Shown: piece by piece, positions 1-64,000 of the stretch
Numbering within the stretch: position 1 is the stretch's first letter
Layout of the letters: each line of letters begins with the position of its first letter
Assembly: GCA_963763325.1 (NCBI GenBank)
Contig: CAVXOL010000024.1
Coordinates: 66,984 to 130,983, forward strand
Origin: an uncultured Chloroflexia bacterium
Lineage (GTDB): Bacteria > Chloroflexota > Chloroflexia > Thermomicrobiales > CFX8
Length of the DNA stretch: 64,000 bases
Direction of reading: 5' to 3'
The notes under the pieces: generated by a model
Told to the model about the DNA's origin: nothing
The model's input: the letters and a program-made list of their open reading frames with translations, nothing else
Databases searched by the model: none
Translations under genes and position numbers: made by a program

Positions 1-113
1 TTCCCCCTGTACGATCACATTGTATCTGCATTTCTCGAATTCCGTCAATCGTTTCGAGCATATTTACCCGTATTCGTACGCGGCGTACAACCAGTAGTGG
101 TGGCGATCGGGGA

Positions 114-135
114 TTGACACTAGAGGTGCTATACT
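114..135 (+). promoter_or_regulatory. Candidate promoter with extended -10 (TGCTATACT) upstream of the first ABC exporter gene
   Basis: TGnTATACT at 127-135. TTGACA at 114-119 is too close to act as its -35. The hexamer ends 6 nt before the ATG at 142, so either the mRNA is leaderless or the true start is the in-frame GTG at 181, which is preceded by GGGGGG at 169-174. Confidence 0.3.
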
Positions 136-141
136 GATCGG

Positions 142-1932
142 ATGCGCCGGGTTTGGCCAAACCCGGCTGGGGGGCGTTTCGTGCGTATCATCTGGCGAAT
201 CATCGGCTATCTCCGTCCGTATCGCGTCGCGCTCGTCGTCGCGTATGTCAGTCTGTTCATCGCGGTCAGCGCGCAACTGACCGTTCCGTTGCTGGTTGGC
301 TGGGTCATCGACGAAGGGATTGCGGGCGACGACCAGGATCTGATCTTGACCGGAGCGATTCTCATCGTTGGTGTCGTCGCGATCCAGTCGATCTTCACGT
401 ACATCCGAACGTATCTGTTTCAAGCACTCGCCGAACGCGTCGCGACTGACGTGCGCCGGCAACTGTACGAGCACATGCTGACGCTGTCGTTCTCGTTCTT
501 TGACACGTCACAGTCCGGCCAGTTGATGTCGAGAGCGACAGAAGACGTCAACGCGATCCGCCGCTTCATGATGTTCTCGTTGCGGATGGCAATCTACAGT
601 GTCTCGATTCTGCTGGTCGTCAGCGTCGTCCTGCTCCGTACGCATCTCGCGCTGGCGTTAATCTCGCTCGCCGTCATGCCGGTCCTGGTCTGGACCTCGA
701 TTTACTTTTCTTCCCATGTCCGACCGATGTTCTCGCGCATTCAACAGCAGTTTGGTGAGATGTCGAGCGTCATGCAGGAGAACCTGGCTGGTACGCGGGT
801 CGTGCGCGTCTTCGCGCGCGAGGAAGATGAAACGACTAAGTTCGATTCATCGCTCCGCTCACTCATGATGAAGCAGATGGACGCAATTCGGTACTACTCG
901 TTCTTCTTCCCACTCATGCACTTCATCTCGGGTATCTCATTGCTGGCGGTCCTCTGGTATGGCGGCCGGCAGGTGCTCAACGGTTCGATCTCGGTTGGAA
1001 CGCTCGTCACGTTCAACATTTACCTGACCTTGCTGGCGAATCCGATCCGGCAACTGGGCTGGATCATGAACTCGGTCGCGAGGGCCATTGCCTCGGGCGA
1101 GCGTATCTTCGAGATCACCGACAGCCGTCCGATCATCCGCGATTCGCCAGGCGCGATCGAATTGACGGAACCGCGCGGTGAGATCCTGTTGGACGATGTC
1201 TCGTTCACTTATCCACACGCGCCACGTCCTGCTCTCAGAGATGTGAGCGTCGCGGCCAACCCCGGCGAGGTGATCGGGCTGATAGGATCGACTGGCAGTG
1301 GCAAGAGTTCGCTGACGGCGCTGGTCGCCCGGTTCTACGACGTGTCGTCGGGTCGGATCCTCTTCGACGGCGTCGACATCCGCGACCTCAAGCTGGCTTT
1401 CCTGCGTCGCAACGTCGGGTTCGTGATGCAGGAGACATTCCTGTTCTCGTCAACGATCAGCGACAACATCGCCTTCGGCAATCCAGATGCTTCAATCGAG
1501 CAGATTGAACGGGCAGCACGCATCGCCCGTGCGCATGACTTCATCATGGCAATGCCCGATGGCTACCATACGAAGCTCGGCGAACGCGGCATTTCGCTCT
1601 CAGGTGGGCAACGGCAACGCGTCGCAATTGCACGAGCGATCTGTAGTGACCCGCGGATTCTGATCCTCGACGACGCGACATCCAGCGTCGATACCGAGAC
1701 CGAGTGGGAGATCCAGCAAGCGCTCAAGGACGCAATGGAAGGGCGGACGACGTTCGTCATCGCCCAGCGTGTTTCGACGTTGAAAGATGCCGACGAGATT
1801 CTCGTCCTCGAAGACGGCGCTGTCGTTGAGCGTGGGACGCACCTGACGTTGATCGAGCAAGCTGGCGTCTATGCGCGCCTCTACGAACTGCAACTCAAGA
1901 ACCAGGAGGAGCTCGCGCAGGCGGCTGATTAG
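142..1932 (+). CDS. ABC transporter permease/ATP-binding protein (type I exporter half-transporter, partner 1)
   Basis: 596-aa ORF with an N-terminal multi-TM domain followed by an NBD. Motifs: Walker A GSTGSGKSS, signature LSGGQRQRV, Walker B ILILDDATSSVD. The start may be GTG at 181. Confidence 0.9.
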   Translation: MRRVWPNPAGGRFVRIIWRIIGYLRPYRVALVVAYVSLFIAVSAQLTVPLLVGWVIDEGIAGDDQDLILTGAILIVGVVAIQSIFTYIRTYLFQALAERVATDVRRQLYEHMLTLSFSFFDTSQSGQLMSRATEDVNAIRRFMMFSLRMAIYSVSILLVVSVVLLRTHLALALISLAVMPVLVWTSIYFSSHVRPMFSRIQQQFGEMSSVMQENLAGTRVVRVFAREEDETTKFDSSLRSLMMKQMDAIRYYSFFFPLMHFISGISLLAVLWYGGRQVLNGSISVGTLVTFNIYLTLLANPIRQLGWIMNSVARAIASGERIFEITDSRPIIRDSPGAIELTEPRGEILLDDVSFTYPHAPRPALRDVSVAANPGEVIGLIGSTGSGKSSLTALVARFYDVSSGRILFDGVDIRDLKLAFLRRNVGFVMQETFLFSSTISDNIAFGNPDASIEQIERAARIARAHDFIMAMPDGYHTKLGERGISLSGGQRQRVAIARAICSDPRILILDDATSSVDTETEWEIQQALKDAMEGRTTFVIAQRVSTLKDADEILVLEDGAVVERGTHLTLIEQAGVYARLYELQLKNQEELAQAAD

Positions 1933-1946
1933 CCCCACGGCGAAGA

Positions 1947-3764
1947 ATGATGCGGACTGCTGCCGACCCGGACGATCTGTTAGGAAAGGCCTACGACAGC
2001 CGCGTGGCTGGTCGGCTGATCGGCCATGTCCGCCCGTACCGCAAAGAAGCCTGGTTCGCGCTCTTCCTGATCGTCGCAACGACTGCGCTTGACCTCGCCG
2101 TCCCGTTCCTGTTCGGACGAGCAGTCGACATCGTGAATCGCGAAGACGGCGTCACGTACCTCGGACAGACCGGCACCAGTGCGCTCGACCTGATCGCGCT
2201 CTCATTCCTTGCCGTCATCGCCGTCCGCTTCGTCGGTCGCAACCGTGAGCTGTACATCATGTCCCGGCTCGGACAGAAGATCGTCTACGATCTGCGCTCC
2301 TCGATGTTCCGCCATATCCAGAAGGTCGGCATCCGCTACATCGACAAACGTGGCGTCGGCTCGATCATGTCACGACTGCAGAACGATGTCTCGGTCATCG
2401 ACCAACTCTTCACCGACGGGCTGATCGAGATTCTCTCGCAGTTTGCGATCCTGATCGGGATCATCATCCTGATGTGGGTGACCAACGCGAAGCTCGCGTT
2501 GCTGGCGTTCGCCGTCTTGCCGATCATGATCGTCCTGATGGTCTTCTGGCGCCGCCGCGCGATCGTCACCTATCGTCAAACTCGCATCACCATTGCTCGC
2601 GTAAACGGCTTCCTGGCGGAGAATATCGCCGGTGTACGGGTAATTCAGTCGTTCACCCGCGAGCCGATCAACCAGAGCCAGTTCCGCTCGATCAACGACG
2701 ACAACCTTGATGCCAACCTGAGCGCTGCCCGGCTCTCTGCTCTGCTGTTTCCGTTCGTGACCTTCGTCGAAGCACTCGCGACGGCGCTGGTCCTGTTCGT
2801 CGGTGGTCGCATGGTGCTCGGCCCCGATGCGTTCACGATCGGCGAGCTGACCTTCTTCGTCCTCCTGATTGCGCGGTTCTACGAGCCGATCAACCACCTC
2901 TCGCAGGGCTACAACACGATGCAGGCCGCGATGGCCGCCGGTGAGCGTATCTTCGACATTCTCGACATCGACGTCGAGATCCAGGACAAGCCCAATGCGA
3001 GCGTGTTACCGCGAATCCAGGGCCGCGTCGAGTTCGATCATGTCCGCTTCGGCTACGACGACAAGGAGATTCTGCACGACGTCTCACTTGATGTTGCGCC
3101 CGGAGAGTCGATTGCGTTCGTCGGCGAGACGGGTGCCGGGAAGACCTCGATGATCAATCTGATCTCGCGCTTCTACGATGTCTGGGATGGCGCGATTCGG
3201 ATCGACGGTTACGACGTACGCGACGTAACGCAGCACTCACTGCGATCTCAGCTCGGCGTCGTCCTTCAGGACACGTTCCTGTTCGCCGGCACGATCCGGG
3301 AGAACATCCGTTTCGCGCGGCCCGACGCGACCGATGCCGAGATCATTGATGCAGCCAGAGGCAGTCGGCGCACACGACTTCATCATGAAGCTCTCCGGCG
3401 GATATGATGCCGAGGTACACGAACGCGGCGCGACGCTCTCGGTTGGCCAACGGCAGCTATTGTCGTTCGCCCGCGCGCTGATCGCCGACCCTCGCATCAT
3501 CATCCTCGATGAGGCGACCTCAAGCGTCGATACCGAGACCGAGATCGTGATTCAGGCGGCGCTCCGACGTCTGCTGGCAGGCAGAACGTCGTTCATCATC
3601 GCCCACCGCCTCTCGACCATCCGCGAGGAAGCCGCGTTGTCGTCATGGACCAGGGCCGGATCGTCGAGATCGGTACCCACGACGAACTGCTCGATCGTCG
3701 CGGCGTCTACTACAACCTCTACACGATGCAGTTCCGCGCCGAGACAGCCGCAGCCGCGGACTGA
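1947..3764 (+). CDS. ABC transporter permease/ATP-binding protein (partner 2), readable only with two frame changes (about 3355 and about 3630)
   Basis: Assembled from ORF 1947..3407, ORF 3334..3894 and a third frame that ends at TGA 3762-3764. Motifs: Walker [31 protein letters not shown]. The tail ...[30 protein letters not shown] appears only after shifting frame. Confidence 0.8.
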
Positions 3765-3890
3765 CGCGGAACACAATAAGGCAGAAGCGCCAGATTCAGG
3801 TCCGTGGTCACGGTTTGGTCACAACCATCGACGCGTCAATCGCACCGAAAAGGGATTAGAGAGATGTCAACACCTATCACTGACAACAGC

Positions 3891-4770
3891 CTAGAGGGTG
3901 TTATGCACTTCCGGCGAGCAGCAGTTTCGTGACCCGACCGAGCATCAGGACGGAGAAGGCGACCAAGTGGAGCCCCTTCACGGTCTCCTCCAGTCGCTCA
4001 TAATCCTTGGCCAGCCGCCGAAAGCGGGTGAGCCAGGCAAACGAGCGTTCAACCACCCAGCGGCGTGGCAACAGCACGAAACCCTGGCGTGCTTCGGGCA
4101 GCTTGACCACCTCCAGGCGAATCCCCCAGCCCTCGGCATCCAGTGCAGCCTCCGTGCCCGTATAGCCTTGATCGACGTAGGCCAGCTCAACCGTGTCGCC
4201 GGTCGCGTCCTGCACCGCTGCCGCCAGTTCCTCGACCTGCGCGCGATCCCCCGCGTCGGCCGGGGTGACGACCAGTGCCAGGAACTCACCCAGCGTATCG
4301 ACCGCCAGATGCAGCTTCGTACCCTTCTTGCGCTTGTGACCATCGTAGCCGCCTCGGTCACGATTCTCGACCGATCCCGACAGCGTCCGGCTGTCGAAGA
4401 TGGCGGCGGTTGGCTCGACCGTTTTCCCTTCCCCAAGCCGAATCAGGGCACGCAGATCGGCCACGATCGCCTCGAAACAGCCGGCACGGAACCAGCGCTG
4501 GCTCTGCTGGTAGACCGTGTGGTACGGCGGCAGGTCATGCGGCATGTAGCGCCACGGAGATCCCGTCCGCACGATCCAGCGCAGGCCGTTGAGCACTTCA
4601 CGCAGGTCGTGGTCGCGTTGTGGCGCATCGGGCTTCATCAACGTCAAGTAGGGAGCGACGAAGTCCCATTCCTCGTCGCTGATGTCACTCGGGTAACGGT
4701 TCCGTGATGCTGTCGTATCCATGCCAGAAGCGTATCGACGAATGGCACAGAGTTTCATAACACCCTTTAG
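3891..4770. mobile_element. IS5-family insertion sequence (about 880 bp) with imperfect terminal inverted repeats
   Basis: Left end CTAGAGGGTGTTATG (3891-3905) matches the reverse complement of the right end CATAACACCCTTTAG (4756-4770). TA/TAG is present at both junctions, consistent with a 2-3 bp target duplication. It contains a single transposase ORF. Confidence 0.8.
3901..4758 (-). CDS. IS5-family DDE transposase
   Basis: 285-aa uninterrupted ORF. The N-terminal RYPSDISDEEWDFVAPYL and the C-terminal VVERSFAWLTRFRRLAKDYE segments are typical of IS5/DDE_Tnp_1 transposases. The first ATG lies inside the terminal repeat; an alternative start is M13 at 4722. Confidence 0.85.
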   Translation of the reverse strand: MKLCAIRRYASGMDTTASRNRYPSDISDEEWDFVAPYLTLMKPDAPQRDHDLREVLNGLRWIVRTGSPWRYMPHDLPPYHTVYQQSQRWFRAGCFEAIVADLRALIRLGEGKTVEPTAAIFDSRTLSGSVENRDRGGYDGHKRKKGTKLHLAVDTLGEFLALVVTPADAGDRAQVEELAAAVQDATGDTVELAYVDQGYTGTEAALDAEGWGIRLEVVKLPEARQGFVLLPRRWVVERSFAWLTRFRRLAKDYERLEETVKGLHLVAFSVLMLGRVTKLLLAGSA

Positions 4771-4820
4771 TACAGCGATTTTTCAACGCCGCCGAATACT
4801 TAGCGTCCTCAGACGCCGGC

Positions 4821-5039
4821 TTGGTTGAGCGGCTGAAGTATGTGAACGCGTACGAAATCGGGATCGTTCTGGCAGATCACATCCAGCCGTTTCCTGCGGA
4901 TATGGTTGATCAACCGAACGAGATTAGAGATGCACTTGACCGAGTTGACACCCTAAGCGTCGATGAAGCGGCTCATGTAGCGAAGGCGATTGGCAGGCTT
5001 GCGTTCGACGCATGGAGGCGGTCGCCCTATCATCCGTAG
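4821..5039 (+). CDS. Hypothetical small protein (72 aa, TTG start) in an AT-richer spacer
   Basis: ORF only; I recognise no family. Confidence 0.25.
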   Translation: MVERLKYVNAYEIGIVLADHIQPFPADMVDQPNEIRDALDRVDTLSVDEAAHVAKAIGRLAFDAWRRSPYHP

Positions 5040-5126
5040 AGAGGCTAGCGCGGCGCTATCCTCAACCAGACGATTCAGGACCATCGGGACAGGACGTACG
5101 TACCGCGCCGTGTTATCCTAAAGATG

Positions 5127-5211
5127 TCCCCACGGCGGGACTCGAACCCGCAAAACCTGTCGGGGAACCCGGTTGGCAACCGGGCGCGTTTGCCAGTTTC
5201 GCCACGTGGGG
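5127..5211 (-). tRNA. Class II (long variable arm) tRNA with anticodon GCC; the body resembles tRNA-Leu and may be a pseudogene
   Basis: Minus-strand cloverleaf: acceptor CCCCACG/CGTGGGG; TG; D arm GCG-AAACTGGCAAA-CGC; anticodon stem CCCGG/CCGGG with loop TTGCCAA; 16-nt variable region TTCCCCGACAGGTTTT; T arm GCGGG-TTCGAGT-CCCGC; discriminator A; no encoded CCA. Confidence 0.6.
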
Positions 5212-5220
5212 ATAGCGGGA

Positions 5221-5260
5221 TAGCTCCGGGGACGGTTCCTAGGCCAGACCCCCGGAGCTA
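5221..5260. terminator. 11-bp perfect stem-loop overlapping the stop codon of the 5258..5930 gene, 9 nt from the tRNA 5' end
   Basis: TAGCTCCGGGG (5221-5231) pairs with CCCCGGAGCTA (5250-5260) across an 18-nt loop. TTCGTTTTCT follows on the plus strand. Confidence 0.4.
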
Positions 5261-5930
5261 TTCGTTTTCTGTCATCAACTCCAGTTCGTCATCGGCGTCC
5301 TCCTCACGGAGCGCGCTATCGTCGTGCCATCGCTCCGACTCATAACCGTTGATCCGCGCAATCAGGTCTCGCAAGAAATCCATGTCGCGCTGATCCAAGT
5401 CGAACAGGTTGACGTCGTAGTCAACCGTCAGTGTTCCACCGCTCCGTAGTTCCACTGTCTTCGACGTCGCGCTTCCCGTGCCGTTCCGAGTTGGAACGGT
5501 CGAGTTCAGGGGTTTCATTGATTGCTTGAGTCGCCTGTGGGGCAGGGCGGGAACGTCGCACGGGAGCACGCCCGTTCGGCTTGGCCACGGTTCTTGGTGC
5601 CTTGGTCTTGTTGGTGATGAACGTCGAGAGGGGGATGCCCGCAAACTGCGTGGCATGCAGAAAGAACGTGATTGCCTTTCGGCGAGTGTCACCTTCGACT
5701 TTGTAGAGTCTCCCAAACGCCTGTTCCAGTTGTCCGAGAGTTGCACGAGTGACGTCGATCTCGTTGAACAACGGCTCATACTTCGCCTGGATTACCTCGC
5801 TCAAGACCTCCTTCCGCTCACTCGTCTTGACGAGGCGGACGAGCGTCGGCGTCGGCTCATCACCAGGGTCAGTTATGAGGTTGAGGAAGCGCATCGCCGT
5901 CATGATCTGGCTTCCAAGTCCTCCAGCCAT
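5258..5930 (-). pseudogene. Hypothetical protein split by one frame change (about 5485); weak resemblance to DUF5343-type proteins
   Basis: ORF 5421..5930 (MAGGLGSQIMTAMRFLNLITDPGDEPTPTLV...) continues into ORF 5258..5779 (...VELRSGGTLTVDYDVNLFDLDQRDMDFLRDLIARINGYE...) only after a frame shift. The family assignment is from memory and uncertain. Confidence 0.4.
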
Positions 5931-6197
5931 GAAGGTCCCCCAGTAGGTCCGGTCGATGTTCGTTGTGGTAGTCCGTCTGCCTCCAGTCGATCAAGTAGAT
6001 TCGTGAAGCTGCTAAACAGATACGTAGGGCGGCACTGCCGTCCGCGCGGTATCCTGTGCCATCATATCCTGCCAGTCGTTCCATGTCCGTACGTATTTGT
6101 GCCAGATGCCGGCTTGCGCAACAAACGGAATATACCACGGGCGGCGACACGGAGTCAACTCGCCATGGTATAGCGCATATTGGTGAACTGGTTGTCA

Positions 6198-6960
6198 TCA
6201 AAGATGGTTCGCGGTAATCGGATCGAAACTGTTACCCGGTTGAGGGCTGGTGGGCGAGACGTGGGGTGTAGACGACGTCAAGAATCGTTGCCGCCTCTTG
6301 TTCCATGTCCGCGTAAACATGGGCGTATACCTTTAACGTTACCGTTGGATTCCCATGTCCAAGCATCCGTCCGACGGTCGTGTATGGGTACCACGTTTCT
6401 GATGGCGAGTGAGGCGACCGTGTGCCGCAGCCCGTGGATCGTTACGTCTTCCGGCAGGTCAAGCTGGCGCTTGATGGTACGCCAGCGACGGCTCTAAACG
6501 AGGTTGGATTGGCATAGTGGCCGCCGGCGCCGTTGTCGATGATGGCTCCGGTGTCCGTCCATGCCACACCGATCCGGAGCCGACGCTCCAACTGGTCCTT
6601 CCGATGCCGGTGGAGGGCATCGGAGCAGACGAACGGGATGGTGATCGTGCGTCGGGAAGCATCCGTCTTGGCGTCGTCACCGATCACCCAAGACGATGTA
6701 CCGGCGCCGGTCATCGTGCGCTCGACTCGGTGCGACCGATAGTCCGTGTCGAGGTCGGACCACCGCAACTCCAGCACCTCATCGATCCGCAACCCACAGA
6801 CCACCATAAGCGCCCTCGCGGCGCGGTCGGGATCGTCAACCGTCCCGTCGATCAGCCGGCGGGCCTCGTCTTCGGAGAGGATCGCCTTCGCAACCGGCTG
6901 TCACTTTCGGTAGCCGGATACCCCGACATGGCGTCCGGGCGATCACCTCCTACATCAACG
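6198..6960 (-). pseudogene. Tyrosine recombinase / phage-type integrase remnant, N-terminally truncated with at least 3 frame changes
   Basis: The catalytic motifs lie in different frames. GLRIDEVLELRWSDLD is in ORF 6442..6807. HGLRH is at 6422-6436. LGHGNPTVTLKVYAHVY is at about 6313-6360. The stop is at 6198. The upstream ...RGIRLPKV/EDEARRLIDG pieces need further shifts, and no N-terminal SAM-like domain precedes the neighbouring gene at 6981. Confidence 0.75.
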
Positions 6961-6980
6961 TCTCGGGATTCGAGGCGAAG

Positions 6981-7763
6981 TCAAAGCCCAAACTGCATTT
7001 GTCTGGCTGGAAGCCGGGTGATCTCAGCTCGCTCGTAACGGGGGAGCGGTGCGATCGGAATGTCGTGTCCCATGAGGGCGAGAGCTTCTCTGACAGTTCC
7101 AACAGCGATATCCGGGTCATTGTTCTTGTCGGACAGGTGCGCCAGCCAGACCGTTTGCGTCCGTGACGACACAGCCCCAGCCAGCGCGGTCGCGCAGTCG
7201 TCGTTGCCGAGGTGACCGGCTGGCCCCTGGATACGCCGCTTCAAGTACGACGGGTACGGGCCGTTGATCAACATCTGGCGATCGTAGTTTGCCTCAAGCA
7301 CGATCACGTCGGCACTGCCAAGTGCGTCATAGACTTCCGCGCTGACGTGGCCGAGGTCGGTGAAGACCGCAACGCGCAGCCCGTCGTGTTCGGCGACAAA
7401 CCCGCAAGGCTCGGCAGCGTCGTGGGAGACACCGATGAACGACACCTCCAAGGCCGAGTCATTGAACCGCTCGCCCGACGAACGGCGATTGAGGCGCAAA
7501 CTCGTGCGCATCGCTCCGTGGGTGCCATGAGTGGTGATGAGCGGAATATCGAGCTTGCGTGTGATCGACGGAATCGACCGGACGTGGTCGCTGTGTTCGT
7601 GGCTGACGACGATGCCTGCCAGCCGTTCGGCCACACCATAATCGCGGATCGCGGACTGGCAGGCTCGTACCGCGATGCCGCAGTCAATCAGAAGCGCGAC
7701 GTCACCGGTGTCGAGCAGGAATCCATTCCCGCTGCTACCGGACCCGAGAGACACAACCCGCAT
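6981..7763 (-). CDS. MBL-fold metallo-hydrolase
   Basis: 260-aa ORF with the HEHSDH zinc motif (VVSHEHSDHV). Its start overlaps the yggS stop (TGATG). Confidence 0.85.
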   Translation of the reverse strand: MRVVSLGSGSSGNGFLLDTGDVALLIDCGIAVRACQSAIRDYGVAERLAGIVVSHEHSDHVRSIPSITRKLDIPLITTHGTHGAMRTSLRLNRRSSGERFNDSALEVSFIGVSHDAAEPCGFVAEHDGLRVAVFTDLGHVSAEVYDALGSADVIVLEANYDRQMLINGPYPSYLKRRIQGPAGHLGNDDCATALAGAVSSRTQTVWLAHLSDKNNDPDIAVGTVREALALMGHDIPIAPLPRYERAEITRLPARQMQFGL

Positions 7764-8481
7764 CAGCCGGCCGTCGACTCAGCAAAGATCGCTCGACCAA
7801 CCCTGACGATCGTGGCACCCTCTTCAATCGCGGCGACATAATCGTTGGTCATCCCCATCGAGAGGTCATCCAGCGTCGCGTCAGGGTAGCGCGATCGCAT
7901 CGCTTCAGCCAGTTCGCGCATTTCCGCGAACACCGGCCTCGCGTCTTCGGCGGCGGTGCCGAGTGGGGCCATTGTCATGAACCCACGCAACTCCAACGCT
8001 GTGCATGCCAGCGTCGCCTCGATCAGTCCCGGAAGATCCTCGACGAGACAGCCGTGCTTCTGTTCCTCGCGGGCGACGTTGACCTGAATCAGCACCGGCA
8101 GCCTCATGCCGGCCATCTGGCAGCGCCGGTCCAGCTCGGTTGCGAGTGCAACTCGATCGAGTGAGTGGACGACATGGAAATGGCCCGGAACGAAGCGCGC
8201 CTTGTTGGTCTGGAGCGTGCCGATCAGGTGCAGGACGAGATCGTCCGGCACCTCGTCCGCGAACGTTTCGAGCGCGTTCTGGACCCGATTTTCGCCGAAA
8301 TGCCGGAGACCAGCCGCGTACGCTTCGTCGACTTCAGCGCGCGTCACCGTCTTCGAGACTCCAACCAGCGTGACGCTGCCGGCAGTTCGACCCGCCGAGC
8401 GTCTCGGCGGCCGTCGATTCGCTCACGGACCGCCAGCAGCCGGTCCTGGAGCGTCATCAGCGGGGACGATGTCGTCGTCAT
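7763..8481 (-). CDS. yggS: YggS-family pyridoxal-phosphate homeostasis protein, N-terminal part out of frame (about 8385-8420)
   Basis: ORF 7763..8347 carries FGENRVQ. The upstream MTTTSSPLMTLQDRLLAVRERI... and SVTLVGVSKTV segments sit in other frames. Confidence 0.75.
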
Positions 8482-8508
8482 CGAAATGTCACGCTCCGTT
8501 CCGACTAT

Positions 8509-9319
8509 TCAGACAGCCGTCAGCTGAGCAACCATCAGATTGCGACCTGGAGTTGAGCCGATCTGCCGTGCAGCACGGTACGAAAAATACCGCTCGTGCT
8601 CGCAGCGGACGCAACGTGCGCTGCACTCGATCTGCTGGTCCGGAACACCCGCCTGGACCAGGACGAGCCGGTTCGCGGCCCAGAGGTCGAAATGATACCC
8701 GTTTGGGCGCTCGATGACGGCAGTCCCGAGACCGGTGATGTCTGACTCGTGCCACGCGCTGATGACATCATTGCCGACTTCATAGCAACACGGACCGATC
8801 GAGGGACCAATACCTGCCACGACATCATTCGGGTCCGTACCAAATGCCTCTGTCATCGTCCGCAACGTCTCAGCGGCAATTCGGCCAACTGTTCCGCGCC
8901 ATCCGGCGTGGGCGAGTCCTATAGCATGCCGTTGTGGGTCATACAGCAGGATCGGCACGCAATCAGCCACGATCGTTCCGAGCGCAACCGATGCGTCGTT
9001 CGTTACCATCGCGTCGGTTGCCGGGAATCCGTCAAAGGCCGGAAACAACCCGCGACCGCGGTCTGTGGCGTCAACGACCTGAACTGCGCGTGCCGTGCGT
9101 CTGGCGGCTGATCACCAGATCGGCCATCGAGAAGCCGGCGGACTCGACGAATGCTCGGCGATTGCGCTCGATGACGTCTTCGATAGTGTTCGGTCCATGT
9201 CCGACGTCGCCGTCTGCTTCAGCTCCGGCCAATCGGCCACTCATTGCGTGCCGAACTGGATGTCGGTCGAATGTGTCGAATCGGAAGGCGATCCGCGACT
9301 CTATCACAGGTTCACTCAT
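8509..9319 (-). CDS. pgeF: Peptidoglycan editing factor PgeF / YfiH (laccase-domain, DUF152) with one frame change near 9070-9090
   Basis: ORFs 9071..9319 and 8509..9048 together form one protein. Motifs: ADCVPILLYD and GLAHAGWRGT. Confidence 0.8.
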
Positions 9320-10920
9320 TCCGATGTCGCCTCGCTCAGGATGATCTGGTCGACCACGAGTTCGACCGGCGCGAGATCGTCGGTGAAGACCTGCGCGTCT
9401 CCGTCGTACTCGCGGATGTTTCCGGTCTCGATTGCCAGCTCCATCACATCGTGAATCAAACCACCTTCGGGAGCGTTCGCGAGGTTGGCGGCAAAGTTCT
9501 CGATATCGGTTGGCTGGTTCGTCCCAACGACGATGCTGTTGGTGAACCGATCAACGTCGATGATGTAGACGTTGTCGAAGACGGCGCCCATCGTCGCCGC
9601 GATTACCTCGACGAGCCGGAAGTCGGTCCGTGTCCGGCCGGCGTTGACGATCGCGACGCCGTCGTCAGCCAGGTGGTCACTGACTTCCTGGAAGAACTCC
9701 TGCGTCGTCAGGTGGAACGGGATGTACGGCTGACGGTAGGCGTCGATGCCGATGACATCGTAGGTCTTTTCGCTCTTTGTCAGCGCATAGCGGCCATCGT
9801 CGATGATGACGTTCAAATTCGGCTCGTTCATGTCGAAGTACTCGCGGCCGATGTCGGCGATCTCGCCGTCGATCTCGACGCCGTCGATTGGGATCGGCCC
9901 GTACGCTTCGGTGAACTGCTTTGACACCGTCCCGGCTGCCAGCCCGATCAGCATCAGACTCTCGACATCCTCAGGACTCATATCAGGATTGAAGTACGGC
10001 CCGACCATGAAGTAGTCCCATGGTCCGCCGGTCAGCCGCATGTCCGGATGGTAGATCGAGTGCGTTGCGTGTCCCTCGTTGAGTGCCAGCCGAATCTCGC
10101 CATCCCGGTCGATCACCTGGACATAGTTGTATTGGGTTTCAGTCTCGTAAATCACTCGCCCATACTCCGGGGGGCGGATTAGACCGCCCTGGTCGAGGAT
10201 CGGGATCAACGCGACGGCGACGATCAGCCCTCCGACGATGGCGACCTCCCGAATCTCCCGGATTGCCAGAAACGCCAGGAAGGTCGGAATCAGCAACCCA
10301 AAGGCCAGAATCAGGAACGTGGCCCTTGTCCCAAAAACCGGTATCAGCAGAAACGTCGGCAGGAAGCTCCCGATGATCGACCCGACAGTCGAGAGCGCGT
10401 ACAGTGAACCTGCTGTATGCCCCGCCGACTTGACGTCGTCCAGCCGCAACCGGACCGCGAAGGGCGAGATGCATCCCAGTAAGGTGATTGGGACCGCGAA
10501 TAGCAGCATCGTCCCAAGCAGAGAGCCGTAGAATGCGCCGACGGCAACGTCGTCGAACGCATCCAGCGAGATCCGCAGGATCGGCTGCGAGACGGTCGGG
10601 ATCAGCGCGATCGAAACTCCCGCAATAGCGGTCAACAGAAACAGCAACTGATGCGACGGGTTTCGGTCGGCAAGCCGTCCACCGAGGAAATACCCCAGCG
10701 TCAGATAGAGGAGCGTTAGACCGATCAAGTTGGCCCAGATGAACGTCGACGATCCAAAGTACGGCCCAACCAGGCGCGACGCGCTGACCTGGATCGCGAT
10801 GCTCGAGATACCACCGAAGAAGACGATTGCTCCCAGAACCGCTCCACGCGGGTTGGTCCAGTTCGTCGCGGTTTGTGCTGCTACGGGTTGAGCGACCAAG
10901 AACAGTTCTCCAGTAGTCAA
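9316..10920 (-). CDS. Fused polytopic membrane domain / spermidine-synthase-like (polyamine aminopropyltransferase family) protein
   Basis: 534-aa ORF with an N-terminal half of about 8 hydrophobic segments. The C-terminal half has spermidine-synthase-like segments (VIGIDAYRQPYIPFHLTTQEFF). It has a TTG start; an alternative TTG lies 21 nt downstream after GGAGAA. Confidence 0.7.
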   Translation of the reverse strand: MTTGELFLVAQPVAAQTATNWTNPRGAVLGAIVFFGGISSIAIQVSASRLVGPYFGSSTFIWANLIGLTLLYLTLGYFLGGRLADRNPSHQLLFLLTAIAGVSIALIPTVSQPILRISLDAFDDVAVGAFYGSLLGTMLLFAVPITLLGCISPFAVRLRLDDVKSAGHTAGSLYALSTVGSIIGSFLPTFLLIPVFGTRATFLILAFGLLIPTFLAFLAIREIREVAIVGGLIVAVALIPILDQGGLIRPPEYGRVIYETETQYNYVQVIDRDGEIRLALNEGHATHSIYHPDMRLTGGPWDYFMVGPYFNPDMSPEDVESLMLIGLAAGTVSKQFTEAYGPIPIDGVEIDGEIADIGREYFDMNEPNLNVIIDDGRYALTKSEKTYDVIGIDAYRQPYIPFHLTTQEFFQEVSDHLADDGVAIVNAGRTRTDFRLVEVIAATMGAVFDNVYIIDVDRFTNSIVVGTNQPTDIENFAANLANAPEGGLIHDVMELAIETGNIREYDGDAQVFTDDLAPVELVVDQIILSEATSE

Positions 10921-10922
10921 TC

Positions 10923-11004
10923 AGCCAGTCAGGTTGTCACACAGTCAGCAAGGCAGTCGTCCGACATCGACTGATCGGCTGACCAGCTGACAACCTGACT
11001 GGCT
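10923..11004. repeat. Compound hairpin with a 17-bp perfect outer inverted repeat, filling the intergenic gap
   Basis: AGCCAGTCAGGTTGTCA (10923-10939) pairs with TGACAACCTGACTGGCT (10988-11004). Nested inner stems are GTCAGC/GCTGAC and CAGTCG/CGACTG. Confidence 0.75.
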
Positions 11005-11010
11005 TACCAG

Positions 11011-12649
11011 CTAATAGCTCTCCAGGCTAATCGGCACGTCAATGATCACCGGCATCTCGCTTGACTTGGCGGCTGCCAGTGCCTCTGACAAAGCCTCCGG
11101 TGATTCAGCCCGGATGCCCTGGATACCGTAGGCGTCGGCCAGCTTCACGTAGTCGGGGTTTACCAGATCGACCGCGACATAACGGCCTGGATACGTCCGC
11201 TTCTGGGCTGCCTTGACAGCCGTATGGGTGCTGTCGTTGAAGATCACGGTCGTCACCGGGATACGGTGGTGGACGGCGGCACCGAGCTCTTCCATCGTGA
11301 ACTGGAAGCCACCGTCGCCAACCATCGCGACGACCTGCTTGTCAGGGCAGCCGACCTTCGCGCCAATCGCTGTCGGTAGCGCCGAGCCGAGCGTTCCAAA
11401 GCCACGCGGGAACGTGTAGCTGCGCGGCTCGTAGACCGGGAAGTAGCGAACACCCTCGTAGGCCATCATCGTCATGTCATTACAGAGAATCGCGTCGCGG
11501 TCCATGCCTTCGCGCATCGCATCGATGTACGGGACATAACCGGCCACGCGTGCGTCGGATGGCTCGAACAGCCGATCGCGGATGATCGCAACCTGTTCCT
11601 CGCTCCAGCGCTCCTTCGGTCGGCTGCCGGATCGGACAGCCTCCAGGAGGTCGCTTAGCGCCCGCGTGGCGTCTGCGATGATGCTGACATCCGGCTGATA
11701 CCGCTTGCCGTGCTCGGCCGGGTCGATGTCGATGTGGATCAGCTTCGATGGGAGCGGCATCGTGCCCTCGCCACTGGTGCGGACTCCGAGTCCCGAGCCA
11801 ACCACGATCGCGAGATCGCTCTTCTGCATGACCTCGACGGTCGGGTTGTCTGCCGACCAGCGATACCCAAACGCACCGACCGCGAACGGATGGTCAGCCG
11901 GAATCGCACCCTTGCCCATCAGCGACGTCACGACCGGAGCGCCAAGCTCTTCCGCCAGCGCCTGCAATGCCGCTGCGGCTTCAGCGGATGTCGCGCCGCC
12001 CCCGGCGAAGATCATCACGCGTTCAGATGCGGCAATCAAGCTCGGCGGCTCGGGCGATCTGCCCACTGATGTCGACTGCCGATGTCGAACGCAACAGGGT
12101 GATGTCGTCCATCTCAAGTTCGTCAGCCATCACGTCAATTGGGACTTCGAGATAGATCGGACGAGGACGGCCTGTCCCAATTGCAGTGAACGCTTCGTTG
12201 ACCGATGCCGGGATGTCGCTCGCGTCCATCACGCGCTTACTCCACTTGACGATCGGCTTCATGACGCCCATCTGGTCGGTCATCTCGTGGAGGTTGCCTT
12301 CGAGCGTGTCGATGTACTTGCGCTCCAGGTTGGTTGCGATCACGAAGACACTGGACGAATCAGCAAACGCTTCACCCACCGCCGTCGCGACGTTCGTCAC
12401 TCCCGGGCCGGTCACGATCAGCGCGATGCCGGGCTTGCCGGTCGCCCTGTAATACCCATCGGCCATGAATCCGGCGCCCTGTTCGTGGCGGGCGAGGATG
12501 TTCGTCAGGCCGGGATTCTCATGCAGCGCGTCGTAGATATCCAGGTTGTGAACGCCGGGGATACCGAAGACCGTGTCGACGCCGTGCGCCTTCAGCAATT
12601 CGACAATTGCTTCGCCGCCACGGACACGGTTGCTGATACTGATCGCCAT
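11011..12649 (-). CDS. Thiamine-pyrophosphate-dependent enzyme (acetolactate-synthase-like family) with one frame change near 12045
   Basis: ORF 12023..12649 is the N-terminal TPP_N domain (GVDTVFGIPGVHNLDIYDAL). ORF 11011..12117 holds the central and TPP-binding domains (VAMVGDGGFQFTMEELG). Confidence 0.8.
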
Positions 12650-12808
12650 TCTCGCTCGATTCCCTCCCCGGTTCTCCGGTCACCCCTGCAATCCCACGAT
12701 CGTGAAGTTCGTCACGGAAGTATAGCCGCCGGGCAGTCGATTCGGTCACGATCGTTCATGGGATACTGCGTGGACAACGAGCGACGGTAGCGAAAGGGAA
12801 GTGGCGGG

Positions 12809-14047
12809 ATGACGCAAACGGCGGAGGCGGTGGTCATCGGCTCAGGAGCGTTTGGCGCGAGCGTCGCGTTCCATCTGCAACAACGCGGAATGCAGGATGT
12901 CGTGCTGATCGAGCAGCACGACATCGGCTCGCAAACATCCGCTCGGGCAGCTGGCAATGCCGCCCAGGCGCGGGGACACCATCTGATGGCGACGGTCGCC
13001 CGTGACGCCGTTGATCGCTTCCGCCGCTTCACAGACGAGACAGGTGAGCCACTGGACTATGTCGAATCCGGGAGCCTCGCGCTGAGCTGGACGGCAATCG
13101 GCGCGACAATGCTGACATCCCTCCGCGACGTCGGCCAGGCAAGTGGGCTTGATCTGAACCTGATCGACGCAGCCCAGGCACGTGATCTCTCGCCGTTTCT
13201 CAACCCGGACGGCGCGACTGCGATCCTCCACACCCCCGGTGACATCTACCTGGAACCGGCGCAGTTGCCGTTGGCGTACGCTGCTGCCTTTGAAAAGCGG
13301 GGAGGTAGGCTACGTCCCAGAACAGCCGTTACAGGTATTCTTCGCGACGGCGACACCGTAAACGGTGTCAGCACCGAAGGTGGCGACATCCATGCTCCCG
13401 TCGTCATCGACGCTGCCGGTGGTTGGACTCGGCTGGTGGCTGAGCAGGGAGGAGTCCGGATAGCGCTCGTACCAATGCGGCATCAGTTGCTGGTCACCCA
13501 GCCAGTCGTTGGCCTGAACCAAACACACCCGATCGTCCGCTTCACCGACCTGAACGCCTACTTGCGACCATCATTTGGCGGTGTCCTGCTCGGGGCCTAC
13601 GAACCGGATCCGCGCGTCGTCGATCCATCTCAGCAGGGGAGGGGATTCAACGTCTCCCAGCTTGAGCTCGATCGCCCGATGCTTGAGCGCGTCGCAGCTG
13701 CCATCGCACCACGCTTTGGACCACTCGGCGATCTGGACGGACGCCTGCGCGAAGTCCGAGGTGGATTGCCCACAATGACGCCCGATGGCTTCCCGTTACT
13801 CGGGCCGGTTCCGGAAGCCGAAGGTATGTTCGTGCTGTCCGGCTGCTGTGTCGGCGGCTTCTCGATCGCACCGAGCGTTGGCTCGCTATTGGCAGATTGG
13901 ATCGTCGATGGCCACCCGCCGATCGATCTCTCTCCGATGGCTCTGGATCGTTTCGGCGACGACTGGGACGACACCTGGCTCGTAGAAGCCTGCAAACGCG
14001 AATACTCACTGGTCTACGACATTCGTCGGGCAGATGTCGCAGGATAG
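12809..14047 (+). CDS. FAD-dependent oxidoreductase (DAO family, sarcosine/glycine-oxidase-like)
   Basis: 412-aa ORF with the N-terminal dinucleotide-binding motif VVIGSGAFGAS. Confidence 0.8.
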   Translation: MTQTAEAVVIGSGAFGASVAFHLQQRGMQDVVLIEQHDIGSQTSARAAGNAAQARGHHLMATVARDAVDRFRRFTDETGEPLDYVESGSLALSWTAIGATMLTSLRDVGQASGLDLNLIDAAQARDLSPFLNPDGATAILHTPGDIYLEPAQLPLAYAAAFEKRGGRLRPRTAVTGILRDGDTVNGVSTEGGDIHAPVVIDAAGGWTRLVAEQGGVRIALVPMRHQLLVTQPVVGLNQTHPIVRFTDLNAYLRPSFGGVLLGAYEPDPRVVDPSQQGRGFNVSQLELDRPMLERVAAAIAPRFGPLGDLDGRLREVRGGLPTMTPDGFPLLGPVPEAEGMFVLSGCCVGGFSIAPSVGSLLADWIVDGHPPIDLSPMALDRFGDDWDDTWLVEACKREYSLVYDIRRADVAG

Positions 14048-14203
14048 GCGACGTAAAGTTGTTCGTTGCTGCGAGGCTCGGTTCGTTGCTCATCACGTCG
14101 ACCTGTTCGCGTCCAGGAGCGTCCGTGAGTCGCCGCGGGAGACTGCCAGAGGGTTCATCGACTCATTGCGCGCGAATCGCGTGAATCGCGCACGGGAGTC
14201 ATC

Positions 14204-15227
14204 ATGTGCATGCCACCGCGACTGGTTCTATCCCGCGAGCAGATCCTCGCCTTCCGGCGGACCGTGGGTGCGCTGGATGCACGGCTCGTCTCCGGTGCGG
14301 CGTCTCTTAGGCGCGCGGCATGGGCAGGACTGCAGGACAGCATGCCCCGCGCGGCGCTCCTGTCACTCAACGCTCGTGTCGACGGAGTCCAGCCCAGCAC
14401 CTGGAACGACAAGTCCCTGATCCAGGTCTGGGGTCCCCGGTACAGCGCCTATGTCATAGCGGCAGAGGACCGCGCGGTCTTCACCCTCGGCCGGCTTCCA
14501 GACGACGCTGCGGGCCGCCAGCGTGCCCAGGAGATCCGCCGATCAACTGGAGGCATTCCTCGACGGCCGGCGAATGTCTTACGCCGATGCCGGACACGCC
14601 CTCGGCCTGAATCCCAATGCGCTCCGCTATGCTGCCCCGACCGGGCGCGTGCTCATTCGTTGGGAAGGCGCACGTCGCCCGACAGTTTGGACGGAGCCGG
14701 CACCCGACATGGATCCCGGCGAAGCGCGCCTGGAACTCGCGCGCCGCTATCTCCACATCTTCGGTCCAACGACCGCCGCGTCGTTCGCGCAATGGTCTGG
14801 CATTCCGCCACGCGCTTGCCGTGCGGCATTCACTGCGCTCGGGCCAGAACTTCTGCCGGTGTCCACGCCACTCGGCGATGGCTGGATTCTGGCCGCCGAC
14901 GAGCCGGTCCTGCATTCGCCGTCCGCACCAGCACCGGCGCGGCTCCTGCCGAGCGGCGACGCGTACTGGCTCCTCAATGGCCTGGATCGTGAGCTGCTGG
15001 TCCCGGACGCCGTCCGACGCTCGCAACTCTGGACGCCACGGGTCTGGCCGGGAGCACTGCTGGTCGATAGCGAGATCGTCGGGATCTGGCGCCGCGACGC
15101 CGCGATCGTCACGGTCGAGACTTGGCAACCGCTGTCACCCAACCAGCGCGACGCCGTCGAGACCGAAGCGGTGGCTCTTCCGCTACCCGACATACAAGGC
15201 CATGTCAGGTTGCACTGGGTCGGCTGA
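14204..15227 (+). CDS. Winged-helix DNA-binding protein of the YcaQ/AlkZ-like family with one frame change near 14535
   Basis: ORFs 14204..14992 (first about 110 aa) and 14523..15227 join into one protein. The LELARRYLHIFGPTTAASFAQWSG segment is typical of this family (from memory). Confidence 0.6.
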
Positions 15228-15632
15228 TTGGCTGGCTCCGGCTGTCCGATATTGTAGGGAGCCAGGACGATTCGAATGCTGCTCGCCGCAATTTGCGGTT
15301 AACTGCACTTGTACGCAATACAATTCTCGGTCAGACTCGTTGCTTCGTGCTGGAGAGGCTGCCAACGGTGGCGACGGACAGCCAGACAGCTAGGGCTAAG
15401 GAATACTCGAAGCAAGGCAGAGAACAGAAATGATGGCAATCGCAGCGCCCGCGACGTTTGGGGTGTTCGGCATCGGGTAAGCAGTTCGAGGGCCAGTTCA
15501 TCGCAGACTGCTTCATTACCAGCGGCAGTACCGAATTGACGATCAAGTTCGTCAGTAATGTTAATGCTGCAGAAGCCAAAGATCTACCTCGTGAGCTGAT
15601 CGGACGTCACGGCGAATGCGACGCCGAATGCT

Positions 15633-16580
15633 CTACCCAGCGAGCGACGCGCCGAGCACGGTCGTCGCTCGCCGCGTTCCGCGCCACCAGTCCGCCGCCG
15701 GCATTGCCTTCTTCCCGGCTGGCTGCACGAGGTCGAGTCGCAACCACCCATCTGGCGTCGCGACGACCACCTCGCCATCCCGTGTCGTCACAGTGCCGGG
15801 TGGTTGGCTGGTCAGAGAGCGGCCGCTCGCAAGCGTTGAGACAACGATGCGAAGTCTGGTTTCACCATCCGTCGTCCATGCGATTGGCCACGGATTCGCG
15901 GCGCGGACAAGTCGTTCGATCGTCGCAGCCGGTTGCGACCAGTCAATCCGTGCGTCGGCCGTCGACCACTCGCGCGTGATCGTCGCCAGCGAATCGTCCT
16001 GTGGAATCGGCGAAAGTTCGCCGGCGACGTAGCGTAGCGCGGTAGGTGGAAGCATCTGTGCAGCCAGTCCAGCCAGCCGTTCACTCAGCGATCCGGTCGT
16101 GTCGTCAGGCAGGATGCCTGCTTCAACCTGCGTGACGATCGGACCAGCGTCCAGCTTTCGGACCAGCTTCATGATGCTGACGCCAGTCGTCTCATCGCCG
16201 TTCAGGATCGCAGCCGGGATCGGCGAGGCACCACGGTAGCGAGGCAGGAGCGACGGATGGACGTTCAGGCAGCCGTGCGGCGTCAGCTCAAGGACGTTAC
16301 GGCGCAACAACTCGCCGTAGGCGACGACGATCAACAAATCCGGTGCGGCGTCGCGTAGCGGTTCGACCGCGGCATCATCACGCAGCGTCTCCGGTTGGTA
16401 AATTGGGAGTCCCAGATCCAGCGCGGCCGACTTGACGGGCGGCGGGCTGAGCGTCCGGCCCCGGCCGGCAGGTCGGTCTGGCTGCGTAACGACCAGCGCG
16501 ACCTCGATGTTGTCGTGTTCAGCAAGTTGGGCGAGCGATGGCACGGCAAAGGCCGGGCTGCCGAGGAAAACGACTCTCAA
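15633..16580 (-). CDS. fmt: Methionyl-tRNA formyltransferase
   Basis: 315-aa ORF. Motifs: MRVVFLGSPAFAVPSL and HPSLLPRYRGASPI. Its TTG start overlaps the upstream gene's stop (TTGA). Confidence 0.9.
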   Translation of the reverse strand: MRVVFLGSPAFAVPSLAQLAEHDNIEVALVVTQPDRPAGRGRTLSPPPVKSAALDLGLPIYQPETLRDDAAVEPLRDAAPDLLIVVAYGELLRRNVLELTPHGCLNVHPSLLPRYRGASPIPAAILNGDETTGVSIMKLVRKLDAGPIVTQVEAGILPDDTTGSLSERLAGLAAQMLPPTALRYVAGELSPIPQDDSLATITREWSTADARIDWSQPAATIERLVRAANPWPIAWTTDGETRLRIVVSTLASGRSLTSQPPGTVTTRDGEVVVATPDGWLRLDLVQPAGKKAMPAADWWRGTRRATTVLGASLAG

Positions 16581-17086
16581 TCGGCCGATGCGCCTTCAGA
16601 TGCGTGGTTGAGCGCCATCCGTGCCAGCAGCTCGAATCCGCGCGACACGTTCTCGCCGGTCTTGGCCGAGACGAATCCGTGTTGAGCATTGGCGAACGTC
16701 GCGAACGAGCGGCCCCATTCGGCCGGAAATGACAGGCCAAGGTCGGTCTTGTTGCCGACGATGACGATCGGCGCCGTCGGACAATAGCGCTTGCAGCGCG
16801 CAAACCATTCGGCCAGCGCCTGGAGCGAGACATCGGAGGTGACGTCATACACGAGCATCGCGGCCTGGGCGCCGAGGTAGAAGTTCGGCCGGTTTCCGGC
16901 CTGCCCCTCGATATCCCAGACGGCCAGCTTGACGGCCTCGCCATCGAGCGAGAATTCCTGGGTCGTGATATCGATCCCGAGCGTGATGTTTCGCGCCTCG
17001 CTGAATTTCGCCTTGGCGTACTGGCGAATAAGGGATGTCTTGCCAACATTACCTTCGCCGCCAACGATGACTTTCAGCGTACGCAT
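16577..17086 (-). CDS. Ras/Rab-like small GTPase (single domain, 169 aa)
   Basis: All five G motifs are visible: G1 GGEGNVGKTS, G2 T in ITLGID, G3 DIEGQ, G4 NKTD, G5 SAK. Confidence 0.85.
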   Translation of the reverse strand: MRTLKVIVGGEGNVGKTSLIRQYAKAKFSEARNITLGIDITTQEFSLDGEAVKLAVWDIEGQAGNRPNFYLGAQAAMLVYDVTSDVSLQALAEWFARCKRYCPTAPIVIVGNKTDLGLSFPAEWGRSFATFANAQHGFVSAKTGENVSRGFELLARMALNHASEGASAD

Positions 17087-17217
17087 GCGGAGTTCTCCCT
17101 TACGAGCAGTCCGACGGCGCAGTCCGCCGCCCGGAACTCGGTCTGTTGGAGTATAGAGAGCCAGCGGGTGCCGGTCAATTGTGGCGGCATCTCCTGCGAC
17201 AGGTAAGATTCGGCGTC

Positions 17218-20200
17218 ATGAGGGATCGACTCCGCCGTTCGAATCCATATCACCTTGGACTGCTTCTGATCGTCGCGGTCGGCCTCTTCCTGCGTGCGTA
17301 CGGCCTGAATTGGGACGATGGCCTCTATCTGCACCCCGACGAACGCTTCATCGCAATCGTTTCGTCCGATCGAATCGATATGCCACCATCAGACGACATC
17401 GGGAGCATCTTCGACCCCGAAACGAGTCCACTCAATCCTCGTCGCATCGACCCTGCCACTGGCCAGCCGCTGTCGTTCGCATATGGGACGCTCCCGGTCT
17501 ACGTCCAGAGCGTGACCGCCTGGGTCATCAATCTGATTGCCGAGACTGATTACCAGTCATACCCGCACATCTATAAGGTGGGCAGAGTCCTCAACGTCCT
17601 GCTCGACACATTGACCGTCTGGCTCGTCTTTCTCCTCGCGCAACGGATCTTTCGCCCATCTGCCGGACTCGTTGCCGCCGCGCTGTATGCCCTTGCCGTC
17701 CTTCCGATCCAACTCAGCCACTTCTTCACCGTCGATATCTGGCTGACCTTTTTCGTCACCGCCTCGCTCTACCTCGCGATCCGCTACCTCGACCGGCCAA
17801 CCTTTGGCCGTGCGCTCCTGCTGGCTGTTCCCGTCGGCTGCGCGTTCGCGACGAAAGCCAGCGTGCCGTCACTGATCGTCCCACTTCTGTTGATGGCCGG
17901 CTGGACGCTCTGGAAATCGACCGACCGGTTGATGGTCATGTCGTCGCTACTCTCTGCCGGTGCGCTGTCACTCATCGTCTTCACACTGTTTGAGCCATAC
18001 GCGATCGTCAATAGCGGTCCATTCATCGAAGATATTCGCATCCAGGCCCGGATCGTTCGCGGCGAATTCGATGTTCCATTCACGCGCCAGTTTGTCGGCC
18101 TGACACCGGGTCTCTACGAACTCCGCAACCTCTTCCTGTTCACCGTCGGTCCGGCGTTTCTCGTTGCGGGCATGGTCGGCGTCGTTCACGCCGCGCAGCG
18201 CGGCTGGCAGCGGCGTGACCCGGCGATAGTAATCGTGCTGAGCTGGATCGTCGCCTACATCCCGACACTCCTGATTACCGAAGCGCGGTTTTTGCGCTAT
18301 GCGCTGCCATTGGTGCCGGTTCTTGCCGTCGTGGCTGGTGGGCTGTTGACGACGCGAGTTCGGGTTGAGCGCCGTGTCCTGATGCGCGTTGCGACGACGA
18401 GCATTCTGGTTGTGACAGCCGTCTGGGCGATCGGATTTATCACAATCTACAGTCGCGAGCATTCCCGAATCGATGCCTCGAAGTGGATGGCGAGCAACAT
18501 CCCACCAGGCAGCGCCGTCGCATCAGAGACGTGGGACGATGTCCTGCCACTCCCCTACTCCGGCGCGACCTTTATGGGGTATCAACACGTCGAGTTCCAG
18601 ATCTACGACGATGCGCCGCCGGAGGAGAAAGCGCAATACATCGCCGAAACGTTGATGGCAGCCGATTATGTCGTGCTATCTAGCGACCGGGTGATCGAAT
18701 CGGTCGACAACCTTCCGTGGCGCTATGGCGTCCAGAACGAGTACTACCGCCGCCTCCTGGCTGGCCAGCTCGGTTTCCAGCTCGTCTATCAGGCAGAGGT
18801 GCGTCCCGAGTTGTTCGACATTGAGTACGACGACTCGTCGGCGGACGAGAGTCTGACCGTCTACGACCATCCCCGGGTCAGAATCTTTCAAAAGGTCGAA
18901 AATCTCGACGCTGCCCAGATCCGTGAGCGGCTGCTCTGGGGCATCAACCAGCCGTGGGAATCACAACGGTATCCCGCTGAAAAACAGCTGATGCTCGGCG
19001 AACCTGTCTCTGAAATCGAGACAACCGCCGACGCAAGCTGGAACGGGCTGGCCGTCGACCACGCACTGATCGCGATCGTAGTCTGGTTGCTGGCTGTCGA
19101 GCTGATCGGCCTGGCCGTTCTACCCCTCGCAGCAACCGTCCTCGGTCGCACGCCGGACCGTGGGGCGTTCTCGGCCCGGTTGCTTGGGCTCGTCCTGCTG
19201 GGCTGGATCGGCTGGATCACCGCAACGCTTGGGTTCTGGCAATCACGATCGGCAAATATCACCCTCACGCTGGCAGCAATTGCGGGTCTCTGTTGGGGAT
19301 TCGCTCATTGGCGAGCGAGAGAGGGAACGCCACTCAAGCTGCCGACCCGCCGTGCATACGCCGCATCGCTGACCGTTTGGCTGGGTTTGTTCGGATTCTT
19401 CTTGCTGTTACGCGCCATCTACCCCGACTTCTGGCAGACCTGGTTCGGCGGCGAGAAGCCGTTTGAGCTTGCCTACCTGCGGGCGGTCGCCGCATCGACC
19501 GAGTTCCCGCCGTTTGACCCATGGTATGCCGATGGCATCATCAACTACTACTACTACGGCTGGCATCTGCTCGCGACTGTCATCAAGCTCAGCGGCGTCG
19601 GCGTCTCGCACGGATTCCAGCTCGGCTCGGCCACATTTGCCGCGCTGCTTGGCCTGCAGGTTGCTTCGCTCGGTGCGGTGGTCTTCCGGCGTGGTCGCGT
19701 GCGCGTGCCAATTCGCGCGGTCGCCGCTGGGGGAGCCGTTGCCGTCGTCGCTGTAAGTTTTGTCGGCAATCTGGATGCGCTCCGCCAGGTCATCGAGCAA
19801 CGGGGTGTTCGCTCCGACTCGTTCGACTTCTGGCGATCGCGTAGCGTCATCGACTACACAATCAACGAGTTTCCGTACTTCTCGACGATCTGGGCCGATG
19901 TTCATCCGCACGTCATCAACTTCCCCATTATCGCGTTGTTGCTGACGCTCCTCGCGCAAATCGTCCTTGACGGACCACCGACCACCTTTCGCGGTCTGGT
20001 CCCATTCGCAGCCGTAACGTCGCTCGTTCTCGGCACGATCGCCGTCACCAACTCCTGGGACGCGCCACTGATGGTCCTGATGACGGTCGCTGCGTTCGTC
20101 TATGTCGGCCTGCTCCGGTCCTGGCAGGCTGGCATCGTATCTGGCGTGCTCGGCGTTATGACCGTAGCGATTGCCTTCCTGATCTTTGCGCCGTTTTACA

Positions 20201-21612
20201 TCGGCTTCTACAGCGTCGTCGAGGGATTGAGTCGCGCATCTGCCGGATCCGATCTCGGCCAGTTCCTGACCCACTGGGGCATCTTCTTCGGCATCGTCGC
20301 GATCGTCGCGGCTCGTGGTCTGGTCCGTCGCCTCCCGTCCGACCTCGTACTGCGCGACGCGCTGTTGCTTTCGGTCGTAACGCTGGTCGGCGGAACCTTT
20401 GCCGAAGTGCTCTCGCTGGCGCGCGGCGACGGTCTCCCTGGCACCCAGGCCGTCGTCGCAATCCTGTTGGCAGCGACGATCGTCGGCCTGGCTGCCGGAG
20501 CGACTCGGCTGATGCTGCAACCGGCCATCTTCGTTGGACTCGCGACCGCGCTGGCGTTTCTGTCTGGAGTTGTCTCGCTCTACCGCCCTTCAGCCGCAGT
20601 CGCACTGGCCATTACGGCCGCCGCGACGTTCTTCATGATCGTGAATCGTCGCGTCCCATCGCGCTTCTTCCCGTGGGCACTGGTCGCGATTGGCTCCGCA
20701 ATCGCCGCATCGACCGAGTTCGTCTACGTTGCGGACGACCTTCGAAACAGCGACTGGGAGCGGATGAACACCGTTTTCAAGTTCTACCTGCAATCGTGGA
20801 CGTTGCTGGCAGTTGGCACTGCAGTTCTCGTCGCCAGGCTTTGGCGTGAAGCCCGATTCGGTGCTGACGGTGAAACCCCGCAGCCGCTTGGGATCGTCGC
20901 CGAACCGGCAACACGCCGGACCCCGGCAGTGACCGTCCGGGACACCTCGCTCCGATCGACGCGGGTCGCCGCCGTCGTCGCTACCACGCTGCTCGCATTC
21001 GGAATGATCTACCCGGTTCTCGCGACACCTGTTCGCCTCGATTGGGACATGGAGTCGTCACCGGCTGGTTTGTCGCTCGACGGCTATGCCTGGATGGATG
21101 GCGGACAGATCCTGAACGGCACAAACGAGCCGATTGAGTTTTCCGGAGATCTCGCTGCCATAGATTGGCTGAACGAGCACGCTGATGGGACGCCGGTGAT
21201 CCTCGAAGCATCGATCGGGCCATATCGCGGGAACGGTTCGCGCATCTCCAGCGCGACCGGCCTGCCGACGGTCCTCGGCTGGGACCGTCACCAGCGCCAG
21301 CAGCGCTATGAGCCAGGCATCTCCCAACGGATGGCGGATGTCCGCGCCATCTATAACGAAACCGATCTAACGACCAAGCTTGAGGAGCTTCGTCGCTATC
21401 GTGTCCGCTACGTGATTGTCGGTGACGTCGAACGCTACTGGAACCTGCCCGAGAACCCCACCTACTACGCTTCAGCCGAGGGCCTGGCTGCGTTTGATGC
21501 CCTGCTCGGCAACGGGCTGGAGCTGGCTTTCGAGTCGGGCAACACCCGCGTCTACGAGGTGCTGGACTTTCCGCGCGTCGCGCCTGCGCCTGGTGCGGTT
21601 GCCAGCCAGTGA
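17218..21612 (+). CDS. Giant polytopic membrane protein: N-terminal GT39/PMT-like (ArnT-type) glycosyltransferase region fused to a DUF2298 / Chlor_Arch_YYY domain
   Basis: The ORF opens at 17146; the likely start is ATG 17218. It has dozens of hydrophobic segments. The motif DPWYADGIINYYYYGWHL is at about 19520-19570. Confidence 0.7.
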   Translation: MRDRLRRSNPYHLGLLLIVAVGLFLRAYGLNWDDGLYLHPDERFIAIVSSDRIDMPPSDDIGSIFDPETSPLNPRRIDPATGQPLSFAYGTLPVYVQSVTAWVINLIAETDYQSYPHIYKVGRVLNVLLDTLTVWLVFLLAQRIFRPSAGLVAAALYALAVLPIQLSHFFTVDIWLTFFVTASLYLAIRYLDRPTFGRALLLAVPVGCAFATKASVPSLIVPLLLMAGWTLWKSTDRLMVMSSLLSAGALSLIVFTLFEPYAIVNSGPFIEDIRIQARIVRGEFDVPFTRQFVGLTPGLYELRNLFLFTVGPAFLVAGMVGVVHAAQRGWQRRDPAIVIVLSWIVAYIPTLLITEARFLRYALPLVPVLAVVAGGLLTTRVRVERRVLMRVATTSILVVTAVWAIGFITIYSREHSRIDASKWMASNIPPGSAVASETWDDVLPLPYSGATFMGYQHVEFQIYDDAPPEEKAQYIAETLMAADYVVLSSDRVIESVDNLPWRYGVQNEYYRRLLAGQLGFQLVYQAEVRPELFDIEYDDSSADESLTVYDHPRVRIFQKVENLDAAQIRERLLWGINQPWESQRYPAEKQLMLGEPVSEIETTADASWNGLAVDHALIAIVVWLLAVELIGLAVLPLAATVLGRTPDRGAFSARLLGLVLLGWIGWITATLGFWQSRSANITLTLAAIAGLCWGFAHWRAREGTPLKLPTRRAYAASLTVWLGLFGFFLLLRAIYPDFWQTWFGGEKPFELAYLRAVAASTEFPPFDPWYADGIINYYYYGWHLLATVIKLSGVGVSHGFQLGSATFAALLGLQVASLGAVVFRRGRVRVPIRAVAAGGAVAVVAVSFVGNLDALRQVIEQRGVRSDSFDFWRSRSVIDYTINEFPYFSTIWADVHPHVINFPIIALLLTLLAQIVLDGPPTTFRGLVPFAAVTSLVLGTIAVTNSWDAPLMVLMTVAAFVYVGLLRSWQAGIVSGVLGVMTVAIAFLIFAPFYIGFYSVVEGLSRASAGSDLGQFLTHWGIFFGIVAIVAARGLVRRLPSDLVLRDALLLSVVTLVGGTFAEVLSLARGDGLPGTQAVVAILLAATIVGLAAGATRLMLQPAIFVGLATALAFLSGVVSLYRPSAAVALAITAAATFFMIVNRRVPSRFFPWALVAIGSAIAASTEFVYVADDLRNSDWERMNTVFKFYLQSWTLLAVGTAVLVARLWREARFGADGETPQPLGIVAEPATRRTPAVTVRDTSLRSTRVAAVVATTLLAFGMIYPVLATPVRLDWDMESSPAGLSLDGYAWMDGGQILNGTNEPIEFSGDLAAIDWLNEHADGTPVILEASIGPYRGNGSRISSATGLPTVLGWDRHQRQQRYEPGISQRMADVRAIYNETDLTTKLEELRRYRVRYVIVGDVERYWNLPENPTYYASAEGLAAFDALLGNGLELAFESGNTRVYEVLDFPRVAPAPGAVASQ

Positions 21613-23882
21613 GCGACATCGAAGCGATCGTCCGCTGGTATCTCGCGCTGACGCTGATTGCCGCCGCGCTGCTGCCGTTCGTCGCCTGGCTGGGGAATCG
21701 GCTTGGTCCTGCGCGTTATGGACTGCTTCGCCCACTGTCGCTCGTGGCGCTGACAGCGATGGTCTGGTGGTCCGCTGCGGTCGCGAATCTGCCCTTCACA
21801 CGCTGGTCACTCGTTGCGGCATTAGTGCTGGCGGCAGCCGCTGGCTGGGGATTGTGGGCAAGGCGAGGGATCGACTTCGCAGACTGGCGGTCATTGCTCG
21901 CATTCGAGGCGCTCTGGCTGTTCATGTTCCTCGTCTACGCCTGGTTCCGCGGCTTTCAGCCGGACATCATCAACACCGAGAAGCCAATGGAGATCGCGCT
22001 GCTCACCTCGGTCAGCCGCTCATCGGAGGTACCGGCGCCCGATCCCTGGTTCGCCGGATCAGCAATCAACTACTATTATTTCGGCTACCAGACCTTCGCA
22101 AGCGCCATCAACCTGTCATCCGTCCCAGCCGCGACCGGCTTCAACCTCGCCCTCGCGACCCTCTTCGCTTCCGGAGCGACTGTCGCCGCCTCGGCTGGCG
22201 CGACTCTTTTGCGAGCACTCGGCGCATCGCGACGATTGATCGTCATCGGGGCCGGCCTCGCCGTTGTGCTCCTGCTTCTGGCTGGAAACCTGGAAACCGC
22301 CAACCGCTACATCGACGACCCGGACGCCACGGTTGACGCTGGATGGTGGGACGGAGTCGGATGGCAGGCGAGCAGAGTTATCTACGACAACGACATTTTC
22401 GCACCAGGAGACGAACGGCAGACGATCAACGAATTCCCGGCATTCTCTTTCGTCCTTGGCGACCTCCACCCACACGTGCTCACGCTCCCGATGCTCGCCG
22501 TCGTCCTCGTATTAGCACTGGGGATCGGACTCTCCCGTGAGCGTGAGTCTTGGCTGAAGCTGAGCGCCATCGGCGCCCTGGTAGGACTCCTGTATGCGTC
22601 CAACAGCTGGGACGCGCCGGCCGGCATGCTGCTGGTGACCGGCTCTCTGGCCGTCGCCTACCGATTCGCGTGGCGACCAGTTATCCGCGACACGCTCATC
22701 GTTGCTACCGGAGCGCTCGTGATGGCCGCCCCATTTCTGCTCCAGTTCAGCGCGCCTGTCGGCGTCGCCAATTCGAGCGTTCCCGGATGGCTGAGCGACA
22801 TTCCAATCGTCGGACGCGTCTTCAACACATTTGCGTTCGTCAGTTGGCGCCCGTCGAGCGTCAGCGAGTTGCTGACTGTCCACGGAGTCTGGATAGCCTC
22901 ATTCGCAGGCTTCGCTGCCGTCGAGTTGGTCCGTGACCATTCGCTGTTTGACGTCATGCGCCAGCGACTTCACTTCTGGCTCGCGGGAGGTATCCTCGCC
23001 TTCGGCGTCGCGATGGCATGGGCGCCAGCAATACTGTTGCTGGGCATACCGCTTGGCCTTGCGCTCTGGTTCACAGTCAGATCTGTTCGTCAACCTGTGC
23101 GCGTGCTGGCCGGGCTGTTCGCCGCTGGATTCCTGCTCGCGCTGGTTCCCGAGTTCGTCTACATCCAGGACGTGTTCAACGACCGAATGAACACCGTCTT
23201 CAAACTCTTCTACCAGGCGTGGCTGATGCTAAGCATCGCGAGCGCGGCCGCTCTCGTGTATGCGACCTCTCAGACCCCCCGGACCTATCGGATACCGGCA
23301 ATTGCCGCCGCGTCGCTGCTCGTCCTCCTCACCCTCCCCTACACCCCACTTTCCGCGCAGGACTGGACCAACGACTTCGCAGAGCGCCAGGGGCTGGATG
23401 GGATGGCCTACATCGCTCAAAATGCCCCCGGTGATCGCGATGCGATCGATTGGATCGCGAGTCACGCGGCAGATGGAGACATCATTGTCGAGTCACCGGG
23501 CTGCTCGTATGCAAATGCCGCGGGCGCCCCGCTCAGCCGCGTATCCGCATTCAGCGGAGTTCCGACGATCCTTGGCTGGCACGGACACGAGTCACAGTGG
23601 CGCCGTGGAGAATTTACTGCGATCGGAGAGATTCTCGACCAACGCGCCGCTCAGGCAAATGCGATTCTCGACGGTACGATTTCAGCATCAGAGACCGACG
23701 TGCGCTTCGTTGTGCTTGGCCGGCAGGAGGTCCTGGGTACTCCGGACTGCAACCTGACCTACCCGCGCGACACAGACCCGGCCGATGCGCTCGTGTCGGC
23801 AGGATGGGACGTTGCCTTCGTGAGCGGTGATCTGACGATCTTCGCTCGGCCTGATGACCCGGTTGTGGCACAATTGCGTTGA
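21609..23882 (+). CDS. DUF2298 / Chlor_Arch_YYY family polytopic membrane protein (paralog of the C-terminal part of the upstream gene)
   Basis: 757-aa ORF whose start overlaps the upstream stop (GTGA). The motif DPWFAGSAINYYYFGYQ is at about 22040-22086. Its C-terminal soluble region parallels that of the upstream protein (PTILGWHGHESQWR versus PTVLGWDRHQRQQR). Confidence 0.7.
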   Translation: MSDIEAIVRWYLALTLIAAALLPFVAWLGNRLGPARYGLLRPLSLVALTAMVWWSAAVANLPFTRWSLVAALVLAAAAGWGLWARRGIDFADWRSLLAFEALWLFMFLVYAWFRGFQPDIINTEKPMEIALLTSVSRSSEVPAPDPWFAGSAINYYYFGYQTFASAINLSSVPAATGFNLALATLFASGATVAASAGATLLRALGASRRLIVIGAGLAVVLLLLAGNLETANRYIDDPDATVDAGWWDGVGWQASRVIYDNDIFAPGDERQTINEFPAFSFVLGDLHPHVLTLPMLAVVLVLALGIGLSRERESWLKLSAIGALVGLLYASNSWDAPAGMLLVTGSLAVAYRFAWRPVIRDTLIVATGALVMAAPFLLQFSAPVGVANSSVPGWLSDIPIVGRVFNTFAFVSWRPSSVSELLTVHGVWIASFAGFAAVELVRDHSLFDVMRQRLHFWLAGGILAFGVAMAWAPAILLLGIPLGLALWFTVRSVRQPVRVLAGLFAAGFLLALVPEFVYIQDVFNDRMNTVFKLFYQAWLMLSIASAAALVYATSQTPRTYRIPAIAAASLLVLLTLPYTPLSAQDWTNDFAERQGLDGMAYIAQNAPGDRDAIDWIASHAADGDIIVESPGCSYANAAGAPLSRVSAFSGVPTILGWHGHESQWRRGEFTAIGEILDQRAAQANAILDGTISASETDVRFVVLGRQEVLGTPDCNLTYPRDTDPADALVSAGWDVAFVSGDLTIFARPDDPVVAQLR

Positions 23883-23989
23883 TCCGGAATACCGAAATCT
23901 GGTAGGATTTCAGCCTGTCCCCAGCGTGGGGTATTTGGTGTTGTCTACGATACGGCACCGATCCAATCATGTTCTACAGGAGGTACGCC

Positions 23990-24598
23990 ATAAGCACCAG
24001 ACCAGTTCGAGTCAACGAGCGCATTCGTGTCCGCGAGGTTCGTCTGATTGATGAGGACGGAACGCAGCTCGGGGTCGTCCAGACGCGTGACGCCCTGGAA
24101 ACTGCGCGCGAGAAGGGTCTGGATCTCGTCGAGGTCCAGCCGAACGCCGTCCCGCCCGTCTGCCGGCTCATGGATTATGGGCGGTTCCGTTACGAGGAGA
24201 GCCGCAAGGAACGAGAGTCGCGCAAGAAATCAAAGGGCGCGGTCCTCAAGGAAGTGCGGATCTATCCGAAAATCGGCGATCACGATCTGCACACGAAGGC
24301 CCGTCAGGCGCAGCGCTTCCTGGAAGATGGCGACAAGGTCAAGGTTGCCGTCCTGTTCCGGGGCCGTGAGATGCTGCACCAGGAGATCGGTCGCGAGTTG
24401 CTCAAGCAGGTCGTTGCACAGTTGCAGCCGTACAGCTCGGTAGACCAGGATGCGCGGATGGAAGGACGGACGATGTCCGTTCTGCTCAGTCCGAAGAGAG
24501 AGTTCGTCAAGGTCGACGGGGTGAGCCCGGCCGACCTCGAGAAGGCCCGTGCCGCACAGGCTGAGGCGACCCGTGAAGAGGCGCCTGTCGAGGGCTAG
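23990..24598 (+). CDS. infC: Translation initiation factor IF-3, probably with a non-canonical ATA start
   Basis: Motif NERIRVREVRLIDEDGTQLGV. AGGAGG at 23978-23983 lies 6 nt before the in-frame ATA at 23990. The ORF-track ATG at 23969 would put the SD inside the coding region. Confidence 0.85.
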   Translation: MSTRPVRVNERIRVREVRLIDEDGTQLGVVQTRDALETAREKGLDLVEVQPNAVPPVCRLMDYGRFRYEESRKERESRKKSKGAVLKEVRIYPKIGDHDLHTKARQAQRFLEDGDKVKVAVLFRGREMLHQEIGRELLKQVVAQLQPYSSVDQDARMEGRTMSVLLSPKREFVKVDGVSPADLEKARAAQAEATREEAPVEG

Positions 24599-24686
24599 AC
24601 GCAATATACGCGATCAACGAGGTGCGGCGCCGCGCAGCGGCGCCGTTCCGGTGTCACCATGAAGCAGGGAGTGAGGGGGCGGTACC

Positions 24687-24890
24687 ATGCCGAAGATGAA
24701 GACCAACAAGCAGGCCGCACGCCGGTTCAAGATAACCGGAACCGGCAAAGTGATGCGCGCTCATGGTGGCAAGAGCCACCTGCGTCGCAAGAAGTCCAAG
24801 AGGTCGCGGAACATGTTCGACAAGATGTTCGAAGTCAACGCGGCCGACCGCAAGCGCATCAAGCGCCTGCTGCCGTACGGCACGAACTAG
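24687..24890 (+). CDS. rpmI: 50S ribosomal protein L35
   Basis: N-terminus MPKMKTNKQAARRFKITGTGKV, 67 aa. Confidence 0.9.
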   Translation: MPKMKTNKQAARRFKITGTGKVMRAHGGKSHLRRKKSKRSRNMFDKMFEVNAADRKRIKRLLPYGTN

Positions 24891-24946
24891 TCCAGCTCGA
24901 TCCGGCCGCCAACCCGGTCCGGCATACTTTCGGAGGGATCTGACCA

Positions 24947-25300
24947 ATGGCTCGAATCAAGCGTGGCGTGACCACACGGCGCAGGCACAGGGCGGTTCTT
25001 AACCGCGCCGAGGGGTTCCGCGGGACACGCAATCGCCTCTTCAAGCGCGCCAACGAAGCAGTCATGCGCTCGCTCATGTACCAGTATCGCGACCGGCGAA
25101 CACGCAAGCGCCAGATGCGCCGCCTCTGGATCACGCGTATCAACGCAGCCGCCCGTGAGAATGGCATGACCTATGGACGCTTCATTGAAGGCCTCCACAA
25201 GGCTGGCGTGACGGTCGATCGAAAGATTCTCGCAGACCTCGCCGTCCGCGATGCCGCCGCGTTCTCGAAGTTTGTTGAGGTCGCGCGAGGCGCCATCTAG
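24947..25300 (+). CDS. rplT: 50S ribosomal protein L20
   Basis: N-terminus [15 protein letters not shown], 117 aa, immediately after rpmI. Confidence 0.9.
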
Positions 25301-25309
25301 GCGCGCCCG

Positions 25310-26132
25310 GTGACCGTCACGAACGCTCCTCATGGCTGGGACGAGCTGATCACCAGCCCGGCCAACCCAACGATCAAGCTGGCCCGCTCGCTGCACCGGA
25401 GACGGATGCGACACCGCGAGCGGGCGATTCTTGTCGAAGGCACACGTGCCATCCACGCCGCGAGCGAGCACGGCGCTGAGATCCGTGCCCTGCTGATCGA
25501 CGCGGCCCGAGCGGGAGATGTCGATCCACTGTTGCTGTCGAGCCTGCGAGAAACCGCTCGGCGCGTCCTCCTGGTCGACGCTCCACTCTTTCAACAGGTT
25601 ACGGAAACTGACCATCCGCAGCCGCTGGTTGCGATCTGCGCGATGCCGAACGTTGTCCTACCGATCGATTCGACATTTGTCGTCGCTCTCGACGGTGTTC
25701 GTGACCCGGGGAACCTCGGGACACTCCTCGCGTAGCAGCGCAGCGGCCGGAGCGGACGGAGTTGCCATCCTGCATGGGAGCGTCGATCCGTATAATCCCA
25801 AGGCAGTCCGCGCCTCGGTCGGAGCCATCTTTGCGCTGCCGATTCAATCATTCGCTGCTGTGGAAGACATTTCTGACCGTTGCTTTCTCGAGCGTCCGAA
25901 CGTCGTTGTCGCCGACTCTGACGCCGAACTCTCGTACGATGCTGTCGACTGGACTCAGCCGTCGCTTCTCATAATCGGGGGTGAAGCAGAAGGAGTCAGT
26001 CCAGAGGTGCGTACGTACGCGGATATCGCCGTCTCGATCCCGATGGCGCCTGGTGTCGAATCGCTCAACGCAGCCGTCGCAGGATCAATCGTTGCCTTCG
26101 AGATCGCTCGGCAGCGACGTGCGATTCGCTGA
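25310..26132 (+). CDS. TrmH/SpoU-family RNA 2'-O-methyltransferase with one frame change near 25732
   Basis: ORF 25310..25735 ends ...DGVRDPGNLGTLLA. The sequence continues in ORF 25518..26132 as RSSAAAGADGV...IGGEAEGVS...IPMAPGVESLNAAVAGSI. Confidence 0.8.
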
Positions 26133-26134
26133 TT

Positions 26135-26163
26135 TTCCGCGTACATACGCGGAATATTTCTTT
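26135..26163 (+). terminator. Rho-independent terminator after the methyltransferase gene
   Basis: TTCCGCGTA-CA-TACGCGGAA forms a 9-bp perfect stem and is followed by TATTTCTTT. Confidence 0.6.
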
Positions 26164-26189
26164 GGCTTGCCGCTCATCTGTGCTATAGT
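26162..26189 (+). promoter_or_regulatory. Candidate promoter of the HU gene
   Basis: TTGGCT (26162-26167), then 16 nt, then an extended -10 TGCTATAGT (26181-26189). Confidence 0.4.
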
Positions 26190-26258
26190 CGCTCCCTGAC
26201 CCCTCCGCCGTTGCGATTGATGCATGGCGGTTCGACCGGGATGAGGAGGCAATACAGC

Positions 26259-26543
26259 ATGAGGAAGCAGGATCTGGTTAAGGCCGTTGCAGGTAGCACT
26301 AATATGCCCGAAGGACAGGTCTCGACTGTCGTTCAGGCCACCTTCGACGCCATCCGCGACAGCCTTGCCAGCGGCGAGGAAGTGACCATCACCGGATTCG
26401 GCTCGTTCCGAATCTCTGAGCGCGGTGCGCGCGAGGGCCGCAACCCGCAGACCGGCGATCGCATCACGATCCCCGCTCGCAAAAGTCCATCCTTCCGGCC
26501 AGGCACGCAGCTCAAGCGGGCAGTCGGCGGCGACGACGCATAG
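26259..26543 (+). CDS. hup: HU-family nucleoid-associated DNA-binding protein
   Basis: Motifs MRKQDLVKAV and GFGSFRISERGAREGRNPQTG. GAGGAGG precedes the start at 26243-26249. Confidence 0.85.
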   Translation: MRKQDLVKAVAGSTNMPEGQVSTVVQATFDAIRDSLASGEEVTITGFGSFRISERGAREGRNPQTGDRITIPARKSPSFRPGTQLKRAVGGDDA

Positions 26544-26570
26544 TTCCCCGGCCTACATCGAAAGACCGCG

Positions 26571-26597
26571 ACAGGCTCCCTCAATCGGGGAGCCTGT
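26571..26597 (+). terminator. Stem-loop downstream of the HU gene
   Basis: ACAGGCTCCC pairs with GGGAGCCTGT as a 10-bp stem with a 7-nt loop. The T tract is weak. Confidence 0.4.
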
Positions 26598-26628
26598 TCC
26601 GTCGCCAGTGTCACCTCAGGAGGTCTGC

Positions 26629-27234
26629 GTGGACCAGTTCATTGGAAAACGCATCATCGTTACTGGCGCGTCGAATTCCGGCAAGAGCACCCTGGCAGAG
26701 AGGCTCGCCGCGACACTCGGAGTGCCGTACATCGAACTCGACGCCCTCCATTGGGAAGACGGATGGGTCGAAGCGGAACAGGACGTGTTCCGTGAACGCA
26801 TCCGTGCGGCCATCGAGCCGGAGTCGTGGGTGATGGCAGGTAACTACCTTCAGAAGCAGCAGGATGTCAGTTGGCCGATGGCTGACACGATCGTCTTCCT
26901 CGATCTCAGCATGCCAACGGTCCTGCAACGCTGCATTCGGCGCTCCTGGCGCCGCTGGAGGACGCAGGAGCCGCTCTACGGCGGCGAGAACCGTGAGAAC
27001 TTCTGGGAACACCTGATGCTTTGGGACACCGAAAAATCGCTGATCGCCCACATCATCTCGACGCATCCTCGTCGCCGCCGGGACTTTGAATCGATGTCAC
27101 GCGATCCGCGCTGGGCGCACCTCACGTTTATTCGTCTCCGATCAGTCGCGGAGGTAGACGCTTGGCTCGCCGACGTAAGCCGCGCATCCGCGGCTGGCCG
27201 CGAATCGGGCAGGTTCGTTCGGGCCAGTCAGTAA
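26629..27234 (+). CDS. P-loop NTPase, adenylate-kinase-like / topology-modulation-like protein
   Basis: GTG start 5 nt after AGGAGG. Walker A is in IIVTGASNSGKSTLAERL. Confidence 0.55.
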   Translation: MDQFIGKRIIVTGASNSGKSTLAERLAATLGVPYIELDALHWEDGWVEAEQDVFRERIRAAIEPESWVMAGNYLQKQQDVSWPMADTIVFLDLSMPTVLQRCIRRSWRRWRTQEPLYGGENRENFWEHLMLWDTEKSLIAHIISTHPRRRRDFESMSRDPRWAHLTFIRLRSVAEVDAWLADVSRASAAGRESGRFVRASQ

Positions 27235-27257
27235 GATCACACGATTCGTGTCGAGGG

Positions 27258-28299
27258 TCAGGAAACGGTTGCGGCCGTCGCGTCGCTAGGCTCCCCGACG
27301 CTCCGGTCGCGCGCCGGGATCGCATCGCGCAGGAGCTCCGGCAGGCGCACCTCGGCCGCGTGTTCCGCGGTCCGGATCGCGCTCACCAGCCCACGTGTCG
27401 TTGAGCGACCGTGAGCGACAATGACGACCCCATTGACGCCGAGCAGTGCCGCGCCGCCGATCCCCTCAAAGTCCATGTTGTCGCGCATTCTCCGGAACGC
27501 GGGCCGCAGCATCATCGCCAGGAGTTTGTCACGCCAGTTAGCCGTCAACTCGCGTCGTAACGCCGACTGGATGCTCGCGGCGGTTCCTTCGGCGATCTTG
27601 AGGCCGATGTTGCCTGTGAAGCCGTCTGTGACCGTTACCGCCGGCGGCTTGTCGAGCATTTCGCCACCTTCGACATAGCCGATGTAGTTCAGATCAGAGC
27701 GCTCGAAGAGTTCCTGGGCTGCCCGAGTCAGCGCGTTCCCCTTGCTCGACTCCTCGCCGTTCGAGAGCAACGCCACGCTCGGGTTGGGAACGTCGAGGAC
27801 CGCCTTCGAGTACGCAGCTCCAAGGTAACCGAACTGAAGCAGCATCTCAGGCTTTCGGGTCGATGACCGCTCCAATGTCGAGCGCGTATGAGTGGTAGGT
27901 GTTGATCGCAGGAATGCGCGTGCCCAATGGCGGTCGAGAAACTCCGCGAATGCGCCCCAACGTCATCAACGCCGCCGCAACGACCGCTCCGCTGTGGCCG
28001 GCTGAGACGACTGCGTCAGCAGCGCCAGATTTCATCAGCCCAAGCGCGACCGTGATCGAGTTGTTGGCCTTGCGACGCACTGAATGCACCGCCGATTCGC
28101 CCATCCCGATCTGTTCCTCCGCATGCACGATCTCGAACGCATCCACCGGGGTGTTGCGGCTTCGCAATTCGGCTTCGACTTCCGGCTTACGCCCGACGAG
28201 TATCAACCGAATCCTGGGATCGCTTGCGAGTTCCAGCGCTGCTGAGATGTTACGAGGAACTCCGAAATCGCCACCGTGTGCATCGAGCGCGATCCGCAT
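27258..28299 (-). CDS. plsX: Phosphate acyltransferase PlsX with one frame change near 27850
   Basis: ORF 27847..28299 (MRIALDAHGGDFG...) and ORF 27258..27875 (...GFTGNIGLKIAEG...GVNGVVIVAHGRS) together form one protein. Confidence 0.85.
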
Positions 28300-28387
28300 A
28301 GTTACTGTCTCTCCGAACGAGCCGCTGAACGCCAGTTAACAACCGGAATGCTTCGGAAACGTAGGGTATCACTCTCGTGTCAGACGC

Positions 28388-28434
28388 GAAACACCCTCGC
28401 AAGCGTCGGTTCGACGGCGCGGCGAGGGTGTTTC
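28388..28434 (-). terminator. 13-bp perfect stem-loop just downstream of gyrB
   Basis: GAAACACCCTCGC (28388-28400) pairs with GCGAGGGTGTTTC (28422-28434). The loop contains CGTCG-GTT-CGACG. There is no U tract. Confidence 0.4.
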
Positions 28435-28444
28435 AGCAACCGTT

Positions 28445-30382
<1,938 letters not shown>

Positions 30383-30383
<1 letters not shown>

Positions 30384-31390
30384 TACCTTCCTGGGGCTTG
30401 AGCGTACAGGCCGAGTCGGTCGGCCCGGTCGCGATAGAACAACATAGCGGCGACGATCATGCCGCTCGCGATAACGGCGTTGAGCATGATTGCGAGCAGC
30501 GCCCCCGGCAGGCTGGTCGCCAGCTCACGCAGTGCGAACGACAATCCGGTTGTAATCAGCAGTGACGCACTCATGAAGCGCAACGATTGCCAGAAATGGT
30601 GCTGGACCACCTGATAGCTTGATCGCATCGCCGAAAGCGGCCCGGCGTCATCGATAACCATCGCGTGGATCGAGAAAAAGAAGTGGACCCACGCCCAGGT
30701 CGCTGGAAAGAGCAGGAACAGCCACAACAAAGTCACTTCTCCGAAGCCAAGCACTGCGCCGACGATCGTCGCGACCATGACCGGCATCGCGACCAGTAAT
30801 GCCAGCCCTGCCAGCGCCACCGCCCACGCCGCGATGTTTCCAGCCCGGCGTATGATCAGTCGAGGATGAACAGACAGCGTCCCCTGTCTGCTCGCGAGAG
30901 CGGCCTGCGCGAGAAGTGAGCGATACGCCGCAACGAGCAGAAAACCCGCCACAAGTATCCCGATCAGAAGCAGAAGCACGACGCCACCCGGCAAACTCGA
31001 CCAGCTTGCTCCGACGCGGATGTCTGCGATCCGATCGCCAGCGAACGACGGCACAATGCCAGGCGTTCGCAACAGCGGTACCTCAAGTGACGCGATCTCA
31101 AAAATGTTGAACCCTTCCAGCCGTGCCACTTCGGTGGCGAATGCGTCCCACCCATCACCTCGCCGTCGCAACGTGTCGGACATTGGGTTGCTCAACGGAG
31201 CAAGGGCAATGCGTGGACCGAGCAACAGATAGAGATCGAGCAATACGATCGGCAGGATTGCCAATGGTCGAAGTATCAGTGCCGCAAATCCAAACCCGAT
31301 CGTATCGATCACTCCGGGCAACGGTATTTCCCGGTCCATCCGGTTATCACGAGTCGAATTCGCCGGGTTTTCACGGTCCAGGTCGTGCAT
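30383..31390 (-). CDS. Hypothetical polytopic membrane protein
   Basis: 335-aa ORF with several long hydrophobic segments. Its stop overlaps the gyrB start. I recognise no family. Confidence 0.5.
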
Positions 31391-31404
31391 GTTCCACGTT
31401 CCCG

Positions 31405-31881
31405 TCAGCCCCAGCCGAGCTCACGCAGCCGTTCCTCACCGATCCCGAAGTGATGCGCGACCTCATGGATCACCGTCTTGCGGACCTGCGCCACGATTTC
31501 TTCGTGCGTCGAACAGATTCCTTCGATCGGTCGCTGAAAGATCGTGATCTTGTCCGGCACAACTAACGAGTACGACGAACTGTGGCGGGCCGTCAGCGGG
31601 ATCCCTTCGTAGAGGCCGAGAAGCGTGCCGAATCGGAGACCCACGCGACGCATCTGTTGCCTGCTCGGCAGTCGCTCGACCGTTACCTCGATGTTGTTCA
31701 TCAGTTGCAACAACTCTTCGGGAAGGGTGTCCAATGCAGCGACAACTAGCTCCTCGAACTCGGTTTCCGACAGTCGCAACAATGAGAGTCCCCTCCGGTC
31801 CGCAGACAGTTGATTATACCATTTTTCGCATTCGTACGCGAAAATCAGCCTACAGCGGTGTCGGATAAAGGGGACGCGCAC
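31405..31881 (-). CDS. Small zinc metallopeptidase-family protein (HExxH)
   Basis: C-terminal VIHEVAHHFGIGEERLRELGW. The true start is probably internal. Confidence 0.6.
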   Translation of the reverse strand: MRVPFIRHRCRLIFAYECEKWYNQLSADRRGLSLLRLSETEFEELVVAALDTLPEELLQLMNNIEVTVERLPSRQQMRRVGLRFGTLLGLYEGIPLTARHSSSYSLVVPDKITIFQRPIEGICSTHEEIVAQVRKTVIHEVAHHFGIGEERLRELGWG

Positions 31882-32206
31882 CAGGTGTAGGTTGCAGCAA
31901 TCATCAAGTGATCATCCTCGTAAGCAGGAGGTGATTCTGACGTCTTCTTGGCGCAAATCATCGAACGTGCAGAGTTTCGTGAGCCAGCCGGTGGCCATCG
32001 TCTTCGTCGACATGGCGGCGATGAACTGATCCGCGAACGTGCCAACGGCGGACGCTCGTGCATGTCACGAGCCACGTTCCCAGCCAGGCAAAGAAGGGCG
32101 CAGCCAACTCCGCTGCCGTCGGCAACGGTGGCACGCCCTTCCCAGCCTGCTTGAAGATTCAGCTCGACGAAACCGACGCCGGCCGGCGTGACGGCAGCGC
32201 GAGAGA

Positions 32207-33456
32207 CTAGATGGCTCCTTCTTCGCGGGCGGCGGCTATTTCCTCATCGCCGAACCCGACCACGCTCCGTAAGATCTCGTCGGTGTGCTCACCCAACAGT
32301 GGAGAGCGTTGTACGTCGGAAGGCGAGGCGGACAATTTGACGGGGTTGCCGACCGTGAGGTACTTGCCGCGAGTCGGGTGATCGACCTCGACCACCGTGC
32401 CGGTTGCGCGCAACGACGGCTCTTCCGCCAGCTCCTTCATCGACAGGATCGGCCCGCACGGGATATTGAGCGGGTTACATAGATCCATGACCTCGAACTT
32501 GTCGAGGGTCTTCGTCCATTCCTCGATGTATCGAAGATCTGGGGGATCTTATCGAGCCGCGCGTTGGGCGTGGCATAGCTGGGATCTGTCTTTCCACTCG
32601 GGCTTGCCGATCAGATCGCAGACGTTGCCCCATACGGCTGCCTGGGTGATGAAATAGACGTATGCGTTGGGGTCTGTCTCCCAACCTTTGCATTTGACGA
32701 TCCAGCCCGGCTGACCGCCACCGGAATCGTTGCCGGCACGCGGCGTCGCCTCGCCGAACTCAATCCCTTGTCCGTACTGGCTGTATTCTGTCAGCGGGCC
32801 ATGGGCAAGACGCTGCTGGTCGCGCATCTTCACCCGACACAGATTGAGGACGGCGTCCTGCATGGCACTTCGACGCGCTGTCCCTTCCCCGTTTGCTCGC
32901 GTTGATACAGCGCCGTCACGATACCCAGCGCGAGGTGAACCCCGGTACCCGAGTCGCCGATTTGCGCGCCGGTCACCAACGGTGGTCCATCGAGGAAACC
33001 GGTTGTCGACGCCGCCCCGCCAGTGCTTTGCGCGATATTTTCATAGACTTTGCAGTCTTCATACGGGCCGGGGCCGAAACCCTTGACCGACGCGTAGATC
33101 ATGCGCGGATTGATCTCCTGGATCTTTTCCCATGGGAAGCCCATCCGGTCGATGGCGCCAGGCGCGAAGTTTTCCACCATCACATCGCACTCCTCGATGA
33201 GCCTGGAGAAGATCTTCTTGCCCGTCTCGGCCTTGGTATTCAGCGTCACACTGCGCTTGTTGTGATTCAGCATCGTGAAGTACAGGCTATCCACATCCGG
33301 AATGTCGCGAAGCTGACTCCGCGTGGCGTCGCCGACACCGGGCAGTTCGATCTTGATGACGTCCGCGCCGAACCAGGCCAGCAGTTGCGTGCAGGTCGGA
33401 CCCGATTGAACGTGAGTCATGTCAAGAATACGGACGCCCTCCAGCGCTTTTCCCAT
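32207..33456 (-). CDS. frc: Formyl-CoA:oxalate CoA-transferase (family III CoA-transferase) with about 3 frame changes (about 32870, about 32585, about 32535)
   Basis: Near-collinear with Frc/YfdW as I recall it. Shared segments: [88 protein letters not shown] and [18 protein letters not shown]. Confidence 0.85.
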
Positions 33457-33500
33457 GATTCCCTTCTCCCCTTCCCTCTCCTCGATCGAATGCCGTTCGA

Positions 33501-35234
33501 TTATCGCTTGGCCACTACACTCTGCGGATTGAGGTTGCCGATTCGCCCGCTCTCGGTCCCGGCCTTCTCGTCAATCACAGCATTCACCAGCGTCGGCTTG
33601 CCGGAATCCATGGCCGCGTTCACCGCGCGGCTCAATTCGTCGGGCGTCGTCGCGTTGACGCCGACGCCGCCGAACGCTTCCATCATCTTGTCGTAGCGGG
33701 CGCCCTTGACGAAGACGGTCGTGGCGACATCCGCGCCTCCGGACGGGTTGACGTCGGTTCCCCGATAGATTCCGCCGTTGTTGAAGACCACGACACAGAC
33801 CGGCAGGTTGTACCGGCAGATGGTTTCGATCTCCATACCGGAGAACCCGAATGCGCTATCGCCTTCGACGGCGAGCACGGGCTTGCCGGTCTCTACGGCG
33901 GCCGCGATCGCGTAACCCATGCCGACACCCATGACGCCCCAGGTGCCCACATCCAGCCGTTTGCGCGGCTGGTACATGTCGATGATGCTGCGTGCGAAAT
34001 CGAGCGTGTTGGCCCCCTCGTTGACGAGGATCGCGTCGGGCCGCTCTGCGATGACGGTGCGCAGCGCACCGAGTGCTCCATGGAAGTCCATCGGCACATT
34101 GTTGTTTTGCAGCCGGGGCGCCATGCGGGCGACGTTGGTTTCCACCTTGTCCCCTACCTCGCCGATCCATTCGGCCGGCGGCGTGCGTCCAGTTCTCTTG
34201 CATGCGCTCCAGGAGCGCCGAAACACAGGAGCCGATATCGCCCACCAGGGGAGCGGCAATCTGGACATTGCTATCCATCTCCCGGGGTTCGATGTCGATC
34301 TGCACAAACTTCTTCGGCTGACTACCCCAGGTCTTGCCTTTGCCGTGCGACAGCAGCCAGTTGAGGCGGGCCCCGATCAGCATCACCACATCGGATTCCT
34401 GCAATACCAGCGAGCGCGCCGCTGCTGCCGATTGCGGATGGGTGTCCGGCAGCAGCCCTTTGGCCATGCTCATGGGCAGGTAGGGAATGCCGCTCGTCTC
34501 CACGAGTGCGCGGATCTCGTCATCGGCCTGCGCGTAGGCCGCCCCCTTGCCGAGAATGATCAGCGGACGTTTGGCGCTCTTTGAGCACTTCGATTGCTCG
34601 ATCGACCGCCTCCGGGGCAGGCAACTGACGCGGTGCGGCATCGACAACCTTGACGAGTGAGCTGGCGCCCTTTGCCGCGTCCATGCGTCTGGCCCAGGAG
34701 CTTCGCCGGCAGATCGAGATAGACGCCGCCCGGGCGGCCGGAAACGGCAGCGCGAATGGCGCGGGCGACCCCGATGCCGATGTCTTCGGCATGCAGGACG
34801 CGGAAGGCTGCCTTGCAGAGCGGCTTCGCGATGGCCAGTTGATCCATCTCTTCATAATCGCCCTGCTGCAGATCGACGATCTCACGCTCTGACGAACCGC
34901 TGATCAGGATCATCGGGAAGCAGTTGGTCGTGGCGTGGGCCAGCGCGGTCAGGCCGTTGAGGAAACCCGGCGCCGAGACGGTCATGCAGACGCCAGGTTT
35001 CTTCGTAAGATATCCGGCAATTGCCGCGGCATAGCCCGCATTCTGCTCATGCCGGAACGAGAGAACCCGCATGCCGGCGGCCTGCATGAATCGGCCCAGA
35101 TCCGTGATCGGGATTCCGGGCACGTGATAGATGGTGTTGATGTCGTTGAGCTTGAGTGCGTCGATGACGAGGTGAAAACCGTCCGTCAGCGCGCCTGTCT
35201 CCACAGCCGTATCAGTCCGCACCCGCGTCGTCAT
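33501..35234 (-). CDS. oxc: Oxalyl-CoA decarboxylase (TPP-dependent) with about 3 frame changes (about 34700, about 34580, about 34195)
   Basis: Three overlapping ORFs (34560..35327, 33856..34647, 33501..34307) are collinear with Oxc. Segments: [57 protein letters not shown] and [25 protein letters not shown]. Confidence 0.85.
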
Positions 35235-35328
35235 CAGCACCTGTAGTCGATCATCGTATGCTGTGTGCGAGTCCAGTATCAGCGCGACGGATCGAATCCC
35301 TCTCCCCCTCTTACTCCCCTTTAGCATG

Positions 35329-36701
35329 TCAGTTCGGCCCTGCCTGTCTCGCCCATCGATACTTCGCGCCGAGGACCGCCACCGGTTTCTCGGTCGTGTA
35401 CGGATAGGCCAGGATGCGGTGCTCCATCAGATGCCGGCAGGCGTCTTCGACCTCGACGTCTCCAACCAGCGACGCCACGACCGGCTTGTTGATCCCGCGC
35501 TCGCGCGCCGCCTCGATCTCCTCGCTCAGCAGAGTTCGCGAACGTCATCGGCGGCGTGATGATCGTGTGCCAGTAGCCGAGAATCAGCGCGTGAACGCGC
35601 TCGTCGTCCAGCGCCAGGCGGATCGTCTGATCGATAGGTCGTCGGCGGTTCGCCGCCGGTGATGTCGACCGGATTGCCCGACGCGCCGAATGGCGGGATG
35701 TACTCGCGGAAGGCCGCGTCCAGATCGGGAGGCATCGCCATCAATTGCAGCCCGTTGTCGACGCACGCGTCGGACAGCAAGACGCCGGACCCCCGGCGCC
35801 GGTGATGATCAGCACGTTCTCACCGGCCGGCGTCGGCAGCATCTGCAACCCCCGGGCGAACTCCAGCATGTCGTTGAGGCTGATGCGCGCGAATGACACC
35901 GCTCTGCCGCAGGACATCGTCGTAGATCTTGTCGTTGCCGGCCAGCGCTCCGGTGTGCGACTCGGCCGCCCTCGCGCCCATCGACGTTCGGCCGGCCTTC
36001 AGCATGACGACCGGCTTCTGCTTCGACACGCGCTTGGCGACCTCGGCGAACGCCCGGCCGTCCTTCAGGTCTTCGACATGCATCGCGATCACCTGCGTGT
36101 TGTCGTCCTGCTCGAAGAACGTCAGCAGGTCGTCCTCGTCGATGTCGGCCTTGTTGCCGAGACCGACGATCGCCGAGACTCCCATCTGGTTCGAGCGGCT
36201 GAAGCCGATGATCGCCATGCCGACGCCGCCGCTCTGCGACGAGAGCGCCACCTGGCCGCTTCTGTGTACGGCGTGCAGAAGGTCGCGCAGAGGTTGCTGG
36301 GCGTGTAGTAGAAGCCGTAGATATTCGGTCCCATCAGGCGGATGTCGTGCTTGCGCGCGACCCGCAAGACCTCGTCCTGCAGCTCGACCTCGCCGATTTC
36401 GGCGAAGCCGGATGGGATCAGGACCGCGCCGGGAATCTGCTTGCTGGCCGACCTCCTCCAGCACGCCGGCCACGAACTTGGCCGGGATGCAGAAGACGGC
36501 GACATCGATCTCACCAGGCACGTCCAGGACGCTCTTGTAGCACGTCAGGCCGAGAATCTCCTCGGCCCTCGGGTGAATCGGGTAGATCTCGCCGTGGTAG
36601 CCTCCGTTGATCAGGTTCTTCATGACCGAGTTGCCGATCTTGCCGTCCTCCGGCGATGCGCCAATGACGGCGACCGCGTTCGGCTGCATGATCCGGCGCA
36701 T
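35329..36701 (-). CDS. ADP-forming acyl-CoA synthetase, CoA-binding/ligase-CoA subunit (acetate--CoA ligase family), at least 4 frame changes
   Basis: Segments: [44 protein letters not shown]. Further segments in other frames are [33 protein letters not shown] and ...[22 protein letters not shown]. Confidence 0.7.
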
Positions 36702-36707
36702 GGCCCG

Positions 36708-37470
36708 TCAGGATCTCGTCCTGAGAAGGCCGGTAGCGCGGCTCGGGACGGGCGAGAAGTTGGCGATGATCCGCGCGTCGACAGCGACGGCGCCGGACTC
36801 GCTTGCGAAGACTGGATTCAGGTCGAGTTCGTGGATTTCGGGGAAGTCGTCAACCAGTTGTGAAACGCCCTCAACGAGACTGGCCAGCGCGTCCAAATCC
36901 GCGCCTGCCTGCCCACGCACGCCGCGCAAGACCGCGCCGCCGCGCAAGTCGTCAAACATCGACGTGCGCTTCGTCGGATGCGTCACCGGCGCCAGATCTG
37001 AAGGTGACATCCCTCAACACCTCGACCAGTACACCGCCGAGGCCGACCGCCACCAGCTTGCCGAAGCTCGGATCGGTGACGGCGCCGACAATGACCTCGT
37101 GCGCCGCTGGAACCATCTGCTGGACCTGCACCCCATGCATGCGGGCTTCGGGGTGGTAGGCGCGCGCGTCGGAGATGATCGAGCTCGAACGCCTGCCGCT
37201 ACGGCGTCGTCGCTGTCCAAGCCCGATCACGACGCCGCCGGCATCGGTCTTGTGCAGGATGTCAGGTGATGCGATCTTCAGGACGACTGGATACCCGAGG
37301 TCGCCGGCAAGCGGACGGCTTCGTCGGCCGAGCGGGCCAGCCCTTCACCGGGCATCGTGATGCCGTACGCCTCGCAGACGCTGCGGGCTTCGTCGGCGCG
37401 TCAGCGCGGTGCGCCCATCATCACGTACGCGATCGAGGATCGTCCGGACCGCATTCTGGTCGTAGCTCAT
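36708..37470 (-). CDS. ADP-forming acyl-CoA synthetase, ATP-grasp subunit, at least 3 frame changes
   Basis: Segments in several frames: MSYDQNAVRTILDRVRDDGRTALT, YPVVLKIASPDILHKTDAGGV, HGVQVQQMVPAAHEVIVGAVTDPSFGKLVAVGLGGVLVEVLRDVTFR and ELDLNPVFA. Confidence 0.65.
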
Positions 37471-37677
37471 GCCGATTCCTTCCGCGCGTACTACCGGCGT
37501 GCAGTTCACTGGGTGTGGTTCGAGGGCGTTGGTTGCAAAGTTAGAGGACGTCGCGATACCTCGAAGCCCCATCCCCCGATCTAAGCCCCAGCCATCTTAG
37601 TTCAATCTGTCAAACCGCGCAATTTTCGCCATTACCGTCGTACGTCCTGAGCTGCAGCTCGGACGTGACATGACGAA

Positions 37678-39337
37678 TTACTCCGCCTCCTCGAATGCGG
37701 CTTCCAGCAGTGCGCGCCCGATTGGTTGGGCTGCCTGGGAGCCCGGGCCGCCTCGCTCGACGATGACGGAGACGACGAGTTTGCGATCCCCAGCCTCCGC
37801 GAAACCAGTGAACCAGGAGTGCGGTTCGCCTTCACCCAGTTCGGCGGTGCCGGTCTTTCCACCGACGGTCAGGCCCTCGATGGCTGCCGCCTGTGAATAG
37901 CCGTAGTCGACAGTTGCCAGCAGCAGATCCCGCACGGCGGCAGCGCTGTCGCCCGGAGATGGCGCGCCGCCACTCGTCATCATCGAAATCCTCCAGTACC
38001 TCGCCCCCTTCCCCGAGCACCCGGTCAACCACCATCGGCTCCATCATGACGCCGTCGTTCACGATCGCGGCAACGACCATCGCCATTTGCAGGGGTGAAG
38101 CCAGGATCTGGCCCTGACCAAATCCGGTGTCGGCCAGCAGAGCGCGATTGTTGAGCTCGTCCCGCGAATTGGCTACCTGCGTCGTTACGACGTCGAAGTC
38201 GAACGGTATCGACTCCCCAAACCCGAACCGCTGGGCGTAATCCCAAAGTTCCTGGCTTCCAAGCTGGAGGCCGATCTGGGCGAACACGACATTGAGTGAA
38301 TATGCGTATGATTCTTCGAGCGACCAGTTCACCTTGTTGGGGTCTGGACGGTTCAGTTCCTCAATAATCCGGCCTTCGATCTCGAAGACGCCCTCATCGC
38401 GAAAGACCGAGTCGAGCGACGCCTCGCCGGAATCGATGATCGCTGACGCAGTGACTGTCTTGAAGGTCGATCCGGGATTGTAGAGACCGTCGGTTGGCCG
38501 AAAGACGAGCGGAGCATTTGGATCAGCGTTCAGTTCGGCCCAGTATGCCTCGATTGCGGCGACTTCCTCGTCCGACTGCTGGCCGAGGTTGGCATACAGC
38601 CGGTTCGGATCAAAGACCGGTGCGCCGTACATCGACAGCATCTCGCCGGACTCGGCATCCATCAACACGACGGCCCCCGCCCGCCCGCCAAGCAGCTCGG
38701 CCGCCAGATTCTGGAGGTCGAGGTCGATCGTCAGCTCCAGATCGTAGCCGTGTCGCTGCTCGTGCAGGATTCCGTCGAGCCACTCCTCGGCCGGATTTCC
38801 GCCGTCCTGGCCGGACAGATACTCATCGTACGCAGCCTCGATATTGGTCAGCCCATACATTTCCGGCGAGTAGTAGCCGATCAGCGGCGCCGTTGACAGC
38901 TCGGGCCAGGTCCGTTCATACGTCCCGTCCTCGCGTTCGACCGTGTCGGCCAGGACACTTCCATTTCTGTCGACGATACGCCCTCGCTGCATCTCCAATG
39001 CCCGCAGCCGCTCGCGCGGGTTGCTGGCAATCTCCCCATTCGGCGCTTCTGCGACCCGTGATATCGTCCGGCTTGATTCGACAATCTGGACCCGAACGAG
39101 TTGGATGCTGACCAGCGTGAAGCAGACGAGGATGATTGCTGACCAGCGCAACAACGTTCGGTTGAATACGGGCAATGAGCGCGTTCCACGCGGCCACCAC
39201 GCGATCGCTAACAGGACTCCTGCTCCTAGCAACAGCCCCAGCCAGACCCTGTCAGCCTGGCCTTCCGTCCCACCGAATCCGTAAGCGATCACCAGCATTG
39301 CGCCGACGAACGCAGCCAACCGTAAAAACGTTCCCAT
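37678..39337 (-). CDS. mrdA: Penicillin-binding protein 2 (peptidoglycan D,D-transpeptidase) with one frame change near 37950
   Basis: STFK (NPGSTFKTVT) and SLN are in ORF 37832..39337. KTGTA is in ORF 37678..38028. Confidence 0.8.
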
Positions 39338-40638
39338 TATCGTGTCACCGTCGGATCGGAAATTCGCATCAGCAGTCCAATGATGATGAAGTTGGTCAAC
39401 AGTGAGCTGCCGCCAGCGCTCACGAAGGGTAACGTGATACCGGTTAGCGGAATCAGACGGATGGTGCCGCCGATGATGATCAATGCCTGAAGGGCAAGGA
39501 TCGTCGTCAAACCCGCCGCCAGAAATCGGCCAAATGCGTCACGAGCATTGAGCGCAATATAGAAGCCCCGAAAGACGAGTAGCAGGAACAACAACAAGAC
39601 GACCAGCGTTCCCAGCAACCCAAGCTCTTCGCCAATCGCTGCGAAGATGTAGTCACTGTGGACTTCCGAGACGAACGTCGGGTGCCCCTGCGCCAGCCCG
39701 GTTCCAAACAGCTTGCCAGTCGCCATCGCATACTCGGACTGGACCGGCTGATAGCCGGTGTCCAGCGGATCCGCCCACGGATTGAGCCAACTGGACACTC
39801 TCAGTCCGATCCGCGAGAACAGGTTGTACGCGACATAGACGCCGAGCGCGAACGTCCCCAACCCGGCGACGACATAGAGCAGCCTGCCGCTTGCGAGGTA
39901 CAGCATTGAAAGAAAGACACCGAAGAACAGTAACGCCGTGCCGAGGTCGTTCTGCAAGACGACTATCAGGAGCGAGAAGCTCCACATCAGAACCATCGGC
40001 GCCAGATACGGCAATGGCGGTAGCCGGAACGGCCCAACCTGATAATTCGAGGCGATCAGGTCCCGGTTTTCTGCCAGATACCCTGCCAGAAAGACGACCA
40101 TCGCGATTTTCGCCATCTCGGACGGTTGAACGCTGAATGGTCCGATGTTGATCCAGAGCCGAGCACCGTTGTACTCGGTCCCGATCACCATCGTCGCCAT
40201 CATCAACCCGATCGCGGCGAACGCCCAGGTGTACTTATAGCGACGCAACCAACCAAGCGACCGAACGAACGTACAGACGCCCAGCAACAGGACAAATCCC
40301 GCCGTCAGATAGATGATCTGATTGCGCGCCAGATTGCCATAAGCGGCAGCGTCGATCTCGTTCAGGTCAGGGGCAAGTCGTTGGATGACCAGTAAACCCA
40401 GGCCTGCAATGCAGACGACGATCGGAAAGAGCACCTGATCGCCTTTGAATCCGGTCGCACTGAGCCAGGCCGAGATGAAGAAGACGGCGGCCATGAAGGC
40501 CAACGACACCCAGATGTCGCGCCAATCCCACTCCAGATCCCGTGTTGACGCGAGGTAGATCGTCAGCAGCCCGACGATCGTCATCGCCGATGGCACAATC
40601 AGGAGTTGCAGTTCCGTGAAACGGATCCGTTGGAACAT
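39337..40638 (-). CDS. rodA: FtsW/RodA/SpoVE-family peptidoglycan glycosyltransferase
   Basis: Polytopic ORF. The likely start is MFQRIRFTELQLL at 40638, overlapping the mtnP stop (TAATG). Its stop overlaps the mrdA start. Confidence 0.8.
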   Translation of the reverse strand: MFQRIRFTELQLLIVPSAMTIVGLLTIYLASTRDLEWDWRDIWVSLAFMAAVFFISAWLSATGFKGDQVLFPIVVCIAGLGLLVIQRLAPDLNEIDAAAYGNLARNQIIYLTAGFVLLLGVCTFVRSLGWLRRYKYTWAFAAIGLMMATMVIGTEYNGARLWINIGPFSVQPSEMAKIAMVVFLAGYLAENRDLIASNYQVGPFRLPPLPYLAPMVLMWSFSLLIVVLQNDLGTALLFFGVFLSMLYLASGRLLYVVAGLGTFALGVYVAYNLFSRIGLRVSSWLNPWADPLDTGYQPVQSEYAMATGKLFGTGLAQGHPTFVSEVHSDYIFAAIGEELGLLGTLVVLLLFLLLVFRGFYIALNARDAFGRFLAAGLTTILALQALIIIGGTIRLIPLTGITLPFVSAGGSSLLTNFIIIGLLMRISDPTVTR

Positions 40639-41522
40639 TAGATAGCGTTTCCGGGTCCAAGATACCGTCCGGCAATCGGTTCCAGTCGCTCGCGGGTCGC
40701 CTCGTCCACCGCTCCCGAGCTGGTTGCGATCGCGTTCGCAAGCGCGTTGCCGCAGCCCGAGCGGCACTCAGGCAGCGGTTCAACTGCCAGTGCCGTCACA
40801 ATCGACTGAACCGCGTCGGTCATCGCGTGCAGGTTCGCGAGGACGGCGTCGACCGTGACTGGACCGTCCTGCTCGTGCCAGACGTCGTAGTCAGTGACCA
40901 TCGCCAGACAGGCGTAGCAAAGCTCGCCCTCCCGCGCCAGTCGGGCTTCTGGCATCGCTGTCATCCCGATGACGCTCGCGCCCCACGAACGGAAGAGAGC
41001 CGACTCGGCGCGGGTCGAGAATTGCGGCCCTTCGATGGCAATATATGTCCCGCCCGCGTTGACCGGCAATTCTCCAACGGAAGCGACCCCGGCCAAAAAG
41101 GCCGATAGGTCAGGACAGAACGGATCGGCTATCGAGACATGCGCCACAATGCCCCGCTCGAAGAACGATCGCTGCCGGCCAACGGTTCGGTCGATCGTCC
41201 CGTCCGGAATGACAAAGGATCTCGGTGGATAGTCTTCTCGCAAGCTACCGACAGCACTGATCGATACCAGCCGGCTAACGCCCAGCATCTTCATCGCACA
41301 CACGTTGGCCGCATATGGAACATCGGTCGGTGACAACCGGTGCCCTGCTCCGTGGCGGCTCAGGAACGCGATCGGTTGGCCCCCGATCTCGCCGACGCGA
41401 ATCGGCTCTGAAGGCTTGCCCCACGGTGTATCGATCTCCACGATTTCGACATCGGTCAGCGAACCAAGGCCGTAGAGACCGCTGCCGCCAATGATGCCGA
41501 GTGCTGGTCGCCGCTGACGCAT
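40638..41522 (-). CDS. mtnP: S-methyl-5'-thioadenosine phosphorylase
   Basis: 294-aa ORF. Motifs: LGIIGGSGLY, FLSRHGAGHRLSP and GMTAMPEARLAREGELCYA. Confidence 0.85.
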   Translation of the reverse strand: MRQRRPALGIIGGSGLYGLGSLTDVEIVEIDTPWGKPSEPIRVGEIGGQPIAFLSRHGAGHRLSPTDVPYAANVCAMKMLGVSRLVSISAVGSLREDYPPRSFVIPDGTIDRTVGRQRSFFERGIVAHVSIADPFCPDLSAFLAGVASVGELPVNAGGTYIAIEGPQFSTRAESALFRSWGASVIGMTAMPEARLAREGELCYACLAMVTDYDVWHEQDGPVTVDAVLANLHAMTDAVQSIVTALAVEPLPECRSGCGNALANAIATSSGAVDEATRERLEPIAGRYLGPGNAI

Positions 41523-41578
41523 CGCCTACTCCCATCCATCCGCGAAGTGTACCCGAGCCTCCATCGCCCGCCCTCCAT

Positions 41579-41587
41579 TGGTACAAT
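41579..41587 (+). promoter_or_regulatory. Candidate extended -10 element (TGGTACAAT) for the 41655 gene
   Basis: Has the same TGnTAnAnT form as the elements at 127-135 and 26181-26189. Confidence 0.3.
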
Positions 41588-41654
41588 CGCCGATCATGCA
41601 AGTCGTTTCGGTTCGCCGCGCCCCGACGCAACCAGATAGGCCGCGAGGTACCGC

Positions 41655-43034
41655 GTGATCCCCTCCTTCGATCCGGCCTTGTGGCGGCGCGCAAGTTGGA
41701 CTGTTCTGTCGCTCGCGATGGTTGCGTTCATCTGCCTCGGGCTGGCTGAGCAAGGCTCACGCGGCGGCGGACTGCTGGCACCCCCAGATGCACCACTCCC
41801 GTTCGAACGACATCGAATGTTCGGACTCGACCTGAGCGGCATGTCGTCGTTGCAGGCGTTGGACTGGTTGAATGCTGCCGGGAATCCATCGTTGGCACTC
41901 ATGGTCGTTCCTGTCGACGCCGATGTCGTTCTTTCCCTGTCACAGGAGGAGCAGCGAGAGACGGGGCTCAACGCAATTGACACGCTTCGGCAGGCAGCCG
42001 GAGGCTCGCCGCTGGCCGTCTGTCTTCGAAGGCCTCCGGATATCGTCGGCGGCCTCGGCATCGCGCAAGCTGCTGTCGGCGCGATTCGGTCCAGATTCCC
42101 CGAACAGATCATTTATGCAACTGCGTGCGACCCAGATGAGCATCCTGGTTGGCACGACGACATCGACGAGGCCGCCCGTCCCGATGCCGAGATCCGGTCG
42201 ACGAACAATTCGCTTATCCCACTCGCGAGTAGCAGTGTCGTCGTCGTCGAACGGTTGGATGGTCCCAACGATCTCACCGTTGATGAGTTCCGCCTTCGCT
42301 CACCTGGCCGCTACGCGATGTTCGAGCTGGAAGTGTTCGAGCCAGTCAGCAGTGGCCTGGTCGAGGATGCCGCCCGAGCAATGGCCGGAACATCGCATTC
42401 GGCGCTCATCCTGCTGTCTCCCGCTGGTTCTGTCGATCCGAGTGCCTTGGCCAGCTCGATTGGCTCTGTCGTTCTGGCCGGCGATGTGTTGCCGGAGGGT
42501 TTTTCCAGTGTCGGTGCCCCTGCGATTGCTGCGAACGACCAGTGGCAGCAGTCGAACGTCGGGACCGTGAACTACCTCCGCGCGTCGATGTCCACGGCAG
42601 CAATTGCCGCTGACTTTGTTGGCACGGATGTCTATCTGCTTGGCATCGAATCGCCAGATAGTGGCCTCGTCCAGGTCTGGATCGACCCGGAGTCGCCAAC
42701 TGCGCCACCAACCGTCGTACTCGACCTCGCTAGTCTGCAGGCGCGAGACGCAGCAATTCCAATTGCGAACGGGCTGCCCGCCGCTCGCCACGAAATCGTC
42801 GTCCAGGCAGTCGTCAACGACGGCCAGAGCGTCACCATTTCCGGCCTGTTCGTGACTGGCAAGCCAGCGACCGCCTGGACCGGGACAATGGCAGTCGCCG
42901 TTGTACTACTCGCGGGCGTCATCGCGCTTGTCGAGCGCTGTTACACGGCCATAACCGCCATTCGCCGCAGGTCTGGACCGCCTCGACGCCTGCCGAGACC
43001 AGGACACCCTCGTGTCTTCGCTCGCGACCGCTGA
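41655..43034 (+). CDS. Hypothetical protein with N- and C-terminal membrane anchors
   Basis: 459-aa ORF with a GTG start and hydrophobic segments at both ends. I recognise no family. Confidence 0.5.
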   Translation: MIPSFDPALWRRASWTVLSLAMVAFICLGLAEQGSRGGGLLAPPDAPLPFERHRMFGLDLSGMSSLQALDWLNAAGNPSLALMVVPVDADVVLSLSQEEQRETGLNAIDTLRQAAGGSPLAVCLRRPPDIVGGLGIAQAAVGAIRSRFPEQIIYATACDPDEHPGWHDDIDEAARPDAEIRSTNNSLIPLASSSVVVVERLDGPNDLTVDEFRLRSPGRYAMFELEVFEPVSSGLVEDAARAMAGTSHSALILLSPAGSVDPSALASSIGSVVLAGDVLPEGFSSVGAPAIAANDQWQQSNVGTVNYLRASMSTAAIAADFVGTDVYLLGIESPDSGLVQVWIDPESPTAPPTVVLDLASLQARDAAIPIANGLPAARHEIVVQAVVNDGQSVTISGLFVTGKPATAWTGTMAVAVVLLAGVIALVERCYTAITAIRRRSGPPRRLPRPGHPRVFARDR

Positions 43035-44448
43035 GGCACGGACGGCGCTGGTCGTCGCGCTCACCAGCTGTCTCATGCTGGTGCTTTCCGGCATGGCTGG
43101 TGTGATCCCACTCACCGCCCTCGGACTGTTAGTGGTGCTGGGCCTGGCCTGCTGGTCACCTGCAGGTGTGCTCGGCGCGGCTGTCGCGGCGTTGCCGTAC
43201 TTTTTTCGTCCAGTCGAGGTTGCCGGTCAGGAATTCGCCGCGTCGGAGCTCCTGCTGCTACTCGCCGCCGTCGGGACAACGTTCAAGCTCGTCGTTGAAT
43301 CTGGTATCGCCCCAGTCAGGATTTTCGGCGCGTTCCGCTCAGAATTGGTTGCAATCGTCACGACGCCAGTCGTCCTGGCGGCCGGGGCACTGGCTGTCCT
43401 CGGCGGAGTCCTCGTTGTATTCCCGTACGACCCCGACCACCGCGCCGAAAGTCTGCGCGAGTGGCGCTGGACACTGGTTGAACCGGCGTTGCTGCTCGTT
43501 CTGCTGGTATGGCATCGGCGCAAGCAATGGTTGCCAGAGTTCGCAGCATTCGCGCTGATCTTCGGTGGGGCGGTCGCGTCCCTCCACGCCCTGGCCGACC
43601 TGGCGCTAGGCGGAGGTGTCTCGGTCGGTGGCGTGACGCGGATCGCTGGCCCATATCCGCATCCAAACGCGCTCGCGCTGATGACCGTCCGGATCGCTAT
43701 CCTCGCCTTCGTCTGGACGATCCTCGATCCACGCGTTCGACGCTACATTGGCCCAATGCTGGTCGTCTGCACGATTGCGGTCGCCATCACCTTCTCGCGC
43801 GGTGCGATGCTCGCAATTCTGGTGGCGCTCAGTCTGGTGCTCGTCAATGCAACTCCGCGCCTGCGGTTGATCGGCGCTGGCTCGGCCGCGTTGAGCCTGT
43901 TGCTCGGCGTTGTCGTTGCCCGTGACCGGATGCTCGATCTGTTCGATGGCGGCAGCGGGTCATTGAGGCTCGACATCTGGAGTTCAGCGCTGGCGATGAT
44001 CGACGACCGGCCGGTCCGAGGCTACGGACCAGATCAGTTCCTCTACGCCTATCTCCCGCGTTATGTGCAACCAACCGCCTGGGGAGAGCGCTTCACGTCC
44101 CACGCACACAACTTTCTGCTCGATTTCTGGATCAGACTGGGTATAATCGGCGCCGCCTTCGCTGCATTCGGGGTGCTGTTGTGCCTGATAGCGTTGGCGC
44201 GCTGCATGCGGGATTCGCCTCGTCCTCAACCGTTGGGGATGGCGGCGCTGGTTGCGCTCGTGGCAACCTTCGCCCATGGCATGGTAGATAATGCGTTTTT
44301 CTCGCACGATCTGGCGATGAGCTGTTGGCTACTCGCCTGGCTGGCCTTCCGGACACGTTCTGAGGCAACCAGCATCGACAGAGGGGGCTACATTGCGCGT
44401 GCTGGTGTCGGGCGGGGCAGGCTTCATAGGTTCGCACCTCTGCGATAG
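43012..44448 (+). CDS. O-antigen ligase / Wzy_C-family polytopic membrane protein
   Basis: 478-aa hydrophobic ORF with the FSRGAMLAILVAL motif. Its 3' end overlaps the next gene by about 56 nt, so the true end is uncertain. Confidence 0.65.
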   Translation: MSSLATAEARTALVVALTSCLMLVLSGMAGVIPLTALGLLVVLGLACWSPAGVLGAAVAALPYFFRPVEVAGQEFAASELLLLLAAVGTTFKLVVESGIAPVRIFGAFRSELVAIVTTPVVLAAGALAVLGGVLVVFPYDPDHRAESLREWRWTLVEPALLLVLLVWHRRKQWLPEFAAFALIFGGAVASLHALADLALGGGVSVGGVTRIAGPYPHPNALALMTVRIAILAFVWTILDPRVRRYIGPMLVVCTIAVAITFSRGAMLAILVALSLVLVNATPRLRLIGAGSAALSLLLGVVVARDRMLDLFDGGSGSLRLDIWSSALAMIDDRPVRGYGPDQFLYAYLPRYVQPTAWGERFTSHAHNFLLDFWIRLGIIGAAFAAFGVLLCLIALARCMRDSPRPQPLGMAALVALVATFAHGMVDNAFFSHDLAMSCWLLAWLAFRTRSEATSIDRGGYIARAGVGRGRLHRFAPLR

Positions 44449-45340
44449 CCTGATCGCGGACGGTCAGGACGTCATCTGTGTTGACAACTTCATCACAGGT
44501 CGACAAAAGAACATCGAACACCTGCTTGATCAACCAGCATTTCGATTAGTCGAGCATGACATCGTCAACGAACTCGACGAGTCGATCCGTGCTGACCGCG
44601 TCTATCACCTGGCCAGTCCGGCAAGCCCGGTCGGTTACATGCGCCATCCGATCGAGACTCATCTGGTCAATTCAGTCGGCACCCACAATATGCTGAAATT
44701 CGCACAGCGCTGCGGCGCTCAACTCCTCTACACCTCTACCAGCGAGTCGTACGGCAACCCGGACATCCACCCACAGCCAGAGACGTACTTCGGCAACGTG
44801 AATCCCGTCGGCCCTCGTTCCTGTTACGACGAGAGCAAGCGCTTCGGCGAGTCGATCACGATGGAGTATGTCAGGCAGTTCCAGCTTGATGCCCGCATCA
44901 TCCGCATCTTCAACACCTATGGGCCACGCAACGATCCCAACGACGGGCGGGTCATCCCGAACTTCATTCGCGCCGCCGAACGAGGCGAGCCGCTCATTAT
45001 CTTCGGCGACGGTACTCAGACGCGATCGCTTTGCTACGTCTCCGATCTCGTACGCGGCCTGCGGCGGGCGATGGAGTGCCCAGGGACAACTGGCGAGGTC
45101 ATCAACCTTGGTAATCCTGATGAGCGGACAGTCCACGATCTGGCCCAGATCATCACCGGCTACTGCCAGTCGGACGCGCCGATCGAGTTCGTCGACGCCA
45201 GGCAGGACGACCCGGAGCGCCGCTGCCCAGACATCACGAAGGCGCGAAACCTCCTTGGCTGGGAGCCGTTGATCGATCTCGAAGACGGCCTGCGAGCCAC
45301 GATCGAGCACTTTCGCGCGGCGGAGACACTCTTCGCGTGA
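44393..45340 (+). CDS. UDP-glucuronate decarboxylase (UDP-xylose synthase; SDR epimerase/dehydratase family)
   Basis: Motifs GGAGFIGSHL, YDESKR (YxxxK) and DGTQTRSLCYVSDLV. Confidence 0.85.
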   Translation: MRVLVSGGAGFIGSHLCDSLIADGQDVICVDNFITGRQKNIEHLLDQPAFRLVEHDIVNELDESIRADRVYHLASPASPVGYMRHPIETHLVNSVGTHNMLKFAQRCGAQLLYTSTSESYGNPDIHPQPETYFGNVNPVGPRSCYDESKRFGESITMEYVRQFQLDARIIRIFNTYGPRNDPNDGRVIPNFIRAAERGEPLIIFGDGTQTRSLCYVSDLVRGLRRAMECPGTTGEVINLGNPDERTVHDLAQIITGYCQSDAPIEFVDARQDDPERRCPDITKARNLLGWEPLIDLEDGLRATIEHFRAAETLFA

Positions 45341-46884
45341 CTCCGGCTCTCCAGCAGACGCTGCTGAGCCGCCGGTCTATCGCCTGGCTGGCGGGTGGCG
45401 TCCTGACGCTGCTCCTCATTCTGGCCACGGCTGCAACGTCGCCAATCGTGCTGGTGGTTGCGCCACTGTTGGTCCTGGTCGCGCTCGGTCTCATGCGTTG
45501 GCCGTGGCTCGGTGTCGCCCTCCTGGTTGCCAGTGTTCCTGCCCAGCAACTTGGAGCCGTTGGAGGCGGCACGCTGACGCTCACCCGCGCATCGCTGTTC
45601 GCTGCCTTCGCCGGTCTCGTACTCTGGTGGACAGTTGGTCGCAGGCCGGTCGTCGGAAGCCTGCTCACCGTTCCGTTCGTCGCATTGATCGCATGGATGA
45701 TCGTCACGGCCCACGTTGCGCGCGATCTTGGCGCGGCTTCGTCCGATCTTGTCCGCTGGTTGATCGCGCTGTTTGCGTTCTTCGCGGCAATGCAAGTTCT
45801 TGTCGGTACGTCCGAGCGAATCGTGACCGCCATCATTCTCACGATCGGCATCGCCGGTGCCTTTGAGGCAGGATTCGGCACCGCCCTGGGGCTACTTGGA
45901 CTCGGTCCCGAGAGCTTCATGATCGAGGACGCGTTCTCACGTGCCTACGGCACCTTTGGCCGGCCAAACACGTTTGCCGGCTACCTGGAAATGGCCGTCT
46001 TTCCTGTTCTCTGGCTTGGCATCAGTCGACTGCGAATCGTACCGGAGACCTTTCGTGCATATCTGGCCGTCCGAAGCCGTGGGTTCACAACTGCTGCTGG
46101 TCGCCGTCGGGAGCTTGCGAGTTCGGTGATTGTCACGACGGTCCTGCTCGGCTCGGCGGCGATCATGCTCGGCGGAATCCTTGTCAGCTTCTCACGCGGC
46201 GCGTGGATTGGTGTGACGGCAGGCGTGGTCGTCACCTGCCTGGTCGCGATTCGCCGCTACTGGCACCTCGTCGTCCCAGCCTTGCCGGTCGCGGTCCTTC
46301 TGGCGATCATCGGACTAGCCATTCTAGCTCCGGCAACGCTGACTGACCGCGTCCAGTCAATCGCCGAAGAAGCACGTCCGTTTGATGCTGCCTCGATCAC
46401 GATCACTCCCGACAACTTCGCCGTTGTCGAACGGATGGCGCACTGGCAGGCCGGCTGGCACATGTTTGAGGATCATCCGGTCTTCGGCGTCGGTGCCGGA
46501 AACTACAACACGAACTATCCCGATTACTACGTCCGTGAAGCGTTCCGATATTCGCAGGGGCACGCCCATAACTTCTACATCCATATGCTGGCCGAGAATG
46601 GCATTGTTGGCCTCGGGATCTACCTTACACTGATTCTGAGCTTCGCATTCGTCGCTCTCCGCGTTGCCATCGCGACCCGTGACCGATTGACATGGGCTCT
46701 CGCGCTCGGCGCACTCGGTACGATGACGGCGGTCTACGTCCATAACGCGTTCGAGAACCTGCACGTCCTGAACCTCGGTATCCAGTTGAGTGTCAGTTGG
46801 GCGCTTGCCGTTGCTGCCCACCAGCGCTGGTCAACGCTGGAGGCGGCAGCCGGGCCAACTCGCGTGGAATACTCCCGCGAATGA
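45337..46884 (+). CDS. O-antigen ligase / Wzy_C-family polytopic membrane protein (second copy)
   Basis: 515-aa hydrophobic ORF with SFSRGAWIGV and HAHNFYIHMLAENG. Its GTG start overlaps the upstream stop. Confidence 0.65.
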   Translation: MTPALQQTLLSRRSIAWLAGGVLTLLLILATAATSPIVLVVAPLLVLVALGLMRWPWLGVALLVASVPAQQLGAVGGGTLTLTRASLFAAFAGLVLWWTVGRRPVVGSLLTVPFVALIAWMIVTAHVARDLGAASSDLVRWLIALFAFFAAMQVLVGTSERIVTAIILTIGIAGAFEAGFGTALGLLGLGPESFMIEDAFSRAYGTFGRPNTFAGYLEMAVFPVLWLGISRLRIVPETFRAYLAVRSRGFTTAAGRRRELASSVIVTTVLLGSAAIMLGGILVSFSRGAWIGVTAGVVVTCLVAIRRYWHLVVPALPVAVLLAIIGLAILAPATLTDRVQSIAEEARPFDAASITITPDNFAVVERMAHWQAGWHMFEDHPVFGVGAGNYNTNYPDYYVREAFRYSQGHAHNFYIHMLAENGIVGLGIYLTLILSFAFVALRVAIATRDRLTWALALGALGTMTAVYVHNAFENLHVLNLGIQLSVSWALAVAAHQRWSTLEAAAGPTRVEYSRE

Positions 46885-47948
46885 GTTACGAACGTGCGCT
46901 GGCAGATGAGCAACCCACCAAGGCATCCCAGGCGCCCGAGCCGGTTGTCGCGGATAACGATCCCTCTGAACGTTCGATATCACTCGGCGAGCGCATGCGT
47001 TCGCCACAGACGATTGCCTCATTCGTCGCCGCATTCGCGATTATTGCGTTCGTCTTCTGGCGGCTGGACATCGACTTCGCCGACGTCTGGACGCAAATTC
47101 GCCACGCTAACCCGCTCTACCTCGCTCTCGCGTTCGCTGCCTACTACGGTTCGTTCCCTCTTCGTGCCCTGCGCTGGCGCTACATCCTTGCCAACGCAAA
47201 GATCAGTCGCGAGTACGGCTATGACGTACCTGGGGTCGTCGGACTGACGGAGATCTATATCCTGGGCTGGTTTGCGAACTGTGTCGTCCCTGCCAAGCTC
47301 GGCGACGCCTACCGCGGCTATCTGCTCAAGAAGAATGCCGGCCCGTCGTTTTCACGGACGCTCGGCACGATCTTCGCTGAACGACTCCTGGATGTCGTTG
47401 CGCTTGTCGGCTTGATGCTCGCCTCAGGATTGCTCGTCTTCCACGGGACCGTCCCGTCGGGGCTACGTTGGTGGTTCCTCGCCGGCGCCGCTCTGGTTGT
47501 CATTGGTCTGAGTGGCCTTCTGACACTGATGACCGTCAGTCACCGGATCGAGGCGCTTCTTCCGGAACGGTTTCAGCCATACTACAACCGGCTCAGCGAC
47601 GGCATCGTCAGCTCGTTTTCACGCCACGGCTTCCCGAAGGTAGCCGGTCTGACCGTCCTCATCTGGGCGCTCGAAGGCGCTCGCGTCTACGCCGGTGCAC
47701 ACGCCCTCGGAATCGATCTCAACCTCTCGCAGAGCATCTTCATCGCGCTTCTCGCCAGCCTGTTGACGACGTTCCCATTCACGCCGGCTGGAATGGGTGT
47801 CGTCGAAGGCGGTACTGTCTTTGCCCTACGCCTCTTCGATGTGACCGCCGCCAGTGCGACGGCTGCTGCCCTGCTGGACCGCACAATCGCCAGCTACAGC
47901 GTCGTCCTGATCGGTGGCCTGCTCTACATCGCCACGAAACGCAAGTAG
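46881..47948 (+). CDS. Flippase-like / lysylphosphatidylglycerol-synthase-TM-region (UPF0104) family membrane protein
   Basis: The ATG at 46881 overlaps the upstream stop (ATGA). The protein is polytopic. The family assignment is from memory of the KLGDAYRGYLL-type motif. Confidence 0.55.
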   Translation: MSYERALADEQPTKASQAPEPVVADNDPSERSISLGERMRSPQTIASFVAAFAIIAFVFWRLDIDFADVWTQIRHANPLYLALAFAAYYGSFPLRALRWRYILANAKISREYGYDVPGVVGLTEIYILGWFANCVVPAKLGDAYRGYLLKKNAGPSFSRTLGTIFAERLLDVVALVGLMLASGLLVFHGTVPSGLRWWFLAGAALVVIGLSGLLTLMTVSHRIEALLPERFQPYYNRLSDGIVSSFSRHGFPKVAGLTVLIWALEGARVYAGAHALGIDLNLSQSIFIALLASLLTTFPFTPAGMGVVEGGTVFALRLFDVTAASATAAALLDRTIASYSVVLIGGLLYIATKRK

Positions 47949-47962
47949 CAAACGGGGGTGTG

Positions 47963-49078
47963 ATGCGGATTGCCCTCGACGCGACGCCTGCCGCCGTTCA
48001 ACACGCCGGTGTCGGCCGCTACACGCGTGAGCTGCTGGCGGCTCTGATGGCGCTGCCCGGACGCGACGAGTACCTCCTTGCCTCCTCCGGCCCCAACGCC
48101 GACAATGATCGGCTGTTGAGGCAGCTTCCGCCGGGGAATCGACGGGAGCTTAGGCGTCTCCCGATCAATCCACGTATGACGACACTCGCCTGGCACCGCA
48201 TGCGCCTTCCCGTCTCGGTTGAGTCGCTGATTGGTCCGTTCGATGTCTTCCACGGCACTGACTTCGTCGTACCCCCATCACGCAAGCCTCGCGTCGTCAC
48301 CATTCACGATCTGTCATTCCTCGTCACGCCGCAGTTCGCCGAGCCGAATCTCGTCCGCTATCTCTCGTCGTCGGCCCCACGAGCGATCGCTGCTGCATCT
48401 ATTGTCGTAACCGTCTCGGCTGCCGTTGCCGCCGAAGTCGCCGACCGATTTCCGGCTGCCCGTCACAAACTCGTCGCGATTCCGAATGGAGTTCGCGTCC
48501 CTCGAACAGCACTCGTGCGCCATGCCGGTGACCGTCCAGAGCTACTCACCGTTGGTACGGTGGAGCCGCGCAAGAACCTCCTGACATTGATTCAGGCAGT
48601 CGAGATCGTTCGCGTCGTCCATCCTGACGTGCGTCTGACAATCGCCGGTCGAATCGGCTGGCGATCCAGTGAGATCGTCACAGCGATTCGTGTGGCTGAA
48701 GCGTCGGGAATCGTCCGCTTCGTCGAAGCCCCGAATGACGGCGCTTTGGACGCACTCTACGCTGAAGCGACGCTGGCCGTCTTGCCGTCGTTTTACGAGG
48801 GGTTCGGCTTGCCAGTTCTCGAAGCGATGGCTCGTGGCGTCCCGGTTGTCGCGAGTGACATCCCATCGTTGCGCGAGACCGGCGGCTCCGCCGGCTGTTA
48901 CGCTGATCCTGACAGCGCCGAATCTCTGGCGACCGCAATCCTGGGCCTGCTTGACGACGCAGCGTTCCGTGCGGAACTGGCGGAGAGCGGCGTGGCTCGA
49001 GCTGAGCGCTTCAGCTGGCAGGAGACAGCACGGAGGACCAGACGCGCCTATGATCTGGCGCTGAGAGAGAGACACTGA
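47963..49078 (+). CDS. Glycosyltransferase family 4 (GT-B)
   Basis: MRIALDATPAAVQHAGVGRYTRELL at the N-terminus and the C-terminal EGFGLPVLEAMARGVPVV motif. Confidence 0.8.
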   Translation: MRIALDATPAAVQHAGVGRYTRELLAALMALPGRDEYLLASSGPNADNDRLLRQLPPGNRRELRRLPINPRMTTLAWHRMRLPVSVESLIGPFDVFHGTDFVVPPSRKPRVVTIHDLSFLVTPQFAEPNLVRYLSSSAPRAIAAASIVVTVSAAVAAEVADRFPAARHKLVAIPNGVRVPRTALVRHAGDRPELLTVGTVEPRKNLLTLIQAVEIVRVVHPDVRLTIAGRIGWRSSEIVTAIRVAEASGIVRFVEAPNDGALDALYAEATLAVLPSFYEGFGLPVLEAMARGVPVVASDIPSLRETGGSAGCYADPDSAESLATAILGLLDDAAFRAELAESGVARAERFSWQETARRTRRAYDLALRERH

Positions 49079-49242
49079 TGGACGACGACAGCGTCTCCGT
49101 CGTTGAGGCAACCGATGCTGACGCGCGGAAGAGCTGGGCGAGCCGACATCCAAAGATCATGATCCTCCTCATCGCTGGCGTCTTCTACATCATCTTGTTC
49201 GGCATGTGCGGGTTCATCCTCGTCTTGCTCCTGCGAGGTTAG
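49078..49242 (+). CDS. Possible 54-aa single-pass membrane protein
   Basis: ATG overlaps the GT4 stop (TGATG), and the ORF ends 1 nt before the flippase GTG. Sequence: MDDDSVSVVEATDADARKSWASRHPKIMILLIAGVFYIILFGMCGFILVLLLRG. It is below the ORF-track size cutoff. Confidence 0.35.
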   Translation: MDDDSVSVVEATDADARKSWASRHPKIMILLIAGVFYIILFGMCGFILVLLLRG

Positions 49243-49243
49243 C

Positions 49244-50830
49244 GTGCTGGCTGACCTGAGTGCGTCGCCAGTTGTCGTTGTGGGACTGGTACTTGCCGCG
49301 CTCATCGCTGTCATTGCTTCGTACTGGCTCGCCGGTAAGATCGCTACGATCGACGATGACCCATCGGGTGACGCGGTCAGGCGAATCGCTCGCAACAGCG
49401 TTGTACCTATCGTCTCGCAACTGATCATTCGTGGCTCCGACCTCGCCGTCGCGATCTTCCTGTTACGGCTACTCGGTCCTGAAGGCAACGGTCGCTACGC
49501 GATCGCCGTCGTTGTCTGGCTCTATGTCAAGACCCTGTCTGACTTCGGCCTGAGCCTGCTTGCGACTGCCGACATCGCGCGCGATCGCGCGGCGGCCGGA
49601 CGCATCGTCGGAGAAACGACGCTGCTTCGACTGCTCGTACTCGCCGTCAGCGCCGTGCCGGTCGCAATCTACGTCTCCGCTGGTCTGGCCCGTAGTTCGT
49701 TAGCGGTCGAGAGTGCCGTTGCCATCCTGCTCCTCTACCTCTCGATCGTTCCATCCAGCTATGCCGAAGCGATCAACTCCGCGTTGAACGGCTTCGAGCG
49801 GATGGAAGTTGGAGCCTGGCTCAACATCGCTGTTAGCTTCGTACGAGCCCCGTTGGCGGTCGTCCTCGCTGGCTGGCTGGGCGTCGAGGGTGTTGCACTG
49901 GCGGCCCTGTTGACTGCGCTGCTTTCTGCTGATCTCTACCGCCGGACGGCAGCGCGCACAGGTGTTGGGAACGCCATCTGGTTTCTTGGCCGGAGATCGG
50001 CGCGGTCACTAGTGTCCCGAAGCTGGCCGTTGCTTCTCAACGCGTTACTCGTCAATCTCTTCTTCCGCGTTGACGTCTTCATCCTGCAAGCGATTGACGG
50101 CGACGAGACGCTCGGGATTTACGACGCGTCCTACAAGCTGATCAACCTCGTCACGATCGTTCCGGCGTATGTGACGCTCGCCATCTTCCCGATGATGGCG
50201 CAGCGCTCTGGTGACCCCGCCGCGCTCGATCGGACCTTGCGGACGGCGTCATACTTCCTCGTATGGGTCGCCTGGGGCATCGTCGCTGTCACATCCGCGA
50301 TCGCCGGGAGCGCGATCCTCGTTCTGGCCGGAGCCGACTATCTTCCGGACGCGGCGCTGCTACTCCGGATTCTGATCTGGTTCGCACCCTTCTCGTTTCT
50401 CAACGGTGTCATTCAGTACGCGCTCGTCGCGACCGACCAGCAACGCCGGATCGTCCCGGCGTTTGTCGCTGCCGTCACCTGCAACCTCGCACTCAATTTC
50501 GCGCTCGTACCAGAGTTCGGCGCTCGCGCTGCCGCTGTCGCAACAGTCGCAACCGAGGTCGTCATCCTGATTGCATTCGGAGTCGTGACCCGAGCGTCTG
50601 CGCTTCGAGCGGTGACGTTACAGTCATTGATCCAGCTCTGGCGACCGACGGTGGTTGGCGTCGTCTCCGCGTTGCTGGCAACCGTCGTTGCGGACCGTCA
50701 GAATGAAGCGCTCGCATTCGCGACCGTACTCGTGTCATTCACGCTTTTATCATTGGTGTTCCGTGTCTTCGGAGACCGTGAGATTGAGCTCGTTCGCCGA
50801 GCCCTGCACCGCCCCGCCTCCCGAGCCTGA
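49244..50830 (+). CDS. Oligosaccharide/polysaccharide flippase (MOP superfamily, Wzx-like)
   Basis: 528-aa ORF with about 12-14 hydrophobic segments. Its position in the glycan cluster supports the call. Confidence 0.65.
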   Translation: MLADLSASPVVVVGLVLAALIAVIASYWLAGKIATIDDDPSGDAVRRIARNSVVPIVSQLIIRGSDLAVAIFLLRLLGPEGNGRYAIAVVVWLYVKTLSDFGLSLLATADIARDRAAAGRIVGETTLLRLLVLAVSAVPVAIYVSAGLARSSLAVESAVAILLLYLSIVPSSYAEAINSALNGFERMEVGAWLNIAVSFVRAPLAVVLAGWLGVEGVALAALLTALLSADLYRRTAARTGVGNAIWFLGRRSARSLVSRSWPLLLNALLVNLFFRVDVFILQAIDGDETLGIYDASYKLINLVTIVPAYVTLAIFPMMAQRSGDPAALDRTLRTASYFLVWVAWGIVAVTSAIAGSAILVLAGADYLPDAALLLRILIWFAPFSFLNGVIQYALVATDQQRRIVPAFVAAVTCNLALNFALVPEFGARAAAVATVATEVVILIAFGVVTRASALRAVTLQSLIQLWRPTVVGVVSALLATVVADRQNEALAFATVLVSFTLLSLVFRVFGDREIELVRRALHRPASRA

Positions 50831-50922
50831 GTGCCGACTCATCCTTGTCCGATTCTGAAATTGCGGACATACTCCCGGCATCGACGGAAGATCTCCGGCA
50901 TAGTGGAGAGAGAGTGAGACGC

Positions 50923-52422
50923 ATGCGAATCGTCACTGGCGGAATCGCGCAGGAAACCAATACGTTCCAATGGGAGCCGACAACGCTTGCTGATTTCCAG
51001 AAGGGTTCCAGCAGGATTGAACGCGGTCAGCAGATTCTTGACCTTGCCCACACGAACCTCATTTACGGCGGGATCGTCAGCGAAGCGCAGGCCCAAGGTG
51101 TCGATCTGATTGCAACCACCTACGGTCACGCTGTTCCCGGCGGACGGGTCAGCCGCGAGGCGTTTGAGACGATGCGCGACGAGATCCTCGATGGCATCCG
51201 AGCCGCTCTTCCAGTCGACGGCGTCATCCTCGGCATCCATGGCGCGATGGCGCTTGAGCACAATGATGACGGCGAAGGGCCGCTGATCACGGCTGTCCGT
51301 GAGCTTGTTGGGCCGGACGTTCCGATCGTCGCCCCGCTCGACCTCCATACCAACCTCTCCGACGAGATGATGGCCGAGGCAAACGCCTTCATCGGTTACA
51401 AGGAGTACCCGCACATCGACATGCGCGAAACCGGTCAGGCGGCGATGCAACTCCTGATTCGGACCATCAAGGGCGAAGTCAACCCTGTCATGGCCCACGT
51501 CCGGGTTCCGCTGATCGCCCCGAACCAGTCGATGGTCACGACCTGGCAGTCGGCGCTCAAGAAGGTCATCGATCGAGCTGTCGAGATCGAGTCCGAGCCG
51601 GGCGTTCTCTCAGCAACCGTCCTTGGCGGCTTCCCGTTCAGCGACATCCCATTCGCTGGCGTTGCGACGATCGTCGTCGCTGATGGTGACAAGGACCTCG
51701 CTCAACGCTACGCCAACGAGCTGGCCCAGATGTGCTGGGATTTGCGAGACGAGTTCACGATCCATCCAACACCCGTCGCGGACGCGGTCGCCGAGGCGCT
51801 GGCGGGCGAACCGGGCAGCGTCTACGTCCTCGCTGACATCTCCGACTCCGGAGCCAGCGGAACTGCCGGCGACGGAACTGCGATTCTGAAAGGGCTGCTT
51901 AAAGCGGATGCGCGTTCCGCCGCCGTCGCCCAGATCATGGACCGCGACGCCGTTGCTGCGTGCATAACAGCCGGCGTCGGTGCAACCGTCACCCTGACCG
52001 TGGGCGGCAAGCACGATGGTCTGCACGGCGAACCGGTCGAAGTCACCGGCATGGTGCGACTGATCCACGAAGGACGGTTCCCGATGGGTGGCGTGATGGG
52101 TTCAGGTACGACGGCCAGCCGTGGCAAGACTGTTGTCCTTGAGATCAATGGCCCAGGCGGCATCGAGCTACAGTTGACGGAGCTACGTGGCCATCCGAAC
52201 GACCTCAATTTCTTCCGCGCGTTCGGCATCGAGCCGACTGAGCGCCGCATCCTCGTCCTCAAGAGCGCCGCACACTTCCGAGCCGCCTTCGAGCCGATCG
52301 CGACGAAAGTGATCGAAGTCGACGCTCCCGGCATCAGTAGTCCGCGGCTGGACTCCTTCAATCACAAGGCCCTCCGCCGTCCGATCTACCCACTCGATAA
52401 GGACTTCGACTGGTCGCCATAG
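50923..52422 (+). CDS. M81-family metallopeptidase (MlrC-like)
   Basis: MRIVTGGIAQETNTF at the N-terminus, plus DGVILGIHGAM and LDLHTNLS. GGAGAG precedes the ATG at 50923. Confidence 0.7.
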   Translation: MRIVTGGIAQETNTFQWEPTTLADFQKGSSRIERGQQILDLAHTNLIYGGIVSEAQAQGVDLIATTYGHAVPGGRVSREAFETMRDEILDGIRAALPVDGVILGIHGAMALEHNDDGEGPLITAVRELVGPDVPIVAPLDLHTNLSDEMMAEANAFIGYKEYPHIDMRETGQAAMQLLIRTIKGEVNPVMAHVRVPLIAPNQSMVTTWQSALKKVIDRAVEIESEPGVLSATVLGGFPFSDIPFAGVATIVVADGDKDLAQRYANELAQMCWDLRDEFTIHPTPVADAVAEALAGEPGSVYVLADISDSGASGTAGDGTAILKGLLKADARSAAVAQIMDRDAVAACITAGVGATVTLTVGGKHDGLHGEPVEVTGMVRLIHEGRFPMGGVMGSGTTASRGKTVVLEINGPGGIELQLTELRGHPNDLNFFRAFGIEPTERRILVLKSAAHFRAAFEPIATKVIEVDAPGISSPRLDSFNHKALRRPIYPLDKDFDWSP

Positions 52423-52436
52423 CTAGCTCGTCCCGA

Positions 52437-52471
52437 CACCCAGCCTGGGCGTAGAGCATCCAGGCTGGGTG
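52437..52471 (+). terminator. 12-bp perfect stem-loop after the M81 peptidase gene
   Basis: CACCCAGCCTGG pairs with CCAGGCTGGGTG across an 11-nt loop. Confidence 0.5.
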
Positions 52472-52615
52472 ATCTCCCCTCGTGTGATTCGGCAGGTTCG
52501 AAGCCTGGCGTATACTTATGCGGTCCTGCATGGGCCGGATGGATGTGCCTTAGCACGAGTATTGCGATGTTCGCGCTGGCTCTCGCTGAAGGCTCTCCTT
52601 GCTGGCGACAGATGC

Positions 52616-52690
52616 GGGCCTGTAGCTCAGTGGCAGAGCAAGGGGCTCATAACCTCATGGTCGCAGGTTCGAACCCTGCCAGGCCCACCA
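52616..52690 (+). tRNA. tRNA with CAT anticodon (elongator Met, or Ile2 if lysidine-modified), CCA encoded
   Basis: GGGCCTG-TA-GCTC-AGTGGCA-GAGC-A-AGGGG-CTCATAA-CCTCA-TGGTC-GCAGG-TTCGAAC-CCTGC-CAGGCCC-A-CCA. The G1:C72 pair argues against an initiator tRNA. Confidence 0.85.
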
Positions 52691-52699
52691 ATTGCAGAC

Positions 52700-52728
52700 T
52701 TGCATCCGCGAACGTTCGCATGTATTAT
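52700..52728 (+). promoter_or_regulatory. Candidate promoter of rsfS
   Basis: TTGCAT (52700-52705), 17 nt, then TATTAT (52723-52728). The 12-bp palindrome GCGAACGTTCGC lies in the spacer. Confidence 0.4.
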
Positions 52729-52754
52729 GACTGTACGTACAGTTCAGGAGTACG

Positions 52755-53102
52755 ATGACCGACCCAATTGAGATCGCCCGCGAAGTCGCCGAAGTCGCGT
52801 CAGACACGCTCGCGACCAACATCACAGTCCTGGACATCAGCCAGATCTCGTCGTTCACCGACATCTTCGTCGTCTGTTCCGCTGACAACGTTCGTCAGCT
52901 CAACGCCCTCCGCGAAGCAGTCATGACGAGGCTGAACGAACTCAACGTCCGGACACGTCGGGCCGAAGGAGTCGCGGAAACCGGTTGGATCCTGCTCGAC
53001 TACGGCGACGTGATCGTACATCTGTTCACCGAAGAACAGCGTATGTTCTACCGACTGGAAGATGTCTGGTCAGAGGCGCAAAAGCTGCTCGTTATTCAAT
53101 AG
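52755..53102 (+). CDS. rsfS: Ribosome silencing factor RsfS (iojap family)
   Basis: 115-aa ORF with WILLDYGDVIVHLF and RMFYRLEDVW. Confidence 0.85.
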   Translation: MTDPIEIAREVAEVASDTLATNITVLDISQISSFTDIFVVCSADNVRQLNALREAVMTRLNELNVRTRRAEGVAETGWILLDYGDVIVHLFTEEQRMFYRLEDVWSEAQKLLVIQ

Positions 53103-53133
53103 TCGATAGCAGACCGTTGCGGACGGAGGAGGC

Positions 53134-53307
53134 GTGGGTCTGGTGGCTCGTACTCGTTCGGTAGTTATCCTAAGCCTGGCAGCGACGCTCGCTGTTGTTA
53201 CGGCCATTCTCTTTGCCCTCCGCGTCAGCAGTACTGGCTGGGGCTCGCTCGCGCGCCTCTTCCACAACGATGACGACCATCCCCACTGGGAATTGCTGGC
53301 CCAATAA
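53134..53307 (+). CDS. Possible 57-aa membrane protein
   Basis: GTG start after GGAGGAGG. Sequence: VGLVARTRSVVILSLAATLAVVTAILFALRVSSTGW... It is below the ORF-track size cutoff. Confidence 0.3.
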   Translation: MGLVARTRSVVILSLAATLAVVTAILFALRVSSTGWGSLARLFHNDDDHPHWELLAQ

Positions 53308-53312
53308 GCTGT

Positions 53313-53796
53313 CTATGGCTCGCTGTCGATTTGCGGCTCTTTTGAGCTCTCGGCTGCGTCCAGTTCTCCGAACACTTCGTCGGGGTCCGCGCCCTGCTCG
53401 ACGTGGCGCAGGGCGGCGTCAAATGACTCATCGAGTGGTTCCCCCATCATTTGCGCCATTGCCCGCGCTTCGCGCGCCATCGCTGCGACATCTTCCTCCC
53501 CAGCTTCCGAGGTACCATCTTCGAGACCATAATCCGCTCCAGATGGGTCCTCGTACCCGGACGGATCGCTGAATGGGTCAGCACCATAGAACGGGACGCC
53601 CTGATCCTCATACGTCGGTTCCATGAACGAGTCGCTATCGGAGGAACGGTGAGACCAGACGCGCGACATCATTCGATGTAGACGTCGCTCGCCGCAGATC
53701 GGGCATTCAGGACTCGGTTCAACGACCGATAACGAGCGGAAGAAGATACTCGCCTTTCGGCCCGCACGCCTCGCAGCGATACTCATAGATCGGCAT
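53313..53796 (-). CDS. FmdB-family zinc-ribbon protein with an acidic tail; one frame change near 53758
   Basis: MPIYEYRCEACG runs from the ATG at 53796 in one frame. It continues as RKASIFFRSLSVVEPSPECPICGERRL in ORF 53313..53786. Confidence 0.6.
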
Positions 53797-54874
53797 GTGG
53801 ATACCCCGCCTGTGTCGAGCCAGTCTGGCCCCTGCGCGCCAGCCAGGCAATCAACGCCAGCAGCACGACGCTCATGACAATCATCGCTCCAAGCTTCGCC
53901 TCGCTCGTCGGCAATGCCAGGGACAGCGCGCCGAACAGCGTTGTGATCCCGGCCACTCCGGCGACGATCTGTCTTTGGCTCCAGCCTGCGTCCAGAAGCC
54001 GGTGATGCAGGTGACCTCGGTCCGCGTACAGCGGTGAGCGCCCATGCATCACGCGGTACATAATCACCCAGGCCGTGTCGAGAATCGGCACTCCGAGCGC
54101 CAGCATCGCCGTCGCGATCTTTGCACCACCGATGATGCTGATTGTCGCCAGCGCGAAGCCAATGAACATGGCTCCGGTGTCACCCATGATGATGCTGGCT
54201 GGATACCAGTTGTACAGTAGAAAACCAACGATCGCGCCGGCAAGCGCGATTGCCAGCAGTGAGATCGTGAACTGAGGGTCGCCCGAAGGGCGGAAGTACG
54301 TATGCAGGAAGAGGACGACGGTTGCAACCAGCGTGATGCTCGCTGCCAAACCATCGATCCCGTCACTCCAGTTGATTGCGTTCATCATCCCCACGATCCA
54401 GAAGAGCGTAAACCCAACCGCCACAAGCAGCGGCAATGTCACCGTCCCGACGTACGGCGCGTTGAACTGCTCGATGACGATCCCGTGCGTCTCCCCTCGC
54501 AGGCGTGGAAGGACGACAATCCCCGCAGCGGCAAGTTGGACGCCCAGTTTTGGGAGCGGCGGGATGCCGACGATATCGTCAAAGAGCATCACGCCGACGA
54601 TCATCGTCGCGCCGACCAGCAGCAACAGGATACGCTCGATCTCGACACCGAACCGTTCGACCGGCAACATGAACGAGACGCCGATGGCAACGAGGAACCC
54701 GAAGTAAACACCGAGACCGCCGATGCGTGGAATAGGAACCAAGTGGACGCGCCGGGCGTCTGGCTGGTCGAGCAACTGTAGCCGTCGCGCGATATCGCGG
54801 ATCGGAGGGATCGTCACGGTCGCTGCTCCGGCAGCCAGCAGACCGACAATCACGGTAATCAGTGCGTGCGGCAT
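53783..54874 (-). CDS. MraY/WecA-family polyprenyl-phosphate N-acetylhexosamine-1-phosphate transferase
   Basis: 363-aa polytopic ORF. Motifs: FDDIVGIPP, NAINWSDGIDGLA and IMGDTGAMFIGF. Confidence 0.85.
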   Translation of the reverse strand: MPHALITVIVGLLAAGAATVTIPPIRDIARRLQLLDQPDARRVHLVPIPRIGGLGVYFGFLVAIGVSFMLPVERFGVEIERILLLLVGATMIVGVMLFDDIVGIPPLPKLGVQLAAAGIVVLPRLRGETHGIVIEQFNAPYVGTVTLPLLVAVGFTLFWIVGMMNAINWSDGIDGLAASITLVATVVLFLHTYFRPSGDPQFTISLLAIALAGAIVGFLLYNWYPASIIMGDTGAMFIGFALATISIIGGAKIATAMLALGVPILDTAWVIMYRVMHGRSPLYADRGHLHHRLLDAGWSQRQIVAGVAGITTLFGALSLALPTSEAKLGAMIVMSVVLLALIAWLARRGQTGSTQAGYPHADL

Positions 54875-54886
54875 CGTCCCGGCCGC

Positions 54887-56146
54887 CTAGCGGGCCGGGG
54901 CGCCTCGCTCGACGCCAGGCAACGGGAATCCCGCGCACATCTCGGTCACCTGACCACGGATGCGCGCCAGTAGTTCCTCATCCTCGGGCGAGCGTACGAC
55001 CTCGCCAATCCATGCGCCGACCTGCCGCATTTCGTCAACGCCAAACCCTCGCGTCGTCATCGCAGGCGATCCGAGCCGGATGCCGCTGGTCTGCATCGGC
55101 GGGCGTGGGTCGTTCGGAATCGCGTTCTTGTTAGCGGTAATCCCGGCCTTCTCCAATGCCCGTTCGGCCTTCCTGCCGCTGATACCAGAGGTGGTAAGGT
55201 CAACCAGCATCAGGTGATTGTCAGTTCCGCCCGACAGGACTCGCAGTCCGTGTTCCTGCACCGACTCGGCCAGCGCCGATGCGTTCGCCAACACTCGCTC
55301 AATGTACTGTTTGAATGACGGCTGCAACGCCTCGCCGAGCGCGACGGCCTTGCCGGCGATGACGTGCATCAGTGGCCCACCCTGCATCCCGGGGAAGACC
55401 GACTTGTTTATCGCGGCAGCGTGCTCATCGTCAGCCATGATCATCCCGCCGCGTGGACCGCGCAAGGTCTTGTGCGTCGTCGTCGTCGTGATATGCGCGT
55501 GACCGATCGACGTCGGATGTAGCCCGACCGCAACGATTCCAGCGATATGTGCAATGTCAGCCAACAGCAGCGCATCGACCTCGTCGGCGATCGCTCGGAA
55601 GCGAGCGAAGTCGATCGTCCGTGAGTAGGCGCTCGCTCCGCTGATAATGAGCTTGGGCCGGAACTTCTTCGCAGTAGCCAGCACGGCGTCGTAATCGATC
55701 ATCTCGGTCTCCGGGTTGAGACCGTAGAAGTACGCTTCGTAGAACTTGCCTGAGAAGTTGACTGGCGATCCGTGGGTCAGGTGTCCACCTTGTGAAAGGT
55801 TCATGCCGAGGATGCGATCGCCCGGTTCGAGCAGCGCTGTAAACACGGCGACGTTCGCCGAGGCGCCGGAGTGCGGTTGGACGTTGACATTCGACGCGCC
55901 GAACAACGACTTCGCGCGCTCGATTGCCAGGTTCTCGACTTCGTCGACGAACTCACAGCCTCCGTAGTAACGCTTGCCCGGCAGCCCCTCAGCGTACTTA
56001 TTGGTCAGGACTGTTCCGACGGCTTCCATGACGGCAGCACTGGTGAAGTTCTCCGAAGCGATGAGCTCGATGGTATCGAGTTGGCGGCGCTCTTCGGCGC
56101 GAATGATGTCGAGAACCTTCGAATCGGTCTTGGCCAGTGCGTCCAC
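54887..56146 (-). CDS. glyA: Serine hydroxymethyltransferase
   Basis: 419-aa ORF with LIASENFTS and the PLP-lysine motif [14 protein letters not shown]. Confidence 0.95.
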
Positions 56147-56191
56147 GTCTTCTCCCGCGCTCTCTGTCGAACCATGCGTACGAATGATAGC

Positions 56192-56809
56192 CTACGCGTC
56201 GCCGCTCGTGCTCGGTTGGCTCGAGAGCCGCCGCTCGGTCCCGGCCCTGAGCCGTTCAATGTTCTCGCGGTGTCGCCATACGATAATGGCTGCCGCAACG
56301 ACTGCGAAGACGACGTATTCGTCAGGAGCCGTGTCAGTTGCGGCCAGGACGCCGAAAATGATCGGCGCCGACATCGCGGCCGTCAGCGATCCTAGCGACA
56401 CGTACCGCGTCAGCACGACCGGGATGACCAGGATTGGGATAAGAAGCAGCCCCCACAGTGACAACGCGAACGCTGCCCCAGCCCCGGTGGCGACGCCCTT
56501 GCCACCGCGAAACCCCAGCCAGACCGGCCAGCAATGGGCGGCGACGACGAAGATCCCTGCAATCGCAACGGTAAGGTCGTCTGCCCCCAGCCAGCGAGCG
56601 GCGACGACCGCCAACACGCCCTTTGCGACGTCGATCAGAGCAACCACCGCGCCCCACTTCGAGCCAAGCGCGCGGCGCGCATTCGTTGCGCCAGTCCCGC
56701 CACTTCCGACGGCTCGCAGATCCTTTCCGGTGATCAGACGCGTCATCACGTAGCCGGTCGGGAACGAGCCAATCAGGTAGGCGAGGACCAGTGCGAGCGC
56801 GTCAGTCAT
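56192..56809 (-). CDS. plsY: Glycerol-3-phosphate acyltransferase PlsY
   Basis: The likely start is MTDALALVLAYLIGSFPTGYV at 56809, overlapping the der stop by 8 nt. Motif GSGGTGATN. Confidence 0.85.
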   Translation of the reverse strand: MTDALALVLAYLIGSFPTGYVMTRLITGKDLRAVGSGGTGATNARRALGSKWGAVVALIDVAKGVLAVVAARWLGADDLTVAIAGIFVVAAHCWPVWLGFRGGKGVATGAGAAFALSLWGLLLIPILVIPVVLTRYVSLGSLTAAMSAPIIFGVLAATDTAPDEYVVFAVVAAAIIVWRHRENIERLRAGTERRLSSQPSTSGDA

Positions 56810-58157
56810 TGTTGCGACGGCCGCGGAAGTGGAGCACGATCGGAGTGCCGTCAAACGCGTAGTGCTCGCGGATCTCATTCTCGAGATACCGCTGGTACGA
56901 GAAGTGGACGTTCTTCGGGTCGTTGCAGAAAAAGATGAAGCGCGGTGGTGCAACGTCTGACTGCGTCGCATAGTAGAGCTTCAGCCAGCTGCTTGGTCGC
57001 GAGGGCGGCGGATGCTTTGCGACGGCCTCTCGCAGGAGCCGGTTCAGTTCGCCGGTCGAGATGCGCTTCTGCCGTTCGCCATAGACGTGGAGTGCCATGT
57101 CGATGATCTGATTGACCCGCTGGCCGGTCAGTGCCGAAACGAAGAGCATTGGCGCCCATGGAGCGAACTGGAAGAACTCTGCCGCTTCTTCGCGGTAGAC
57201 GTTCATCGTCCGCTCGTCCTTCTCGATCAGGTCCCACTTGTTGACGATGAAGACGATGCCCTTTTCGGCCTGTGCGACGTAGCCGGCGATGTGCTGGTCC
57301 TGGGCGGTGAATCCTTCTTCTGCGTCCAGCACGACCAGCGCGACGTCGGCACGGTCGATCGCCCGCTCGGCACGAAGCACGCTGTGCTTTTCTACACCTG
57401 GCTCGATTCGTCCCCGGCGGCGAATTCCGGCAGTGTCGATCAGCAGTACCTTGTTGCCGGCCCAATCCACGACGGTATCGATCGTGTCGCGGGTCGTGCC
57501 GGGCATATCGGACACAATCGATCGTTCGCGGCCAATCAGGGCATTCAAAAGAGACGACTTTCCGACGTTCGGCCTTCCGACGACGGCGAAGCTTGGGTAC
57601 TCGACCTCGTCATCTTCGTCGCCACCGCGGGGCAGCAGCCGGACGACCTCGTCGAGAACATCACCGGTGCCGATTCCGTGCAGCGCCGAGAAGGCAACCG
57701 GTTCACCGAGACCTAACTCCCAGAATTCGATCGCGTTTTCGCGTCGTTCTTCACTTTCTGTCTTGTTGACACCGAGGACGGTTGGCTTGCCCGATTCGCG
57801 GATGATGTTCGCCACGTCGTGATCGGCGGCCGTCAGGCCGGACCGGCCATCGACGAGGAAGAGGATGACATCAGCTTCCTCAATCGCCAGCCGTGCCTGG
57901 TTCTGGGTACGAACTGAGATCTCGCGTGCGGTCAGCTTGTCGTACTCGTCCTCCTCCTGGAGGCCGCCGGTGTCGATGATCGTGAACGGCACGCCTATCC
58001 AATCCGCGTCGCCATACAGGCGGTCGCGGGTTGTGCCAGGCAGGTCTTCTACGATTGCCCGTCGCTCGCCAACCAGGCGATTGAAGATGGTTGATTTTCC
58101 AGTGTTTGGACGGCCAACGATGGCGACGATTGGTTTCACGGTTGTGGTTGCTTTCAT
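56802..58157 (-). CDS. der: Ribosome biogenesis GTPase Der (EngA)
   Basis: Two tandem GTPase domains (GRPNTGKST and GRPNVGKSS, each with NKxD) plus a KH-like C-terminus. Confidence 0.95.
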   Translation of the reverse strand: MKATTTVKPIVAIVGRPNTGKSTIFNRLVGERRAIVEDLPGTTRDRLYGDADWIGVPFTIIDTGGLQEEDEYDKLTAREISVRTQNQARLAIEEADVILFLVDGRSGLTAADHDVANIIRESGKPTVLGVNKTESEERRENAIEFWELGLGEPVAFSALHGIGTGDVLDEVVRLLPRGGDEDDEVEYPSFAVVGRPNVGKSSLLNALIGRERSIVSDMPGTTRDTIDTVVDWAGNKVLLIDTAGIRRRGRIEPGVEKHSVLRAERAIDRADVALVVLDAEEGFTAQDQHIAGYVAQAEKGIVFIVNKWDLIEKDERTMNVYREEAAEFFQFAPWAPMLFVSALTGQRVNQIIDMALHVYGERQKRISTGELNRLLREAVAKHPPPSRPSSWLKLYYATQSDVAPPRFIFFCNDPKNVHFSYQRYLENEIREHYAFDGTPIVLHFRGRRNND

Positions 58158-58228
58158 GATAGGTGGTGCGACGCTCCAACCGAAAGTGTATCAATCTGGT
58201 CGGTACGGGCGGCGTCGGGACACGAAAA

Positions 58229-58277
58229 GGCCCGCGACACATGTCGCGGGCCAAAACAAGTCCACCCGGGTGGACTT
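58229..58277 (-). terminator. Two tandem rho-independent terminators after gcvPA
   Basis: On the minus strand, AAGTCCACCCGGGTGGACTT is followed by GTTTT. Then GGCCCGCGAC-ATGT-GTCGCGGGCC is followed by TTTTC. Confidence 0.65.
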
Positions 58278-59619
58278 ATGTCGCAGAGGCGACCTCAACG
58301 AACCGGTCGATGGCGGCCTTGCCAGTCATCTCGGTCGCGCTGAGCAGGATCTTGCCCTTGAGATCAGCAGAAATCGTCTCCAGGTCGAGCCCACCGATGA
58401 TATTGGCGTCCTGGAGCCGACGGTTCAACGATTCGGGCGACTCGTCGCTCGTGACTGTGAACTCGTTGAAGAACTCACCGTCGTTGACGACCTTGAACTT
58501 ACCCGTTGCTTCGAGCTGCGCGGCGAGATAGTGCGCGTTCTGGTAGCAGATCTCTGAGACGCGGCGCATCCCCTTCGGACCGAGCGTCGACAGATAGACC
58601 GACGCGGCCAGCGCCATCAACCCCTGGTTGGTGCAGATGTTACTGGTCGCCTTTTCGCGGCGAATGTGCTGCTCTCGCGTTTGGAGCGCCAGCACAAACC
58701 CGCGCTTGCCCTCGCTGTCATAGGCGATACCGGCCAGCCGGCCCGGCATCTGCCGAACGAGACGCTGCTGCGTTGCGAGGATGCCTACGACTGGACCGCC
58801 AAACGATTGGGCGTTGCCGAGGGGTTGCCCTTCGCCAGTCACGACATCGGCGCCAAGTTCACCCGGTGACTTGAGCAGACCGAGTGCTGTCGGGTAGGTC
58901 GAGACAATCAGATTCGCGCCAGCCGAATGTGCTTTCTCGCCAATCGCGGCGATGTCCTCGATCGTCCCGAAGAAGTTCGGGTATTGCACGACGATACATG
59001 CCAGATTGTCGTCCAGGTATGCATCAAACGCTGCCGGGTCGGTCTTCAGCCCGTCGGCTGGCAGGGGCACCTGAACCACCTCGATAGCGAGTCCACTCGT
59101 GTAGGTGCGGACAACGTTTACGTAGTTCGGGTGAACCGTTCCGGCGATGACAACTCTCGTCCGCTTGCGCGGCAGAGAGATCGTCAGCAGCGCGCCCTCG
59201 GCAAGCGCTGTCGCGCCGTCGTATAGCGAGGCGTTGGAGACCTCCATGCCGGTCAGCGCGCAGATCATGGTCTGGTACTCATAAATCGCCTGGAGCGTGC
59301 CCTGCGCAACTTCGGGCTGGTAGGGAGTATAGGCAGTGTAGAACTCACCCCGGAACGTGATCTGCTGGACAGCCGCTGGGATGTAATGTGTGTAGCTGCC
59401 GGCACCGAGGAAGCTTGGGTTGTCCAGCGCGTTGAGGTTGCGCGACGACAGCTCGGCGAGCCGTCGGTACGCCTCCTGCTCAGACAGTGGTGATGGAAGG
59501 TTCAGCTCTGGAAAGCGCACGTCCTCGGGGATCGCGCCAAACAGCGCCTCAATGCTGGTTAGGCCAGTCGCGGCCAGCATCGCCTGCCGATCTTCTTTGG
59601 TATGCGGGTTGAACGTCAT
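58276..59619 (-). CDS. gcvPA: Glycine dehydrogenase (aminomethyl-transferring) subunit 1
   Basis: 447-aa ORF with FLGAGSYTHYIPAAV and YTPYQPEVAQGTLQAIYEYQ. Confidence 0.9.
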   Translation of the reverse strand: MTFNPHTKEDRQAMLAATGLTSIEALFGAIPEDVRFPELNLPSPLSEQEAYRRLAELSSRNLNALDNPSFLGAGSYTHYIPAAVQQITFRGEFYTAYTPYQPEVAQGTLQAIYEYQTMICALTGMEVSNASLYDGATALAEGALLTISLPRKRTRVVIAGTVHPNYVNVVRTYTSGLAIEVVQVPLPADGLKTDPAAFDAYLDDNLACIVVQYPNFFGTIEDIAAIGEKAHSAGANLIVSTYPTALGLLKSPGELGADVVTGEGQPLGNAQSFGGPVVGILATQQRLVRQMPGRLAGIAYDSEGKRGFVLALQTREQHIRREKATSNICTNQGLMALAASVYLSTLGPKGMRRVSEICYQNAHYLAAQLEATGKFKVVNDGEFFNEFTVTSDESPESLNRRLQDANIIGGLDLETISADLKGKILLSATEMTGKAAIDRFVEVASAT

Positions 59620-59684
59620 CGGTTCCTCCGGCCCTCCGGGTCGCTTCCGGTCAGGGCGTCGACTATGGTTTCCCAGTCATCCTC

Positions 59685-59753
59685 TGCCGCAGCGAAGGAT
59701 CTCCGCTCGTCGCACGTGCTGAGTGCTTGACTGAGAGATCCTTCGCTGCGGCA
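59685..59753. repeat. 19-bp perfect inverted repeat (31-nt spacer) between gcvH and gcvPA
   Basis: TGCCGCAGCGAAGGATCTC (59685-59703) pairs with GAGATCCTTCGCTGCGGCA (59735-59753). The spacer contains the palindrome GCACGTGC. Confidence 0.85.
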
Positions 59754-59810
59754 TGGATTAACACGCCAACGGTACAGCTCCTGGTTCAGATGTCGTGTGG
59801 CACCAACCGC

Positions 59811-60203
59811 CTAATGTCCGCCCGACTCAGCGACGAGCTTCTCGTACGCGTCGGCATCGAGCAGGCCGTCGAGCTGGCTGCTGTCCTCGATACGAACCTT
59901 GACGAGCCAGGCGTCGGTGAATGGCGCCGAGTTAACGACCTCCGGTGAGTCGATCGCGGCGTTGTTCTCCTCGACGACCTCGCCGCTGATGGGAGCGTAG
60001 ACGTCGGAGGCAGCCTTGACCGACTCGACAACGCCAAACGGCTCGGACTGGCTCAGGGCCGTTCCGGCACTTGGAAGCTCCAGGTACGTGATGTCGCCTA
60101 ACTCGCTCTGGGCATACTCGGTAATACCAATTGTAGCGATGTCGCCATCAACCTTGACCCACTCGTGCGTTTTCGTGAACTTGTAATCCTTTGGAACCGC
60201 CAT
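59811..60203 (-). CDS. gcvH: Glycine cleavage system H protein
   Basis: 130-aa ORF with the lipoyl-lysine motif VESVKAASDVYAPISG. Confidence 0.9.
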   Translation of the reverse strand: MAVPKDYKFTKTHEWVKVDGDIATIGITEYAQSELGDITYLELPSAGTALSQSEPFGVVESVKAASDVYAPISGEVVEENNAAIDSPEVVNSAPFTDAWLVKVRIEDSSQLDGLLDADAYEKLVAESGGH

Positions 60204-60237
60204 CAGTACCCTCCCTGTAATCCCCAGCTACCTGACT

Positions 60238-61341
60238 TCAGGACTCTCGTTTGTAAAACGGCGTCTTGATCTGTTCTGCACGGACTGGCTTGCCGCGCAC
60301 GATCACATCCAGCGGCTTGCCAACTCCAGCGTATTCCTTGTCGATAACCGCCAGGCCGATGTTCTCACCGAGTGATGGAGACGACGTGCCACTTGTGACG
60401 AATCCGATCGTCTTGCCGTCGATCGCCACATCGTAGTGAGAGCGCGGGACGCCGCCGCGTTCGACCATCTTGAACCCGACAGTCCGTCGGTTGATTCCCG
60501 CCTCCTTGGCAGCCGCCAGCGCGTCGCGCCCGATGAAGTCCCCCTTGTTGAGCTTGACGGCCCAGCCGAGGCCGGCTTCGAGCGGATTGATTTCGGTGGA
60601 AAGTTCGTTGCCGTAGAGCGGCATCCGCGCTTCAAGGCGCAGCGTGTCGCGCGCGCCAAGCCCGATTGGCTGGAGACCATGCGGCTTTCCGGCTTCCAGC
60701 AGTGCGTCCCAAAGATCGCCGACTTGCTCGATCGGGCAATAGAACTCCCAGCCGTCCTCGCCGGTGTAGCCCGTTCGGCCAGCCAGACATGGGATTCCCG
60801 CGATCGTTGTCTCGCGGCAGGAGAAGCCCTTCATGTCGTTGAGGTCGACCGAAGACAGTCCGCCGACGATCTCAACCGCCTTTGGTCCCTGGATCGCGAT
60901 CATGCCGGTCTCGTCGGAGACGTGTGTAACGTCAACATCCAGATCGGTCCGAGCGGCACGCTGCTCGTGGAGCCAGGCGACGTCCTTATCCTTGTTGCCG
61001 GCGTTGATGACGACAAAGAAACCGACGCCGCTCGGGCGCCGATAAATGATGATGTCGTCGATCACGCCTCCGTCCGGGTAACAGAGCAGTGCATATTGCG
61101 CCTCACCCGGCCCGAGTAACGCGACATCGTTGGTCGCCACATACTGCAGGAATGCCAGTGCGTCCGGACCGCTGACATCGACCTGACCCATGTGACCCAG
61201 GTCAAACAAGCCGGCGGCATTGCGGACGGCGCGATGCTCGTCCATGATGCCGGAGTACTGGACCGGCATATACCAGCCCGCGAAATCGACCATCTTGGCG
61301 CCCAGCGCCTCATGCTTTTCTGCCAGAGGTGTACGCTGCAT
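60238..61341 (-). CDS. gcvT: Glycine cleavage system aminomethyltransferase T
   Basis: The likely start is MQRTPLAEKHEALGAKMVDFAGWYMPVQY, after GGGGAG. Typical GcvT segments follow. Confidence 0.9.
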   Translation of the reverse strand: MQRTPLAEKHEALGAKMVDFAGWYMPVQYSGIMDEHRAVRNAAGLFDLGHMGQVDVSGPDALAFLQYVATNDVALLGPGEAQYALLCYPDGGVIDDIIIYRRPSGVGFFVVINAGNKDKDVAWLHEQRAARTDLDVDVTHVSDETGMIAIQGPKAVEIVGGLSSVDLNDMKGFSCRETTIAGIPCLAGRTGYTGEDGWEFYCPIEQVGDLWDALLEAGKPHGLQPIGLGARDTLRLEARMPLYGNELSTEINPLEAGLGWAVKLNKGDFIGRDALAAAKEAGINRRTVGFKMVERGGVPRSHYDVAIDGKTIGFVTSGTSSPSLGENIGLAVIDKEYAGVGKPLDVIVRGKPVRAEQIKTPFYKRES

Positions 61342-61491
61342 CTCCCCTACCGATCCCCACTCCACAACGAACCCTGCGACATCAGACTGTAACACGTTCT
61401 AGGGAACACGGAATAGGGGCCAGCAATCAGTAGTGAACCGACGCTACTCAGGCCACTTTCCACTGTCCTCGATCCTCTGTTCACTTCGTGC

Positions 61492-62916
61492 TCAGACACG
61501 CTGAATCGTGCGTTCGAGAGCGTGCTTGTCGATCACTCCGTTGACGTTGACCGGATAATTCCCTGTCAGGCAGGCTGAGCAGAAGTTGGAAGCCGGATGG
61601 CGGATCGCACGAAATAGCCCCTCATGAGACAGATAGCCGAGCGAGTCAACCCCGATCTCTTCGGCAATCTCATCTACCGTCTTGTTGGCGGCGATCAACT
61701 CATCGCGCGAGGCCATATCGACGCCCAGGTAGCACGGCCACATGATCGGGGGCGCGTGGACGCGCATGTGGACTTCTTTTGCGCCCGCCGAGCGGAGCAG
61801 GTTGACGATCGGACGGCTCGTCGTGCCGCGGACGATCGTATCGTCGATCAGTACGACCCGCTGGCCGTCGAGCACTTCCGGCAAGGCGTTGAACTTGAGG
61901 CGTACGCCGACCTCGCGCAACCGTTGATCGGGCTGGATGAAGGTTCGTCCGATATAGCGATTCTTTATGAGGCCCTCGGAGTATGGGATGCCGGCTTCAC
62001 GCGCGTAACCGATGGCGGCCGGCGTCGACGAATCCGGGATGCCGACGACGACATCGGCCTCGACGTGATGCTCCCGGGCCAACTCGGCGCCCATCCGCTG
62101 GCGGACGAGGTGCAGCCGCTCTCCTTCGAGGGCACTGTCCGGGCGCGCGAAGTAAATCAGCTCGAACACGCAGAGCGCGCGCTTATCGGACGCTTCCAGC
62201 CAGTTCGACTCAAGGCCGCGTGATGAGATCGTAAGTATCTCGCCTGGCTCGACGTCACGCTCAAATGTCGCTCCAACCGTCGCCAGTGCGCACGTTTCCG
62301 AAGCGACGACCCAGCCGCCGTCAATGCGTCCGAGGCAGAGCGGTCGGATACCGTGAGGGTCTCGAACGGCGGTGATCCCGTCCGGCGTAAGAACGCACAG
62401 GCTGTATGCGCCGATGGTCTGGCGTAGCGCACGCTGGAGCTTCTCGGCGATCGTGATGCCGGGAACGCGGGCGATCAGATGCGTGAGGATTTCTGAGTCC
62501 GTCGATGTCTGCAGGCGTACACCTTGTTCGACAAGGTCATCTCGCAGAGCCAGCGCGTTGACGATGTTTCCGTTGTGAGCGACGACGACGGTACCAAGTT
62601 CACTCTCAGCCGCCATCGGGCCAGCGTTCTCGGCCAGCGTCGATCCCGTCGTCGAGTAACGCGTGTGGCCGACGGCCATGTCGCCAGTCAGATGGCGTAG
62701 GTCAGCTTCGGAGAATACCTGGCCGACGAGGCCCATCCGCTTGCGAAGGCGCACCTCGCCTTCGTGGGCGACGGCAATTCCGGCGCTCTCCTGGCCTCGA
62801 TGCTGGAGGGCGTAGAGACCGAAGAACGTCATCCGCGCAACGTCGACACCCGGCGCATAGACGCCGAAGATGCCGCATTCTTCGTGGAGCGTGTCGCCGT
62901 CGCTACCAGGAAACAC
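61492..62916 (-). CDS. purF: Amidophosphoribosyltransferase
   Basis: 474-aa ORF with a GTG start after GAGGGGG. It has the N-terminal nucleophile CGIFG and the PRPP motif VVLIDDTIVRGTT. Confidence 0.95.
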   Translation of the reverse strand: MFPGSDGDTLHEECGIFGVYAPGVDVARMTFFGLYALQHRGQESAGIAVAHEGEVRLRKRMGLVGQVFSEADLRHLTGDMAVGHTRYSTTGSTLAENAGPMAAESELGTVVVAHNGNIVNALALRDDLVEQGVRLQTSTDSEILTHLIARVPGITIAEKLQRALRQTIGAYSLCVLTPDGITAVRDPHGIRPLCLGRIDGGWVVASETCALATVGATFERDVEPGEILTISSRGLESNWLEASDKRALCVFELIYFARPDSALEGERLHLVRQRMGAELAREHHVEADVVVGIPDSSTPAAIGYAREAGIPYSEGLIKNRYIGRTFIQPDQRLREVGVRLKFNALPEVLDGQRVVLIDDTIVRGTTSRPIVNLLRSAGAKEVHMRVHAPPIMWPCYLGVDMASRDELIAANKTVDEIAEEIGVDSLGYLSHEGLFRAIRHPASNFCSACLTGNYPVNVNGVIDKHALERTIQRV

Positions 62917-62972
62917 GAAGCCCCCTCATCATCCTGGATACGGCCCGAAGCACTGTCCGTACACAGTTTACG

Positions 62973-64000
62973 CTATCGACCAACCGACAGACCTGATTCC
63001 CACGTCACTCGCAAATCCGCGACCGCGACGTTTGCGGCGACGTCGAGCTCGAGTTCCGTCCGCCGCCGACAGTTCCCAGAGAGATCACGTCGAGATCACT
63101 CTCCGAGGCGCGCTTGAGTACGTGCTCGACGTTCTGCTCCGCAACAGCGACGATTACTCGCGACGCCGCCTCGCCGAAGCACGTGCGGTCGAGCCGACCG
63201 TCGTTTGCGTCCAGAATCGGCTGGAGCGCGATCGTTGCGCCGGTACCGGCCGAAATCAGCATCTCGGCCAGCGCGACCAGCAGGCCGCCTTCGGACGTGT
63301 CGTGGGCGGCCGACACGAGTCCGTCAGCGATCAGCGAACGGACCAGCAATTGTACGTTATGTTCAACTGCCAGGTCGAGCGACTGGAGGCGGTCCGGCAA
63401 TCAGTCCGTGGCGCACGGCCAGATACTCGCTGGCCCCGAGCGTCGACGATTGCTGTCCGATCAGGAGCAGAACGCTGCCTTCGGGCGGAGCCAGCCCCGC
63501 GCGGCGCGACACGTCCTCGATGAGTCCTACCATTCCGACCGTCGGAGTCGGCAGGATCGCTTCATCGCCCGATTCGTTGTAGAGGCTCACGTTGCCTGAG
63601 ACGACCGGCGTGCCGAGAGCTTCCGCCGCATTCGCCATTCCAAGGACCGCCTGCTGGAGCTGGAAGTAACCCTCCGGCTTCTCCGGCGAGCCGAAGTTGA
63701 GACAGTTCGTCATCGCGAGCGGCTCGGCGCCGGTGCAGGAGACGTTGCGGGCGGCTTCCGCGACGGCGTGTTGACCACCGAGGTACGGGTCAAGGTAGAC
63801 GTAGCGAGGGTTGCAGTCGGTTTTGACAGCCAGCGCCTTGTTGGTCCCCTTGACACGGACGACAGCTGCATCCCCCTCTAATGGCGCAGTGACAGTGTTC
63901 GACATGATCGTGTGGTCGTAGGTGCGGATGACCGGCTCGCGCGAACAGACGTTGTGGGACGCGAGCAACTGGAGCAGCGCGGGAACGATCTCATCACGCG
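62973..64000 (-). CDS. purL: Phosphoribosylformylglycinamidine synthase subunit PurL, C-terminal part (gene continues beyond the window), at least 2 frame changes (about 63395, about 63055)
   Basis: ORFs 63363..63968 and 63005..63400 are collinear with PurL (SGNVSLYNE, AAHDTSEGGL). The plausible C-terminus LELDVAANVAVADLRVTWESGL ends at TAG 62973-62975 in a third frame. Confidence 0.85.

Follow-up and report, generated by a model that had tools for sequence, protein, structure and literature searches.

A leucine-type tRNA gene with a glycine anticodon on a mobile-element remnant in a Thermomicrobiales genome

The locus and its carrier

In the window (the whole stretch of 64,000 nucleotides from an uncultured Chloroflexia bacterium that was analysed here), direct reading of the sequence locates a class II tRNA of 85 nt at 5127-5211 on the minus strand. 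It lies in a lineage-specific insertion placed between convergent ABC-transporter and MBL-fold genes. The features of the locus are:

3767..6983, no strand: lineage-specific insertion of about 3.2 kb that holds the tRNA, the hairpin, ORFs, the integrase remnant and IS5 (blastn collinearity)
3891..4770, minus strand: IS5-family insertion sequence (Pfam DUF4096 and DDE_Tnp_1; terminal inverted repeats)
5127..5211, minus strand: leucine-type class II tRNA gene with anticodon GCC and A73, CCA not encoded (ARAGORN, Rfam RF00005, direct reading and profiles)
5175..5177, minus strand: anticodon G34 C35 C36 in the loop UUGCCAA, with U33 and A37 (ARAGORN; comparison with the E. coli loop)
5220..5261, minus strand: GC-rich hairpin with perfect 12-bp arms and an 18-nt loop (inverted-repeat search; sequence)
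5258..5518, minus strand: orphan small ORF of about 86 aa, MKPLNST... (translation)
5421..5990, minus strand, as the tRNA: DUF5343-like ORF (Pfam PF17278, E = 9.8e-6, 26.3 bits)
6235..6900, minus strand: remnant of a tyrosine recombinase (phage integrase) (PF00589, PHROG 1)

Collinearity by blastn with three related Thermomicrobiales contigs (L364, L365 and L366) ends at window position 3766 and restarts at 6984-6988. These relatives, at 82-83% protein identity, have only about 100-440 bp and no tRNA at the site, and the insertion is thus absent from all three. The integrase remnant consists of the catalytic domain alone, spread across three reading frames (PF00589 on 6445-6900, E = 9.4e-8, and on 6281-6493; PHROG 1, E = 8.9e-13). 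The IS5 copy has terminal inverted repeats of 15 nt (14/15 matching) and encodes a DDE transposase of 285 aa (3901-4758). The original prediction had placed the tRNA inside mobile-element debris, which the 3.2-kb insertion, the integrase remnant, the IS5 copy and the absence from related contigs bear out. It had also described the window as rich in indels. Apparent indels are indeed frequent: three frames are needed to cover the ABC transporter, and relatives have longer versions of YggS and the TPP enzyme.

The orphan ORF directly upstream of the hairpin and the tRNA has no homologue among 5.8 billion proteins and no Pfam, PADLOC or PHROG match; possibly it is the C-terminal end of the DUF5343-like gene in a shifted frame. 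The latter gene scores just below the curated cut-off of PF17278 (26.3 against 27) and has a weak match to PADLOC PDC-M34A (E = 7.2e-5). Scans of the island with Pfam, PADLOC and PHROG detected no toxin, PIN or HEPN gene, and the ORFs of the island and its immediate flanks showed no synthetase domain. None of 376 loci retrieved contains a homologue of the island ORFs, and megablast of positions 4000-7000 against plasmids gave no match. We considered whether the tRNA might be an attL/attR hybrid of a tRNA-targeting island and rejected this, as the relatives are tRNA-less at the site and both tRNA halves are Leu-like.

The arms of the hairpin (5220-5231 and 5250-5261) end 8 nt from tRNA position 1, in agreement with the earlier remark that a hairpin lies close upstream, and the small ORF has its TAG stop in the 5' arm. 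A scan of the upstream minus strand for sigma-70-type consensus found no promoter or terminator.

A leucine-type body with the anticodon loop of tRNA-Gly

ARAGORN, run on the locus as the original prediction had proposed, called a tRNA at 5126-5211 (minus strand) with anticodon GCC at position 35. The Rfam family RF00005 matched 5127-5211 (minus strand) with 57.3 bits (E = 9.6e-10 against the whole window), above the gathering score of 29; the alignment covers model positions 1-71, with a cloverleaf over the full length and a long insertion at the variable region. The score is far over the threshold and an Rfam scan of 3500-7200 at E <= 1 detected neither tRNA-Sec nor any other further family, so the match is not due to chance.

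The acceptor stem (CCCCACG/CGTGGGG, 7 bp) is followed by U8 and G9, a D stem of 3 bp (GCG/CGC) with a D loop of 11 nt (AAACUGGCAAA), the anticodon stem CCCGG/CCGGG, a variable region of 16 nt (UUCCCCGACAGGUUUU) and the T arm GCGGG-UUCGAGU-CCCGC. Watson-Crick pairs occupy 20 of 20 stem positions, and the conserved bases U8, A14, G18G19, U33 and G53-T54-T55-C56-A58-C61 are present. The discriminator A73 is the A at window position 5127; it is followed by CAT and not by CCA, a triplet that the tRNA-Met gene of the host, also in the window, does encode. The variable stem is weak (2 G-C pairs only). The minimum-free-energy fold differs from the cloverleaf (z = -1.23), as is usual for tRNA genes. 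Each of the structural claims that had been made for this tRNA, namely a well-formed 85-nt cloverleaf, a weak variable stem and no encoded CCA, was thus recovered, and we conclude that it is a genuine, structurally intact tRNA gene.

In E. coli and Aquifex aeolicus, the determinants for LeuRS are A73, U8:A14, A15-U48, G18G19, A20a and the shape of the D arm, the anticodon and the variable arm are both dispensable, and C2-G71 is an antideterminant for SerRS (PMC9976931). The window tRNA has A73, U8:A14, A15-U48, G18G19, A20a and C2-G71, with A20a in the 11-nt D loop over the 3-bp D stem, as in tRNA-Leu, and the further LeuRS core contacts G18:U55, G19:C56 and U54:A58. Judged by its sequence, it has all of the E. 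coli-type LeuRS identity elements, the rules being those of E. coli and Aquifex aeolicus and not of Chloroflexota. Full-length BLAST against phage and plasmid records gave tRNA-Leu, with the anticodons UAA/CAA, for all of the best matches (72-79% identity), and anticodon-masked nhmmer profiles scored 44.5 bits for Leu, 25.3 for Ser and 13.2 for Tyr. The tRNA is therefore closer to Leu than to other class II isotypes, as had been supposed. Genes for tRNA-Ser have G73 and a long, stable variable stem, and tRNA-Tyr and tRNA-Sec have specific architectures of their own; A73, C2-G71, the weak variable stem and the lower Ser and Tyr profile scores set the window tRNA apart from all three.

With canonical tRNA-Leu, the window tRNA shares the 7/5 cloverleaf, the 3-bp D stem, the 11-nt D loop, a long variable region and the nucleotides A14, A15, G18G19, A20a, U48, A73 and C2-G71. 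It differs in its very weak variable stem and in C1-G72 in place of the usual G1-C72 (C1-G72 is found in only 1 of 32 aligned related tRNAs), and its gene sits on a mobile-element remnant with a hairpin upstream where a promoter would be expected. The main difference is the anticodon, which is GCC instead of NAG or YAA and at least two substitutions away from any Leu anticodon. E. coli tRNA-Gly(GCC) has exactly the same 7-nt loop, UUGCCAA, which agrees with the GCC anticodon in a normal loop noticed earlier; an alternative register that would give the anticodon CAA was ruled out by stem and loop lengths. Naming by anticodon, as done by ARAGORN, would label this gene tRNA-Gly. Besides the loop, C35, C36 and C2-G71 are shared with bacterial tRNA-Gly(GCC). 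Outside these positions the two diverge: bacterial tRNA-Gly has a class I body, U73 and G1-C72, and the window tRNA has a class II body with the 16-nt variable region, A73, C1-G72 and a Leu-type D arm.

Related tRNAs and known precedents

Other class II tRNAs with GCC had been suggested as worth a search, and we detected at least 22 Leu-like tRNA(GCC) genes among 119 pattern matches across phyla. Viral contigs contain 7 more; for the eight NCC/NCG anticodons, Leu-like matches on these contigs are GCC in 7 cases and ACC in 1. In an anticodon-unbiased sample of metagenome tRNAs with the D arm of the window tRNA, 25 of 119 have a non-Leu anticodon among the matches listed. The anticodons in the set are GCC, CAC, GUC, AUC, UGG, UUC, UGC, GGC, CGC, GGA, UGA, AGA, CAU, UUA and CUA. 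The nearest relative by scaffold is a tRNA(AGA) that is part of a cluster of irregular tRNAs (locus L375). The two have 26 consecutive bases in common, from U8 through the 5' strand of the anticodon stem and including the D arm; the 3' strand of this stem is shared too, as are the five bases that open the variable region.

Among 32 aligned members of the set, 98.4% of cells pair, and changes on both sides are seen at 15 of 20 pairs; none of 500 shuffles matched these values, and slid controls pair at 38-47%. Among the GCC copies of Gemmatimonadota, those that agree in the acceptor stem are set apart by 2-3 fully compensatory pairs of the anticodon stem. The cloverleaf of the set is thus under constraint while the anticodon is non-Leu. 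U33 is universal in tRNAs; in the set, C33 takes its place in 7 of 19 distinct non-Leu members, whereas among 58 canonical tRNA-Leu it does so in 1 (Fisher p = 1.4e-4). The acceptor ends are unpaired in one subgroup of the GCC copies, and hairpins comparable to that of the window are found upstream of related tRNAs with non-Leu anticodons.

Some members are encoded near transposases, an AbiEii toxin or a restriction-modification system, and those at L375 and L320 directly adjoin allo- or Sec-like tRNAs. Pfam annotation of about 40 and then 82 flanking ORFs returned a mix in which transposases, toxins and restriction-modification genes occur along with housekeeping genes. When the ORFs around 23 and then 39 loci were compared with one another by BLASTP, only local synteny groups emerged and no protein partner was shared. 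Likewise, blastn of the flanking DNA (3 kb on either side, tRNA masked) found no conserved stretch other than an IS1595 copy common to L078 and L261. No report of Leu-body GCC tRNAs was found in the literature searched. The window tRNA belongs to this widespread set of leucine-type tRNAs with mismatched anticodons, which is apparently undescribed.

The closest precedents are the allo-tRNAs and tRNAProX; in both cases, natural tRNAs with mismatched identity put a wrong amino acid into proteins and are toxic once induced (PMC5389517; PMC11415595). Some allo-tRNAs described by Mukai et al. 2017 are proven missense suppressors whose induction kills E. coli, and some irregular tRNAs are charged yet unused by the ribosome (PMC5389517). 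Like the window tRNA, allo-tRNAs combine the body identity of one amino acid (theirs Ser or Ala) with highly diverse sense and stop anticodons, and they occur in soil metagenomes near transposable elements and toxin-antitoxin genes (PMC5389517). Their acceptor/T branch is 8/4 or 9/3, their long D stem ends in a tetraloop, and their discriminator is G73 or U73 (PMC5389517), unlike the 7/5 branch, 3-bp D stem with 11-nt loop and A73 found here. What the window tRNA shares with them is the mismatch of body and anticodon near mobile genes (the integrase remnant and IS5), and the main text of that paper does not describe a Leu identity. The tRNAProX group (tRNAProA/N/T of Streptomyces and Kitasatospora) similarly joins one amino-acid identity to the anticodons of another, mistranslates when expressed and often lacks U33 (PMC11415595), as do the 7 of 19 members counted above. 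These have Pro identity, a class I body and a dedicated ProRSx and are limited to Actinomycetes; the window tRNA is Leu class II, keeps U33 and has neither a Pro-type body nor, in the island ORFs and immediate flanks scanned, a synthetase-like gene.

Predicted decoding, alternative explanations and meaning

We favour, with moderate confidence, the reading that this is a tRNA with a Leu body and a Gly loop, borne by a mobile element and chargeable by LeuRS, that would read GGC and GGU as Leu and is probably expressed weakly or conditionally. A small integrative element would have brought it into the Thermomicrobiales chromosome and would since have degraded and been hit by IS5. Transcription would probably occur by read-through across the hairpin from same-strand genes upstream, as the tRNA shows no promoter of its own. 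RNase P together with a 3' exonuclease or RNase Z would process the transcript, and the CCA-adding enzyme would put on CCA. Leucylation by LeuRS would be expected because this enzyme does not read the anticodon; U33, G34 and the Gly-type loop would then allow GGC and GGU to be read and Leu to be inserted for Gly, at a level set by the expression of the tRNA and by competition from genuine tRNA-Gly. The original prediction had guardedly suggested that such a tRNA could place a non-glycine residue at these codons. In a genome of 61% GC, Leu for Gly at abundant GGC codons would be costly. Given the upstream hairpin, the absent promoter and the decay of the element, expression in the host is likely to be low or conditional, and may be nil. 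As the carrier is degraded, with a truncated and frameshifted integrase and an IS adjoining the tRNA, the gene may also have escaped selection in this host. Points that count against the favoured reading are the lack of a sigma-70-like promoter, the hairpin 8 nt upstream, the absent CCA, the weak variable stem, the rarity of C1-G72 among the aligned relatives, which may affect processing or charging, and the derivation of the LeuRS rules from bacteria other than Chloroflexota. The allo-tRNAs of Mukai et al. 2017 that were charged but took no part in translation count in the same direction (PMC5389517).

Several of these features would also suit a silent relic, a once-functional mismatched tRNA that is now unexpressed cargo of a dead island and intact through recent insertion. 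The integrase is cut to a frameshifted catalytic domain with IS5 adjoining the tRNA, no promoter was found above a hairpin 8 nt away, CCA is not encoded as it is for the host tRNA-Met, and the absence of the island from relatives at 82-83% protein identity means that it need not be old. However, the ABC transporter, YggS and TPP enzyme are likewise frameshifted relative to relatives, so the integrase frameshifts may be assembly indels and not decay. The tRNA itself is without any defect, and the layout of a hairpin followed by a tRNA is repeated in related tRNAs elsewhere, which suggests a regulated arrangement and not an accident; we consider a relic unlikely, while giving it some weight. Less probable still is a tRNA-like RNA outside translation, acting as a regulator, as a decoy for or antidote to a toxin that attacks tRNAs, to which it would offer the anticodon loop of tRNA-Gly(GCC), or as a recombination or processing signal tied to the element. 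Mukai et al. 2017 consider that many allo-tRNAs may relate to toxin-antitoxin systems or transposable elements and not to translation, and their charged but ribosome-unused examples fit such a role (PMC5389517), as would the excess of C33 among non-Leu members (7/19 versus 1/58, p = 1.4e-4), the unpaired acceptor ends in one subgroup of GCC copies and the transposases, AbiEii toxin and restriction-modification system beside some members. The window copy, though, retains U33 and A73, its 7-bp acceptor stem is perfect and its loop is that of a real decoder, so that it is equipped to be charged and to decode; its island yielded no toxin, PIN or HEPN gene, and no protein partner is common to the loci.

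Charging by GlyRS, wholly or in competition with LeuRS, would make the gene a harmless, odd-shaped extra tRNA-Gly. In favour of this are the glycine identity elements C35, C36 and C2-G71, the presence of C50-G64 and G10, which are used by the GlyRS of Thermus thermophilus, and the dispensability of the discriminator base for the GlyRS of the archaeon Aeropyrum pernix (PMC9976931), together with an entire loop that is that of tRNA-Gly(GCC) and the prevalence of GCC over ACC (7 versus 1) in the viral Leu-like NCC/NCG matches. We nevertheless regard it as very improbable. G1-C72 matters for the E. coli and Thermus thermophilus enzymes and U73 for bacterial GlyRS (PMC9976931), whereas the window tRNA has C1-G72 and A73; the Thermus thermophilus element U16 is C16 here, the LeuRS set is complete, and sister tRNAs with other anticodons lack the acceptor elements of the corresponding synthetases (e.g. 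the UGC member at L261 is without G3:U70). The original prediction had thought it likely that the gene is a pseudogene decayed from tRNA-Leu or reflects a sequence error, and the many apparent indels of the window (ABC transporter, YggS, TPP enzyme) could be taken to point the same way. We do not support this view, because the stems and conserved nucleotides are all intact, the GCC loop is beyond the reach of a single indel, and many Leu-body tRNAs with non-Leu anticodons occur independently elsewhere; decay or sequencing error is thus an unlikely source of this tRNA. That assembly or sequencing errors created GCC in an ordinary tRNA-Leu gene deserves almost no credence: indels alter lengths, and here the loop has its exact 7 nt and no stem is out of register, any Leu anticodon would need at least two substitutions to become GCC, and the same kind of tRNA is present in independent assemblies from many phyla and in viral contigs.

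The anticodon of this gene names a tRNA-Gly and its body is that of leucine; for it and many like it, tRNA inventories and inferences of codon usage and genetic code that use the anticodon alone would be wrong. About a fifth of one Leu D-arm subtype is non-Leu among the metagenome matches listed, ochre and amber suppressors included. If expressed and leucylated, the Leu-body, Gly-loop tRNA of the window would be a natural Gly-to-Leu mistranslator on a mobile element, and genetically encoded mistranslation would reach beyond the exotic cloverleaves of allo-tRNAs and the single actinomycete system tRNAProX, into many phyla and tRNAs of ordinary Leu type. Members of the set would be natural LeuRS-compatible scaffolds that tolerate many anticodons and would merit attention in codon reassignment and the engineering of suppressor tRNAs. 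More speculatively, and we think this rather doubtful, they may form a large, horizontally mobile, undescribed class of leucine-accepting tRNAs reprogrammed to many sense codons and to stop codons. Mobile elements would hold them almost silent by a terminator-like hairpin just upstream or by C33, and would use them conditionally to poison or recode the proteome, perhaps as a toxin-like addiction module, an abortive-infection module or an anti-host weapon. If this were true, mobile elements and hosts would be fighting their conflicts with tRNA identity itself as a weapon.

Identity of the class II tRNA(GCC)

The minus strand of the window at 5127-5211 reads CCCCACGTGGCGAAACTGGCAAACGCGCCCGGTTGCCAACCGGGTTCCCCGACAGGTTTTGCGGGTTCGAGTCCCGCCGTGGGGA. 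ARAGORN, which the original prediction had proposed running, called a tRNA with anticodon GCC at this locus, and the Rfam tRNA model matched over its full length with 57.3 bits (threshold 29), the variable region being treated as a long insertion. Nothing else was detected by Rfam between 3500 and 7200 at E <= 1. The parts of the molecule are listed below.

Parts of the tRNA at 5127-5211 (minus strand), read directly from the sequence
Acceptor stem: 7 bp
D arm: 3-bp stem with an 11-nt loop
Anticodon stem: 5 bp, all GC
Anticodon loop: UUGCCAA
Variable region: 16 nt
T arm: canonical
Discriminator: A73

All stem pairs (20/20) are Watson-Crick. CCA is not encoded in this gene and is encoded in the host tRNA-Met gene. 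The anatomy originally described, including the weak variable stem, agrees in every detail with this reading; the finding is real and the interpretation first placed on it is supported.

Full-length BLAST matches to phage and plasmid records were exclusively tRNA-Leu (72-79% identity), confirmed by ARAGORN as Leu(UAA/CAA). We built isotype profiles from 60 Leu, 123 Ser and 15 Tyr tRNAs occurring incidentally in the collected loci, masking anticodons and leaving out tRNAs with the window's D arm; the window tRNA scored 44.5 bits for Leu, 25.3 for Ser and 13.2 for Tyr. LeuRS of E. coli requires A73, A15-U48, G18G19, A20a and the D/T-loop tertiary pairs, and that of Aquifex aeolicus requires U8:A14 in addition; the anticodon and variable arm are dispensable for LeuRS, and SerRS is blocked by C2-G71 (PMC9976931). 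All of these LeuRS elements and the SerRS-blocking pair are present. The GlyRS elements C35, C36 and C2-G71 are also present, and the acceptor end is C1-G72 with A73 versus G1-C72 with U73 in bacterial tRNA-Gly (PMC9976931). The 7-nt anticodon loop is that of E. coli tRNA-Gly(GCC), whose sequence was verified against 5,426 E. coli genomes. Because Leu-type profile and identity elements are joined to a loop identical to that of tRNA-Gly(GCC), the molecule is, judged from its sequence, leucine by body and glycine by loop, which bears out both the Leu-like class II body and the GCC anticodon of the original prediction. In all tested features except the anticodon it is a tRNA-Leu.

The insertion and its neighbours

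The window is part of a Thermomicrobiales (Chloroflexota) chromosome, its named relatives being Thermomicrobiales. In three related contigs (L364-L366), collinearity with the window extends as far as 3766 and resumes at 6984-6988. Their MBL-fold protein is 82-83% identical to that of the window, and the gap between their ABC-transporter and MBL genes spans only ~100-440 bp and holds no tRNA, so that 3767-6983 is, by this comparison, a lineage-specific insertion.

Features of the insertion, in minus-strand order
First: tyrosine-integrase remnant (PF00589, PHROG 1), catalytic domain only, in three frames
5421-5990: DUF5343-like ORF, weakly matching the PADLOC candidate defence protein PDC-M34A (E = 7.2e-5)
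After the DUF5343-like ORF, ending at the hairpin: orphan small ORF with no homologue anywhere
5220-5231 and 5250-5261: 12-bp perfect arms of a hairpin, between the orphan ORF and the tRNA
~350 bp beyond the tRNA: IS5-family element with 15-nt inverted repeats

The upstream hairpin claimed from the sequence alone is confirmed, and "mobile-element debris" was an accurate description, since the integrase remnant and the IS5-family element lie within an insertion that the relatives lack. The DUF5343-like ORF may run into the orphan ORF through a 1-nt frameshift near 5450-5520. Several housekeeping genes of the window (1947-3764, 7763-8347 and 11011-12117) are disrupted when compared with the L364-L366 orthologues: the ABC transporter is spread across three frames, YggS has 194 aa (238 aa in orthologues) and the TPP enzyme 368 aa (545 aa in orthologues). 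This suggests frequent assembly indel errors rather than gene decay and, as housekeeping genes are frameshifted too, part of the apparent decay is probably assembly error.

Leu-like tRNAs with glycine and other non-leucine anticodons

A GTDB scan (one genome per species) for Leu/Ser-type class II tRNAs with the loop TTGCCAA gave at least 119 matches. The search for such tRNAs in other genomes, also proposed originally, was productive: among the 119 matches listed, at least 22 were confirmed by ARAGORN as Leu-like tRNA(GCC) genes; they are spread over Gemmatimonadota, Acidobacteriota, Planctomycetota, Eremiobacterota, Alphaproteobacteria, Clostridia, Bacteroidota and Dehalococcoidia. Good acceptor stems were seen in 14 of the 22 listed, 13 of them with A73 and the remaining one (L071) Ser-like with G73 and an encoded CCA; acceptor ends are unpaired in the other 8. 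Viral contigs contributed 7 further Leu-like tRNA(GCC) genes, and among their Leu-like bodies with NCC or NCG anticodons GCC stands at 7 to 1 against all others.

A second kind of Leu-like GCC element was seen in genomes (L008, L010, L012, L020, L021, L023, L066 and L088) and viral contigs (L126, L144, L188, L195 and L214). It keeps intact D, anticodon and T arms but leaves the top 2-3 acceptor pairs unpaired, and several copies have CGAAA(T/A)-like 3' tails; from these features it looks unsuited to aminoacylation. The isolate Butyribacter intestini (L023) and four viral contigs carry near-identical copies, of which two are identical. Viral contigs L140, L165, L207 and L239 encode a tRNA-Gly(UCC) of 82-86 nt with a long variable region and a true glycine acceptor end (GCGGG...U73-CCA), which is distinct from the Leu-body tRNA(GCC) genes. 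In two Gemmatimonadota metagenome-assembled genomes (L116 and L119), ~70 nt 5' of the tRNA(GCC) are nearly identical and BLASTP of the flanking ORFs found no family in common, which suggests that the mobile unit takes in the region upstream of the tRNA.

We then scanned metagenomes with the window's D arm and T loop fixed and the anticodon free, which gave at least 119 Leu-like tRNAs. Of the 119 matches listed, 94 have Leu anticodons and 25 (21%) non-Leu anticodons, namely CAC (5), UUA (4), GUC (4), UGG (3), AUC (2), UUC (2) and one each of UGC, GGC, CGC, GGA and UGA. The search patterns biased the set of tRNAs collected; within it, many of the closest relatives of the window tRNA are such non-Leu members (L357, L255, L261, L331 and L323), which have in common with it a weak TCC...GGA-type variable arm and the T arm. 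By scaffold, the closest relative in the collected set is a tRNA(AGA) in the 91-kb viral contig IMGVR_UViG_3300047509_000177 (L375). The two match over 26 consecutive bases that start at U8, take in the D arm and end with the 5' strand of the anticodon stem; they also match over the 3' strand of this stem and the five bases that open the variable region. This tRNA(AGA) belongs to five tRNA-like genes within 3.6 kb, of which the CAU, UUC and UAA tRNAs are likewise unusual.

tRNA-like genes at 1322-4961 of L375
Class I tRNA(UAA)
Leu-like tRNA(AGA)
Leu-like tRNA(CAU)
tRNA(UCU)
Sec- or allo-like 95-nt tRNA(UUC), 45.1 bits with the tRNA-Sec model (threshold 47)

An IS1595-type transposase fragment adjoins this cluster, and IS1595 (ISXO2-like) transposase genes or fragments lie ~0.1-1.5 kb from irregular tRNAs at four unrelated loci (L078, L261, L324 and L375). 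Tandem irregular tRNAs spaced by 2-8 nt were seen at L312 (1380-1559; Leu-like tRNA(AUC) and Leu-like amber-suppressor tRNA(CUA)) and L320 (734-916; Leu-like tRNA(AUC) and a 91-nt allo-like tRNA with an 8-bp acceptor stem), resembling the "polycistrons of irregular tRNAs" of Mukai et al. (PMC5389517). A second subfamily has the acceptor stem GCYGGYG, a canonical variable arm and the anticodons CAC (L274/L340), CGC (L314), GUC (L278, L299, L348 and L355) or GGC (L263). Synteny extends to either side of the tRNA in the four GUC loci, an amino-acid permease adjoins both L299 and L263, and the CAC and CGC loci have a PAS/GAF histidine-kinase neighbour in differing arrangements. The flanking ORFs of the collected loci revealed no conserved protein partner suggesting a dedicated system.

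Constraint, expression and predicted decoding

In a set of 32 members with non-Leu anticodons, the window tRNA included, 98.4% of stem cells hold standard pairs (38-47% in slid controls), and in 15 of 20 pairs both positions vary; the covariation score of 0.72, against 0.17 in shuffles, was reached by 0/500 shuffles. Much of this covariation could be older than the anticodon change. Sharper evidence of constraint comes from the Gemmatimonadota GCC copies, where L053 and L116/L119 have identical acceptor stems and loop and anticodon stems differing by 2-3 fully compensatory pairs. At least two specific substitutions in three sites separate GCC from every Leu anticodon, and drift deep enough to yield it would be expected to have damaged many stem and invariant positions; as the window tRNA has 0 disruptions over 40 stem positions and ~12 invariant positions, we infer that it is constrained rather than decayed. 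An indel error was rejected as the origin of GCC because it cannot give a 7-nt loop with two substitutions. The pseudogene or sequence error that the original prediction had held in reserve is therefore unlikely, and an assembly artefact carries the least weight of four alternatives, the indels in neighbouring genes notwithstanding. The window tRNA is real and intact, has a Leu-type body with a Gly(GCC) loop, is borne by a mobile element and belongs to a structurally constrained class.

Some features of the class are signs of restraint. Among the metagenome matches listed, the 60 nt upstream fold with a mean of -23.0 kcal/mol in non-Leu members (n=19) versus -16.8 kcal/mol in canonical Leu tRNAs (n=80; Mann-Whitney p = 0.002). 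Many of these non-Leu members have a perfect 10-15-bp hairpin ending 2-20 nt 5' of the tRNA, where many canonical Leu tRNAs show, by eye, TAnAAT-like boxes. C33 replaces the universal U33 in 7/19 distinct non-Leu members versus 1/58 canonical tRNAs (metagenome loci L244-L363; Fisher p = 1.4e-4), and tRNAProX likewise deviates from U33 (PMC11415595). In the window tRNA U33 is retained, the hairpin ends 8 nt 5' of the tRNA and no sigma-70-type promoter is detectable. Transcription would proceed by read-through from upstream same-strand genes, followed by normal end processing and CCA addition. Since LeuRS does not read the anticodon, it would leucylate the product, which would then decode GGC and GGU with Leu in place of Gly; how often it did so would depend on its expression and on competition from true tRNA-Gly.

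The window copy may be silent in this host, and silent cargo of a dead island is the weightiest alternative to such decoding. Next comes a tRNA-like RNA that does not decode, a role that Mukai et al. suggested for many of the allo-tRNAs encoded close to toxin-antitoxin genes and transposons (PMC5389517). Glycine or dual charging, via C35, C36 and C2-G71, ranks third; the C1-G72 and A73 acceptor end differs from that of bacterial tRNA-Gly.

If leucylated, the tRNA would act like a missense suppressor, akin to allo-tRNAs and tRNAProX in predicted action. It belongs to neither family: allo-tRNAs are defined by an 8/4 or 9/3 architecture and by G73 or U73 (PMC5389517), none of which it has, it does not have the Pro body of tRNAProX, and the 3.2-kb island encodes no partner synthetase of the tRNAProX kind. 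Close conceptual precedents exist, and tRNAscan-SE 2 has a generic flag for isotype/anticodon conflicts; the literature searched, with partial coverage, yielded no account of tRNAs that combine a Leu body with GCC or the other non-Leu anticodons. We put forward the decoding function as a testable hypothesis. What stands out for tRNA specialists is that a canonical Leu tRNA carries a perfect Gly loop and, most of all, that the class is so broad.
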